A stretch of DNA of 64,000 nucleotides, taken from NCBI GenBank assembly GCA_051294905.1, contig CM119372.1:13146001-13210000 (forward strand), read 5' to 3'. Below are positions 1 to 64,000 of this stretch, piece after piece (positions within the stretch are counted from its first letter, which is position 1; each line of letters begins with the position of its first letter). The notes under the pieces were generated by a model. The model worked only from the letters and a program-made list of their open reading frames with translations, was not told where the DNA came from and made no database searches. Both the position numbers and the translations under genes were made by a program. This stretch comes from Botryllus schlosseri (taxonomy: Eukaryota).

Positions 1-16
1 ACAATGGTGTGTAGAC

Positions 17-744
17 CAGGGCCGGCCAACCCGTGGCCCGCGGGCCACATGTGGCCCGCGAGAAGGTTTTGAGAAGCCCGCGAGGTAATTTCCGAAATTT
101 CTATTATCATCAAAAATGGATTGCACAGATTGTGAACTTGCAAGGCCAATCAAACATTTGATTAGTCTGGCCGCAACACTTGAGATGTGATGACTAAAAT
201 ATCAGTTCCGACGCATTGACAGATCCATCAGCCATTCACATATTGGTATATCTTCGTACACTACAATAAAGCAGAATAATTTGCGATCGATTTATCAAAG
301 GTAAACATTTTCTACAAGCATGGCGCAACATGTTGTCACTCGATTTCTTGTTTTTAATATTGTTGCCTTTTTGTGAAAATGGAAGAACACCTAATGTATC
401 AGATTGAGTCTAACTATATTCGCGATTATGAGACAAAGTGTCGTTCAACATATGCGACATTGCGTTTGTGCTCGCAGTAAGACTGTCGATTATGAAACCT
501 CAGAGGCACGAAAATGATTGACGCATGTTGGTCGCATCTTTCGATATCGAAATGTCCATGCGCCGAATAGCCCAGTCCTCGCAAACTTGGCCCAGCGATA
601 TAGAACAGGCCTGCAATATAGTCAAGTCATAATATTACTGACCTATAAACTTCAAAAAATTTTCGCGCTTCGCGCGGCTAGTGGCCCGCGCAATAATTTG
701 CCAATCGAATATGGCCCGTTGGCTGAAAAGGTTGGCCAGCCCTG
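17..744. mobile_element. Non-autonomous hAT-type DNA transposon (MITE)
   Basis: TIRs CAGGGCCGGCCAACC / GGTTGGCCAGCCCTG; perfect 8-bp TSD GTGTAGAC at 9-16 and 745-752; GGCCCGC subterminal motifs. Confidence 0.88.
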
Positions 745-2751
745 GTGTAGACATACAAAAAGCTACAGTGTCCAAAGTTACCCCACATGCCCGGGTAACT
801 TTGGACACGGATAACTTACAAAAATAAGGTACTTATTCATGACCATGAAGATTTTGGATTGGTTAATTCTAATCTTTGCTCCATGACCCCTGAAAAACAC
901 AAAACTTGCCTCCCCTACACCCTAGCATTTCCAAGATACAAAGCAGAATTGTTGAAAAATTTTTACACTCCTAACGTACATTATACGACCTGAATGTGCA
1001 CTATTTATCCAACCCTATTCTGCGTTGCTATTTTTTGTCTCTGCATTGACTATTTATTACTTCAGTACTTACTCTTTACTTACTTATCTATTCACGTCAA
1101 GGCGCAACTTTGATTGATTGAATGGTTGCTAGCATTTTAGCAGCCCAATATGTGTTAAATCAAACCTCAGTAGCCTAATGATTACTTTCACCTGCGGATA
1201 GATATATTCATTGTTTAGCTCTGAATTCACCTAAGATAGGTTGATGAAATGATCGATTAAGTACAAATTTAATCGGTAAAGCTTACCTTCGGCAAGATAT
1301 GGTAGATATTGAAATAGGGCTGATTTTATTACGTGAACAAGATAGATAGGTCATTGAACAAGACGCTATACACTATAATTTTGGCAAGACGCATTTCAAC
1401 TCATTCCTGCCTGGAAGATTACCAGGAAATGACGGTGACGCCGCATTACATCTAGCATTGCTAGTACACAAATTGGATGTTGATCAATGTTGCAGGAAAG
1501 CGACTATAGCCTATGAAAGAATGTGAACAATTTGTCAATCAGTTGCTCAAGTCTGAATTTGGCGGTAGGCCTATATATACTTGTTATCTCATGAATCGAA
1601 TGTGCATGCTTTATTTAGGGAACATAACAAGTTGGTCATATTCCTTATATATATTTATCTTGGGTTTAATAATTTATGCAAAAAAATGCAACAACGGAAA
1701 AGTTGCATCACACTTAATTGAAGCCATTATATGTTTGTGGTGCAGATCCATTAGAAACTGACTCGCAGGCTATGGACATTGGACGTAGCAGTTTTTGGAT
1801 TATTTCTTGAAACTACGTACATCATTACTTTTCAATTTAGTTTTTCTGTACCTCTGCTTAAGATTTGTTTGTCTTGTCTTATAGGCCTATTACTCCTCAC
1901 GGTAACACTTTATGAAATCTGATTCTACTTTAACCAACACTGCATTAGGATATTCTTGCTGCTATGAATTGCAGCATATTTGAAGTGTGCTGGAATACTT
2001 CCTGTCTATGCCCCACAATATATTCCAGTTGTTGATATCTTACCCCAATTTTAAATGATTGATTTTAGAATCGTTCCATCATTCATAGGGTTTCATAGAT
2101 ATGACAATTTTAGTCTGTTATTTAGAGTTAATGAAGCATTGATCAGGTAGCCTATTGACTGTAAAGATCAGAACTATTTACTGGGAACTTTTACGGCATG
2201 GTTAATGATTAAACCGGCAGCATTGTGACTTTGATGTTTTCTTAAAAGAGTAAATCGGTAGTTTAAGAACAATATTTTAGTAGTTAGTGTCTGACTTGGT
2301 TGGCAGGCCTGCTTGAAACTTCAGTTGTTCGAAAAGTGGATTATATGTTGGAGGATTGGTGGTTCATACAGGCTTAAGATAAATCAACTGTTAAAAGTGG
2401 GTACCGTATAGAGATGTAAACATGTAATCATATTTAATTCCTAGGGGACGTGTCATAACATATATTCCTCAGACTTTTCTGACAGCCTTGCACTTCTAGC
2501 TTGGCTGCTCAGCGGCTGTTTTATTCACAGCATTGTAGTATTTGTAAGAGGGTTTTCTGTCATGTGGCTAGAGCATTCTCTAAATTACCGTAATGGACTA
2601 GTCGTTGTAATTCATGGCGCTTCGCTAGCCTGATGTTGGATTTGGTCTGTTTTGAACTTCGTTTGTTTCTGAAAGCTTTACTTGGTTTAAATATATTCAA
2701 TTGTGTTTTGATTCAACAGGTAGCACACTCAGTGGTTGGCCGAGACCAAGA

Positions 2752-4485
2752 ATGGCAGAAAATGATAAGAAAGCGCCAATGTGGCGGCAGCTGTATCTCA
2801 GCCGTGCCAAGTTGAAGGCTGTCAGTAGGACATCTGCTCTTTTGGCCGGGTTTGCAATGGTAGGTGACTGCGAATTGATTAATTTACATTTACAGAGTGT
2901 TATCTGGTCCTGCATGTCTGGTCTTACAGATTGCCATGGTTGAAGTGCAGCTCGACGCTGATGTGAAGTATCCGAAGGGTTTGCTAATCTCTTTTTCCAT
3001 GGTCACCACCTGCCTCGTCTCGGTGCATTTGTTTGCTTTGATGATTTCGACTTGCCTTCTGCCTAATATTGAAGCCATATCAAACATTCACACCTTCTCC
3101 GCTGTAAGTGCCACCTGCTGCAGTGCACGGCAGAATAATCAGTTCTTTTCTGTTTAGTTGAAACACTCGCCTCACACTAAAATGCGGTCATACATCGAAA
3201 TATCATGGATATTGTCAACAGGTGAAATTCAAACTAGCTTCATTTTTATAATTCATCTCAACTTCTGTTGTCACTACTTTTTCAGGCATCGGGCTTGTTC
3301 TATTTCTCGTTGAAATCGCTCTACTTATATGGCTCAAGTTTTTCGGATTGTGTGCCAAGAACCAATGCAGCCAACCGACCGTCAACATAACTTGTGTCGA
3401 TGAAAAATGTAATGCTTTAAACCTTGGCGATAAAGTCAAGCAGTTGAACTTGATATTTCGTCGACAGGCGGAAATGCCACACAAGCTGGTTGGGCGGCTA
3501 TGGCCATCTTGATACCGTCGACATTGATGTTTGCTGGTTTTGCGTGCAACTTTTACAGGACGTTAGCCGAACATAAGTTCAATAACGCAATGCAAGAAAT
3601 ATCGGAATTGGAGAGGAGACAAGGTATTACATTTATTCGGGATATCTGGTTTGTTACATTTCAAAAGATGGCGGGTAACAACAAATGGTAAAGCAACTGT
3701 CCCGTGAAGTATTGAAATGCGTGGAAGATTGTTATAGACGTATTCTTGTTGATACGAAGTAGGTACTGCGTACAATAACCAAAGTACGTCTCCCTTTTAT
3801 AATTGATAGCATGTGGTTTCATTGTCTCTAAACCATGGGCAGATTGCAGGCAAAGCATTCATAGCCTGCCGCATATGCGATAGTTCAGGACAACGGTGAT
3901 CATGAGCTGGCTACAGGCGCGATAAATCAGACATGAGATGAATTGCCGATTTTGTGTGCAAATGAATAACGATCTTGAATCTGCTGACGGGCGTAGCATT
4001 TTCTATATCGTATTGCATTTTGTGAACATAGCGAGTCGGCGACAATTTCACTCATGAAAATGATGCAAGTATGCCCGATAACTACCTCCACTTTACAAAA
4101 TTCTAGGTGTGAAAAGTAAGTAGTTAAGCCTAAATTAAGTGTTGAGTAGAAGTAAAAACAGTGTAAAAACATTACCACTTCAGTAATTGAAATGAGTAGC
4201 CAAAATCTACTGTGAAAAAGTAGAAATACTTGGTTTTTCTTTGACCACCTCGACGTTTCAGGTGATATGGGAGAACGGGAGGGACAAGCGAGTGCAATGG
4301 ACGGGCGTCTGCTATACATGCAAAATGACAGTTTGAGAATCAACTCTGCAGCGTCAGGCGAAGTGGCCACACCGTCAAGATCGAATGTCAGCCTGGAAAT
4401 GGATCGGCTCGACGTGTCCCAGGGGATGAATCACAGCGGGAGGAGCAGTCCCAGTGCGGAGTTTTATATTGATAAGGAAAAGTGA
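2752..4485 (+). CDS. ORAI: Orai (CRAC calcium release-activated calcium channel) protein, 6 coding exons
   Basis: Exons 2752-2859, 2930-3103, 3158-3221, 3286-3408, 3468-3623, 4262-4485 splice in frame with GT-AG. Motifs [34 protein letters not shown] (TM1 with selectivity Glu), [18 protein letters not shown] (TM2), [28 protein letters not shown] (TM3 Glu), FYRTLAEHK. The frame is open from the acceptor at 2720, so an upstream coding exon cannot be excluded. Confidence 0.93.
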
Positions 4486-4659
4486 CGTAGTCTCGTAGTC
4501 TACCTCCTCAGATTCCTAAAATCACTGGATGGTATTTGCAGTGCTTTGCAGTTGTGCTGCAGCAGTATGTTCCCAAGTCGCCGCAGTATTGGGAATAGGT
4601 AGCAATGACGCCCATAGTGCAATACTGTTCTGATCCTGCATTATTATTTGTGTCTGACG

Positions 4660-4944
4660 CAGTGCTTCTCAACCTTTTCGACCAATTCGAGTACCCTGGG
4701 TGTGAGATTCAGGGAGCTGATGACTAGAATAAAGGCTCATAGACCCAGACGCTGATGCTAGTGACAGATAAAAAATGCAACTTTCGGTCCAGCCTCAATC
4801 ACGGTGTCGTGGCCAGTTGAGTGTATTTATTGAAGGTTACATTTTTTTGTTTTCAGCTGATCAAACACCCTTAATTTTTGTTACATGTCTACCTTAGGCG
4901 GCCCCATTGATCAGTCCAAACAGCACCTCGGTTGAGAACCGCTG
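4660..4944. mobile_element. Short hAT-type MITE in the presumed Orai 3' UTR
   Basis: TIRs CAGTGCTTCTCAACC / GGTTGAGAACCGCTG; near-TSD GTCTGACG / GTCTGATA. A candidate AATAAA lies downstream at 5227-5232. Confidence 0.7.
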
Positions 4945-5843
4945 GTCTGATACATCTATCTTTTTTGTATGCATTACATCCTGCTACCATGCATTATTTT
5001 GTGATACGCCATCGGCCTGCAGCATCTGTTTGAATCTTTCCATCTTGGACTGGTTATGGATCCAGTTCGCAGCTTACAAGTATTTGCATTCTTCACTTCA
5101 AAATTGTATGTGGGTATGTGTAACGGAAAAACTTTCAGCGTTGGCATAATATAGCCTAATCACTGTGCTTTGTTATGGTGTTATAAGTAGCTCTTCATGA
5201 CGCAATACCTACCAGAATCATTTTTCAATAAAGACTCCCGCCTTTTATTCAACCTTTACTTTGCACTATGTAAAGAAATTTGAATTATCTATTAAAGATG
5301 TTTTTACCGTGTTGATCTCAGTGCTTTGATGTGCTAAAGCAAGGTCATACTGATAAGGCATCTAATCGACTTTATCATCAGCATTCTATGTTGCATGTAC
5401 ATTTCCTTGTTCACTCCACCAAAAGAGATGCGTATTTTGATGGTACTACACATTGTCTTGCTTGTATCCATAATACTTCAGTGTACTTTGGTGATGAAGA
5501 CCAAGATTGGCCTTGGGCTTCAGTCATTAAGCACTGGTATAGGAGATGGCATTTTTCGATAAAGGTCCAGTAATTACAAGAATCCTACACTCTGGACACT
5601 GTTGCGTCTGATAGACTCAGTCAGACTTGCAGACAGGGAGCAAGAAAAACATATGTTTTCACATTGGGCCACAAGTTTGGTGAGTACAATAGTTGTAACA
5701 GTGAAGGTGCAGAAATCTACTTCACTAGTAAATACCTTACTGATGATGAGGACAATTTCTCGTACGAGTCACTTTATTTACTGGTATTTGTAAAAATGCC
5801 CAACAATGCTAGAAGAAATCTAACTACATGATACATTCTAGAA

Positions 5844-6545
5844 CAGCGGTTCTCAGCCTTGAACCTTGCGAACTGACAACACATCAAATAAATTTTGCGC
5901 ACAATCAAATCTTAATCAAAACTAACTCGATTACGACAAATGTATTTTGATATTAGACTTCTTCTGCGTGGTTTTATTGAAGCATTTTCAAGGCAAAGGT
6001 AGGCCTACTGCTTTGACAACCCTTTTTGAGTTGGTCAGTTTCTTTCAAATGAAATGATAGATTGCTGTTTGGTTGCCTCTATCCTGCTGATAAATTGTAC
6101 TGTCAAAACCTGAAACTTTCTTCAAACGCCTTAGGCCAACGTGGCTGTCTGATTAAAAGACTGTCCAAGTCATTTTGGCACCATCCTATCTTCATTATAT
6201 CGCAATCTTGTGTTGCAGTGATTTGATAGAAATTTTAACAAAACGACCGTTCCCAAACGAGTTGTGAGCTACTTTTAAACAGTTCCGTACAACACTTGCT
6301 GCACTGCGACAAGCTCCAGGTTCAAAGCAAACCATGAACTCTATATTATGACACTATGCAGAAAAATACCAGTGATATACATCCTTGAACAATACGCTTT
6401 GAAATCTATTTGAAATTCTATATTTCACTTCTCAATTAATGGACAAGCACCAAAGGTCGTGACTTTTGGAACTGAGCTATAAAAGTCAAATATATTTCGC
6501 AGACCGGCAAGAAACTTGCCACGGATTGGCAGTTCATAACCGGTG
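5844..6545. mobile_element. Degenerate hAT-type MITE
   Basis: Ends CAGCGGTTCTCAGCC / AGTTCATAACCGGTG; imperfect flanks TTCTAGAA / TTCTGGAC. Confidence 0.5.
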
Positions 6546-7540
6546 TTCTGGACACTTCATTTGATACAGTGTAATTAAAATCGACTTTCAATCCATACTT
6601 ATTGCATATAACAGTAGTTCTTCACTCTTCTTATAGTCATGGCCCACTTTGTCTTTTGCAAATATTCGATGGGCAGATCAAAATATAGAAACAATTATGC
6701 CCCTGCATAACGAGCTTCGTGAGCAAAGCTAAGTACGGTAATGCTAATCCGTCCATATACTACCTTCCAGTTAACGATGTCTAATGAAGAAATTAAAACA
6801 AAAAGTTTGGCTTCAAAAACCATAGAAGTGAAAAAAAACAGTCTAAAATACAAGTGGTGGAAGTAGACAAATATTTGAAAAGTACATGTAATTCATTACT
6901 AACCAGCTACTACCTCTCTGGTTATGTGCTATAATTTTGACACAGTGACAAAATTCAGCTCACGAAATTTGCTGACACTCAATCATAAAGTTTAATAATA
7001 ATTATTCAAAATGCTATGTGGACTGTGTCATTGAATTACAACTAGAATCGAAAATCCAATTCAGTACTTGCATTCTTGTTTGATTGAACATAAGACTGCA
7101 CGCTATTATGCCTACCATACCGAGATTCTCTGGCATGGGATGTATCTCATTAGTAAAATAGTGAATTTAGATTTTCTTGAATTCCATTCATCTCCATCAT
7201 CAACAGTTGCGAAACTATGCCTTACTAATACAAAGCCATTTTGTTCCAAATTTTTGGTGCCAAATTCAACGTCTATCAAATATGCAAGTAATTGCGATAA
7301 TACTTGTGCTAATCAACGCTAAATTTTACAAATTTTGCAATTACAAACACTGGCAAGCTATGATGTGCAAGAACCATAATTTTCATCAGATTGCTAATAT
7401 TGATCAAACAGAATGATGAAGAAAAGTAGAATAAAATGTATTGCATTGATCACAGTTGTAACCATGTAAAAAGATAACATCCACACTTGATTTCTGGAGA
7501 AGTTGTACAGTGGAAGAAATAAGTCAAAGAAACTGCTCAA

Positions 7541-10119
7541 TCACCACCACTTGAACTTAAATTCATAAATCGGACGTTTGCAGTAGTACTGTCCGGTTAA
7601 CCGCTGGTCACATATCCCTATGCACTGACACTCCAGCTGATACCCAAGCTTTGCCATGTCCTCTTTTATGCAGTGAAGCAAATCATAGACGTCAGGTGTT
7701 GCCGACCAAGGTCCGAAAGTCAATGCGGCCTTGCACCTACACAGTGGGGAATATCAGAAATATTTGTGATGGCCATGAGGCAGACTCAAGTCGCAATTTT
7801 CGGCAACTCGACTTGACTCGAGTTATTTTCTTCAAAATGGAAAATGACTTGAGTCACTCGATCAAATCATATGATTAGAGACATTCTATATGATTTGATT
7901 CAAGTCTCGTGTATCAAGGCCGATACTTGAAAAATAAGCGCAGAATCTGTCTGTTCGAATAAACTTGTTCCGAGTGAAAATAATGTGTATATTATGAATG
8001 TGAGGCCGTCAATATCACCTGAAGAGTTTCAAAAAAGTGATTTGAATCTGACTTGAACTCGATAGGTTAAGTAATAGTGAATAGTAATAGTCTTGGACTC
8101 GTACTGGAACCTTTGCCCCCAACTCGGAGTTGACTAGGTGCTGAATTTAAAATGACTCGAGTCAAAACCATAAAAGTACGATTGACTTGTTACTCGGCAC
8201 CTTCAAGACAACGTAAAAATATAGGTGGTGGATAGCTGCGCGTAATTACCTGTGATCAACTTCAGTTTTGTAGAGATGTCTCTCTTCAGCAACCTGTGGT
8301 ATCATTGTGCTTTCAAAGCTATCTTCTTTAAATATCGACACTTGAAGTTTCGTCACACGATCTGGCTGCTCGCATGCAGCATTCAATGCTTTTTCAATCA
8401 GGAGGTTGACCTTGATATCATATTCGGGTACCTAAATGATATTACTGGTGTCATGACAGCTCCCATTTGCAATACAGAGCAAGGTGGTCTGTAACAAAGT
8501 ACTACGTTTTCAAAGCATTCAAGTAATTTTTGCCTACCTGCACTACTTACTCAAGTGGTTGTGTTTTTATAATAATTACTTCTACACTTCGTATTTTAGA
8601 AAGTAGAAAGTAGTTTTAAGGAGAGTTAACATCACTTTCCTGTATGCACTGGTCATAAAGAACAGCTCGAAATAGCCACCACAGTAAGTCAGCAACTGCT
8701 GAATATATTATCGAAGATTGTAGGGATTTTCATTATGCGTCGCGAAGATGCATCCTACAATTTCGAAAGTTGCCACCAACGATCAACAACTGTCAAGAGT
8801 ATGCTAACCCGCAACCAAATCTACTTTACTAAACTACTTAATTACCTTCCATTTTCTACATCCACTTGCAGTAGTTTTGGCAAGTCTTGGAAATCACTAC
8901 TTCTACTTGTAATTGAGAAATTCATGGCGTTACTTCTTGTTCTACTTCAGTCGCAATGCTCACTACTTTTATCACCTCTGCTAATAAGGATTTGGTGGTG
9001 ACGTCATATTTTGTGATACGATTGCTGATATACAATGTTCTTTCCAATTCTCTACTAGTTGCTGACGATTACCCCTGAAGATTGTCAGCCGAAGATATTC
9101 GGGTTCATTTCAATATGAATTTGAATATAGGCTACTGGTCAATTGGATATGGTAACTATGGAGAAAACAGCAGAAGTGCTCAATAACAAAGAACTTCTAC
9201 TTGCACCAACTATCAGAATTTGTCAAACGTAAAGGTCTTCATGAATTGATTGAGGTAAGCTAGACCATAAAAGCTCTATGGCCCACTGAAAACAGCATCA
9301 TTGCCCATAGGTTGAAAACCTCTAAACTGGGTACTGTTATGTTCATTTAGCAAAACTCTAGATCGCTCTATTTTTTACTCGAGTTCTAGCAATGGCCATC
9401 ACATCTCCAATTTAAAAATAGTACAAGCTATGCGTTATGTACTGTACATGAAAAGCAGTTGATTATGAAATATAAACTTCACAGGCAGTGTGTCTTGCCA
9501 ACCTTGTCCAGAAACAGTCTCTTTATTTTGTTGCTTGCAACGGGACATGTCGTGCTCAATGCATTTATGAGAGGAACAATATTGTAATACTGGGCTTCTT
9601 CGAGTACGTCTAACGTATATGGTAAGGGCGGTAATTTGTCATCCCGTATGAAATTCAGAATGTGCGCAAAGTTCGTTCCATTACGATCAATGAAGAATCT
9701 GAATACGATGCATCCAACGTAAGTAAGTATAATCACTTGATAGGCCAAGACCATTAGTGAACAACCTTCCCTCTTTATCAGTAACAAGACGGTGCCTTCC
9801 GCTAAACATTGTTGCCAGCATAGAGTCGGGATACTTCCGCAATGTTGCCAGACTGGTCATGTAAGCAGTTCCTCCAACATTGAGAGTGATCACTCTGCCA
9901 AACTGTATTCCTAATTAGCATTAGGGAGCATAAAAACACACTTTTATACAATTTGGAATTACCGTACTTTTATACCTGTGGTTGTGTTGTGTTACTATCC
10001 ACTTGGACAGCAGAGGCCTTGTCCAGTATCTCATCCAACGAGCAGTGAAATGAAGATTGAGATTTAACCATGTTCATGGCCTTCACTGATGATAGTTCGG
10101 AACCATTCACTTCCATCAT
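7541..10119 (-). CDS. KCTD7: BTB/POZ domain protein KCTD7-like, 5 coding exons
   Basis: Exons (minus) 10119-9976, 9902-9766, 9698-9503, 8431-8250, 7736-7541 splice in frame. T1-type BTB VITLNVGG...TLRKYPDSMLATMFSGRH...FFIDRNG..F.HILNFIR. C-terminus FGPWSATPDVYDLLHCI...QCIGICD...YYCKRPIYEFKFKWW matches the KCTD7 C-terminus as I recall it. Confidence 0.9.
8482..8980. mobile_element. AGTA/TACT-rich non-autonomous DNA element (dispersed family)
   Basis: Ends ...GGTGGTC / ...CACCTCTG with repeated AGTA(G)AAGTA motifs. Similar pieces at ~4105-4200, 6850-6920, 18745-19135, 21290-21365, 21935-22330, 34281-34630 and 58690-58835. Confidence 0.5.
9071..9104 (+). ncRNA. Degenerate minimal type I hammerhead ribozyme motif (family A) in a KCTD7 intron
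   Basis: ACCC-CTGAAGA-TTGTCAGCC-GAAG-ATAT-TC-GGGT; same repeat as 33738, but with G10.1 and A15.1 substitutions. Confidence 0.5.
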
Positions 10120-10310
10120 AAAACAGACTCATCACCAGATCATTGCTTTAGTGTACAGATTTCATATTGTATAAGCTGTTAAAATCTTCCCACTTTCAAT
10201 CACAATGTCAGTAGAAAAATGATTTGCAACTAGTGGTATATTTGTAACATACAGTATACGGTATTCACTTGATACATATGTGTAGACAGTTCATCAATTG
10301 ATATACTAGG

Positions 10311-10876
10311 CAGGGTTGTAATCATTTGAGTCATGACTCGACTCGAGTCACGATATTCTGATGACTCGACTTGACTCAAGTCATTTTCTCAAAATACAGA
10401 AATGACTCGAGTCATTCTGTGTATTACCTCGACTCGGACTCGAGTCATTGCGCATGACTCGAACCAAGTCATATGACTCGAGACTCAGACGGCGAAGACC
10501 GACATTTCATTGTAATTTCGAAGAATAGTAAAGTGGCCACATTATTGGGATTTCGTCTATTGGTACTGGTACTTGAAAATGCGACCGGAAACTGCTAAAA
10601 GCGAGGAAGATTAGTATATTATAAATGCGAACCATTCGATATCATCAAACAGAGTTATAAAAAGTGGGTTCAACTTTAACTGGAAACTGAGCAACCAACA
10701 CAATGACTTGGACTCTGACTCGAGTCATAATTTCATGACTCGAACTTGACCCTTTGATCGTAGACTTGGACTTGACTTGGTGGTGAATTGAAAATGACAC
10801 GACTTGCCTCGTCTTAAAACTATAAAACTGAGATTGACTTGTGACTCGGAGCCTAGTGACTTGGTCACAACCCTAG
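10311..10876. mobile_element. GACTC/GAGTC-repeat non-autonomous TIR element
   Basis: Ends CAGGGTTGT / ACAACCCTAG with many GACTCGA/GAGTC subterminal repeats. Highly similar copy at ~56936-57490 and a degenerate relative at ~7780-8200. Confidence 0.75.
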
Positions 10877-11891
10877 TATCAACAACATTGAACTGAACTG
10901 ATAAACTATAGAAAATGAAAAACCAACATTTCATATTTTACTTATTTCGAGGCTCAAGCTTATGTGAATGTGATTATTCTTCCAGCGAATATGCAATGTT
11001 TACCGCTATGACAGTACGACCAAGCAAATTTTGTAGCACCACTTGACATAATGGAAGAGAGAGAGATTTCATTTCTTATCATCAAAACATGAAAAAACAG
11101 TTTGATGAGATGATAATGTTAAAAATGACATCGTAGGCGGATATAACAAAATGTCATCAAAGTCGGTGCCGGCCATACGCAGTTGAGATTAAATGTATTT
11201 CGAATTTTCCCGAAAAAGATCCAGGGATCCATACCTATACGACAGTTAATTATCGTACCAGAACTTCTGGATCTACAGAAGTAGCCTAAGTGATGATGAA
11301 CAAGCAATGAATAAAATGAAGCAAGTGAGATGAGAATCGAGAATCTGGTTCTATATGTAGGTGTGGACGTCGGTTGGGCTATCAAATAAAATTTGGAGAT
11401 AAACGAACAGGTGAGAGATTGTTTCCGCGCCTATATCATAGTTGGAATTAAAGTAGCTTATGTCCATGAGTAAAGTTTATGTAAAGTTTTCATTTTTTTT
11501 CGGTCATAGCCTGGGCATGATTAACTTTGAAACAATACATTAAGCATAAACATGGCCAAGATAAGGCAGAATAAATGAAAATATTACGGAACAGTTTTGA
11601 AAAATATACCTCAAAATTTGAAAAATGGGCATTAGAGAGAGAGAGTCTTTATTTTCATCGAACCAAAATACATAACAAACGGCAGTGATGGTGGTACAGA
11701 AAATATGCGTGCACAGTATTCGGTATTAGATAGGAATGATCGATAAGACCGTGAAGGTCATCTAGTCTGATCACACCAGCATCAAACAGGTACACTTGAC
11801 TCAAAACAGTCTGGCTATACTTTGATACTATACTATACTGATACTATACTTAGCTATACTTTGATTCCACATTGGCACATTCTACAGTGAA

Positions 11892-12009
11892 GATATGGAT
11901 AAGCTTTGATATTTTTAAACTCTACATACTTCCTATATTTCGTATTCATATGATATGGATAAGCTTTGATATTTTTAAACTCTACATACTTCCTATATTT
12001 CGTATTCAT
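11892..12009. repeat. Direct tandem duplication, 60-bp unit x2
   Basis: GATATGGATAAGCTTTGATATTTTTAAACTCTACATACTTCCTATATTTCGTATTCAT at 11892 and 11952. Confidence 0.95.
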
Positions 12010-12074
12010 GTCGTCGTGCCCCGATCCATACCGGACCAATTTATCCTAGAATAAACGTAGAGATATGTCTGCCA

Positions 12075-12925
12075 CGGTTGCCAGTAAACTCGCCCCAAAG
12101 TAAATTCGGCCCGTCGAATTCGGCCCTCGGTCACTTTGGCCGTCGGTGAATTCGGCCGTCGGTGGATTCGGCCCTCGGTAAATTCGGCCAGGGCCAGAGT
12201 AACAACAACAGTTACAATACCATTATCTAACCTGAACCCTAATCCTAACCTAACCCTAATCCTAACCTAACCTAACCTAACTCTAACCCTAATCCTGAAC
12301 CTAACCCTAATCCTAAGCCTAATCCTAACCTAACCCTAATCCTAACCCTAACCTAACCCTAACGCTAATCCTAACCCTAAACCTAACCCCTAACCTCCAA
12401 ATCACTTGATAATATTATAATTATGTAATATAATACACATTATTAGTTCGTAATACAATTTCACACAATGTTCTCCGAGGGCCGAATATACCGATTGAAT
12501 TCGGCTGTCGGTAAATTCGGCCCCGTAAACATCGGCATACATATATATATTTATACGCATACCCTGTTCTCCAAATCACTTGATAATAATATAATAATGA
12601 AATTAATTCACATTAATAGTTGATAATACATTTTTATAAAAAATTCTCCAAGGGCAGAATTGACCGAATAACCAGTGAATTGACCGGTGAATTCGGCCGT
12701 CGGTAAATTCGGTCCCCGTGAATATCCGCGCTATCTCCCGTGATTACGCGATCTACGCATACCCTGACATCCCAATCACTTAATAATAGTATAATTATGT
12801 AATTAATTCATGTTGACGGTTGGTAATACATTATTATACAATATTCTCGGTGGGCCGAATTTACTGATGTAATGGCCGAATTTGCCTGGGCCGAATTTAC
12901 TCTGGGGCGAGTTTACTGGCAACCG
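12075..12925. mobile_element. Non-autonomous TIR element with telomere-like (CCTAA/CCCTAA) core
   Basis: 23-bp perfect TIR CGGTTGCCAGTAAACTCGCCCCA / TGGGGCGAGTTTACTGGCAACCG; AATTCGGCC subterminal repeats; CCCTAA/CCTAA array at ~12227-12395; flanks TCTGCCA / CCTGCCA. Confidence 0.85.
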
Positions 12926-13476
12926 CCTGCCACTGCCGAATTAACAACTTTCACACCAGCTTCCCCGTAAATAAAGTCAGCAAACCCGCCTTGTTTTGTA
13001 AACAAATATAGACGATTTGTAGTTGGATCTCTGCTACCACCTTATGGTGCTGAAATACCAGCGAAAGCCTTACGAAGATAAGGAAGGAGTTATTCAAGTC
13101 CGTGGAACACACTGCAACCTTGTATTATAATTAGGGGATTCACGAATTCTATGTTATCACAACAAAATATCATGCATAATACCCAAGTTCTTTGTCTTAC
13201 TGCCTTTGATGGCAACACATTTCGGACTTCACTGGTTTCGAGGAAGTGAGCGTGAGGCGGCAGCTGGTGCACGTGCCCAACTGACTGACTGAATGAGGGG
13301 TTGAGACTGCAGAACGTGAATGTGAATGGTAGGGAGGGTTACACCATCGCGTTGCTATAGAGCGCGCTGTAGGACGGCTCGTCACTGTGTGGATGGCCTA
13401 GCTGGTAAGAATTCTGGATTGGGCCTAGTCCGCTTGTATCACTCAACCAACGTACTCATACATAAACGCAATCCAC

Positions 13477-16400
13477 ATGCCGGTTCAAAGGAAAATATCG
13501 ACTTTCTTTAAAAGCTCTTCGGCAACGCTGAACGCGAACGCTCGAATGAAACGAACTGCAGATACGTCTGTTGGGGTACTGTTTCTTGTTTGTTTTTTTG
13601 TTATGGTGCTATCCTATGTGTTTCTATTTTTCATATGATCCTATAATTTACAGGAAGCAAGCTTGTCCGAAACACCTGCGAAAAAGCCTTTATCTGAGGC
13701 TAATGATGTCAAGCCAAGTGCTGGAGAGCTCCTGAAACTTAGTTACATGCAAGCAATCGGTCTAAATTCAATGGGAGAGTCATGGTTCACAGCTTTTCGA
13801 TCAGAATTTCAAAAGGATTATTTCATTAAAGTATAATATTGCAATGTATGTATTATTTAACATTTGAACAACTAAATGCGGCCTCTTTTTAGCTTGCCAA
13901 GTTTGTAGAAAATGAGAGGAAAAGCAACAAAATATATCCACCTGTTGAAGATGTTTTCTCTTGGACTGGTTTCTTCAATATCAATGATGTCAAAGTGGTT
14001 ATCCTCGGACAAGATCCCTATCATGGCCCAAAACAGGCACACGGCCTGTGCTTCAGTGTGAAAGTAAATCTATGTTTATTGTTATGGTTCCAATCTTACT
14101 CATAATTTTCCATGACCATTGATGCCGCTCGCATGGCAGTTGACTATAATTACTATAATGGTATATCCAAACTTTAGAAGCCTGTTCCGCCCCCACCGTC
14201 CCTCGAAAACATGTTCAAGGAACTGTCTTCTGACATTCCCGGATTCCAACACCCTGGTCACGGAGATCTTACAAATTGGGCCAAGCAAGGTAGCTTTAAG
14301 GCTGTTCTATGTACATCACCAATCTGTAACCAGCAATTTTTACCGTAGGTGTGCTCTTGCTAAATTCAGTCCTGACCGTACGTGCTCACAACGCTAATTC
14401 CCATAAAGACAAAGGCTGGGAACAGTTCACAAATGCCGTCATCAAATACATTACCAATCGTGGTGCTGGCATTGTCTTCTTGCTGTGGGGATCGTATGCT
14501 CAGAAAAAGGGATCAATCATCAACAAGGTAACTTGCGTTTTACTAGTTGTTCCACATGTACTTTCTTCATTCTCACATTTACCTTATACTGTGTTCTGAG
14601 TTGAGTTGATGACCGAATATTCGGTGTATCAGATGTATATTGCATGCCAATATATGACAACTGAGTGATTATAAAATTCTCTGAACCTTCTTGGTATTGA
14701 AATTAGGTTCATACCACAATTCAGTGATTCTGTTTTGATTGCGTGGAGTGGATTAGTAGTGGTTCTCAACCGGGGGACCGCGAAGCATTTTCAGGGGTCC
14801 GCGAAACCTCTTTGCAAAATCTAATTTGGGAAATCGCGAGGCAAGTTTGCTGCATAACTGCTGAAACTTCCGGAGACACATCAACAGAATGGCCATGTGG
14901 GACACTGGGATGGGATATCCTACCGTGCCAATTCGTCTCAATTGGCAATAGCCTACTGACATAGGCGCCGACTGTTATTTTCTTACCAGGTGGCGAAGTC
15001 TTGTGACATCATAATTGTCATAATTGTTCCAGATCGATGATGCCGTCGTACTAAAACGCACTTTACTACATGCTGCTAGTGTACGTACAGCGTTAAACCA
15101 TTCGTGTCACGTCTTAATACCGGCCCTGCACTCATTAATATCAAACCATGCAGTCGAGTTATTAAATGGAATCTTAAAACGGTATGATCATTCTAAAGTG
15201 CTACTGCGCTACCAGTCCGTCCGACGGAATGCATCGAACCAAAATCAGAATTTGGAGTTGCATCAATGTTATACGTTATTCATGTTATTCACTACGTAAT
15301 GGCCTGGCAAGTTTGCAAGTAACACACCACAACTCTCGAATATGAGGTTTCAAGCAGACAATAATGATGATTACAAATGCGAAATCGCGCAGCCAATCAG
15401 TGATTATCTCTTGCAGTTTCTGGCTTGAGTAGCTTGGATCGCGGAAATTGTTTGGATATTAAAACAGCGATTTTGGCGGCAATGGTGCATTTCCCGATTT
15501 ACGTTGGCGAAGTATCATTAAATCGCGCCCTGCGCTAAGAATATTTCAAGTTTAATTAAAATCTCTGAAAAATTCTGGAGTCAATTCGTAAATTCAATTT
15601 GTATGTCGACGGCCGACAACACATACTAATTGAATTACGTGTTGACGGACGCACAAATATCTTCTATGTCTTCAAATATCTTCTACGGCCGCAAGTTGGC
15701 CACCCCTGGTCTAGAATTAATTCCACTTCAGGGCGCATCCCGCGATCTTACCAATAGAAATCCACCGTCTACCAAATGCCCCCTAGTTTAAAATTCGATA
15801 TTGTTGTTCTCGATACGAGTACGTCTAGCAATCGCAAGATTCCCTGTTCAAACGAATTTGTGCCACCGAGAATCTCGTGATGCATCAGTATTTGACAAAG
15901 TCGCACGGGAATGAATGACCTAATTTGGCGTCCATCTCCGCGGGAGACCATCACAGACTCATCTCGCTAATCGACAACATGCTTCACGCTATTCGGCCAC
16001 GCGGAACACTGATAACACAATTATTCAATTGCAACTGAATATTAGTTAGAATGATCATGTTCATTTCAAAATGACTGGGTTCACATTTCAAATAGCGGGG
16101 TTCGACCCCCGAAACCCCCGTGGCAACGTGCCTAGCACACGCGTGCATCGAAATCGCAGGCGTCTAATCAGGTTGCATCGATTCGCCTGATTATCAATTA
16201 CTGGTCACATATCACTTGGACGTTTGAACATCTTTGTACGTGGTAGCCGCCACTTCGTAAATATGGTTGACGAGGTGGCTACGCCACCTCATAACCTCGC
16301 AAGTCCGCGCTTATGCCTACTGATACAAACACATAGCTCTGTAGAGAAGTTTTGTTGGGGTTTGTGGAAAAATTATAAAGTAGTAGGGCTGGCTTCAAAA

Positions 16401-17359
16401 TGTTTGCAAACCAGCTTTGATTTGAAGTTGGTAATCTCAGCAAATTAGGGTACAGTCGTTTGAAATGAAATTCCTGTAGTCTTTCTCCTAAACTGTGCAA
16501 ATATAGGAATTGAAACCTCGCCGCGGAATCCATATTCTCCTGTGATATTCATAACCATACTATTCCAGAATAACTCAAATAAGATCAGCTGGTAGATAAA
16601 AATAACTTCCAAGGGTGGATGTGATATGTTCAGTAATTAATCTGTCTTTCGAGCTTGATGCCATATATGTTGCTATCAATGCCAAATTCTTTACACCTTA
16701 ATAGGCATATTCAACCACATATGTTATGAAATTCAGCGGCAGAGTTAGCTATGTAAAATAAGTCGTGTTCAAGAAAAGTCATTTCTATCGCTGTTTATCA
16801 CTAGCCTACAGGTTATATTTGCACAGGACAGATGACCATTGCACGGTAATCGAGCTAAATTTGAACCAAAACTTGTGGGGGTCTGCAGAGGCCCGTGAAG
16901 GTCCAAAAGGGGTCCGCGAGGACAAAAAGGTTTAGAACTACTGATCTATAGTGTGTAATGAGAATGACCCCATTGGGTTTGAGAACTCCATTTGAATATA
17001 TTCTATGTGGCGGAGACTGCCAATATTACGCTCAGTGAAGAATTTATAACTCATCTGCTTCACAATCCATGGAAATGGAACTAATCGGTGAATAATAATC
17101 ACCACCCCGGAATTGCATCTATGTCAAACATTTACAACTCGAAATATTGCTGTTGAAATAACACATCCTTTCCAAAAACTCCTTGGTCTGTAGACCTTTA
17201 TTGCTTACTTTTGTTTAGAAACGCCATCATGTCTTGAATTGTGTCCACCCTTCACCGCTGTCTGCATACAGAGGATTTTTTGGTTGCAAACACTTTTCTA
17301 AGGCAAATGAATTGTTAAAGTGTCAAGGAGATGGAGAAATAGACTGGCGCTTGCATTGA
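13477..17359 (+). CDS. UNG: Uracil-DNA glycosylase (family 1 UNG), 6 coding exons
   Basis: Exons 13477-13575, 13654-13830, 13893-14063, 14178-14289, 14349-14527, 17219-17359 splice in frame. N-terminal PIP box QRKISTFF; catalytic motifs [47 protein letters not shown]. Confidence 0.96.
14757..16943. mobile_element. Composite hAT-like non-autonomous element in the last UNG intron
   Basis: Ends TAGTGGTTCTCAACC / GGTTTAGAACTACTG with GGGGTCCGCG subterminal motifs at both ends; an internal MITE end (GTTGGCCACCCCTG) at ~15695-15708. Confidence 0.55.
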
Positions 17360-19492
17360 GTTCTTTCATTCGTGTTATGTATATATACTTTTTATTCGGT
17401 CTGCCGTCGCTTGCATCACTGCCATAATCAGTAGCCTGTAAATATCTTTCTTTACGTCGCAGCTTATGTCAACCATTTCATATTCCCAGCAATCATCAAA
17501 ATTTGAATCATCCGTCTTTTTCATGTCCTTGGGAGTAATTTTTTATACAAAACGTCAGTAACTGAAGTCTTCGGCGGTTATAACTGAACATGATAAAGAT
17601 ATTGCCATATAAGTTTTGATATTTGCTGCCAGTAGACCTGGGCGCCAAAATTTTAGTAATCGAATATGAGTCGAGTATGTTTTGATGGTTGAAGTCATTT
17701 TTTCGAGTTACTTTGTAGTCCTTTTCGAGTTACTTTGTAGTCTAACTCCTTGATGCTAAGAGAATTTTTGTCAACAATAAATATACATTCGAATTTGCTC
17801 CCACCGTGAGTGCCTAATTAAACCTCTAAGTTCTATTGTGGCCAAAACAGAACAAAGCTTAATGAACTCATCGTGATCAGGAGGTGAAAATAACGGTAAA
17901 TATTTGAGAGTCATTCTATTCTGACTGTTTAACATCGTAATACTCAACTGTGCTCAGCCCTAGCTGTATTCATGTTGATCTTGGACAGAATTGGTCTTGC
18001 TCTCGTCATCAGTGGCTAGAATTCAAAATTGTATTAACCAATTCTATTTTTAGTGTAGGATTTCATTTCTTTACTTCATTTTTTTATCTTGTCGAGCTAC
18101 AGGTCCAATCATAGCTTGATCCTGTTAGTTATGAGGATCTTTGTTGAATTCCTGACCAATGTACATATTGAAATTCATCTTTTGTATGCCTTTTTGATAG
18201 GGTTTGCCCGAATGATAGTTTTGTGACAACGTGCTGCTATTAACTTGTTCACAATTTTTGTGTGCCATTTTGTAAATAGGTTTGTCGTTTTGACGAATAT
18301 AGTTGTTCTTTGTATGTTGTGTTGGTACCATACTGAGGTGTGTGGACTGCCTCCTAACGGGGGTATTTGGAAGATGGGACTCATAGTATCTCAAGTATGG
18401 AGCTCGTGAGTGTTGAGACTGTCAACTGCTCTACTACCTGAGAATATCAATGGATTCACAATGCAGGTCTTAGTCATAGCTATCTTGTACTGAATTTGTA
18501 ACCTTGGCTAAATAGAATTGGTGATGTGCTGGTGGAACATGTTGTGATGAAGCGGGTCTTAATAGATCTTATATGAAGTCTAGCTACTATTGTTGACCGG
18601 ATGTACAGGACTAGCGAGTATATAGTTTGGATCGCTAGCAGGTGAGATGGGTTGTACGTCTCATGGTGCATATGTGGTAGCTTCCTTGAATATTTTCTGC
18701 CATCATAACTATAAGCATTACTGAATTGAAATCACTGTTGAAAAGGGGCGGTCAGTAATACTTTTTTCAAGTAGACCTACTGATGTCTTACCAAAAGCGA
18801 TACGTTTTTGACCACTATATTTGCAGCTGAACTACTTTGATTTTGTCATCTATTTTGATTGCCATGAAAACTGCCAAGCCCTGCATGATGGCTTTAAAAA
18901 CGTGCCGGTGATAGATTACCTCGTCCAGATCTCTAAACAACTTGAGTACTCTCACACCTGGTAAGTAGGCCTACTGATTGACCTGGTAAAACATCCAAAA
19001 GTACATTATACTTGTCGAAATTTAGTGTAAAGATAGCTAGTTTTGCCTAGAAAAATGCTAAATTCAAGTAGTCTAAAAACATAACGACTTGAGTTCTCTG
19101 AAAAAGTAGAAGTACTTCGTTAATAACGACCTCTGTGTATGTTGCGAATGAAATTACTAGGCCTGCTGTATATGTACCTTACCCACTTGACTGATTTAGA
19201 TGAAGGATTGATTTCACTGATGTTTTTTATTCGACCAGTGCACTTTAAACAGTGATCACGATCTATCAGGCGGTGCAAAACCATGCTGAATGGCTACAAC
19301 ATATATACGCAGTCTCAGAAACATTGACAGTGAAACTAACATGTATGGACGATATACAGGCAGGACACAAAAACCATTGTGTTAGCATGACAAGCAGTAT
19401 CGGTACAACTCTACATAACACGCAGCAGTTGGTCGATAAGTATTTACATACGCGAATCGCAAAAATTGATCGGACAGTAATAGGATTCTTCC

Positions 19493-25417
<5,925 letters not shown>

Positions 25418-26290
25418 TTATAGTGTAGGCTTACTTACTGCTCAATCTTAGTGAGGTAGCCCTGTACAGAATTAGAAAGGGATGAACTTCCTATTCCTGC
25501 TTTTCACATACTAAAGTATGAATGCTCTGCTCATCGTCATCGCAAATACCGGCTTCTTTGAACAATAACGGTGCACCGAAATATCCATAGGCGGACTTCA
25601 TAAGAACTGACTAAAGAATTTGGACAGTTGAAAGTTATGTTTTATTGTTGTGTAAAGATTTGAAATATACTCCATACGTTACTATGTGTAGGCAAGGTGG
25701 TAAAAATGCTTGTCTCAGCTGAATAACCTTGAGAGTTTACTACCATAACAGCTCAATTATATATCTCTTCCACCTACCATAATCTGAGAAACAATATTGT
25801 AGGGGACTTTTTCCCCAATATTTTGACGAATGCGTTTAGGTTACACATCTCAATTGACCTTTCTCTAACATTAACCTATAGTTTTCAGTTTTCATTGCTT
25901 GCCTTTCCCACTCTATTCTGTAATAAGTCGTTGTAATGCAACTCAAATCAGATGGCTTCTCAACAACCCTTTTGAAGCCTTTTACCCGCATAATATTACT
26001 AGTTGACATAATTTCACAAAGTTATCAAGCGGGCAATACTGCTAAATTACCAATATAAAAAATCTTTATAGCTAAAGCGAGTGTAAATATAACAAGGGGC
26101 CACATTTTACAATAAAGGGCAAATGTACGCTAGTTTCTTAATGCTTTACATTAAACAAAGAGGCGTCCAATTACGAATAGGGTGTCAAATAACTAAAATT
26201 CAAAAGCCTTAGAGGTATAAGGAGGAGCGCTCTGCCTATTGATGGCGATTCGCCTATGTAGAAACATCCTCCGTATATAGACGCTAAATC

Positions 26291-26303
26291 GTCGCCTGGC
26301 AAC
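26291..26303. promoter_or_regulatory. RFX X-box upstream of TEKT1
   Basis: GTCGCC-T-GGCAAC fits the X-box consensus GTNRCC-N(0-3)-RGYAAC; a second half-site CCTGGCGAC follows. It lies ~0.95 kb upstream of the ciliary gene's ATG. Confidence 0.65.
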
Positions 26304-26536
26304 CGCGCCCTGGCGACATCAATGGCTGATAAAGAATCTTGATCCTGCCACGCATGGTTACGTTATAGTACGTTATCATTATGAAAAACCTATTGCAAAT
26401 TTCGACCAAGTAGTCAAATATATACGTAAAGTCCACCCTCGAATTGTATAGCAATAGGATTACCATATTTTGAGATCCGCACAGGAGGACAGTTTTTGCA
26501 TCACCAATCATCATGCAATGAAACCAATGATTATAC

Positions 26537-27162
26537 CATAGTGTCCTATATGGTGTCGACACAAGCAAATCTCACGGCTCAATGAAATTGGATCACGTCA
26601 CAATTTCCATTTGGCTACAGGCAATTTGACGGTCATTTTTGACCGGCCTGCCGAGCATTAAATTTGATAAAACGGGTATCAATCGAAAGCTGACTCTGCA
26701 CTGATTACGAAAATATAAATTTTATTCCGCTCGTGGCCCTGGAACTCCCACAATCAGCCTCGAATTTTCATTGTTATGGAGATTGGCATTGGGACGCAAC
26801 AATACTGTCTGGCGAAACGAGAGAGAAGGTCATGACGCAACAATGCTGTCTGGCGAAACGAGAGTGTAGCTCAAGAGAAAAAGGTCCAAAAAGCATTGTT
26901 GCGTCCCAATGACAATCTCCATAACAATGAAAAATTCGAGGCTGACTGTGGGGGTTCCAGGGCCGCAAGCGGAATAAAATTTATATTTTCGTCATCAGTG
27001 CAGAGTCAGCTTTCGATTGATACCCGTTTTACCAAATTTAATGCTCGGCAAGCCGGTCAAAAATGACCGTCAAATTGCCTGTAGCCAAATGGAAATTGTG
27101 ACGTGATACAATTTCACTGAGGCGTGAGATTTGCTTGTGTCGACACCATATAGGACACTATG
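26537..27162. mobile_element. Long foldback (palindromic) MITE
   Basis: Arms of ~250 bp are near-perfect inverted repeats (CATAGTGTCCTATATGGTGTCGACACAAGC...); 7-bp direct flank ATTATAC on both sides; diverged one-arm relative at ~33960-34250. Confidence 0.85.
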
Positions 27163-28838
27163 ATTATACAATGATTGGAAACTGCCACGACCCTTAACGC
27201 TATAACATAGATTCGCGGCGAAATCACTCCGTCGCAGGATATGCTTGAGCGGAGGTACGGAATTGCGTTATGTCGACAGTGGCGGAGTGCTGCAATCGAC
27301 CTTCCTGGCATAATATTTCACGGATTTGCCCCAATTGATTTAGTTTTAGTTGGTTTCGTGAGCATAGTGAGGCAGTACTGCATACTAAGATGTAACATAA
27401 CTTTTAATGATGCACATTTATCAAAGTAGCGACTAGCTGCTAGGCATTTAGGCATCGATAGAATACATAAATGTACGGGACAGTCTAAAAAACTAATAGA
27501 GACTGTGGTTGAGCGTCAACATAGATGTGCAGAACCTGGAAGGATTGTTAAAAGAGGATTTGAAAATTTTCTGGCATCATTTACGTCGCCTGATCTATTA
27601 AAAGAGAAAGGTTGGTAATCAACCCAAGTACGTTTTTATAGTATGAATGTAGCGATAGAACCCGCATAATATAAAATCAGAACTAACCGAGAACTATCAT
27701 TGTAGGTTTACTGGTTGCTGAAATGCTAATGTATATAACTTTTTCCCAACTAAGAACGTTGAATTCACATCAATGATGAGAATCGGCATTGTTCCGAACT
27801 ATATTGCATCGGCAAGACCAAGCATTAGAATTAAATTGAGGACATAATCACTCTATGATTGGTATCGTTCACATCGACCTGGTGCGATATGTTGTGCTCC
27901 TCTCATCAGCTGGTTGCATCAGTATGTCGAGGTAAATGTTTAACACCGGGGTGGGCTAAAACCTCTACCAATGCCCACTTTGCCCATTCGTGCCGGATTG
28001 GATTGATACTCGTTGGATCGAATGATGAAAGACTATACAATGCATATTATCCGAGTGCGAGAGGCGAGGAGATGGGAGCTTCAATGCGATATGTGGATCA
28101 TTTTGTTTGCCTTGTGAATACGACAACCAAATCCAGCTGCAACTTCCATTTTAAGTCATATTGCATTAAAAATTATTATTGCTTCACCTGTACACGAGAT
28201 GGAAAAAGATTTCCTGACGCCACTGCAAAATTGGAGATATTTTTATGCCACAGAAACGGCAACGCCCAAAGCAACGAAACTTGTGAGCAGGGAAACTTAT
28301 AAGGCGATAAGAAAACAACAGCAATAATAAATTTGATACAAACATTTTTGCCAATCCACCGAGCAAACCTCATTATCACCAAGTGATTGAGTCTGGATCC
28401 GCTATTGAAATCATTTTTTGCCTGATCAGGAAATCTGGCCGTACCTGCGATATGGCAGTTTTTGAAGAGTATTTGAGTTCTAAAGAGGCGTGAAACATAC
28501 TACGGGTTCGAATGGCATGGTACATGATGCTTCAATGCACAGTGCAGTCTGCAGTGCACACCATTGCTCCCCGCCATATAAATATATTCTCTACCATCCA
28601 ACTGCAGTGTCGGTATTGTCATTAAGAGAGAACAGGAACGCTTAAAGAAATACCATTTCAGAATATATATTTTTGTCAAGTGACAAGAAACATTGACGTT
28701 ATCAACTATTATGCACAGTTATCCGATTGGTCATTATATCACAGTACAGTTTCATAAATTGCAACAAAAATAGATGCACAATGCACATAGTACATTATTC
28801 GAATGGCTCATATTGCTCTTGCTACATATTGACTTGAT

Positions 28839-31283
28839 CAGACATGGGGTAATCGCGATTAGTAATCGTAATCGATTACGACGATTACAGCATTTTCAAG
28901 TAATCGTAATCGCAATCGATTACATTCGAAAAAATTCCGAAGTAATCGTAATCGTAATCGACTACTTCCCATATCTAATCGATTACTCTGTGAAAGAACG
29001 ATTACTTTTTATTTGTACAAGGACTATGACATATGAACATTCGTGAAAAAGGAAGAGATATTATACCAGGTTCGTGGTAGCACAAACGTCTGATTTTCAA
29101 ACGCCACTGCTCATTATTACGTCAGAAGCAGCCTATTAGCTTGGCGCGTCATTGCGTGAGAAGTATCCACAGTAAATAGATATTCGATGTACGTACGTCG
29201 TACATTAGCGTGATTGCAAGAACACCCGCCGTGCTGTGAATCAGGTCATCAACACGTTCCACACGCCATGCACTACCTCGCAACAGTATAATTTGTCTCC
29301 GCTCTGCCTAGTTTAAAATAGTAACTTATGTGTTGATGTCTGGTTATGCTTGTTTAAACGCAGTTTAACCGTTGCTGCTTGGCGAGCAGTAGGCCTATCT
29401 AGTACGTACGTACACCGGACAAAGATTTGAAATTTTGTACTAGTCAAATTGCGGTTTCCATAACAAAGCAGTAAAAATCAACAGCTGCTGGTGATATATA
29501 TATATCATAACCGAGCCGTTTTGGCCGTTTCTCGTAACTGCAGCTTGCAGTACAATATCTGTATTAAGTTGAAGCCAGAATTTTATGTTCGCTTCGTCAT
29601 ATTCTCATATGACTCTACTTGAAACGGGTGCCAATCGTTATTTCACAATTATTTTCTCAACGTTGGGACCTGCCGCTTATATATCATGTTAGCGTTGGTT
29701 GTAGCTGGAAGCAGGACCAAAATAGCAATTCGTCCCCCAGTCCAGACGTTGGTGGTAATCTCAAGTTGAATTTCGTCAATAATATTAGTAATTGCATTAA
29801 TTTTTTATCCCCTCTCAGCCCCCGATGGTCAGATTTACCTGTAGAGGTTGTTCGTCTGACGTAATCATGGTGTTTGTCATTTAGACCAGGCCGATTTTCT
29901 ACATTTTTGATTCCGTATCTGCCGACTTGTAGCACGGCCCACTTCAAGGCTTTTTGTAAGACACCGCTTACGCGGATAAGGCGGCGAGGATGAGCATAGA
30001 TAAACCTCCAACACTTTGGTAGGATTTCTGAAGTCGACCTCCGTCGGACTCGAACCATCAACCCATCGGTGTTGCAGCCGTGGATTATATACCGCTACGC
30101 TATCTCGCCACACAACTACACCTACCTGCAGAGTGGCAGGCACGTATTTCATAATTATAATCGCTGGTATCTTGTCATAATTACTTTAGTGTATGTTGTT
30201 AACTCGTGACCTTCGGTTTGTTATATCATCAAAAGATATTGCAGTGGCTCAAACGCAGCAGACTAAAAGAAAAACTTTCATTAGACGCACGAACTAATTG
30301 TCATGTCTTCTATCTGACTGCATGTCTAGCAACTCAAGTTCTAAATTACTATAAGGTCAGTGGCCTCATTAACTACAATAGGACTTGAAAACAATTTCAT
30401 CATGGGCAAAAAGCATTCATTCCGTCAATGTGGCCGTTGAACTGAACAATTAAGTCAAATGATGGTCATAGAGCGTTGTAAAACGTGTTGTAACACAACC
30501 TGTACTTAATTAAATCTGTAACTGAGCAGACTTAGATTTGAGTGCCGATCCAAACGCATTTGAGTGTGAGGATACTTTTTGACGTGAGTTGAATAACGAA
30601 ATCGTTGCTGAGTAGAGAATCGCTACTCGACAGCCAAGGAATTGGTCTCCACCCTTATTTATAAACTCCAGATTCCAAGCCAAGCAAGTATAATTTTTGA
30701 ATATCATTTTTGTTTGTTATAGATTGATTTTTTTATTACTTTTGTTGGATTTTCCAACGTCAATGGGAGTCGCAAGTAGGCTAGCTGGGAGCCGCGGTTG
30801 GGAATCACTGATCTAGACAGGATTTTCAAGTTAATTAGATCTCTCGAAAATACTCTATAACTTAGGTTTGTTTACGAAATACTTTTTGAGTTCCCTTCGA
30901 TCTAGCTCTCCACCCTATTGGGAAATTTGGGGTGCGGCAGTTATGGCCCTGACAAGAACGCAAATCGTTGGGCGCGATAAATTGACCTCTATAAAAATGG
31001 GCAATGGGTACATTATGACGTAACAAACAAATGACGCATCTTTTTTAAAATGAGTTTGTTATCTTATTAGGCCTTTTCGGCGCAATCCATATATTGTCTT
31101 CCAGCATAGCTTCTAAGATGCAAAATAGATGTAATCGTGAGTAATCGTGATTACTTTTCCAATGTAATCGTAATCGTAATCGACTACTTCCTGATTTTGC
31201 TGTAATCGTAATCGTAATCGCGTCATTAAGAAGTAATCGTAATCGCAATCGATTACATTCATGAAGTAATCACCCCATGTCTG
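28839..31283. mobile_element. 2.4-kb non-autonomous hAT-type element with (GTAATC)n subterminal arrays
   Basis: TIR CAGACATGGGGT / ACCCCATGTCTG; perfect 8-bp TSD GACTTGAT (28831-28838, 31284-31291); GTAATC/GATTAC repeats at both ends. Confidence 0.88.
29800..30109 (-). mobile_element. tRNA-derived SINE nested in the 28839-31283 element
   Basis: Minus-strand head GGCGAGATAGCGTAGCGG (Pol III A box) and GGTTCGAGTCC (B box, 30046-30056), followed by non-tRNA body and an A-rich end. The 3' boundary is approximate. Confidence 0.6.
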
Positions 31284-32280
31284 GACTTGATATAATTGCA
31301 TGCTTTCCGTTGACGAAGATTTTGGTTCTTGTTATTCTGAATTTTGATAACCACAAATTCTGACATAGTAACAAAAGATGTTTTCCAGTACGTTAGTAAT
31401 GTGCTATGCAGTTTTTAAGTGTTATAGTAAATGAAATATCTACACCCAGCATACAATTCTCAATGATATTATGTTGTTGGTATCATCATTGAAATTTAGT
31501 CACAACTAGTATCAGGTCACTTAAGAGTCCATGAAGAGGTGAGATTTAAGGTGTTCAACATCCTGCTTCTCTAATACCCATACGATGAGACATTGTTATG
31601 ACGCTCGGATTTGATCATCTTCTCCCATGATCACCTTGACTGTTGAAGGAATAGATGGTGATGTGTAAGTCTGGAAATTTGTTGAGTGAAGGGGAATGTT
31701 GGACTGTCTCTATTCCGTCCACTTATTCGAAGTCACCATCTTGCAAGTCAACTACGACTGTAAGAGTTGACAAACTGGAGGACATTATAAATGACTATGC
31801 AAAGCATACGCTGTGAACAATCATTTATATATCATTGGCTGTGAACAAGTCTATCAAACCCGAAATTGACAGTGGCATGAACTTTCTACCTATTGTGGGT
31901 CCCTCTTGCGCAGTAGTGGCCAAAACCTGCACAGTACGCACACATTTCACCTTCAACAGAGGCCATGATAGAAACTTTCCACTACGGTAACGCTAGTTCC
32001 CAAAGAAAGATTGCCGACGAACCTTTTGTTTACATCTTAACCATAACTCTGGTGAAGCATGACTCGCGACGCGCTCAAACGCAGATCTTACTGGAGTTTC
32101 CAATCATTGTATATATAATATATATCATTGTCCTAGGCTAAGGTGGGTGTCTGATGTTAAAGGCTACTCCAAGTTGTTTCGACACCTTCCTATCTTTTCA
32201 TTGTATCGCAGTCTTGTGATGTTTTGAAACGATGAAAATATTAATAAACCTGATTGATTGATTGATTGATTGATCTAGCA

Positions 32281-32531
32281 CAGGGGCGGGCAGCGTACGA
32301 CCCGCGGGCCGGATCCGGCCCGCAAATGGATTTTAAGTGGCCCGCGGAGTGTCTGGTCTTCTACCACATAATTTGACCCTCGTCCAGAGAAAGGTGGCCA
32401 TGAAATTTGACGTTTAAGCAAGTAGTGGGGAATTTTGGCAGACTGGGCCATCGGCCAAATTATCATGTAAGACGGGAAACCGTCCACGGGCCAGACAAAA
32501 TCCAGTCGCGAGCCGTATGTTGCCTGTGCCT
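32281..32531. mobile_element. hAT-type MITE
   Basis: Ends CAGGGGCGGGCAGCGTACG / CGTATGTTGCCTGTGCCTG with GGCCCGCGG motifs; no clear TSD. Confidence 0.55.
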
Positions 32532-33239
32532 GTTTCGGCCATGTAGTTCGATCGCCAGCTATTAACGACAGCTACTCAACGCACCGAGCATTGGGCTACT
32601 GCCAAAGCTATGAAGTAATGAATGACTTACACGTGAGAATTGCTCTAAATCTTCCAAGAATATCAAAAATTTGCGCAAATGAAGTTGAAATCAGCCTATA
32701 CTCTGTTGAGCGCGACAGCTGAAGTTTGTATTTGGCTGGTAAGCTTTCTTGAATACGAAATAAGTTTCATCTTCAACAATCGCATTCTCAGAATAGTTTT
32801 GAACACACATGTTTCATCACAATTTGTATAGACTCTGTCAATTTCTCGCCCCCCCCCCCCCCTGAGAGACTGCCGCGCCCCCAGGTTGAGAAACCACTGG
32901 TATAGGCGAAGTAAAGAAGAGGCATGCATACTGAATGAAAAGTAAAGCAGAGGATATAAAAGGCAAGCGACAAAATGATGTGGCATGTGGCGGAAGGCGA
33001 GATCGATGTTAGGTCATGGTCCGGTAATGCTGAAGGCTGACTTAATATTTATGACAGAAAGCGAGATCGATTTGTCAGGTCTTAATCCGGTGATCTTGAG
33101 GGCTGACTAAACATTCAGAATAAATTTCTTGTATTTCGACATCGTGCCTGATTCTAAAGTCCTAATCCTAAAGTCGTATGAAAATCAGATTTTTTAAAAA
33201 AAATCCCGATTAGAGTGAGAAATCAGATATATTTTCGCC

Positions 33240-33463
33240 TACACCATCGAGATGCTTTGCCGATGGAGATGCGATACAAGCTTTAAGCAAGGTCATCTAG
33301 TCTGCACCACCGTATTTTCTCCTCCATGCTATCCGTGGATCCTCAGTGCCTAACAGGATAGCCATGGATACCAGTTCTCGACTATTTGGTCTGACCTGGC
33401 GGGGGATTGAACCCACGACCTACCGATCAAGAAGTCAGACGCGTCACCATTACTCCACCAGAC
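33240..33463 (-). mobile_element. tRNA-derived SINE
   Basis: Minus strand: A-box-like TGGTGGAGTAATGG, B box GGGTTCAATCCC (33402-33413), then body GGTCAGACCAAA...TGGTATCCATGGCT..CCTGTTAGGCACT. The 3' end is approximate. Confidence 0.6.
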
Positions 33464-33737
33464 TTGGAAAACTAGATAATTCTAGTTGTCTAATTTCACT
33501 AAATTAGAGCGAAATGCCAGTAATTCAATTCTTATCTAATTTGGAAAAGCTGAAAATTTTCTACTTGCCTAATTTCATAAAATTAGATCGAAATGCCAGT
33601 AATCTAATTCTAATCTAATTCGGAAAAGCTAAACATTTTCTAGTTGCTCGGTACTGTGACGCAACCATGCCGTCTGAGCAGCTCAGGAGCAAGTGCGCAC
33701 GAGAGTAAGAGTTGAATAGTATATTCATATTAAATGA

Positions 33738-33771
33738 ACCCGAATATTTTCGGCTGACACTCGTCAGGGGT
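33738..33771 (-). ncRNA. Minimal type I hammerhead ribozyme (family A), intact core
   Basis: Minus strand ACCC-CUGACGA-G(UGUCAGC)C-GAAA-AUAU-UC-GGGU: stem I ACCC/GGGU, full catalytic core, palindromic helix III AAUAUU, UUC cleavage triplet. Confidence 0.72.
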
Positions 33772-34652
33772 AATCGTAAGAGTGTGAATTACAGAATATA
33801 AACATTTCTGGATACAGCCTCAGCGATGCGGAACGAAGCTGCAAAATCGGTCGTTGCCATTCCATTGTTTACATTCTATAGTGTGAATACTCAATCGGTT
33901 GCGCAACAATGTCCAATACGCTTGCGGTTTGCGCTGCTCCTCACCTGCTCCCAGACGGCATGGTTGCGTCACAATACCAAACTCCGTTACAATGCTACAT
34001 TCGAGGCTAATTTTGGGGGGTTCCAGGGCCACGAACAGATTAAAATTATATTTTCGCAATAAGTACCGCGGTAGCTTTCGATTAATACCTGTTTGATCGA
34101 ATTTCACGCTCGGCAAGCCGGTGAAAAATGACCGTCAAATTGCCTTTAGCCAAATGGAAAGTGTGACGTACAGCAATTTCACTGAGCCTTGAGATTTACT
34201 TGTGTCCACTGTCCAGTTGTCCACACTCCACACCATTATAGGACACTATATAGTTACACCATAACTTGTAAACTTGTACTCAGAGGTGGTCAAAGTAGTT
34301 CGCGCTGGTACTTACGTAGACGTATAAGTAACGTCATAAATTTCGTTTCTGCTTCTGAAATTGCAAATTAAATCTTAGCGATTTACGTAAAATCACTAAT
34401 TGCACTACAAATAGATGCAATTTTCAAAAATAAATTCATTTATTGTGATTGTTACGACAATCCTACACAAAAAGATGATGCAAACATACCTCTAAATATT
34501 ACTTTCTAATTTACAAAATTTAAAGTGTATGCCAGTAGGCTCAAAACCTACTTTAATACTCAGATAAAGCTCTGCCTATACTACACTCTTAGCGAAAAGA
34601 GTATTTACTTTTACCAGTGTACCACCCCTGATATACGGGTGTGAATGTATAC

Positions 34653-35812
34653 TAGGGTTACCATATTTTTGCGGAGCAAATTCCGGACACTCTTTAGCGC
34701 CAGCTAAAGGATTTTAAAATGAGGTATGATGCATTGTCTTTCAATATGACGTCACACTGGCAAAGCTTTGCCTACCGACCATTGGTGGTCACGATCCGGG
34801 TCAAGAGCCGTTATAATGTTAGGTCGGTGCATTTATGCGGTTGTGTGTTGTAACCAGGATCGAAACAACATTTTTCAGCCCACTCCCGACCAAATAAACA
34901 CTGATCTTTAGCTCGCCGTAGGGTAATCGATGCAACTTCTGGGGCCTTACTATATGCAATACATCTTGTGTTTATATGCATCTGGTCGTTAAGTTTTGTG
35001 AATGAAATCAGTCTATAATATTGCGTCTTCCATGTATTACTATAAAATTTTGATCCTTTTTCCGCCCACATGACAATAGTTAGTGGTTGAGCTGGTGGAG
35101 GATGATGACTTCGAAGATGCAGGTAACGTAGGTCAATTAAACATCGTAAAGTCACACACTGATAAGACTTTCCATGAGCCGAAATGCCGGTCCGCCCCAG
35201 CAGGTTGCTCATACGGTGGTTTCAACCTCTTATGGTCGCGACTCCATTTCTATAATTTGAAAATGCTTTTATGTGGCGCAGCTCAAAATTTGATGAGCTG
35301 ATTACTGAAAAACGGTCAGCACCTTTGCCCAGACTTACTCACGGTCTATTTTGGAAGCTGATTAGGCTACGTTTAACATCTTCGCGAACCCCAGAATAAA
35401 GACAAACGACCCCCAGGTTTAGGGTCAATATCTTTGACTAAAGCATATAAAAGACCTTAACAGAATCCAGTAACATACCGTTCTCTCATAATTGCGATTA
35501 CAATAAGACTTATTTTAGTAAATGATACTTATTCTTAATAATTTTTGAATGCAGGTTTTTTGCGGGTGATGGTTCACATATTAAAACCACTGAATGTGAC
35601 GCTAAATCGCGCGGTGCGCGAAGAAAAATTTCAAATGGCATAATCTCCCCAAATATAATAACTTTTCTGTTGATTTACGAAAACATTTGGAGCCCATTTC
35701 AAACCTTCAAAATTCCGGACATTTAGGCATATTTTAGAAATTCCTCCCGGACGCAGTTTGAACGGTGAAATTCCGGACATGTCCGGGAAATTCCGGACGT
35801 ATGGCAACCCTA
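34653..35812. mobile_element. Non-autonomous hAT-type element (TAGGG termini)
   Basis: TIR TAGGGTTACCATA / TATGGCAACCCTA; perfect TSD ATGTATAC; TCCGGAC subterminal repeats. Confidence 0.85.
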
Positions 35813-35999
35813 ATGTATACGTACAAGTACACCCATGTCACACGGAACCATCACCTACCTCAGGCTTATACCGCGCGGTATAAATCGCGTACAACCTTTT
35901 AATCAAAATTATTTACGCACGTGGGAAGGTATGCACGTATAGGCACCTAGAATTTAATATCGCGATATAATTCTGAGTTTGGTTCTGTTTTCGTGTAGG

Positions 36000-36520
36000 C
36001 AATCAATCAATCAGGTTTATTAATATTTTCATCGTTTCAAAACATCACAAGACTGCGATACAGTGAAAAGATAGGAAGGTGTCGAAACAACTTGGAGTAT
36101 AGCCTTCAAGATCAGACACCCACCTTAGCCTAGGCGAAGTAAATAAGAGGCATGCACACTGAATGAAAAGTAATGCAGAGAATGTAAGACGCAAGCGACA
36201 AAATGAGGTGGCATGTGGCGGAGGGCGAGGTCGATATTAGGTCGTGGTCCAGTAATCCTGAACACTGACTATAGTATTGATTTAGAAGAAATTGCTTGTA
36301 TTTCGACTTGAATGCGGACATGCTCGACGACTGTCGGATAGTCGGCGAGATGCTGTTCCACAATTGGGGTCCGGCATACTTGATAGAGCAATGCGTTTTC
36401 TTGTATTCAGTCCTGATCATATGGTAGTTGTTCTTCGTCGACGCTTCGCTAAGAATGTATGTTGGTATAGTATCATCGATGACTATATTTTTTCAACAGC
36501 GAACTTGCGACAACACTTGC
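36000..36520 (-). mobile_element. 5'-truncated CR1/L2-group LINE 3' end
   Basis: ORF 36130-36420 reads RT.Y...IKYAGPQLWNSI...IRQSSS..AFKSKYKQFLL, the typical ORF2 C-terminus of CR1/L2-group LINEs, then a 3' UTR and (GATT)n tail. Further 3' UTR copies at ~20525-20653, 32132-32275, 32903-33140 and 50420-50545/51427-51650. Confidence 0.72.
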
Positions 36521-36910
36521 TATCTATACATTCATGACAGTGTACCACATTATTCTCATCGCCGTTCTATAGGGGCCAGAGCACTTTTCCATTGAGTAGG
36601 CTACAGTCCCCTGTATAGTCCTACGGTAGTCTAAAAGTTGAAATTGAAAGTCGATTGAAAATTGAAGTCGACATGCAATGAATTGCGGTGTGACATCTAA
36701 TGTTAAAATTGATGACCGAATTATCTTTGATAAAGTCTTACCCGCTCAAATAATAAGGTTAGATCTCATTTTAGCTTTTAGCACAATGCATTGTTAAATG
36801 TACACCGCACATATTCAATTCACGCTGCTTTTACCAATGGACTCCGTGAGTTATTGTCTACTACTCTATTGTTCGTCTTCATCACCCCTCTACTCTTTTC
36901 ACTGACAATT

Positions 36911-36944
36911 ACCCCTGACGAGTGTCAGCCGAAAATATTCGTGC
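36911..36944 (+). ncRNA. Minimal hammerhead motif (family A) with damaged stem I
   Basis: ACCC-CTGACGA-GTGTCAGCC-GAAA-ATAT-TC-GTGC; core intact, 3' strand of stem I mutated. Confidence 0.55.
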
Positions 36945-37749
36945 TCGTTTCATTATGAATATACTATTCAAGTTTTTCCAGTAAGTTAATAAATTTCGAT
37001 TATTTTCAAGCAAAAACTGCTTTCATACAAAGTCATTCACAGGGTCATGCCTTTATAAATGTATTTCGTGGTATCAAAGTGGAAAATCAAATGAAGCGTT
37101 CTGCGCGCAGTTGTCTGCATTTCTTACCGTTCGTGTCTCCTTTTGCATTCATAGATTACACTGATAATTCATATATGATGAAAGACTTTCCGGGTATAAA
37201 TGGGCAACAAAACCATATTAGTCATTATTTGATCGGGACGATATTTATGCGAAGACCCGCATAAAACGGCTATGTCTATATGAAATTCGAAGACATCACA
37301 CAGCTCAGACTATTCCATTCTTGGTACTTTATTGATAAGAAAGTTGTAGATGAAGTGATAATTCTGATCTATGAACGAACAGTAATGATTTCTGTAATCG
37401 AAGATTCTTCCCGTCAACGCCCGTTGTGCAAATATTGAAAGGTGCCGTGCTCCACCGTACTTATGTTGACTCTTGGCACTGAGGAATTGAATAGTTATAA
37501 TATGTTATTGTCAAGATGTCTGATCGGCAGTGGTATTGAATGCTACATCAGTAGGGATTGTGGCGAGCGTCGCAGGACCTCGGTTTGAATTGTGTCTGCT
37601 GGAATAATATCAACAGTCAGCACATCTGGAATTCTTGACAATGTGTTGATTAGGTTTGATTGACAGTTTCGTTTGTGGACAGCTTTTCCATACAGATGAC
37701 GGTAGCAACATTGTAAGGCCAACTGCTGCGAAATGACTGGGTGTTAATT

Positions 37750-38245
37750 AGGGCTGGGCACAATGATTCGAGTATTAATTTTAATGATTCGTGTCGAGTA
37801 GTGAAAGAAGATTTTTTCGAGTACTGAAATTATACGCTTCTCACCGCTGAAAGTTAATTTATCAACGAGAATTATCGTTTCGATACTAATTTTCACCGTT
37901 GAAGCCCTGAAACCTTGCTTGGCGGTATCGTAGCATACGAAACATATAGTACAAAGCTACGAAGGTTACTGGACGTAGCACATTTCCGAAGTAATAATGA
38001 TCCCACAACATTGTCACCAAGTGGAATGAAATCGCTATCGTCGAAAGAATACCAAAGTATCCTTTACGAGATGGATAACAGGTATAATATTCTTTGCGGT
38101 GGCATTAACGGTACTTATTCGAACATTAACGTATTACACTCTGTTATGACATCATAATGAGTGATACTCTATAACTCGACTCGACTCGAAGGATATTGCG
38201 TGATTCAGAATCGAATCACTCAGGTACTCGATTTTGCCCAGTCCA
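37750..38245. mobile_element. Non-autonomous TIR element (GGGCTGGGC...GCCCAGTCC family)
   Basis: Ends AGGGCTGGGCA / TGCCCAGTCC with CGAGTA/TACTCG subterminal motifs; related pieces at ~17638-17962, 39969-40160, 56487-56620 and 58130-58200. Confidence 0.5.
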
Positions 38246-40487
38246 GTGTTAATATTAAACCAAGGTATTGTTGGTTTCCGAGGGCAACTCTATAATCTGT
38301 TCGTATGACGTCATGATGGTGAATGCTATTCTGAAGACGGCTATTCGCTGATCTTGCCTTCTACATATTTTTATAGAAACTACTAGCGTTTATTTCTCTC
38401 AAGAATGCTTCCTAGAATTAGGAGTCGTGGGTCGTGGTCAACTTTGATCTCATCGTGGGATTACTGCAGATAAAATTTAGAAATACGATGCAGGTGTGAA
38501 TCTATAAAGGTTCCATTTTCGTGACTCCTCGCCAGCGTACGTTCCACCCATTTATGCAGGCTCAAAATTCTGTGATGCTGTAATTATCATCGTTTGAGTT
38601 AATTGACGGCACCGAACAGGTCATCTGTGAGCTTAATAACACTTGACTGATACGGGGATAGGATTTCTAGCCTGTCATTACATGCACCGACACCGTCGAA
38701 TCATGGAAAATGTTACAAATATCAATTTGGGCAAACTATTCCGTAATCTTTAAAAATGTCAAAGCACTAGGCCTGTAAACATGAAATGTTGATTCGTTTC
38801 GGTACGCGGTCATCGTAACTGAGTAGTATAGTCAGTCATCAAAAACTATAGTATACTTATACTAGGAATATCCTATAACCGATTATCATCAGCGCATGGT
38901 ACTTGCATTTTCGCTATACCATCAAAGTTTACCAGCGATCAGATTGTGGTATGCAGCAGTAAAGTTGTATAGAAGCGCGTTGAATGCGGTATCACTGACT
39001 GTAGTAGTTCCCACGGATTTGTTCTTGATTATTCTATACTATAAGACTATAGATCCAGGAACTAATAATTTTATACTGAGCTGAACCTCTTATATAGCTA
39101 CGTGATATTTTGATAGATATATGTGTTTCAGATATTGCTTCCAGTGTTGAATTGTCCATAGTTAGTCAGTTCATATTGGACGTCCTTATGCATATGAATT
39201 CAGTTGCGTAGCATTTACATTATTTTCGCCAGCCATGTGCTATAATCGACGTTTACTTTCTTTGTAAAAGAAAATAGCATTCAAAAGCGCATTTTTCCGT
39301 ATAACTTATTGTTGCATAGGCTACTATAATGCGATGGCTTGAAGTTTTGGTCATTTGTAAAAACCTATCTAATAACAGGGTGTAGGAACGTGAACGTATT
39401 TCTCGTGTTAATCTTCTCGAAACCGGGCGTAATTCAGCCGACCGGTATGGTTTTCATAACGGACGAGCGTTATCACCGACAGCAGTTTATTGTATTATAT
39501 AGACTTTTGGTTGCTGCTTTTTAGTATTCATAGGCCATAATTAATACATTGAATGCGAAAGTAGCAAATGAATTATGCACAATGCTCGGATTTCGAAAGA
39601 CTATAGCACCATAAATATGAGAACTGTACTTTATGTAAGGTTGCTAAGTCATGTGTAAACTACACTGTTATGCGAAAAAGCAAGGGCTTATACGAGACGT
39701 AGATTTATCGTGAACAGCGAACACCAACAAGGTTCGTTATTTCATTTGCATGAAACGGATTTACGTATCCAGCAATGCGACAGTGTAATATGGAGTATTA
39801 ACGACACTGTGTTGGCTATAAACTATACAGGTGGCCTATAACCCACCCGACTGAATTGTAGTATTTCTAGTAGGTCTATGCTAGAAATTCCCCACACCGA
39901 AACATCAAGAAAGTCTGCTTGGTGTAAAACGGTTGACGGTTATGGCTCCGGCGATTGTGTTTATCTTTAGGGCTGGGCGTAACTTTTCGGATACTCAAGC
40001 CCGAATCGAATATATTTATTGCAATGATTCGAGTCGCGTAGTGAGAGTGGATATTTTCTGAGTGCTGAAATTATACCTCCCCTTGCCACAGAGAATTATT
40101 TTATTGACGAGAATTATATTGTCGTTTGGATACTTTCTTCTCACAGCGAAATGCTTGAAGCCTCGATCCGTCGTAGCACAGCATCCAAAATATGAAGTAC
40201 AGCAGGGGTCACCAACACGCGGCTCGCGGGCCGCATGCGGCCCGCCAGCCAGGTCACATTTTGCCACCCGCGAACTGATATGAGATTTCGGCAGCACGCT
40301 ATAAGTATAACATTTTGTAATGTTGAAATTGATTGCAGTTTCAAAATATTGTTGTAGCTGTTGCTCCACAACAAGCTATTCGCTTGTGTCCAACATTATT
40401 ATTCCTCACTAGCTGAAACGTCTTCAGTTAAGGCAAAATCATTCGATCGAGGGAGAATCAACTGATATGAATAGACAATATACATTA

Positions 40488-41147
40488 GGGCTCTTCAAAA
40501 ATGACTTTTTTTTCTCAAATCGTACTGGCTACTTGATAAAATTGTTAGGTTACCTAATTTAAGCCTACACACAAAATTTGGTTCAATTCCAGCCAGTAAC
40601 CGCTTTGCTACAGGAGAAGAAAGTTTCTATTTATTATATAAAAATAAATAATAAAAAATTTAAAAATTTTCTGTTCACCCCATAAAAGTGTTAGGCTGTC
40701 TATAGAAACGATGCTCACCAAATTTGGTTCAATTCCAACCAGTGGAAGCGGAGTTATTGCCGTCGAAAAATTTGGATTGGAATAAAATAGTATTTACGGT
40801 GAGTACAACTATAATAAATAAACAAAGAATCGGTCACCGGAAATAGTATTTTATTCAAATCCAAATTTTTCGACGGCAATAACTCCGCTTCCACTGGCTG
40901 GAATTGAACCAAATTTGGTGAGCATCGTTTCTATAGACAGCCTAACACTTCCATGGGGTGAACTGAAATTTTTCAAATTTTTTATTATTATTTTTTATAT
41001 AATAAATAGAAACTTTCTTCTCCTGTAGCAAAGCGGTTACTGGCTGGAATTGAACCAAATTTTGTGTGTAGGCTTAAATTATGTAACCTAACAATTTTAT
41101 CAAGTAGCCAGTACGATTTGAGAAAAAAAGTCATTTTTGAAGAGCCC
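40488..41147. mobile_element. 660-bp near-perfect foldback MITE with TA flanks
   Basis: GGGCTCTTCAAAAATGAC... / ...GTCATTTTTGAAGAGCCC; arms of ~300 bp are reverse complements; TA on both sides; near-identical copy at 59262-59921. Confidence 0.92.
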
Positions 41148-42134
41148 TAATATACATATTGCCTTGCTGGCCAATTGCCCAGACACTGCCAAGAACGGGA
41201 CGCTTAGAAAACAGCTTAGTGTTTCCCCACAAGATCAAGCTTTAGGAGGAGACAGCTTTTCAGCCAGTAACGCGTATCGCTAGCCCCAATATCGATTCTT
41301 TAGTCGCTGATAAGCGTTGTCAGGTAGGCCTATCGTGCGCAGCTCATAGTTGAAAATAAAATGAATTTCATAATCATGATGTTTCCTGTTCCATTTGTAC
41401 TTAGTTCTTTTGAGGTAACTATACCCATCGCTCATTTTGGAGAGCACAACGTTGTACTGACGTAAAGTGAAAGCGTGGTAAACATACGAATAATACTGAG
41501 AGCAAGCTGATTCCCTAGTAAAACGGCAAGATTTAACTCGACTATTAAAATGTCAGTTATGCCTGATTATCGACACACGGAAATGTTAGTCTGCATTATT
41601 CAAGAAAGTTGTGAAGTTGGGAAATAGAAAGGGTACTTCGATCAGAAGAATCGAAAATAGAAAAGATTTATATACTGTTTTCCTGACTAGCTTGTAGGTT
41701 CGTGTATGCTGAGTTAAAGTGCGGTTAAATCCAGTAGCGCAGCTTTGAACTTTTAACATCTTCCGAAGAATATGCACAACTCAAAAATATATGTCAATAA
41801 AATGATCTTTTAAATCACGTCGCTGAAAAGGATTAAAGATGGTATATATATACTTTATGCACTATACGCCGTGTGGCCACGTATACCATATGAGGGATAA
41901 TGATAACAAAATAAACAACTTTTCTCAGCATATATATAGCTAGATCGTTTTTAGAACAAATTGTGAACAAGAGCCAAAGCTCGCTAAACTTTCCATTATT
42001 CAATTCAGAAATACTAACTATCATATGCTAACAATTCAACCAAACTATTCAGTCTGAAATTATGCGGAATGGACTATGCAATGGAAAACGTCCCGCGTCA
42101 CTAAGTTGATCACCTCGGTATTTTCGGTCGCAAA

Positions 42135-45100
42135 ATGTTGCGTTTGCGGGCAAAGGCTAAAGTTCGATACGCAGTACTGCTATGCATTATTACCATCGTT
42201 GGAATTTACCTTTTCCTGAGAATTTCAAATCCGGGTACAACCAATAAGCTACTGGATGAGGGTTCTCACATCCGTAAAATCGAAAGTGACTTTTCTCGCC
42301 GGTCTTTCACCGCTAAATGGCACGACGGCCGTGGTTTGTTGAACGATATATCAGACACAAAGAGAAGCAAAAACATTCGAGCGAAATTCGAAAAGCATTT
42401 AGCGGACAGAAGGGCGCTGGAAGGCGAAGTTCGAGCTGGCAATATCGCGGTCGAGAAAGAACATATCAACCATGATGTCGATCTCACTCGTAATGATCAA
42501 ATTCAGAATGAAGTATCGGACAACGTTGACGAATATATCCAGGAGGAGGCAACGGATAGGCTGTTGACAACTGCAGCAAGTTATGAGTCGCATGTAATAG
42601 GTATGCTCACGGGTAACTAGTATGGTGTCTTTCAATGGATTTTGTGTCTGATAAAGCAGAATCCGAACGAAATGAGCGGAGATTTCCTACGCCGGAAATT
42701 CAGAGCAAAAGGTGAGAAATTTCTTGATACCGCCTAGCCACATAATTAAAGCTTTAGTCTGCTATGCAGCCACATCTATATTTATAAAGTTAATAACACA
42801 TTTCCTACATTCCATCTACAAACCCAGTTAATCGCTGCTACTAGATCGGACCATGAACAGCAAGATAATAGTTAGACGTTAAACATCATGGTGCTGTTAT
42901 AACGAACAAAGTCATTCAAGCGTTAGGAAACACTAAAGTAAATAATATTAGGAAGTTGCAGACGAAATGTGGCTGACTTATAACGTTATAAAAATAGCAA
43001 CGGGAATATCGATTTGAGTGCTCAATTTTAATGATTGAGTCGATAAGGTAGAGAGAGCCGATGTTTTCGTGAACAGAAATTATACGCCCCTTATTATTTT
43101 ATGAACGAGAATTGTCGCTGCGTAAATGTCTTCTGACAGTGGAAAACTTGACATTTCGTTACGACGGAGCATATCATTCAAACAAGTAGGACAATGCTAC
43201 CCTCGATCATAGAAACGACATAGCCTACCCGTGTAGTTGTGATCGAGCTGCGGTAATGCTTCATATCGCCATAGCATATTACAATCAATAAATTGGAAAT
43301 TCGTATAACTGGATGAAAAACGTACATATTTGAAATAGAAATCAAAAGCTCTAGAAATTACTCAAGCAATTTTATTTTGCAGAAGTAGATTAGCATGTGG
43401 CGTCGCAGACATTGGCTAGTCAATCGCCGGAGATATGTGTTTAACTTGAAATTTGACCATAATTTTGATAGCTCTTTATGACGGAGCGCAGACATTTCAT
43501 TTTCTCATATGATAATGCTGGAGTCGACAAATTACAACAAGGGAATATAAATTCCCATCGCATTTATAGCTATTTTTACATCGAATTATATTGGGATGTT
43601 CTCGAGTTATAATAACTTACACCTGCGCCATATTACAGAATGAATGAAAATCATCGACGAAAGGGTTCAATTCCAAAGAAGGTAACATCTTAATGTAGGC
43701 TTTTGGCCATACTTGTTTGCATGTAAATTGTACAAGTACATCTCTCGAATTTTTCGCAATAGCAGGCATGCCAAACTCAATTTAGCTCGCGGGCTGGATG
43801 CAGACTTCTATATCGTTTTGGGTCGGACTAATTAAACAAACCACCCCGAAATGTTGCCTTCAAATCAATACCGTTGTTTTTAATGAGGTGTTTCATTATC
43901 AAGCCTATACACAATATGTAACGTTGCAGACCATGAGGGCTAACGTACTCCTTGATTTGCGAACAATGAAATTGGTAAAAATACAATGATTGGCCGACTG
44001 ACTACAGCTGTAAGCCACTATAACGTGGCTCTACCAGAGGGCCATGAACATATGTTTTCACCGCATGCACATTTCTATGCTTCTGTTGTTTCGTTGGTGA
44101 TGCGGAGTTGTCCCTGCGTTTGCGTAGTGTGCAATACATTAGCCGTAAACGTGGGTGCTTCGTAGTTCATTCATAGTTACGAAGTCCCCATTCGGGTATC
44201 CACGGATACGATATTCGGTCGCGAAAAAGTATTATAGAGTGAGCCAGTTCACCACACAACGCTAAAGAAAGTGCGACACTAGAACAAATTATTTCCAACA
44301 CAACGTACACTTTTAAGTTCACACTTGATGAATAGAATTTCACCATATGGCTTTGTCACGATGGGATCTACTGAGTCAGAAGTTATATCGCCGTGCGACC
44401 ACATATATTTGCTTTGTATTATCGTTAACTTGCATAATACAAATGATAGCTTTGGCGTTTTCGCCTCTGTGAATATAAGCTTTCGAGCCATTTATTCCTC
44501 ATGAACATTTTGCACAGGTTGTGTAAATTTTGCTCTTCGAGGGCACAGACTTGTTAGTCTTGGCATACGAACATTGAACAATGAACATGTTTGTCATTTA
44601 CTACTCTGGCAGTTTATTTACTTGGAAGTATTTCCTTACTTTTGATGGAATTATACTGGATCATACTTGCATTTTTATATTCACTCATAATCGCATCTCG
44701 GCCCGAGTGGAATCATCCGGTGCTTGACATGGCTATGCGCCAGAGAGACAAAGAGAGCTTTCACAAGCTATATTGTCACTAAAAATTATTCAGTGTCGTT
44801 GGTATTTCCGTTCGAGACACGACCCGAGCAAGTACACATATGCTCATTATGCATAGGCGGTCATGCTCATCATTCATACCCAATACATTCATCCCACTAG
44901 GGTCGCAATTAAAACAAATAGTGTTTTAAGGCACTTTGTTTAAAACATATGTTTTATATAAATGTCTTTAAAAAAAAATCGTGTTTTTTTTAAGTTTTAC
45001 AATTATGTTATAATTTTGTAAATACTTTCCAAAAAACATGTTGTATATGAGCCTACGGGCAATTACCACCCGATATAGCCGACGTATATCGATATGGGTG

Positions 45101-48100
45101 GGTTGGAACCCGCAAAATAGTCGGTTCAACATTTATAGTACAGATATCTCGTCAAAGGAGCTATAATTACCCTATATTTTCAATTCTCAATGTCAATCCA
45201 CTATGACGTCACAATTGAATATTGGTGACGTCATGGCTTTAAAAAAAAACAATAAAAAACATGTTTTAAATAAGGGCCTTGCTTTAAACATGCTTGTTTT
45301 AAATTGATTTTTGTTTTAAATGTAACCCTACGGCCTACATCCCACGAACTTCGACGCAACCATAAATTTTGTATTAATTCAATAAACAGCTTCTTGGAGG
45401 TACAGAACTTCAATATACTATTCAATTCAATAAAGTAACGTATGATAGAACAGTGCTCTTCAACCGGGGTGGTCGTACACCCTAGGGTGTACCAGAATTT
45501 GCAAAGGGTGTACCACTCGGATGGGGTGTACAGGGGTGTACCAGATCCGAATTACAATGAGCCGATGGCTAGCTATCACAAAGGCAGGTTTATGGGTCAG
45601 GACAGGTTGACGCACAGGTTAATGAGCATGCAGCACCGTAACTGCCATACCCCAAACCCCCCAAAGGGGGGGGGGTGAGCTCGAAGGGGGCCCCAAATTA
45701 TTTCGAGAATTAACATAAATTATAGCGTATTTTTTTAAAATTTATGCAATTTTTTCCAAAATTTTTCGCGCTGCGCGCGATTTAAAGTTGCCAATTATGT
45801 TCATTATTTGGTACTCTTACCCCAAGAAAAAACGCGCAACATTTATAGAAATGGACATATCGGCGTTGGCCATTAACACGTCACCACGCACCAAGATATA
45901 TAATGATTTAGTACTTATTACATGCGACTCCAAGAAGTGTGCCAGAACGATCGGCAGCGCGAAAAGCTTGGTCGAAACGGACTGCCCTTACGCAGACCGA
46001 AAACTTCGTTATATATACCAAATAATAGGTTAAATTGTCCATAGGCGCCTAAATGACTGGCGCCATATGTTCCTGTCTTGGCAATCTGAACCTCAGAAGA
46101 CAAATACCATCCAGCAAGAAAAAAATATATGCCAGTGAAGAAATACCAATTTGAAATCGTGTGCGTCTTTTAGTTTAGTACGTTAGAGCAATTTTATATT
46201 TTTGATATAGCAGACAGGAGGTCACGAAATAAAATCATGTAACGAAGTCATACCAACGGGTCCGCCCACCCGAAAATGTTTAATTAATATTTATGGGCCC
46301 TACAGTTTCCGGTAAATCTGATAACATGAGCAGAGAGGACAAGATATTGATAGCAATATATATGCAATGCAATCTTATTGGCCGATTGTATCATGAATTA
46401 TCGAAAATTTTCGCGCTTCGAGCTGGCACACTAAACAGTGCAGCAAATTTCTCGACAAAAGCGAACACTGTGATGAGGGGTCGGTTTATCACCCTATGAG
46501 AACCCAAAACCCAAGTTATTGTGGGGGGCGGGGCTGACGAAGTGCTGTTTAGTTCCTGCCAACGGGTATACGCCCAAAGATGTCTAATTATTATTGGGAT
46601 GTCCTACAATTTTAAAACAGACTTCGCTCAGCTCTACCGGTAAATCTGATTACGTGAGCAGAGAGAGGATGAAAATTGATAGCAATATATATGTAATTCC
46701 TGATCATATTGCCCGATTACATTCTTGAATTACTGAAATTATTCGCGCTTCGCGCGTCTAGGCGGGAAAAGCGGTCTCACATAACGTACACCCAGTGGAG
46801 ATGTGAAATAGCGCCAAAAAGCGGATAGCCAAGGGGGGGGGGTCTGGGGGGAGAAGCCCCCCATAAGTTAGGTTTATCACCCCATGGGGGCCCTAGGCCA
46901 ACGATTTGGGGGGGAGCTGACGAAGTGCTGTTACGGCCCTGTGAGCATGGTACGATGTTCTCTCAAGTGTAATACTGTACACCGTTTGATTGTGATGTCA
47001 TAAGCACAAATCTCCCGTAATCATTTAGCCGTCGGCAATAGACCAATGGCTCCGTTTGGTGTTGGAAAGTATGCAGTTAACAAACATGTGTTCAGCTAGT
47101 CATTTGTCTTTTAGTGATTTTTGAGGAAACCGCCGCGATAGCTCAGACTTCTTGAATCGGTACTTCATACCCGACGTTAATAAATACCGCAATGAAAATA
47201 AAAAAGTGACGTAGCCAGCCAGGGTCGAAACAGCATCCATGATGAAATCGAAACCCTTTTGTTTTAAAATGCCGATGTTATGTCCAATATTTCGCCATAC
47301 ATTTGTAATTTAATATTTTGTTACTAGTGATGCAAATTAGCGACAATAGACTGTGTATAGCGACATAGGATCTGAGGTTACTGACATCTCATGCAGCCCA
47401 TGTGCTTCTGTCGACTGTGTGTGGTGTGGGGCAGGCCTGATACGCAGTAGGCTGGTGCGCCTGCTATCATCGCTGATCTGAATTACCGCTTCTGCAGCAG
47501 TAGCTTTACCTATTCTCTCCCCAATACTGTTACATTTAGGTTGATTATCGTTCGTAATGTCATGCTGTTTTGGGGCTGACACGAAATAAATTCTAATTTG
47601 CGTGACAGGCGGCCTAACTGGCGGCGAATAGACTCTGTGACCAAATACTATTTTATTCAAATCCAAATTTTTGACGGCAATAACTCCGCTTCTACTGGTT
47701 GGAATTGAACCAAATTTGAAGAACATCGTTTTCATAGACAACATAATACTTTCATCGGGTGAACAGAAAAATTTCAAATTTTTCGTTATTTTTTTTTCCG
47801 TAGCAATGCGGCTACTGGTTGGAATCGAACCAAATTTGGTGTGTAGGCTTAAATTAGGTAACCTAACAATTTTATCAAGTAGCCAGTACGATTTGAGAAA
47901 AAAAGTCATTTTTGAAGACCCCTAATGAACAGGGGTGTACGAGTTTTGAGCAAACGTTAAAAGGGTGTACCACTCCGAAAAAGGTTGAAGAGCACTGTGA
48001 TAGAACAAGGTACCATCAGCTTTTGCGACTGTTTCCAATCTCCTTTACCCGTGAATATCATCTTGAATTGAATAGCGATCTGTATGATTATATTGGTTAT

Positions 48101-51100
48101 GATCTTATATCAGATCATTATTAAGTATATTATTATGTAATACGGAATTTGAAATTGAGTATTATGTAATATTAATGACTCACAGCAGCCTGACCACACA
48201 AAAGAGAACGACAGGTATCTCGTGTCGGACATGAATCTCAAGGGAAAAGACAATAAAAATCATTCTCGCGACGTAAAGAACGACGTAAAAGATGTAACTC
48301 GAAGACAGACGCTGCAGAATGTCGGCAAGAAACCGAGCCCTACTAATGGACCCGCTTCAAATGACGTCATTTCGGATGTGAAAGAATCAAATCGTACGAT
48401 ATTTGATCCGGCAGATCACGAGATAACGTACATCTTACTCAAGGATAAGAATTTTGTCAAGTCGCTTTTCGACGAATCGAGAAAATTTGATACCTTTTGG
48501 GCGCCTGGATTCCCCATAACTCCCCACGGTAAGTTCAGTAAGTCCAAGTAAGTTTATCATACTTATTATACAACTGTACATCATCATGAGTAGCTTAGCA
48601 CAGTGCTCTTCAACCGGGGTGGTCGTACACCCTAGGGTGTACCAGAATTCGCAAAGGGTGTACCACTCGGATGGGGTGTACAGGGGTGTACCAGATCCAA
48701 ATTACAATGAGCCGATGGCTAGCTATCACAAATGCCGGTTTATAGGTCAGTACAGACAGGTTGACGCACAGGTTAACGAGCAATATGGTACAATGTTATC
48801 TCAAGTGTAATACTGTACACCGCTTGATTGTGATGTCATAAGCAAATATTTCTTCTATTCATTTAGCCGTCGGCAATAGACCAATGGTTCCGTTTGGTGT
48901 TGTAAAGTATGCAGTTAACAAACACGTGTTCAGCTAGTCATTTGTATTTTATTGATTTGTGAGGAAACCGCTGCGATAGCTCAGACTTTTTGAATCCGTG
49001 CTTCCTACCCGACGCTAATAAATACCGCAATGCACATAAATGAAGTGACGTAGCTAGCCAGGGTCGAAACAGCTTCCATATTGAAATCGAAACCCTTTTG
49101 TTTTAAAATGCCGATTGTATGTCCAATCTTTCGCCATACATTTTCAATTTAGTATTTTGTTATAAGTGATGTAAATTAGCGACAATAGACTGTGTATAGC
49201 GGCATACGATCTGAGGTTACTGACATCTCTTGCAGCCCATGTGCTACTATCGACTGTGTGTGGTGTGTGGCAGGCCTGATGCGCAGTAGGCTGGTGCGCC
49301 TGCTATCATCGCTGATCTGAATTACCGCTTCTGCAGCAGTAGCTTTAACTACTCTCCCCCCAATACTGTTACATTTAGGTTGAATATCGTTCGTTATATC
49401 ATGCTGTTTTTGCTCTGACACGAAATAAATTCCAATTTGCGTAGGGTTACTATACGTCCTCTTTTGAGAGGATTTGTCCTCTTTTTTGACTTTTTTGAAA
49501 GTGTCCTCGGAGGACGCCCTTTTGTCTACTTTTTTTGAGATTTTGTCCTCTTTTTTGAAAATTTAGGTCAGATTTAGAGCAAATTGATATGCCATAAATC
49601 AGCACAGAAGTGACGCTCCGGCTGGTATTTCGGAGTGAAAAACTGTGATTTTAGCTCTGAGTGAAAAGTTGACCTTTTTTTAGTCATCCACCTAGCAATG
49701 CGGAGAGAAAAACGATATTTTGAGCTCTGAGCGGAAAGATGACCTTTTTTTTAGTCAATTGATCACCAAGTGGGAAAAATTCACCGGTTTTTTAGAATTC
49801 TTCTCCGGTTTTGCAAGTCTCAAATTTCTGAAAAAGTGTCCTCTTTTTAGATTTCCAAAATATGGTAAGCCTAAATTTGCGTGGCGGGCTGCCTAACTGG
49901 CTGCGAATAGACTCTGTGACCAAATACTATTTTATTCAAATCCAATTTTTTGACGGCAATACCTCCGCTTCTACTGGTCGGAATTGAAGCAAATTTGAAG
50001 AACATAGTTTTTATAGACAACCTAATACTTTCATGGGGTGAACAGAAAAATTTCAAATTTTTCGTTATTTATTTTTGTATAGTAAATAGAAACTTTCCTC
50101 TCCCGTAGCAAGGCGGCTACTAGTTGGAATTGAACCAAATTTGGTGTGTAGGCTTAAGTTAGGTGGCCTAACAATTTTATTAAGTAGCCAGTACGATTTG
50201 AGAAAAATAGTCATGTTTGAAGACACCTAATGAACAGGGGTGTACGAGTTTTGAGCAAACCTTAAAAGGGTGTACCACGTCGAAAAAGGTTGAAGAGCAC
50301 TGGCTTAGCATCTGTAATAGGCAGGGAAGTGCGGAGTCGCAGCAAATCATGCATTCTATTTCGCCTATCGACACATCAACCACTTCATTTTCATCACTTT
50401 TACGATGTTCTACTGTAAGACTATCATCATCATCATCATCATCATCATTTGTTTATTAGCAATTTTATCAGTTCAATCCACCACAAAAATGCGATACAAT
50501 GAAAGGTTAGGAAGGTGTAGAAGCGACTTCGAGTATAGTCTATGGCAGTGGTCGGGAACCTTTTTTGTCAGAAGAGCCATATTAGCCCTATTTTTCCATC
50601 TCAGCTCCCAAAGAGCCATACAAGCCAACCAACTGTTACGTCATAATTGAAAATTCGTGTCGTCATTGTAGCACTAATTCGAGCTCACTACGTCGGATTC
50701 CTCGTGCGCGCCATATTTTCTCTGTAAAAACTAGTATCTATAATATAAAAATAAATGCTCGAAACGAGAGGTAAGACACAGACGGGCCAAGCCTCACCAT
50801 TGATAACGCAATTCATAGTAAGTAGCTTATAATTTATTATAACTGATATTAATCGAATGTGAATGATTCCGAAAATCTAAATACTTATCGACTTCTGAAT
50901 TCTCAAAGTATTCGGCGGTAACATAGCGTTGCGTTACACGCCTACATTTTCTCCCCGGTACTAAGCAGAGCTATTACTTACCAATCAAGAACGCGGATAG
51001 CTATGACGTTGTTTGTAATTCGAGTTTGTAATTTTCACATCCCCAACAGTTCATTTCGTGCCGTAGATCAGGAAGACTACGTTTTGAAATGGGCGTTGCC

Positions 51101-54100
51101 ATGTCCGGTATGCTCAAGATTTCAAGTCGGGTAGCCTACATAAAATTCGTGAGTGATATTGGCCGCCGGCGTGACGTAACTTAAACTTGATGATTTTGAA
51201 AAGAGAAAGTCCGAACCCCTGAACCTGAAGACGGCATTGTCTTTACCTCTCAAAGACATGTTTATACTTCCACCAGAATATAATTATTATGGCCGTGATG
51301 AAAATTTACCAACAAGTCGATGCAATATTGATCAATTCAGTACAAAAATAAATATTTGGCAAAGAGCCATATCTTATACCCAAAAGAGCCATATATGGCT
51401 CGCGAGCCATAGGTTCCCGACCACTGGTCTATGGAATCAGACACCCACCCTGGCCTATAGGGCCTAGGCTATGTAAAGAGGAAGCATGCACACTGAATGA
51501 AAAGTAAACGAAGAAAATATAGAAAAAGCAAGCGACAAAAATGAGGTGCTGGGATGTTATGGAAGGTAATCTTGAGGATCGACTAGTATTCATTTAGTAG
51601 TAATTGTTTGTATTTCGACTTGAATGTGGAGTGTGGACATGCTCGATGCGATGATCTTTTCGGTCTATCATATGATATTTGGACGACGTGGACGCGCATG
51701 TGTTGTACTTGTGCGCTTTTAATTCCGAGGTAAAGAAGTCATTGAAATATTCGGGCCCATGACCGCAGTGGAACTGATACTACAAATTGTTTTCGACTCT
51801 TTCTTCCTATCCCAATCTTGTGGTGTTTTTAAATGATAAAATTACTAAAAGGAACTGAATTCATGTCTCGCCGCAACCAGAAATAGATATGAGGATTTCT
51901 AATCAGTAAGGGAACTCTAAAATGAGAAGATTACAGGCTTGTCAATACAAAATTCATAAAGGCTGTCTTTTCCTAAGTATGTTGGCAATGCGCTGTCCCG
52001 TCGGAACATTCCCTCCTAGATCTTATTTACCCAAAAAATTCTCTCGTATAGAAGCCATCATGAAATACGGAGACCGCCTCCCGTCGTGGGAAAGATTCGA
52101 AATCATGCATTATCCGAAGATATTTTACCTCGGACTTGGCGCGAACAAGACGCAACTGACTTCGAACGCGACGGAAAACTTTGGATATGATTACTTTCAC
52201 GAGGACGAGGAAGAAGGGCATTACAGAATCGTAAGTGCATTATCAATAATCGTGTAATATAATATGCTTGCTTTGGAACAAAATCTCCACCTGGTCCACC
52301 GGAATTTTCAACGTAGTCACGTGATCTGGCTTGTGACGAACTTGATCTCCAACAATTTTTCGATCTCAAATTTTAGTTTGGTTCGACCGATGCATGGTGC
52401 ATTGTACATTTGTACATGCTATTATGGGGTCCCCGTTTTGGTCATAACGACGATCACGTACTCATCGCGAAGGATGTTCACGTAAATGTTCATTGTTCAA
52501 CAATGTAAAAATTGACCCGTGTCCAAATTCAAACTTCGAATTGTTGGCAGTTCATAGTTATGCTTATTTTGCGCGAATGGCTCATTACCTCTTTAGGACA
52601 TATAATGCTAAGCATAAAAACTGCTTTTCTTTCCAACAACAAACAGACTACCTGGTGCAAAAGGCCGTCAGGCGATACACGCTAAATCTTATTGCTCAAT
52701 GAACAACAACAATAACACTACCCAATTTGACGACGATCGGATGGATTTTTGGCGAAAGTATAGTAATAATGCGACTATAGTTATACACTTTTACGCTTGT
52801 TCACTTCATTCGGGATATGTACATTCCGTTTGAAGCGCAAAGACAGTGTAGGAAACTCGTTTCAATGCGAGTCTAATCCCTTGCTTTCGGCGAATGATCT
52901 ACTAAATAAGATAAGAAAAGTTTTTATTCTTTACCGCGCTTGGAAAACTGCAAAATTGACTTAGTCGCGCTTCACTGATGATGGTCGAACTAGGAATCAA
53001 TTCATTCACTTCCCTTGTGCATATGGAAGCTGATTTAAAATGTATGTATGTAACATTATTGGCCTAATGGATAATTATGATGTTTCACGCACAAAGACAT
53101 CACTTACCGGTGCGGTATATACACTGTTAAAAATATTCTATGCCAAATTACTGGTCTGGTCCTGGCAGCAGTTTTACGACTCTGAGACCGGTAAATTTGA
53201 AAAATATCGTCCCGTAAATATTATTGACCGTAATTTATTTTTACAATGACTGACTGTTAAAATTTTTACGGAAAATTCCCGTTACCTGATGTAACGGAAA
53301 ACGGCTGTAATACCAAGTTACTGGTCTAGTCCAGTGCAGCAGTTTTACGCTGATGAGACCAGTAAATTCGAAATAACTCTCCGTAATATGATTTTACATA
53401 TGCTGACCGTAGGAAATTTTACGGAAAATTTCCATAACTAAAGGTAACAGAAATCTGCTGTAATATTAATATACTCGTCTGGTCCCTTGCAGCAGTTTTA
53501 CGTTCCTGAGACCAGTAAATTTGAATCAGGTTTATTTGGTGCGGGAACACGTAAAAAAAAAAGTAACTGTGGATAATGACGAAAATCCAGTCTTTCTTGT
53601 GGAGATCATCAGTCAGCAACTGCCTGAATGAAGAGGGATCATCAAAACTTCAGCAGCAGTTGAAGGCCTGTACTTTGGGCCATGCTCTTTTGTAGGTTCT
53701 TCTATAATCTGAACAAAGATTATGCTGTCATCAACACCGTTACAATTTGGAAACTTTGAGACGCTATAGTATGACATACTGCGACTTTTCATATTCTTGT
53801 CAATTTCTCAAATAATGTTGGCCTAGGATAGCGGTGTCGAACATAAGGCCAGCAGGCCGCATGCGGCCTGCGAAGCAATTCTGAGTAGTTTGAAAAACCC
53901 CTGTATTACCCAGCACATTTTTTAACAAATGTTGAGATATTATTGTAAGAAATGCTTCCCGCAAGGCCACAAATGTCAAGATCATAGACCGTGATATAAT
54001 TATCCGACAGTGGTGTTATGGTTTTACTCTAGTCATCATCAGGAACAAGTTGGTGATACTGACATCCAATTCCCAAAACTCCAAAAAGTGCACACTGAGT

Positions 54101-57100
54101 TCATATTTTTATGAAGAAATGAGCCAAAAAGTAGTTATTCGGGAAGTGAAAAAAAAAACTGTTATATGCAGGTCGCATGGAGAATATAATAGTTATAAAA
54201 AATACAATTCAAATATATTTGGTTGCACTGCTCTATCACTTCTACTTAAAGGCCCCAGACAGACGGAGCAACCCGAAGGACGATTAATAATGAGCCAAAT
54301 TCTAACGTCTGCGTTTACAATTAAATCACTTGTGTTCCTCAAAAAGCGCATACGATGAGTTAACGGCAGATTACGAATAAAACAAAGGGAGCATACAAAT
54401 ATGTCAGCTTATTCCGTCGTTTGAGTCAGTGTTTTAGCGGTTGAGTTCAAACGATCAATCTTTGAATTTTTGCCAAAATTCCGTAGTTTGCGAGTAAAGG
54501 TGCTGCTAGAATATATCCATATGATATGATCGTGAATGTTATGTAATATACCAAAATGTATACAGGATTGATAATAAACTATTCAAGCGAAAAGTAAGGT
54601 CGGGCGTTTTGATGTACCGTAACATTTTGGAATGATTTGACTGATCCGGCCCGCGAGCGTTTGAAAGTTTGAATCTGGCCAGCGACGCAAGTTGAGTTTG
54701 ATACGGATACCCATGGCCTAGCACTTCGTACCTGAATCATCTTTTCCAGCGTGATTGCAAACTTTTCTGGCAATACTCCTTTCCATCGCACGTCCAATGT
54801 ATTTCGCACGGCGTCGTGCTGGAAGCGAGAGGCGAAATGATCCCTTCCTATCACATAAGCATTTGACGTCATGATTCATAATGCCATACCGCTTCCATTT
54901 TCGTGTAGTTCAATGTCAGAAAATGTAATACAAGCCATAGCTTCTGTTCACCATTAAACTGTAACGAAAATACATACGTCTTCAGAAACAGGACTGAGAA
55001 TAACTTGCCAGATTTGAGCTCGGATACTGCTATACCTACAATATCTGCTATCAACACCTGCAATATTCTAAAGCTAGAGTTAAGCTGTGGCTTCGAAACC
55101 CTCAATATCTTACAGCAACGCATCTTGTTATTATCCAATACGAAAACATCGCGTGGATATAATATCTATTTCGGAACATTCAGCCGCACGTGCTCAGGCT
55201 CAGATATGTCTGACGTCTGACGCCACTATGTCTGGAATATGTATGACGTCACAATGTACTGTTCGCTCGAGCAGCTACGAATTCATGATCAAACAATTCA
55301 GAAAGCCATTCGCAGGAAAAAGGTAAAAGACGTCTACTACTCTCGTCGCAATGGCAAAGGAGCATGGCGGCTAAACACCAGCTCCAGTGTTTCGATATCT
55401 AGTTTGCATCATACATGCGTTAAGGAGTCTACAATGGTGGCAGAACTGGTCCAACAGATAATTACACATAAGATCATACCTGCAGTAAAACTACATAACA
55501 TACCAAATTTGCTTGCCATGCTACTATTGCTAGACCTTGATGTCTCAAAGGATACTATTTATAAAGCGATATAAACGATGGTATCTGCAATGCCCAAATG
55601 TCCGGATACCATTCACCGATTAGCAATCAGCACGGCCATCGATGTCGTAATTTGCTTGATGATTGAAACATGATGTAATTACGAAAATCACATATATATA
55701 TGTCCATAAGACCGTAAGCGTGTAAAATGATCGAATTGTGAGTGATAGCAATGTCGGTAATAATGATTATGCAGTAAATCGCTTTTACGAATGCAAAAGT
55801 AAATCCGGAATACTTATTATCCAGTAAATTGCTTTTACAAATCCAAAAGTAAATCTGAAATACTGGTTATCACGTAAATTGCTTCTACGAATTTAAGCTG
55901 TAATTTTTTTACCCTTTAAAAACAAGTAAATTTACTTTTGACGTGCCCGTATATTAATTTAACGGGCATTTACCGTTAATATAACTGACGGGACAAATTT
56001 ACCGGTATAATTTGGGTAAATCTACGAATATTTCTAAGAGTGTAGGTGGATGGAACCATGATAGAACGTATAGATATCCATATCCATAAAACTCATCCTC
56101 GTTGCATTGCGGTACAAAATCGTGGTACCAATTCGGACTATACATTTCGCCATCGCACTATAATTTCTAGCTTTTCCGGCTTTGAATGTAAATTGGGACT
56201 TCTCATCGAAAGTAATTGAACATATTCCCCGTCACGTTTGCGTGTCGAATTAGCATGTTCGAAACGTAATTGGCGTGATCGCCGTGTAATTCAGGTGGTC
56301 GGCGATCATATTGCATATCGGTTCGAAATCATTAAATTTCTGGGATCTGGAACGTTCGGAGCGGTCGTGCTTGCAAGAGACTGGTCTCAGCCTGCCGCCA
56401 GAAACGTGGCCTTGAAGATAATGCATTACGACGAGTAAGCTTATCTTCTTACGGGATCGCCTAGTGCATATAATGCTGATGAGTAAGGCCGGATGCAATG
56501 ATTCGAATACTAGAATACGAATCGAGTATTGATAGTCATGGTTCGAGTCGATAAATGAGTGAAGATTTTGACAAGTACTCAAGTTATACGCCCCTTTCAC
56601 TAAGAATATTATCGTCAACGTGATTTACAGTTTCTATGCTGCTTTCCCGTCGAAGGATGATTGGAACCTAGATGCTAGACACAGACAGTGGTGGGCAAAC
56701 TGCGGCTCTTTCAGCCTTTTGTTTGCGGGTCTTTGATGATTGCATATGCATATGTAATCATGTATTTTATCGGTAATTTACAATATGCGTATTGTTTTCG
56801 TATTGGTTCTTTCCTTATGGTTTATGCGAGATTTGTAAAATTCGGGGGACAGCGGCAATACAAGGTTAGAAATTTGTAATTGAACGATCGAATTGAGTTC
56901 AAATAAACGTTTCACCCGCAACAACGGATGCCTGGCCGGGTTGTAATGACTCGAGTCATGACTCGACTCGAGTCACAGTTTTTTGATGACTCGACTTGAC
57001 TCGATTCATTTTCTCAAAGTACGGAAATGACTCGACTCGACTCGAATCAATCTGTGTATTGACTCAACTTGGATTTGGAATCAAGTCACATGACTCGAGA

Positions 57101-60100
57101 CTCAGACGGCCAAGGTCGACATTTCATTGTAATTTCGAAGAATAGCGAAGTAACCACACTATTGGGATTTCATCTATTGGTACTGGATACTTGAAAATGC
57201 GACCGGAAACTGCTAAAAGTGAGAAAAAGTAGTATATTATAAATGCGAACCATTCGATATCACCAAACAAAGGTATAAAAAGTGATTTTAACAAGACTTT
57301 AGCTGTAAACTGAGCAGTCAACACAATGACTTGGACTCGGAATCGAGTCATAATTCCATGACTCGGACTCGACCCTCTGCTTGCTGGCTTAGACTCGAAC
57401 TTGACTCGGTGGTGAATTGAAAATAACTCGACTTGACTCGAGTCAAAACTACAAAAGTGAGATTGACTTGTGACTCGGTAACAAGCCTGATGCCTGGTCA
57501 TCAAGCAATGATAAATCATTATGTTCAACAATGAACTTGATAATTGAGTGCACCAGCGCAGGTCACAATCATACCCGTGCTAGCAATGGTGAATAAGGCT
57601 CTTCCATTTGTACTATAAAGTGTAACAATAACCGCAGAGTTTTACCGAGAAAATGTGGTCGAGATTTCCGCGCTGAAATCTCCCTTGAATTCTCATCAGC
57701 ACTTGAAGGAACTGTTCCGAACTGCTGAGACGTCATATATGCTTGATTTCAAACATCTTGCAGCCCAAGTGGAATCGCACCGTATCAGCACAAAATAATA
57801 AACTTCATTCGATAGCCTAAATTTTATTCTGATGTCACAATTTCGCATGTTTGTGTTGTGACTCTTCTAAAGCTAAAATTTTTGATGTGCGGCTCGCGCA
57901 TGAAGCAGGTCTGCCCACCACTATGCTAGATCCATGGTATCACAATAGCCAAAATATGCAGTACAAAGCTACGCCCATTAGTGGAAATGTCATTGATGTG
58001 AAGTCAGGATCACACACATTGTCACAAGTGCTATGACAAGCTATGGTCGTATCATAGCATATATAATTTGGAGTACTTTCCACATCAGCTATACTCTTAT
58101 GACGTCACAATAAACGATACCCGAATATTAGCATCGACTCGAAGGTTAACAATTGATTCCAAATAGAATCACTCAGGTACTCGATTTTGCTCATCCCTAC
58201 TGAACTGTGATAGTACCGTACACCTGTCAAAGGTAATTTCAAGTCTACGAATTCGTCCCTTTTCAGAAATGACAAATACATAATAAGGGAGTTGAATATG
58301 ATGAAGGCCATCGAAGGTAACGCGACGAACAAAGAGTACTTTTCGCGCATGTTAGCAACCTTCAATTTTCGCAACCACAAATGTATGGTGCTGGAACTGT
58401 TGGGGTAAGAGCATTCGGTCTTATTCCTAGATGACACATAACCGACTGGTGTTGAATTCAGTGATCGACAGCTGTTGAATTAAGCAATTCATTGACATCG
58501 CGGCCAAAACTCCGAGATATCGGACTACAGTACTACGACACCTTTTCCACAAGATGCAATTCCTACAAAATACTCAGTTAGCGTGATACAGGGCTATTTC
58601 TCACATTCATTATTAAAGTTTCACCGGTAAAGGAGATGCATTGCATACCTATCCAAAAACTACATTATACTTTACAAAATCCGATCTGTAAAAAGTTAGT
58701 GCTTTAGAAACTGTCAAGTAGAAGTGCAAATGGTCTGTAAACATGACCACTCGAACAAGTAGTAGAAGTACTGTAGGTAAAACATACTTGAATGCTTCCA
58801 TAAATTAGAAGTACTTCGTTACTGACCACTTCTGGTGCACCCTCGGTGTCTTAAGGCCAAGTTTACTTTCAGCCTGTTATCACGAAAGCAACGGCCCATA
58901 GTGGTGTCACATTTTAACGGTATGTTGACAATCTTCTTTTCAAAATATAGAGACTCGCTACATCGCCACAAACATGGACCGGTCAAGGACTTGAGTCTTT
59001 TCCGTCGGTTCGCTCACGACATTCTCATGGGGCTTCATTATTTGAAAGAGCTCAACGTCGTTCACGCGGACATGAAGCCAGTATGATGTAACACAAGTCT
59101 TTCGACCACCGACTAAAGCATTTCTTGTCACTCAGGGGAATATAATGTATATGTACGGCAAAAGCAACACAAGTGAAGGTCAGCTACTGAAAGTCGCCGA
59201 TTTCGGCATCGGTTGCGTTCCTGGAGACAAACGTGAGTGTACCCCTGTACACTGTACAGTAGGGCTCTTCAAAAATGACTTTTTTCTCAAATCGTACTGG
59301 CTACTTGATAAAATTGTTATGTTACCTAATTTAAGCCTACACACAAAATTTGGTTCAATTCCAGCCAGTAACCGCTTTGCTACAGGAGAAGTAAGTTTCG
59401 ATTTATTATATAAAAATAAATAATAAAAAATTTGAAAATTTTCTGTTCACCCCATAAAAGTGTTAGGCTGCCTATAGGAACGATGCTCACCAAATTTGGT
59501 TCAATTCCAACCTGTGGAAGCGGAGAGTTATTACCGTCGAAAATTTTTGATTTGAATAAAATAGTGTTTACGGTGAGCACAACTATAATAAATAAACAAA
59601 GAATCGGTCACCGTAAATACTATTTTATTCAAAACCAAATTTTTCGACGGCAATAACTTCGCTTCCACTGGTTGGAATTGAACCAAATTTGGTGAGCATC
59701 GTTTCTATAGACAGACTAACACTTTTATGGGGTGAACAGAAAATTTTCAAATTTTTTATTATTTATTTTCATGTAATAAATAGGAACTTTCTTCTCCTGT
59801 AGCATAGCGGTTACTGGCTGGAATTGAACCAAATTTTGTGTGTAGGCTTAAATTAGGTAACCTAACAATTTTATCAAGTAGCCAGTACGATTTGAGAAAA
59901 AAAGTCATTGTTGAAGAGCCCTACTGTACAGTATACGAGAGTTTTCCCGATCAGTCACGCATACCGCGGGAGAATTCCAAATTTCAACGAAGATTGAGTA
60001 GCAAATAATATAAGCGCAGTGAGTCGCTCACCGTGCGTACGCAGCTATCGGACTATCCTACTATATATATAGTTAGGCTATATATCGAGGTATTCGTTGA

Positions 60101-61991
60101 AATTTCGACCAGTCATGCATATCTAGCCTGGAACCCCCGATTCGTGAAGTAGGCCCTACACCTATAAAAGTCGATGGAACCGTTATAGTCCAACATATGA
60201 CTGAAAAAAATGAGAGCGGAACTGCATATTGATAAATTTCAGTTTGAAGAGTTTCTTCTGTTCGGCGTAATCTTGGTAATTAAAGATTTCGTAAGTGACC
60301 AATTATATTAGCGATTATATTACGAACCATTTATGGTGCATTTAGGTTCGAAATTTAGTTTACACTGAATCATCATCTTCTATGAAACCCTAAAATAGGG
60401 CTACTAAAATATTTTACGTAGGACTGTCTAGGTCTACTGCAATTCATCTTGATTGAGATGTTTATTTTCCGTTTATTCTTTGCTCAAACAATTGTGATCA
60501 TTGATCAATCATCTGATTGAAGTGCATTTTGTCATTTTGCAGATTTGTTCAAATGTCCATCATACTACGTACAAACGCGATATTACAGAGCCCCGGAGGT
60601 AATACTAAGTCTCGGAATCACCCCTGCTGTCGACATGTTCAGCGTCGGGGTGATATTTTCCGAATTTTACCTGGGAAGTCCGCCGTTCTTCGGGGAGACG
60701 GAAACTGATCACTTTGCCTCCATGATGGAAGTATTGGGTCTTCCGCCCACGCATATGATCGCAAAATCACCGAGGAAGAAGGTTTATCAAAGTAAGGGGC
60801 GATTCGCGTTTAGCAAACCGTTATAAATTATCGAAAAACATTCAAATCCCATGGTACACACATCGCATAATATTATTTTCGAATATATTCGGTGATGTAT
60901 TGGATAGTTCTCCGATCTAGCTATTATAGTATGCCTGTAAATACTTATATATTTTTGGGTGGCTTGTGCTTGTGCAGCGTGCAGTGTGCATGCGCAAGTT
61001 TGCACTATCATTGATTGTGTTGCGAGTGGCCAACAGGCGATAAGCACCAAATAACAATAAAAGACAGAAGTATTGAAACATGCTGTCAGTGCATCAGGGA
61101 AGCTGTCATGTGCCGAATAATTGTGACGACATCATTACAGATTACAGTAACATGGCTAAAATTCAACCCAGTAGACTAGAAAACACCGCAGCTCTAAGCT
61201 CTCTGCGACATGGTCTCTATACGGCCCACTGCGTAGTCTTCTTTTACATATCGTTCAAATGATGTTGATTTTGATTCAGGGGCTATCTGCTACGAGACCG
61301 AAAGCGGGTTTAAACGGCGACCTTACCGAAAACCGCTCACGAAAGTATTGCATGGGATGGATTCGGAACTGTTCGATCTCATCGCTAGATGTCTCGAGTG
61401 AGTAATTTGTGTGCATTTTAAATAAATGAAAGCTAACGTTTAAAATTTCATCATATTACTCAACGGTGTGTGCGCGTGAATTTGAAATGAACCCGAATAT
61501 ATTCGGCTTACACTCGTCAGGGGTGATCGTCAGCAGCTAGTAGAGAATTGATATAATGTTCTCTCCAATTCTCTACTAGTTGCTGGCGATTGCCCCTGAC
61601 GACTGTGTCAGGCGAAAATATTCGGGTTCATTTCAATATGAATATACTATTCAATTGTATATTATAACAAACACGCTCGTTTAAAATTTCCTTATAAGAC
61701 CACTTACCTGAATTAGAATTTACCAATCATGCTATTTTATCTCCTAGAAAGCTTCGAGCTTCAACACATACATCCAATCATCCATCTTATCGGTATATAG
61801 GCTAATGTATATTTCTATAGATGTATCGATAGAGCACATACGTATACGTAATCCGAACATTTCTTAGGTTCGACCCGAAACTTCGCATAACTCCCGAAGA
61901 AGCATTGAAGCATCCATTTGTTACCGGAATTCAACCTGACAACGAGTTGAAAACACCAATTTCAATGCAACGATTTCTCGGAAAGATTTGA
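42135..61991 (+). CDS. Class II DYRK (DYRK2/3/4-like) kinase with N-terminal type II transmembrane anchor, 13 exons, ~711 aa
   Basis: Exons 42135-42600, 42660-42711, 43639-43681, 48186-48528, 51881-51905, 52020-52230, 56295-56434, 58267-58404, 58951-59080, 59136-59232, 60543-60791, 61280-61397, 61868-61991; all GT-AG, phases consistent, 2136 nt total. NAPA-like WERFEIMHYPKIFYLG, DH box GYDYFHEDEEEGHY..DHIAYRFE, GSGTFG, VALK, HADMKPGN, DFG, YYVQTRYYRAPE, GETETDHF, FDPKLRITPEEALKHPF. The kinase part is near certain; the link to the TM exon is inferred from phase compatibility. Confidence 0.82.
45451..47997. mobile_element. Composite hAT-type element, copy 1 (kinase intron 3)
   Basis: Perfect TIR CAGTGCTCTTCAACC / GGTTGAAGAGCACTG; perfect TSD TGATAGAA; GGGTGTAC subterminal repeats. 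Confidence 0.92.
45631..46941. mobile_element. hAT-type element nested in copy 1
   Basis: TIR CAGCACCGTAAC / GTTACGGCCCTG; perfect TSD TGAGCATG; absent from copy 2 at the equivalent site; another copy starts at 63268. Confidence 0.85.
48601..50302. mobile_element. Composite hAT-type element, copy 2 (kinase intron 4)
   Basis: Same TIRs as 45451-47997; perfect TSD GCTTAGCA; body colinear with copy 1. Confidence 0.92.
49442..49873. mobile_element. TAGGG-terminated MITE nested in copy 2
   Basis: Ends TAGGGTTACTATA / TATGGTAAGCCTA; perfect TSD AATTTGCG; GTCCTC repeats; absent from copy 1. Confidence 0.82.
50546..51426. mobile_element. hAT-type MITE inserted into a LINE 3' remnant
   Basis: Perfect TIR CAGTGGTCGGGAACC / GGTTCCCGACCACTG; perfect TSD GTCTATGG; GAGCCAT repeats; the LINE 3' UTR resumes after it. 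Confidence 0.9.
53122..56042. mobile_element. Putative CAC-terminated (EnSpm/CACTA-like) non-autonomous element in a kinase intron
   Basis: Ends CACTGTTAAAAATATTC / GAATATTTCTAAGAGTG flanked by TA; dense TTTAC/GTAAA subterminal repeats at both ends. Confidence 0.5.
56686..57923. mobile_element. hAT-type MITE containing a nested GACTC-repeat element (~56936-57490)
   Basis: Ends CAGTGGTGGGCAAAC / GTCTGCCCACCACTA with GCGGCTC motifs; the inner segment matches 10311-10876. Confidence 0.65.
59262..59921. mobile_element. Foldback MITE (second copy) in a kinase intron
   Basis: Near-identical to 40488-41147; TA flanks inside a palindromic target ACTGTACAGTA...TACTGTACAGT. Confidence 0.92.
61478..61655. 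repeat. Inverted pair of hammerhead-bearing family A repeats in the last kinase intron
   Basis: Minus copy 61491-61524 (ACCC-CTGACGA-GTGTAAGCC-GAAT-ATAT-TC-GGGT) and plus copy 61592-61627 (GCCC-CTGACGA-CTGTGTCAGGC-GAAA-ATAT-TC-GGGT), separated by an inverted CTAGTAGAGAATTG / CAATTCTCTACTAG spacer. Confidence 0.7.
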
Positions 61992-62869
61992 AGTACAAGC
62001 CAGCGTATGCGGTTCTGATAAATGCGAAATAAGGCATCTTAGAAAATGGATATCAAATTATCGGTACGATATTTCAAACAGCCAAACTATAATAGGCTCT
62101 ACGAATAATCAGCAGTATAGTTGAAAAACTTAAGTGCGGTAATAATAACGATGCATTAGGGTACCCTACCCATATTTGGTATATTTTGGGCCCGAAGTCG
62201 GTCATATCATATACTGTGCAAGTGCAATATATTCTGGTCGCATTCTATCGCCATCAATGCAGAAAGTCTTCAAATTTTCTATCGTTCATGCTTTATTGAC
62301 TCTGTACGTTGCGTTGTATGACGGTGCAGTATTGAAGAACTGTGTTGAGCGAAATATTACATTTCGTGATATCGGTGAAGAATTATGAATTTGCACATTA
62401 TTTTCACTGTACGGAGGTGACTCCTTTATATTGTTTGGTCGTGGATATTTGTGTTTCTGTTTTCTCTCTTTCCTTGCTAGCTGTCAATTCTTGTGGCGCA
62501 GGGGATACGTTGATATAATTTATAAACATGCGGTCGGCTTCATTTTTGGTGTGTGTGGTGGGGAGGAAAGCGAAGCTTCTTGGGAGGTCAATATAGTAGC
62601 TCTATGCCGGGTATTACCGATATATCATAAAAAATAACATATGTTTATCCACGATTTCTATTCATCGGTTGCGGTAAATGCGTAAATCTATTATGCGACG
62701 CTCGGGACACGTTCATTTACATTGGGAGTATGGTGACTGGTGAGCATTGAGCAACAGTAACTCATCATGGCGTGTAAAACTACTGAGCCATCATAAACAG
62801 TGACAATGTTATGAGAACAAGCCATTTGTGGTACAGAACTTCAGAATAACGCGAGACAATAACTTCATA

Positions 62870-63267
62870 TTGTTAATTTATTCGCTAAAAGCTTTTCGAC
62901 TGACCCTCATCAGTAGCGAACGTCAGTGATAGGGTGGATCAAATTCGAAATGTAAGAACTATTTTGTGTCTATGACGTAATAATAACAAAAACAAACAAC
63001 TAGTAGACGGGCAAGATACGGTAGTAACGATACAAAACAAACGTTCACGAGCACATATTCGGTCATAAATAACCGAGAACACAGCACACAACATTAATAA
63101 AATATTCCAAGGGTGTAGAGGCGTTCCTTCGGGCGACAGAGAATCGGCTTTCGCAGCTTTATGATCGTAGATTCCAGGACTTTCAAATGAAACAGAGAAC
63201 GGCCACGAGCAACTATAGAAAATTGACTGTCATTGTAAGGATCAGCATATTCTGGATGGGATAAGAG
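62870..63267 (-). mobile_element. Penelope-like retroelement 3' end (GIY-YIG endonuclease C-terminus plus pLTR)
   Basis: Minus frame 63267-63094 reads LLSHPEYADPYNDSQFSIVARGRSLFHLKVLESTIIKLRKPILCRPKERLYTLGIFY*, matching the PLE endonuclease tail pattern F.I....S.FHL..LE...I....P.LC..K. Followed by a hammerhead; interrupted at 63268 by a MITE. Confidence 0.78.
62881..62920 (-). ncRNA. Minimal type I hammerhead ribozyme (family B) of a Penelope-like element
   Basis: Minus strand UUCGCUA-CUGAUGA-G(GGUCAGU)C-GAAA-AGCU-UU-UAGCGAA: 7-bp perfect stem I, full core, palindromic helix III AAGCUU; ~170 bp downstream of a GIY-YIG C-terminus. Confidence 0.82.
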
Positions 63268-64000
63268 CAGCGCCGTAACTGCCGCACCCCAAACCCCCCG
63301 ATTGGGCGGGGCGAGCTCGAAGGGGGCCCAAAATTATTTCGTGAATTAGTATAAATCATAAAGTATTTTTTGAAAATTTATGCAATTTTGTCTAAAATTT
63401 TTCGCGCTGTGCGCGAATTCAATTTTCCATTTATCTTTATTATTGGGTATAGGGCCCTTACCGCGCCACGACCCACCAAGACATACAATCAAGTTTTAGG
63501 CCATATAACATGCGACTCCAAAAAGTGTGCCAGAACGATCGGCAGCTAGAAAACCTCGACCGAGAAGGTATATGCCCTTATGCTGACCGAAGACCTCGTT
63601 ATATATACAAAATACATATAGGTTTAATTGTCCATAGGCGCGTAAATGACTGGCGCCGAATGTTTCTGTCTTTGTAATCTGAACCTCACAAGACAAATAC
63701 CATCTCGCTGGGAAAAGTTTTATGCCAGCGAAGAAATACCAATTTGAAATCGTGTGCGTCTCTTATTTTAGAAGCCTTCGTTAGGGCGATTCTATATTTT
63801 TTGATATAGCAGACTGGAAGTCACGAAATAACATCATGTAACGAAGTCATATCAACGGGTCCGCCCGCCCGAAGATGTTTAATTATTATTTACGGGCCCT
63901 CCCGTTTTCAAGACACTTCACTCAGCTCTACCGGTAAATCTAATTACGTGAATAGAGAGGACAATAAATTGATAGCATAATATATATGCAGTCGCCGATC
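63268..64000. mobile_element. hAT-type element (same family as 45631-46941), runs off the window end
   Basis: Starts CAGCGCCGTAACTGCC..CCCCAAACCCCCC and is colinear with 45631-46400. Confidence 0.8.

Follow-up and report, generated by a model that had tools for sequence, protein, structure and literature searches.

The 64,000-nucleotide window of Botryllus schlosseri DNA analysed here contains a genuine DYRK gene at 42135-61991 on the + strand (as are all features below), predicted to encode a catalytically competent DYRK2-type kinase of about 692 aa with a candidate signal anchor at its N-terminus. The layout of anchor, stem and kinase is conserved in one frame across relatives and, judged by their phylogeny, the anchored DYRKs are a single tunicate clade. 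The anchor build of these tunicate proteins suggests a secretory-pathway rather than a cytosolic site of action, and we give about an even chance to the specific topology in which a type II anchor would leave the kinase domain luminal or extracellular. No membrane-anchored DYRK was described in the literature searched.

Our gene model comprises 12 exons (2079 nt, 692 aa), with every intron GT-AG. The 13-exon, 711-aa frame of an earlier sequence-only reading was reproduced exactly, with donor 48528, a mini-exon at 51881-51905 and acceptor 52020, all 13 GT-AG exons being stop-free. However, the 25-nt mini-exon and early acceptor insert 19 residues between ...FPITPH and EAIMKYGD that are absent from every homologue spanning the junction (alignment A2), and the junction 48528>52052 is the top-scoring splice when the window is aligned to P0002, a protein from a cDNA-sized contig of a close relative. 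Aligned with relatives, the 12-exon model is the better match and is preferred. P0002 aligns to the window in 11 collinear segments, with the kinase exons far above chance.

Exon 1 (42135..42600, residues 1-155) contains the start codon, basic tail, anchor and first part of the stem. It lies in an open frame at 42105-42617 with its first ATG at 42135 and the donor G/GTATGC, is 43% identical to P0002 residues 1-147 and alone matches P0002 with an E-value of 1.2e-26. Putative exons 2 (42660..42711, 52 nt, open frame) and 3 (43639..43681, 43 nt, restoring the frame jointly with exon 2) both have AG/GT borders and were placed solely by splice signals and frame; similarity of exon 2 to relatives is not significant, exons 2/3 rank fourth when the intron's open pieces are compared with the relative's cDNA, and the frame would likewise stay open with any one of 202 other GT-AG mini-exons. 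Exon 4 (48186..48528) provides the remaining stem, two sequons (NHS, 48258-48266; NRT, 48390-48398) and the NAPA1-like start (FPITP); it matches P0002 residues 192-295 (tblastn E 2.8e-18), and its donor, CACG/GTAAGT, was picked on top score. Exon 5 (52052..52230, 77% identical to P0002 residues 291-351) encodes the NAPA1-like region, two NAPA-DH linker sequons (NKT, 52144-52152; NAT, 52165-52173) and the DH-box-like segment NFGYDYFHEDEEEGHY (52177-52224). Its acceptor, TATAG/AA, leads into ...ITPHEAIMKYGD, matching relatives, and its alignment to the DYRK2 chain 3k2l begins at 3k2l residue 29.

The kinase fold is distributed over the remaining exons. Exon 6 (56295..56434, 89% identity to P0002) carries the NAPA2 motif GDHIAYRFE (56301-56327), whose His and Tyr are near-invariant in an 88-sequence alignment, the Gly loop GSGTFG (56343-56360) and the VALK lysine (56406-56417). 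Exon 7 (58267..58404, 85% identity) encodes helix C and beta4-5 with an NAT sequon (58319-58327), and exon 8 (58951..59080) helix E and, from 59063, the catalytic loop HADMKP. Exon 9 (59136..59232) contains DFGIGC (59199-59216) and, ahead of it, the beta7-beta8 turn, which carries a 4-residue insert peculiar to the family and an NTS sequon (59166-59174). Exon 10 (60543..60791, 88% identity), whose open frame by itself matches Pfam Pkinase with an E-value of 7.2e-12, spans the activation-loop insert, the activation-loop Tyr and helices F-G, including KCPSYY with its family-specific Cys (60551-60568) and APE (60590-60598). Exon 11 (61280..61397, 95% identical to P0002 residues 603-641) covers the CMGC-insert region and helix H; exon 12 (61868..61991) covers helix I, the stop codon and a conserved C-terminal tail ending ...TPISMQRFLGKI, a motif common to P0002, P0003, P0007 and P0010.

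At the N-terminus, the basic tail MLRLRAKAKVR (42135..42167; five K/R, no D/E) is followed by the 17-residue hydrophobic segment YAVLLCIITIVGIYLFL (42168..42218, residues 12-28) and by a stem of approximately 270 residues, as had been described from the letters of the window; the stem is disordered. The segment has a Kyte-Doolittle 17-residue mean of 2.65, and its 19-residue mean of 2.39 is the maximum of the protein, the runner-up (1.91) lying within the kinase fold. In the structural model of P0002 the equivalent segment falls inside a predicted helix at residues 2-37 (pLDDT 72-91), and residues 37-218 have pLDDT below 50.

Anchor and kinase share a single frame and an identical start methionine in P0002 and P0155 (681 aa each, from the close relative's cDNA-sized contigs of 2363 and 2252 nt), in P0007 (549 aa on a 1850-nt contig) and in the Styela clava model XP_039267506 (P0003, 727 aa), which bears out the proposal that the anchor exon is part of the same protein as the DYRK module; N-terminus and kinase are in one frame in P0163 and P0011 too. 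The protein from the close relative's cDNA-sized contig is identical to the window protein at 452/692 residues overall. XP_039267506, identical at 342/692 residues, shares with the window protein the start, the anchor, the juxtamembrane motif RRS(F/L)TA(K/R)WHD, the sequon sites and the C-terminal tail, and on these resemblances is likely the ortholog.

Where a single recruited DYRK2/4 paralog had been envisaged, we found instead a family, with at least five anchored paralogs in S. clava: P0003 and, besides it, P0008/P0158, P0009, P0010 and P0167. The corresponding "DYRK2/3/4-like" models (XP_039267506, XP_039268466, XP_077967153, XP_039272066 and XP_039268667) are named from kinase similarity only, with the membrane anchor unmentioned. 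Four of these at least five paralogs are on record on a 25.6-Mb contig, whereas P0002 and P0007, used as queries against the window's genome, found one family locus, the present gene. The last exon of an ordinary DYRK2 lies elsewhere in the same genome (L005), and the anchored gene is therefore an additional paralog. An acid-free K/R tail followed by an in-frame hydrophobic segment is present in P0002/P0155, P0007, P0003, P0008/P0158, P0009, P0010 and P0167, and all eight single-anchor members have a K/R-rich, acid-free tail ahead of the hydrophobic core. In a scan of 169 proteins, N-terminal hydrophobicity over 17 residues reached 1.72 or more in 20 rows, all of them family members or P0139 and P0040, which carry family motifs. 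Four divergent members (P0011, P0163, P0139 and P0040) have a second hydrophobic segment ahead of the basic cluster. The paralog search and DYRK phylogeny that had been proposed thus recovered anchored relatives, and in the 87-row tree all 11 family rows fall on one side of a branch (SH-aLRT 99) separating them from 76 ordinary DYRKs.

By sequence, the module is class II DYRK-like, of a divergent DYRK2 type, as originally assigned. Human DYRK2 and DYRK3 (PDB 3k2l, 5y86) are its best solved relatives both in sequence (DYRK2 E 1.5e-64, with the alignment spanning the NAPA1 region through the kinase end) and in structure (Foldseek ranks 1-13, target TM-score 0.77-0.86, identity about 33%). In common with them, the window protein has the NAPA2 His/Tyr, a DH-box-like GYD...GHY, the VAIK lysine (VALK here), the catalytic-loop D/K/N, DFGxxC, the activation-loop Tyr and APE. 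The Gly loop is also kept, so that the claim of a full set of catalytic motifs holds except that the DYRK-specific HCD reads HAD, with Ala for Cys. Unlike DYRK2 and DYRK3, the window protein has a basic tail, a hydrophobic anchor, a long disordered stem and two 4-residue inserts, one in the activation loop with a conserved Cys and one at beta7-beta8 with a sequon; its sequons are more numerous and its cysteines fewer.

The recognised secretory-pathway kinases include FAM20, four-jointed, VLK/PKDCC and POMK. None of the known ones appears among the 60 best solved-structure matches listed, which are DYRK, CLK, HIPK, PRP4 or MAP kinases and three rows of generic or unnamed kinases; judged by these matches they have no homology to the window kinase, in agreement with the view that it is not of a recognised secretory-pathway type. 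In POMK and Golgi type II enzymes, a short basic tail precedes a signal anchor, from which a stem leads to a catalytic domain past the membrane. The build proposed for the window protein equals theirs, its luminal site being a predicted one.

Sequons are enriched in the family, about three-fold relative to ordinary DYRKs. The NAPA-to-kinase region contains a mean of 3.0 (range 2-5; 10/12 members, P0010 and P0040 being below the coverage filter) versus 0.98 in ordinary DYRKs (131 hits, 46 of them without any); after shuffling, 1.0-1.9 would be expected in the family and 1.40 in the controls. Mann-Whitney p values for this comparison overstate the evidence because the family members are related. 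In tree-based averages, the two family clades score 3.5 and 3.29, compared with 1.83 for the top of 18 control clades. There are two hot spots, both in predicted coil of the structural model: the NAPA-DH linker (9/13 family rows) and the beta7-beta8 turn (8/13), where the triplet takes five different forms across the deepest splits of the family. When everything past the anchor is counted, the excess is modest (55 sequons versus 38.9 shuffled, summed over 12 proteins), and P0158, P0011 and P0040 show no excess.

The cysteines are remodelled as well. The HCD Cys is present in 0/12 family members versus 69/76 controls in the column comparison, DFGxxC is kept in 12/12, and a Cys in the activation-loop insert, 10 residues past DFGxxC, occurs in 10/12 versus 0/76. 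The beta7-beta8 insert, usually sequon-bearing in the clade, is absent from 75/76 controls. Mean cysteine number in the NAPA-to-kinase region is 5.8 in the family versus 8.9 in ordinary DYRKs, and the window protein has five cysteines past the anchor, an odd count without disulfide-rich adaptation. In the DYRK1A and DYRK2 structures the HCD and DFGSSC cysteines are 4.4 and 4.2 A apart, and redox control of the pair has been raised as a possibility (PMC3677093).

From these features we infer ER targeting, orientation, glycosylation, a disulfide and a class of substrates. Residues 12-28 would be inserted co-translationally into the ER membrane while the basic tail stays cytosolic, and such type II insertion would therefore place the stem and the NAPA/DH/kinase module in the secretory lumen, on the cell surface or, if shed, beyond it. 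The module could then be N-glycosylated at loop sequons in the NAPA-DH linker and beta7-beta8 turn, and the kinase could phosphorylate luminal or secreted substrates with luminal ATP. In an oxidising compartment, loss of the HCD cysteine may keep an inactivating disulfide from forming between HCD and DFGxxC, with the new Cys a candidate partner in a stabilising activation-loop disulfide. The N-side basic cluster, the sequons and the cysteines point towards the luminal orientation originally put forward. In some paralogs, however, charge differs little across the anchor or differs in the opposite sense: with automatic segment limits that swallow part of the basic tail, N exceeds C in only five of eight single-anchor members, is equal in P0009 (+1/+1) and is reversed in P0002 (+3/+4) and P0158 (+4/+5), and several members have distinctly basic flanks on the luminal side. 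In the two-segment relatives the basic cluster (+2 to +7) forms a short inter-segment loop and the flank past the second segment is 0 to +2; a cytosolic loop would put the kinase across the membrane again. No animal CMGC kinase is known to act in the lumen.

It is possible, if on balance doubtful, that the anchor instead holds the kinase on the cytosolic side of an organelle membrane. The mitochondrial outer membrane, or the ER with an external N-terminus, would be the most plausible site, and the protein would then be an ordinary cytosol-facing DYRK whose novelty is localisation alone. Mitochondrial outer-membrane signal anchors show a similar basic-flanked, moderately hydrophobic pattern. 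Several members have just such a short, acid-free Arg/Lys/Ala/Leu-rich N-terminus with basic residues on both sides of a moderately hydrophobic segment; the C-flanks of P0002 and P0158 are those given above, and the P0003 segment reaches just 1.76. The hydrophilic, charged, disordered stem resembles a cytosolic linker, the odd cysteine count fits, and the protein retains every catalytic and NAPA/DH element that DYRKs need to mature normally in the cytosol. However, the window segment is strongly hydrophobic, the basic loop of the four two-segment relatives would be non-cytosolic at an ER-type membrane, and a cytosolic location leaves unexplained the two- to three-fold sequon enrichment with its deep-split hot spots, as well as the loss of a near-universal HCD cysteine and gain of a conserved one in the activation loop.

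The sequon and cysteine arguments are equally valid for a soluble secreted or luminal kinase released by signal-peptide cleavage. The core of just ~17 residues behind a positive n-region, and the small residues that follow it in P0003 (..YGIA/RV), would suit this arrangement, but the predicted helix at 2-37 is much longer than a typical signal-peptide core, neither the window protein (LRISNPG) nor P0002 (LKNSRST) shows a clear small-x-small cleavage motif after the core, and the two-segment relatives resemble hairpins; we consider cleavage improbable. The link from exon 1 to exon 4 through two tiny putative exons leaves room for an anchor exon outside the kinase protein, whether as a separate small gene, through a wrong model or through an internal ATG yielding a soluble kinase. 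This is very unlikely given the one-frame proteins in the close relative's cDNA-sized contigs, the S. clava models, P0007, P0163 and P0011, the protein-level conservation of exon 1 (E about 1e-26), and its sole match in a genome search (E 6.9e-28), immediately 5' of the kinase exons on the same strand.

Like the tunicate proteins, the Leishmania major CK1 isoform LmjF17.1780 combines an ordinary cytosolic-type kinase family with a predicted signal anchor, noted in a kinome survey that also discusses ecto-kinase activity (PMC1266030); unlike the tunicate clade it is a single protist gene of the CK1 group, and its anchor too is a prediction only. DYRK maturation is described as a one-off Tyr autophosphorylation during translation on cytosolic ribosomes (PMC3677093), which we counted against a luminal kinase. 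In several of the anchored paralogs the Gly loop or the DFG glycine has degenerated, which could reflect relaxed selection.

The window spans G000:C2:13146001-13210000 of a 495-Mb assembly. Its nearest protein matches (G+C of the window about 39%) are ascidian (Styela clava), and its plus-strand open pieces between 42105 and 61991 include recognisable kinase exons. Using the largest of these (60521-60823) as a query, we recovered six proteins at E ≤ 0.001 among 38 candidates. Two stood out: P0002, from a close relative (681 aa, 2363-nt contig), which is 88% identical across this exon, and P0003, a 727-aa S. clava protein (XP_039267506) named 'DYRK4-like'. Both begin ML(R/C)(L/F)(K/R)AK.KVRY, continue into a hydrophobic run and end in a DYRK kinase. 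Eleven segments of the window are collinear with P0002, with exon 1 matching residues 1-147 at 43% identity (E 1.2e-26). By taking, among GT/AG pairs, the junctions that scored best against P0002, we arrived at a plus-strand model of 12 exons, all GT-AG (42135-42600, 42660-42711, 43639-43681, 48186-48528, 52052-52230, 56295-56434, 58267-58404, 58951-59080, 59136-59232, 60543-60791, 61280-61397 and 61868-61991). It comprises 2079 nt and encodes 692 aa, with identities of 452/692 to P0002 and 342/692 to P0003.

The sequence-only reading had joined 13 exons into a 711-aa frame. That frame is open, but its extra 25-nt exon (51881-51905) and early acceptor are unmatched in relatives: the 19 residues that they add are absent from the homologues covering the junction (alignment A2), and both were rejected. 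Exons 2 and 3 have good splice signals and restore the frame as a pair; their similarity to P0002 ranks fourth among the open pieces of that intron, where 202 alternative single mini-exons likewise preserve an open frame. On the sequence at hand this putative pair is the weak part of the model. The observation made at the locus thus stands, with its exon model corrected. Dispersed repeats have copies, 62-97% identical, 5′ of the gene (40508-41222) and in introns 3, 4 and 9 (46947-47997, 48785-50302 and 59280-59996), and a further repeat pair (45446-45605 and 48596-48755) is 96% identical.

That the anchor exon and the DYRK kinase belong to one gene, as had been proposed, is borne out. We assign exon 1 to the kinase because anchor and kinase share a single frame in the relatives, because exon 1 is conserved at the protein level, and because its only match in the genome is on the same strand, immediately 5′ of the kinase exons. 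The contigs carrying five of the family proteins scarcely exceed the coding sequence (P0002, 2363 nt; P0155, 2252 nt; P0007, 1850 nt; P0163, 1819 nt; P0011, 1698 nt), and their length suggests that they are cDNA. The N-terminal hydrophobic segment of the window protein has a 17-residue mean of 2.65, and both it and the basic tail are conserved; among the ordinary DYRK matches, N-terminal segments all score ≤ 1.34. The window protein therefore departs from the DYRK pattern of a soluble kinase without a membrane segment. A Pfam search with exon 1 and the stem returned only sub-threshold matches, and those to CENP-F_N, DNER_C and SLIDE were set aside as chance. About 25 residues past the anchor, the window protein (approximately 42297-42344, in exon 1), P0002 and P0003 share a juxtamembrane motif, RRS(F/L)TA(K/R)WHD(G/S)R.LLN, outside which the stem shows little conservation among the three orthologs.

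To assess the class of the kinase we used P0002, the ortholog of the window protein; the two are 85% identical in the NAPA-to-kinase region. Pfam detects a full Pkinase domain (E 4.6e-43), and phmmer against the PDB places DYRK2 (E 1.5e-64) and DYRK3 (3.6e-63) ahead of DYRK1A (6e-43) and CLK3 (1e-42). Foldseek with the P0002 model gives DYRK3 and DYRK2 at ranks 1-13 (target TM-scores 0.77-0.86), so by both methods the kinase is closest to the DYRK2/3/4 group, as in class II DYRKs. Of the best 60 PDB matches listed, three have a generic or unnamed kinase label and the others are DYRK, CLK, HIPK, PRP4 or MAP kinases, and no homology to FAM20, four-jointed, VLK or POMK was seen, with Pfam giving Pkinase and PK_Tyr_Ser-Thr only. 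The alignment to DYRK2 chain 3k2l opens at its residue 29, in the NAPA1 region (FPITPQEAIARYGDK versus PMTPEQAMKQYMQK), and takes in the linker, GYD...G.Y and DH(I/V)(A/G)YRYE, the NAPA/DH feature of class II DYRKs; the role of these residues follows a DYRK1A/DYRK2 structure paper (PMC3677093). The NAPA2 His and Tyr are almost invariant. In the AlphaFold2 model of P0002, built from an 88-sequence alignment, pLDDT exceeds 90 over most of residues 290-660, a helix spans residues 2-37 and the stem is disordered.

The window protein itself retains the Gly loop, VALK, the catalytic D/K/N, DFG, the activation-loop Tyr and APE. The description of a complete class II DYRK module consequently survives as to the NAPA/DH match and the catalytic motifs, but HCD reads HAD and the acidic run of the DH box has diverged (YDYFHEDEEEGHY). 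The activation-loop Tyr occupies the aligned column in the window's ortholog, in 8 of 12 family members and in 75 of 76 controls, its phosphorylation being only predicted. Elsewhere in the same genome (L005, G000:C14:14495574-14499125) sits the terminal exon of an ordinary DYRK2 ortholog, so the anchored gene is an additional paralog. A C-terminal tail, P-x-x-x-(Q/K)-R-(F/L)-x-G-(K/E)-(I/V/L)-stop, is conserved at the extreme end of the window protein (61868-61991), P0002, P0003, P0007 and P0010; the P0002 model predicts a short helix there.

When P0002 was searched exhaustively with phmmer, the scores showed a clear step. Above it are P0003 (676 bits) and P0007-P0012 (455 to 326 bits); below it come P0013, which is an ordinary DYRK4-like protein from a barnacle, Pollicipes (286 bits), and other ordinary DYRKs (≤ 271 bits). 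When the first 80 residues of 169 proteins were scanned for hydrophobicity, the top 20 rows (17-residue mean ≥ 1.72) were family proteins and their cluster mates together with P0139 and P0040, which share family motifs. In place of a basic tail and one segment, four divergent members (P0011, P0163, P0139 and P0040) have a pair of hydrophobic segments at the N-terminus, with a short, strongly basic loop (+2 to +7) between them. A tree of 87 rows was built from the NAPA-to-kinase region, rooted by midpoint only, with P0139 long-branched and the partial P0010 and P0088 omitted; in it a branch with an SH-aLRT of 99 separates the 11 family rows from the rest. The search for anchored paralogs and the DYRK phylogeny suggested earlier have thus yielded relatives, at least five of them in S. 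clava, and, for the 11 rows placed in the tree, one clade. These five gene models (P0003, P0008, P0009, P0010 and P0167) bear only DYRK2/3/4-like names, and four are recorded on one 25.6-Mb contig.

With P0002 and P0007 as queries, the genome of the window yielded this locus alone from the family. A profile search with a 12-member family alignment gave, among the best 8000 candidates, at least four proteins at E ≤ 1e-60, all already known as family members. With the first 300 residues of P0002 as query, a word-index search returned P0002 alone among 1534 candidates and is uninformative on distribution, and residues 1-90 had no usable match in the ESM Atlas. Catalytic motifs are degenerate in P0009, P0158, P0011, P0163, P0007 and P0010 (DFD, DFA or DFN for DFG; HSDLKLQN; Gly loops such as DNGYYT), and the activation-loop Tyr is lost in 4 of 12 family members. 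Judging from these motifs, some paralogs may be weak kinases or pseudokinases.

What is new is a group of DYRK2-like tunicate kinases, forming one clade, that carry a putative signal anchor and show characteristic cysteine changes at the active site. We compared the family with 76 ordinary DYRKs (alignment A1). The window's catalytic loop reads HADMKPGN, and the HCD cysteine, present in 69 of 76 controls, occurs in none of 12 family members, which have A, G, M, S or N there. The DFGxxC cysteine is kept in 12/12 (controls 71/76). A four-residue activation-loop insert with a Cys is found in 10 of 12 family members and in 0/76 controls (P0010 lacks the region, and P0139 is misaligned, its PC motif being read by eye), and a four-residue β7-β8 insert is family-specific, being absent in 75 of 76 controls. 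The DYRK1A/DYRK2 structure paper describes HCD in all DYRKs, places its Cys 4.2-4.4 Å from that of DFGSSC and raises redox control as a possibility (PMC3677093).

On which side of the membrane the kinase lies was judged from charge, glycosylation sequons and cysteines. The N-tail is K/R-rich and without acidic residues in all eight single-anchor members, and in the four two-segment members the basic cluster is the loop between the segments. Sequons in the folded region average 3.0 in the family (n = 10) versus 0.98 in controls (n = 131), where composition-shuffled sequences lead one to expect 1.0-1.9 and 1.40, respectively, and cysteines average 5.8 versus 8.9, the family rows not being independent in either comparison. 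By clade, family values are 3.5 and 3.29, and the highest of 18 control clades reaches 1.83. There are two sequon hot spots, both modelled as coil: the NAPA-DH linker (9/13 rows) and the β7-β8 turn (8/13 rows; NVS, NES, NQS, NTS, NCS). Since the tail charge, the sequon enrichment with its hot spots and the fewer cysteines all count as signs of a luminal or extracellular kinase domain, the best single reading, to which we would give about an even chance, is a kinase anchored with its domain in the lumen; to the luminal variant that is cleaved and secreted we give a far smaller chance.

Other observations count against it. Automatically computed flank charges favour the N-side in five of eight single-anchor members, are equal in one and reversed in two; whole-length sequons are in modest excess (55 versus 38.9 shuffled); and the window protein has an odd number of cysteines after the anchor. 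A mitochondrial outer-membrane anchor, or another that leaves the kinase facing the cytosol, is a serious rival. A presequence directing import into the mitochondrial matrix was rejected by reasoning, as 11 residues alone precede the hydrophobic segment.

If the luminal orientation is right, the cytosolic redox pair of the HCD and DFGxxC cysteines may have been exchanged for a disulfide in the activation loop that suits an oxidising compartment, and secreted or tunic proteins would be candidate substrates. The fuller proposal, that a DYRK2-like ancestor gave rise in tunicates to a glycosylated clade of CMGC kinases acting within the secretory pathway or extracellularly, with this redox pair giving way to the disulfide, we rate slightly short of an even chance. 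On that proposal the clade would be the first animal secretory-pathway kinases of CMGC/DYRK descent, and luminal phosphorylation would have arisen in it independently.

To our knowledge, the DYRKs studied so far are soluble cytosolic or nuclear kinases, and the known animal secretory-pathway kinases come from a small number of unrelated families of atypical kinases. The existence of a conserved, monophyletic DYRK clade with a putative signal anchor indicates that an ordinary CMGC catalytic module can be adapted to attach to a membrane and, if luminal, also to an oxidising, glycosylating compartment. The clade provides a natural experiment on what a cytosolic kinase has to alter for such a move (loss of the HCD Cys, a new activation-loop Cys, surface sequons), and in at least five S. 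clava genes the anchored architecture is hidden by public names. The listings and abstracts of the literature found by full-text searching describe no membrane-anchored or secretory DYRK. Elsewhere among kinases, a Phytophthora kinome paper assigns all those with transmembrane segments to TKL (PMC3019232), and a Leishmania one notes a CK1 that may be an ecto-kinase, a signal anchor being predicted for it (PMC1266030).

Two further loci were noted. On the minus strand of the window, an open piece at 9479-9856 matches BTB_2, of the potassium-channel tetramerisation type (E 2.3e-07), and probably belongs to a neighbouring KCTD-like gene as one of its exons. On contig C12 of the same genome, two intronless MAP-kinase-like frames of 376 aa with identical scores lie 15.5 kb apart on the minus strand (G000:C12:14446877-14447728 and 14462390-14463241), apparently a recent tandem duplicate.
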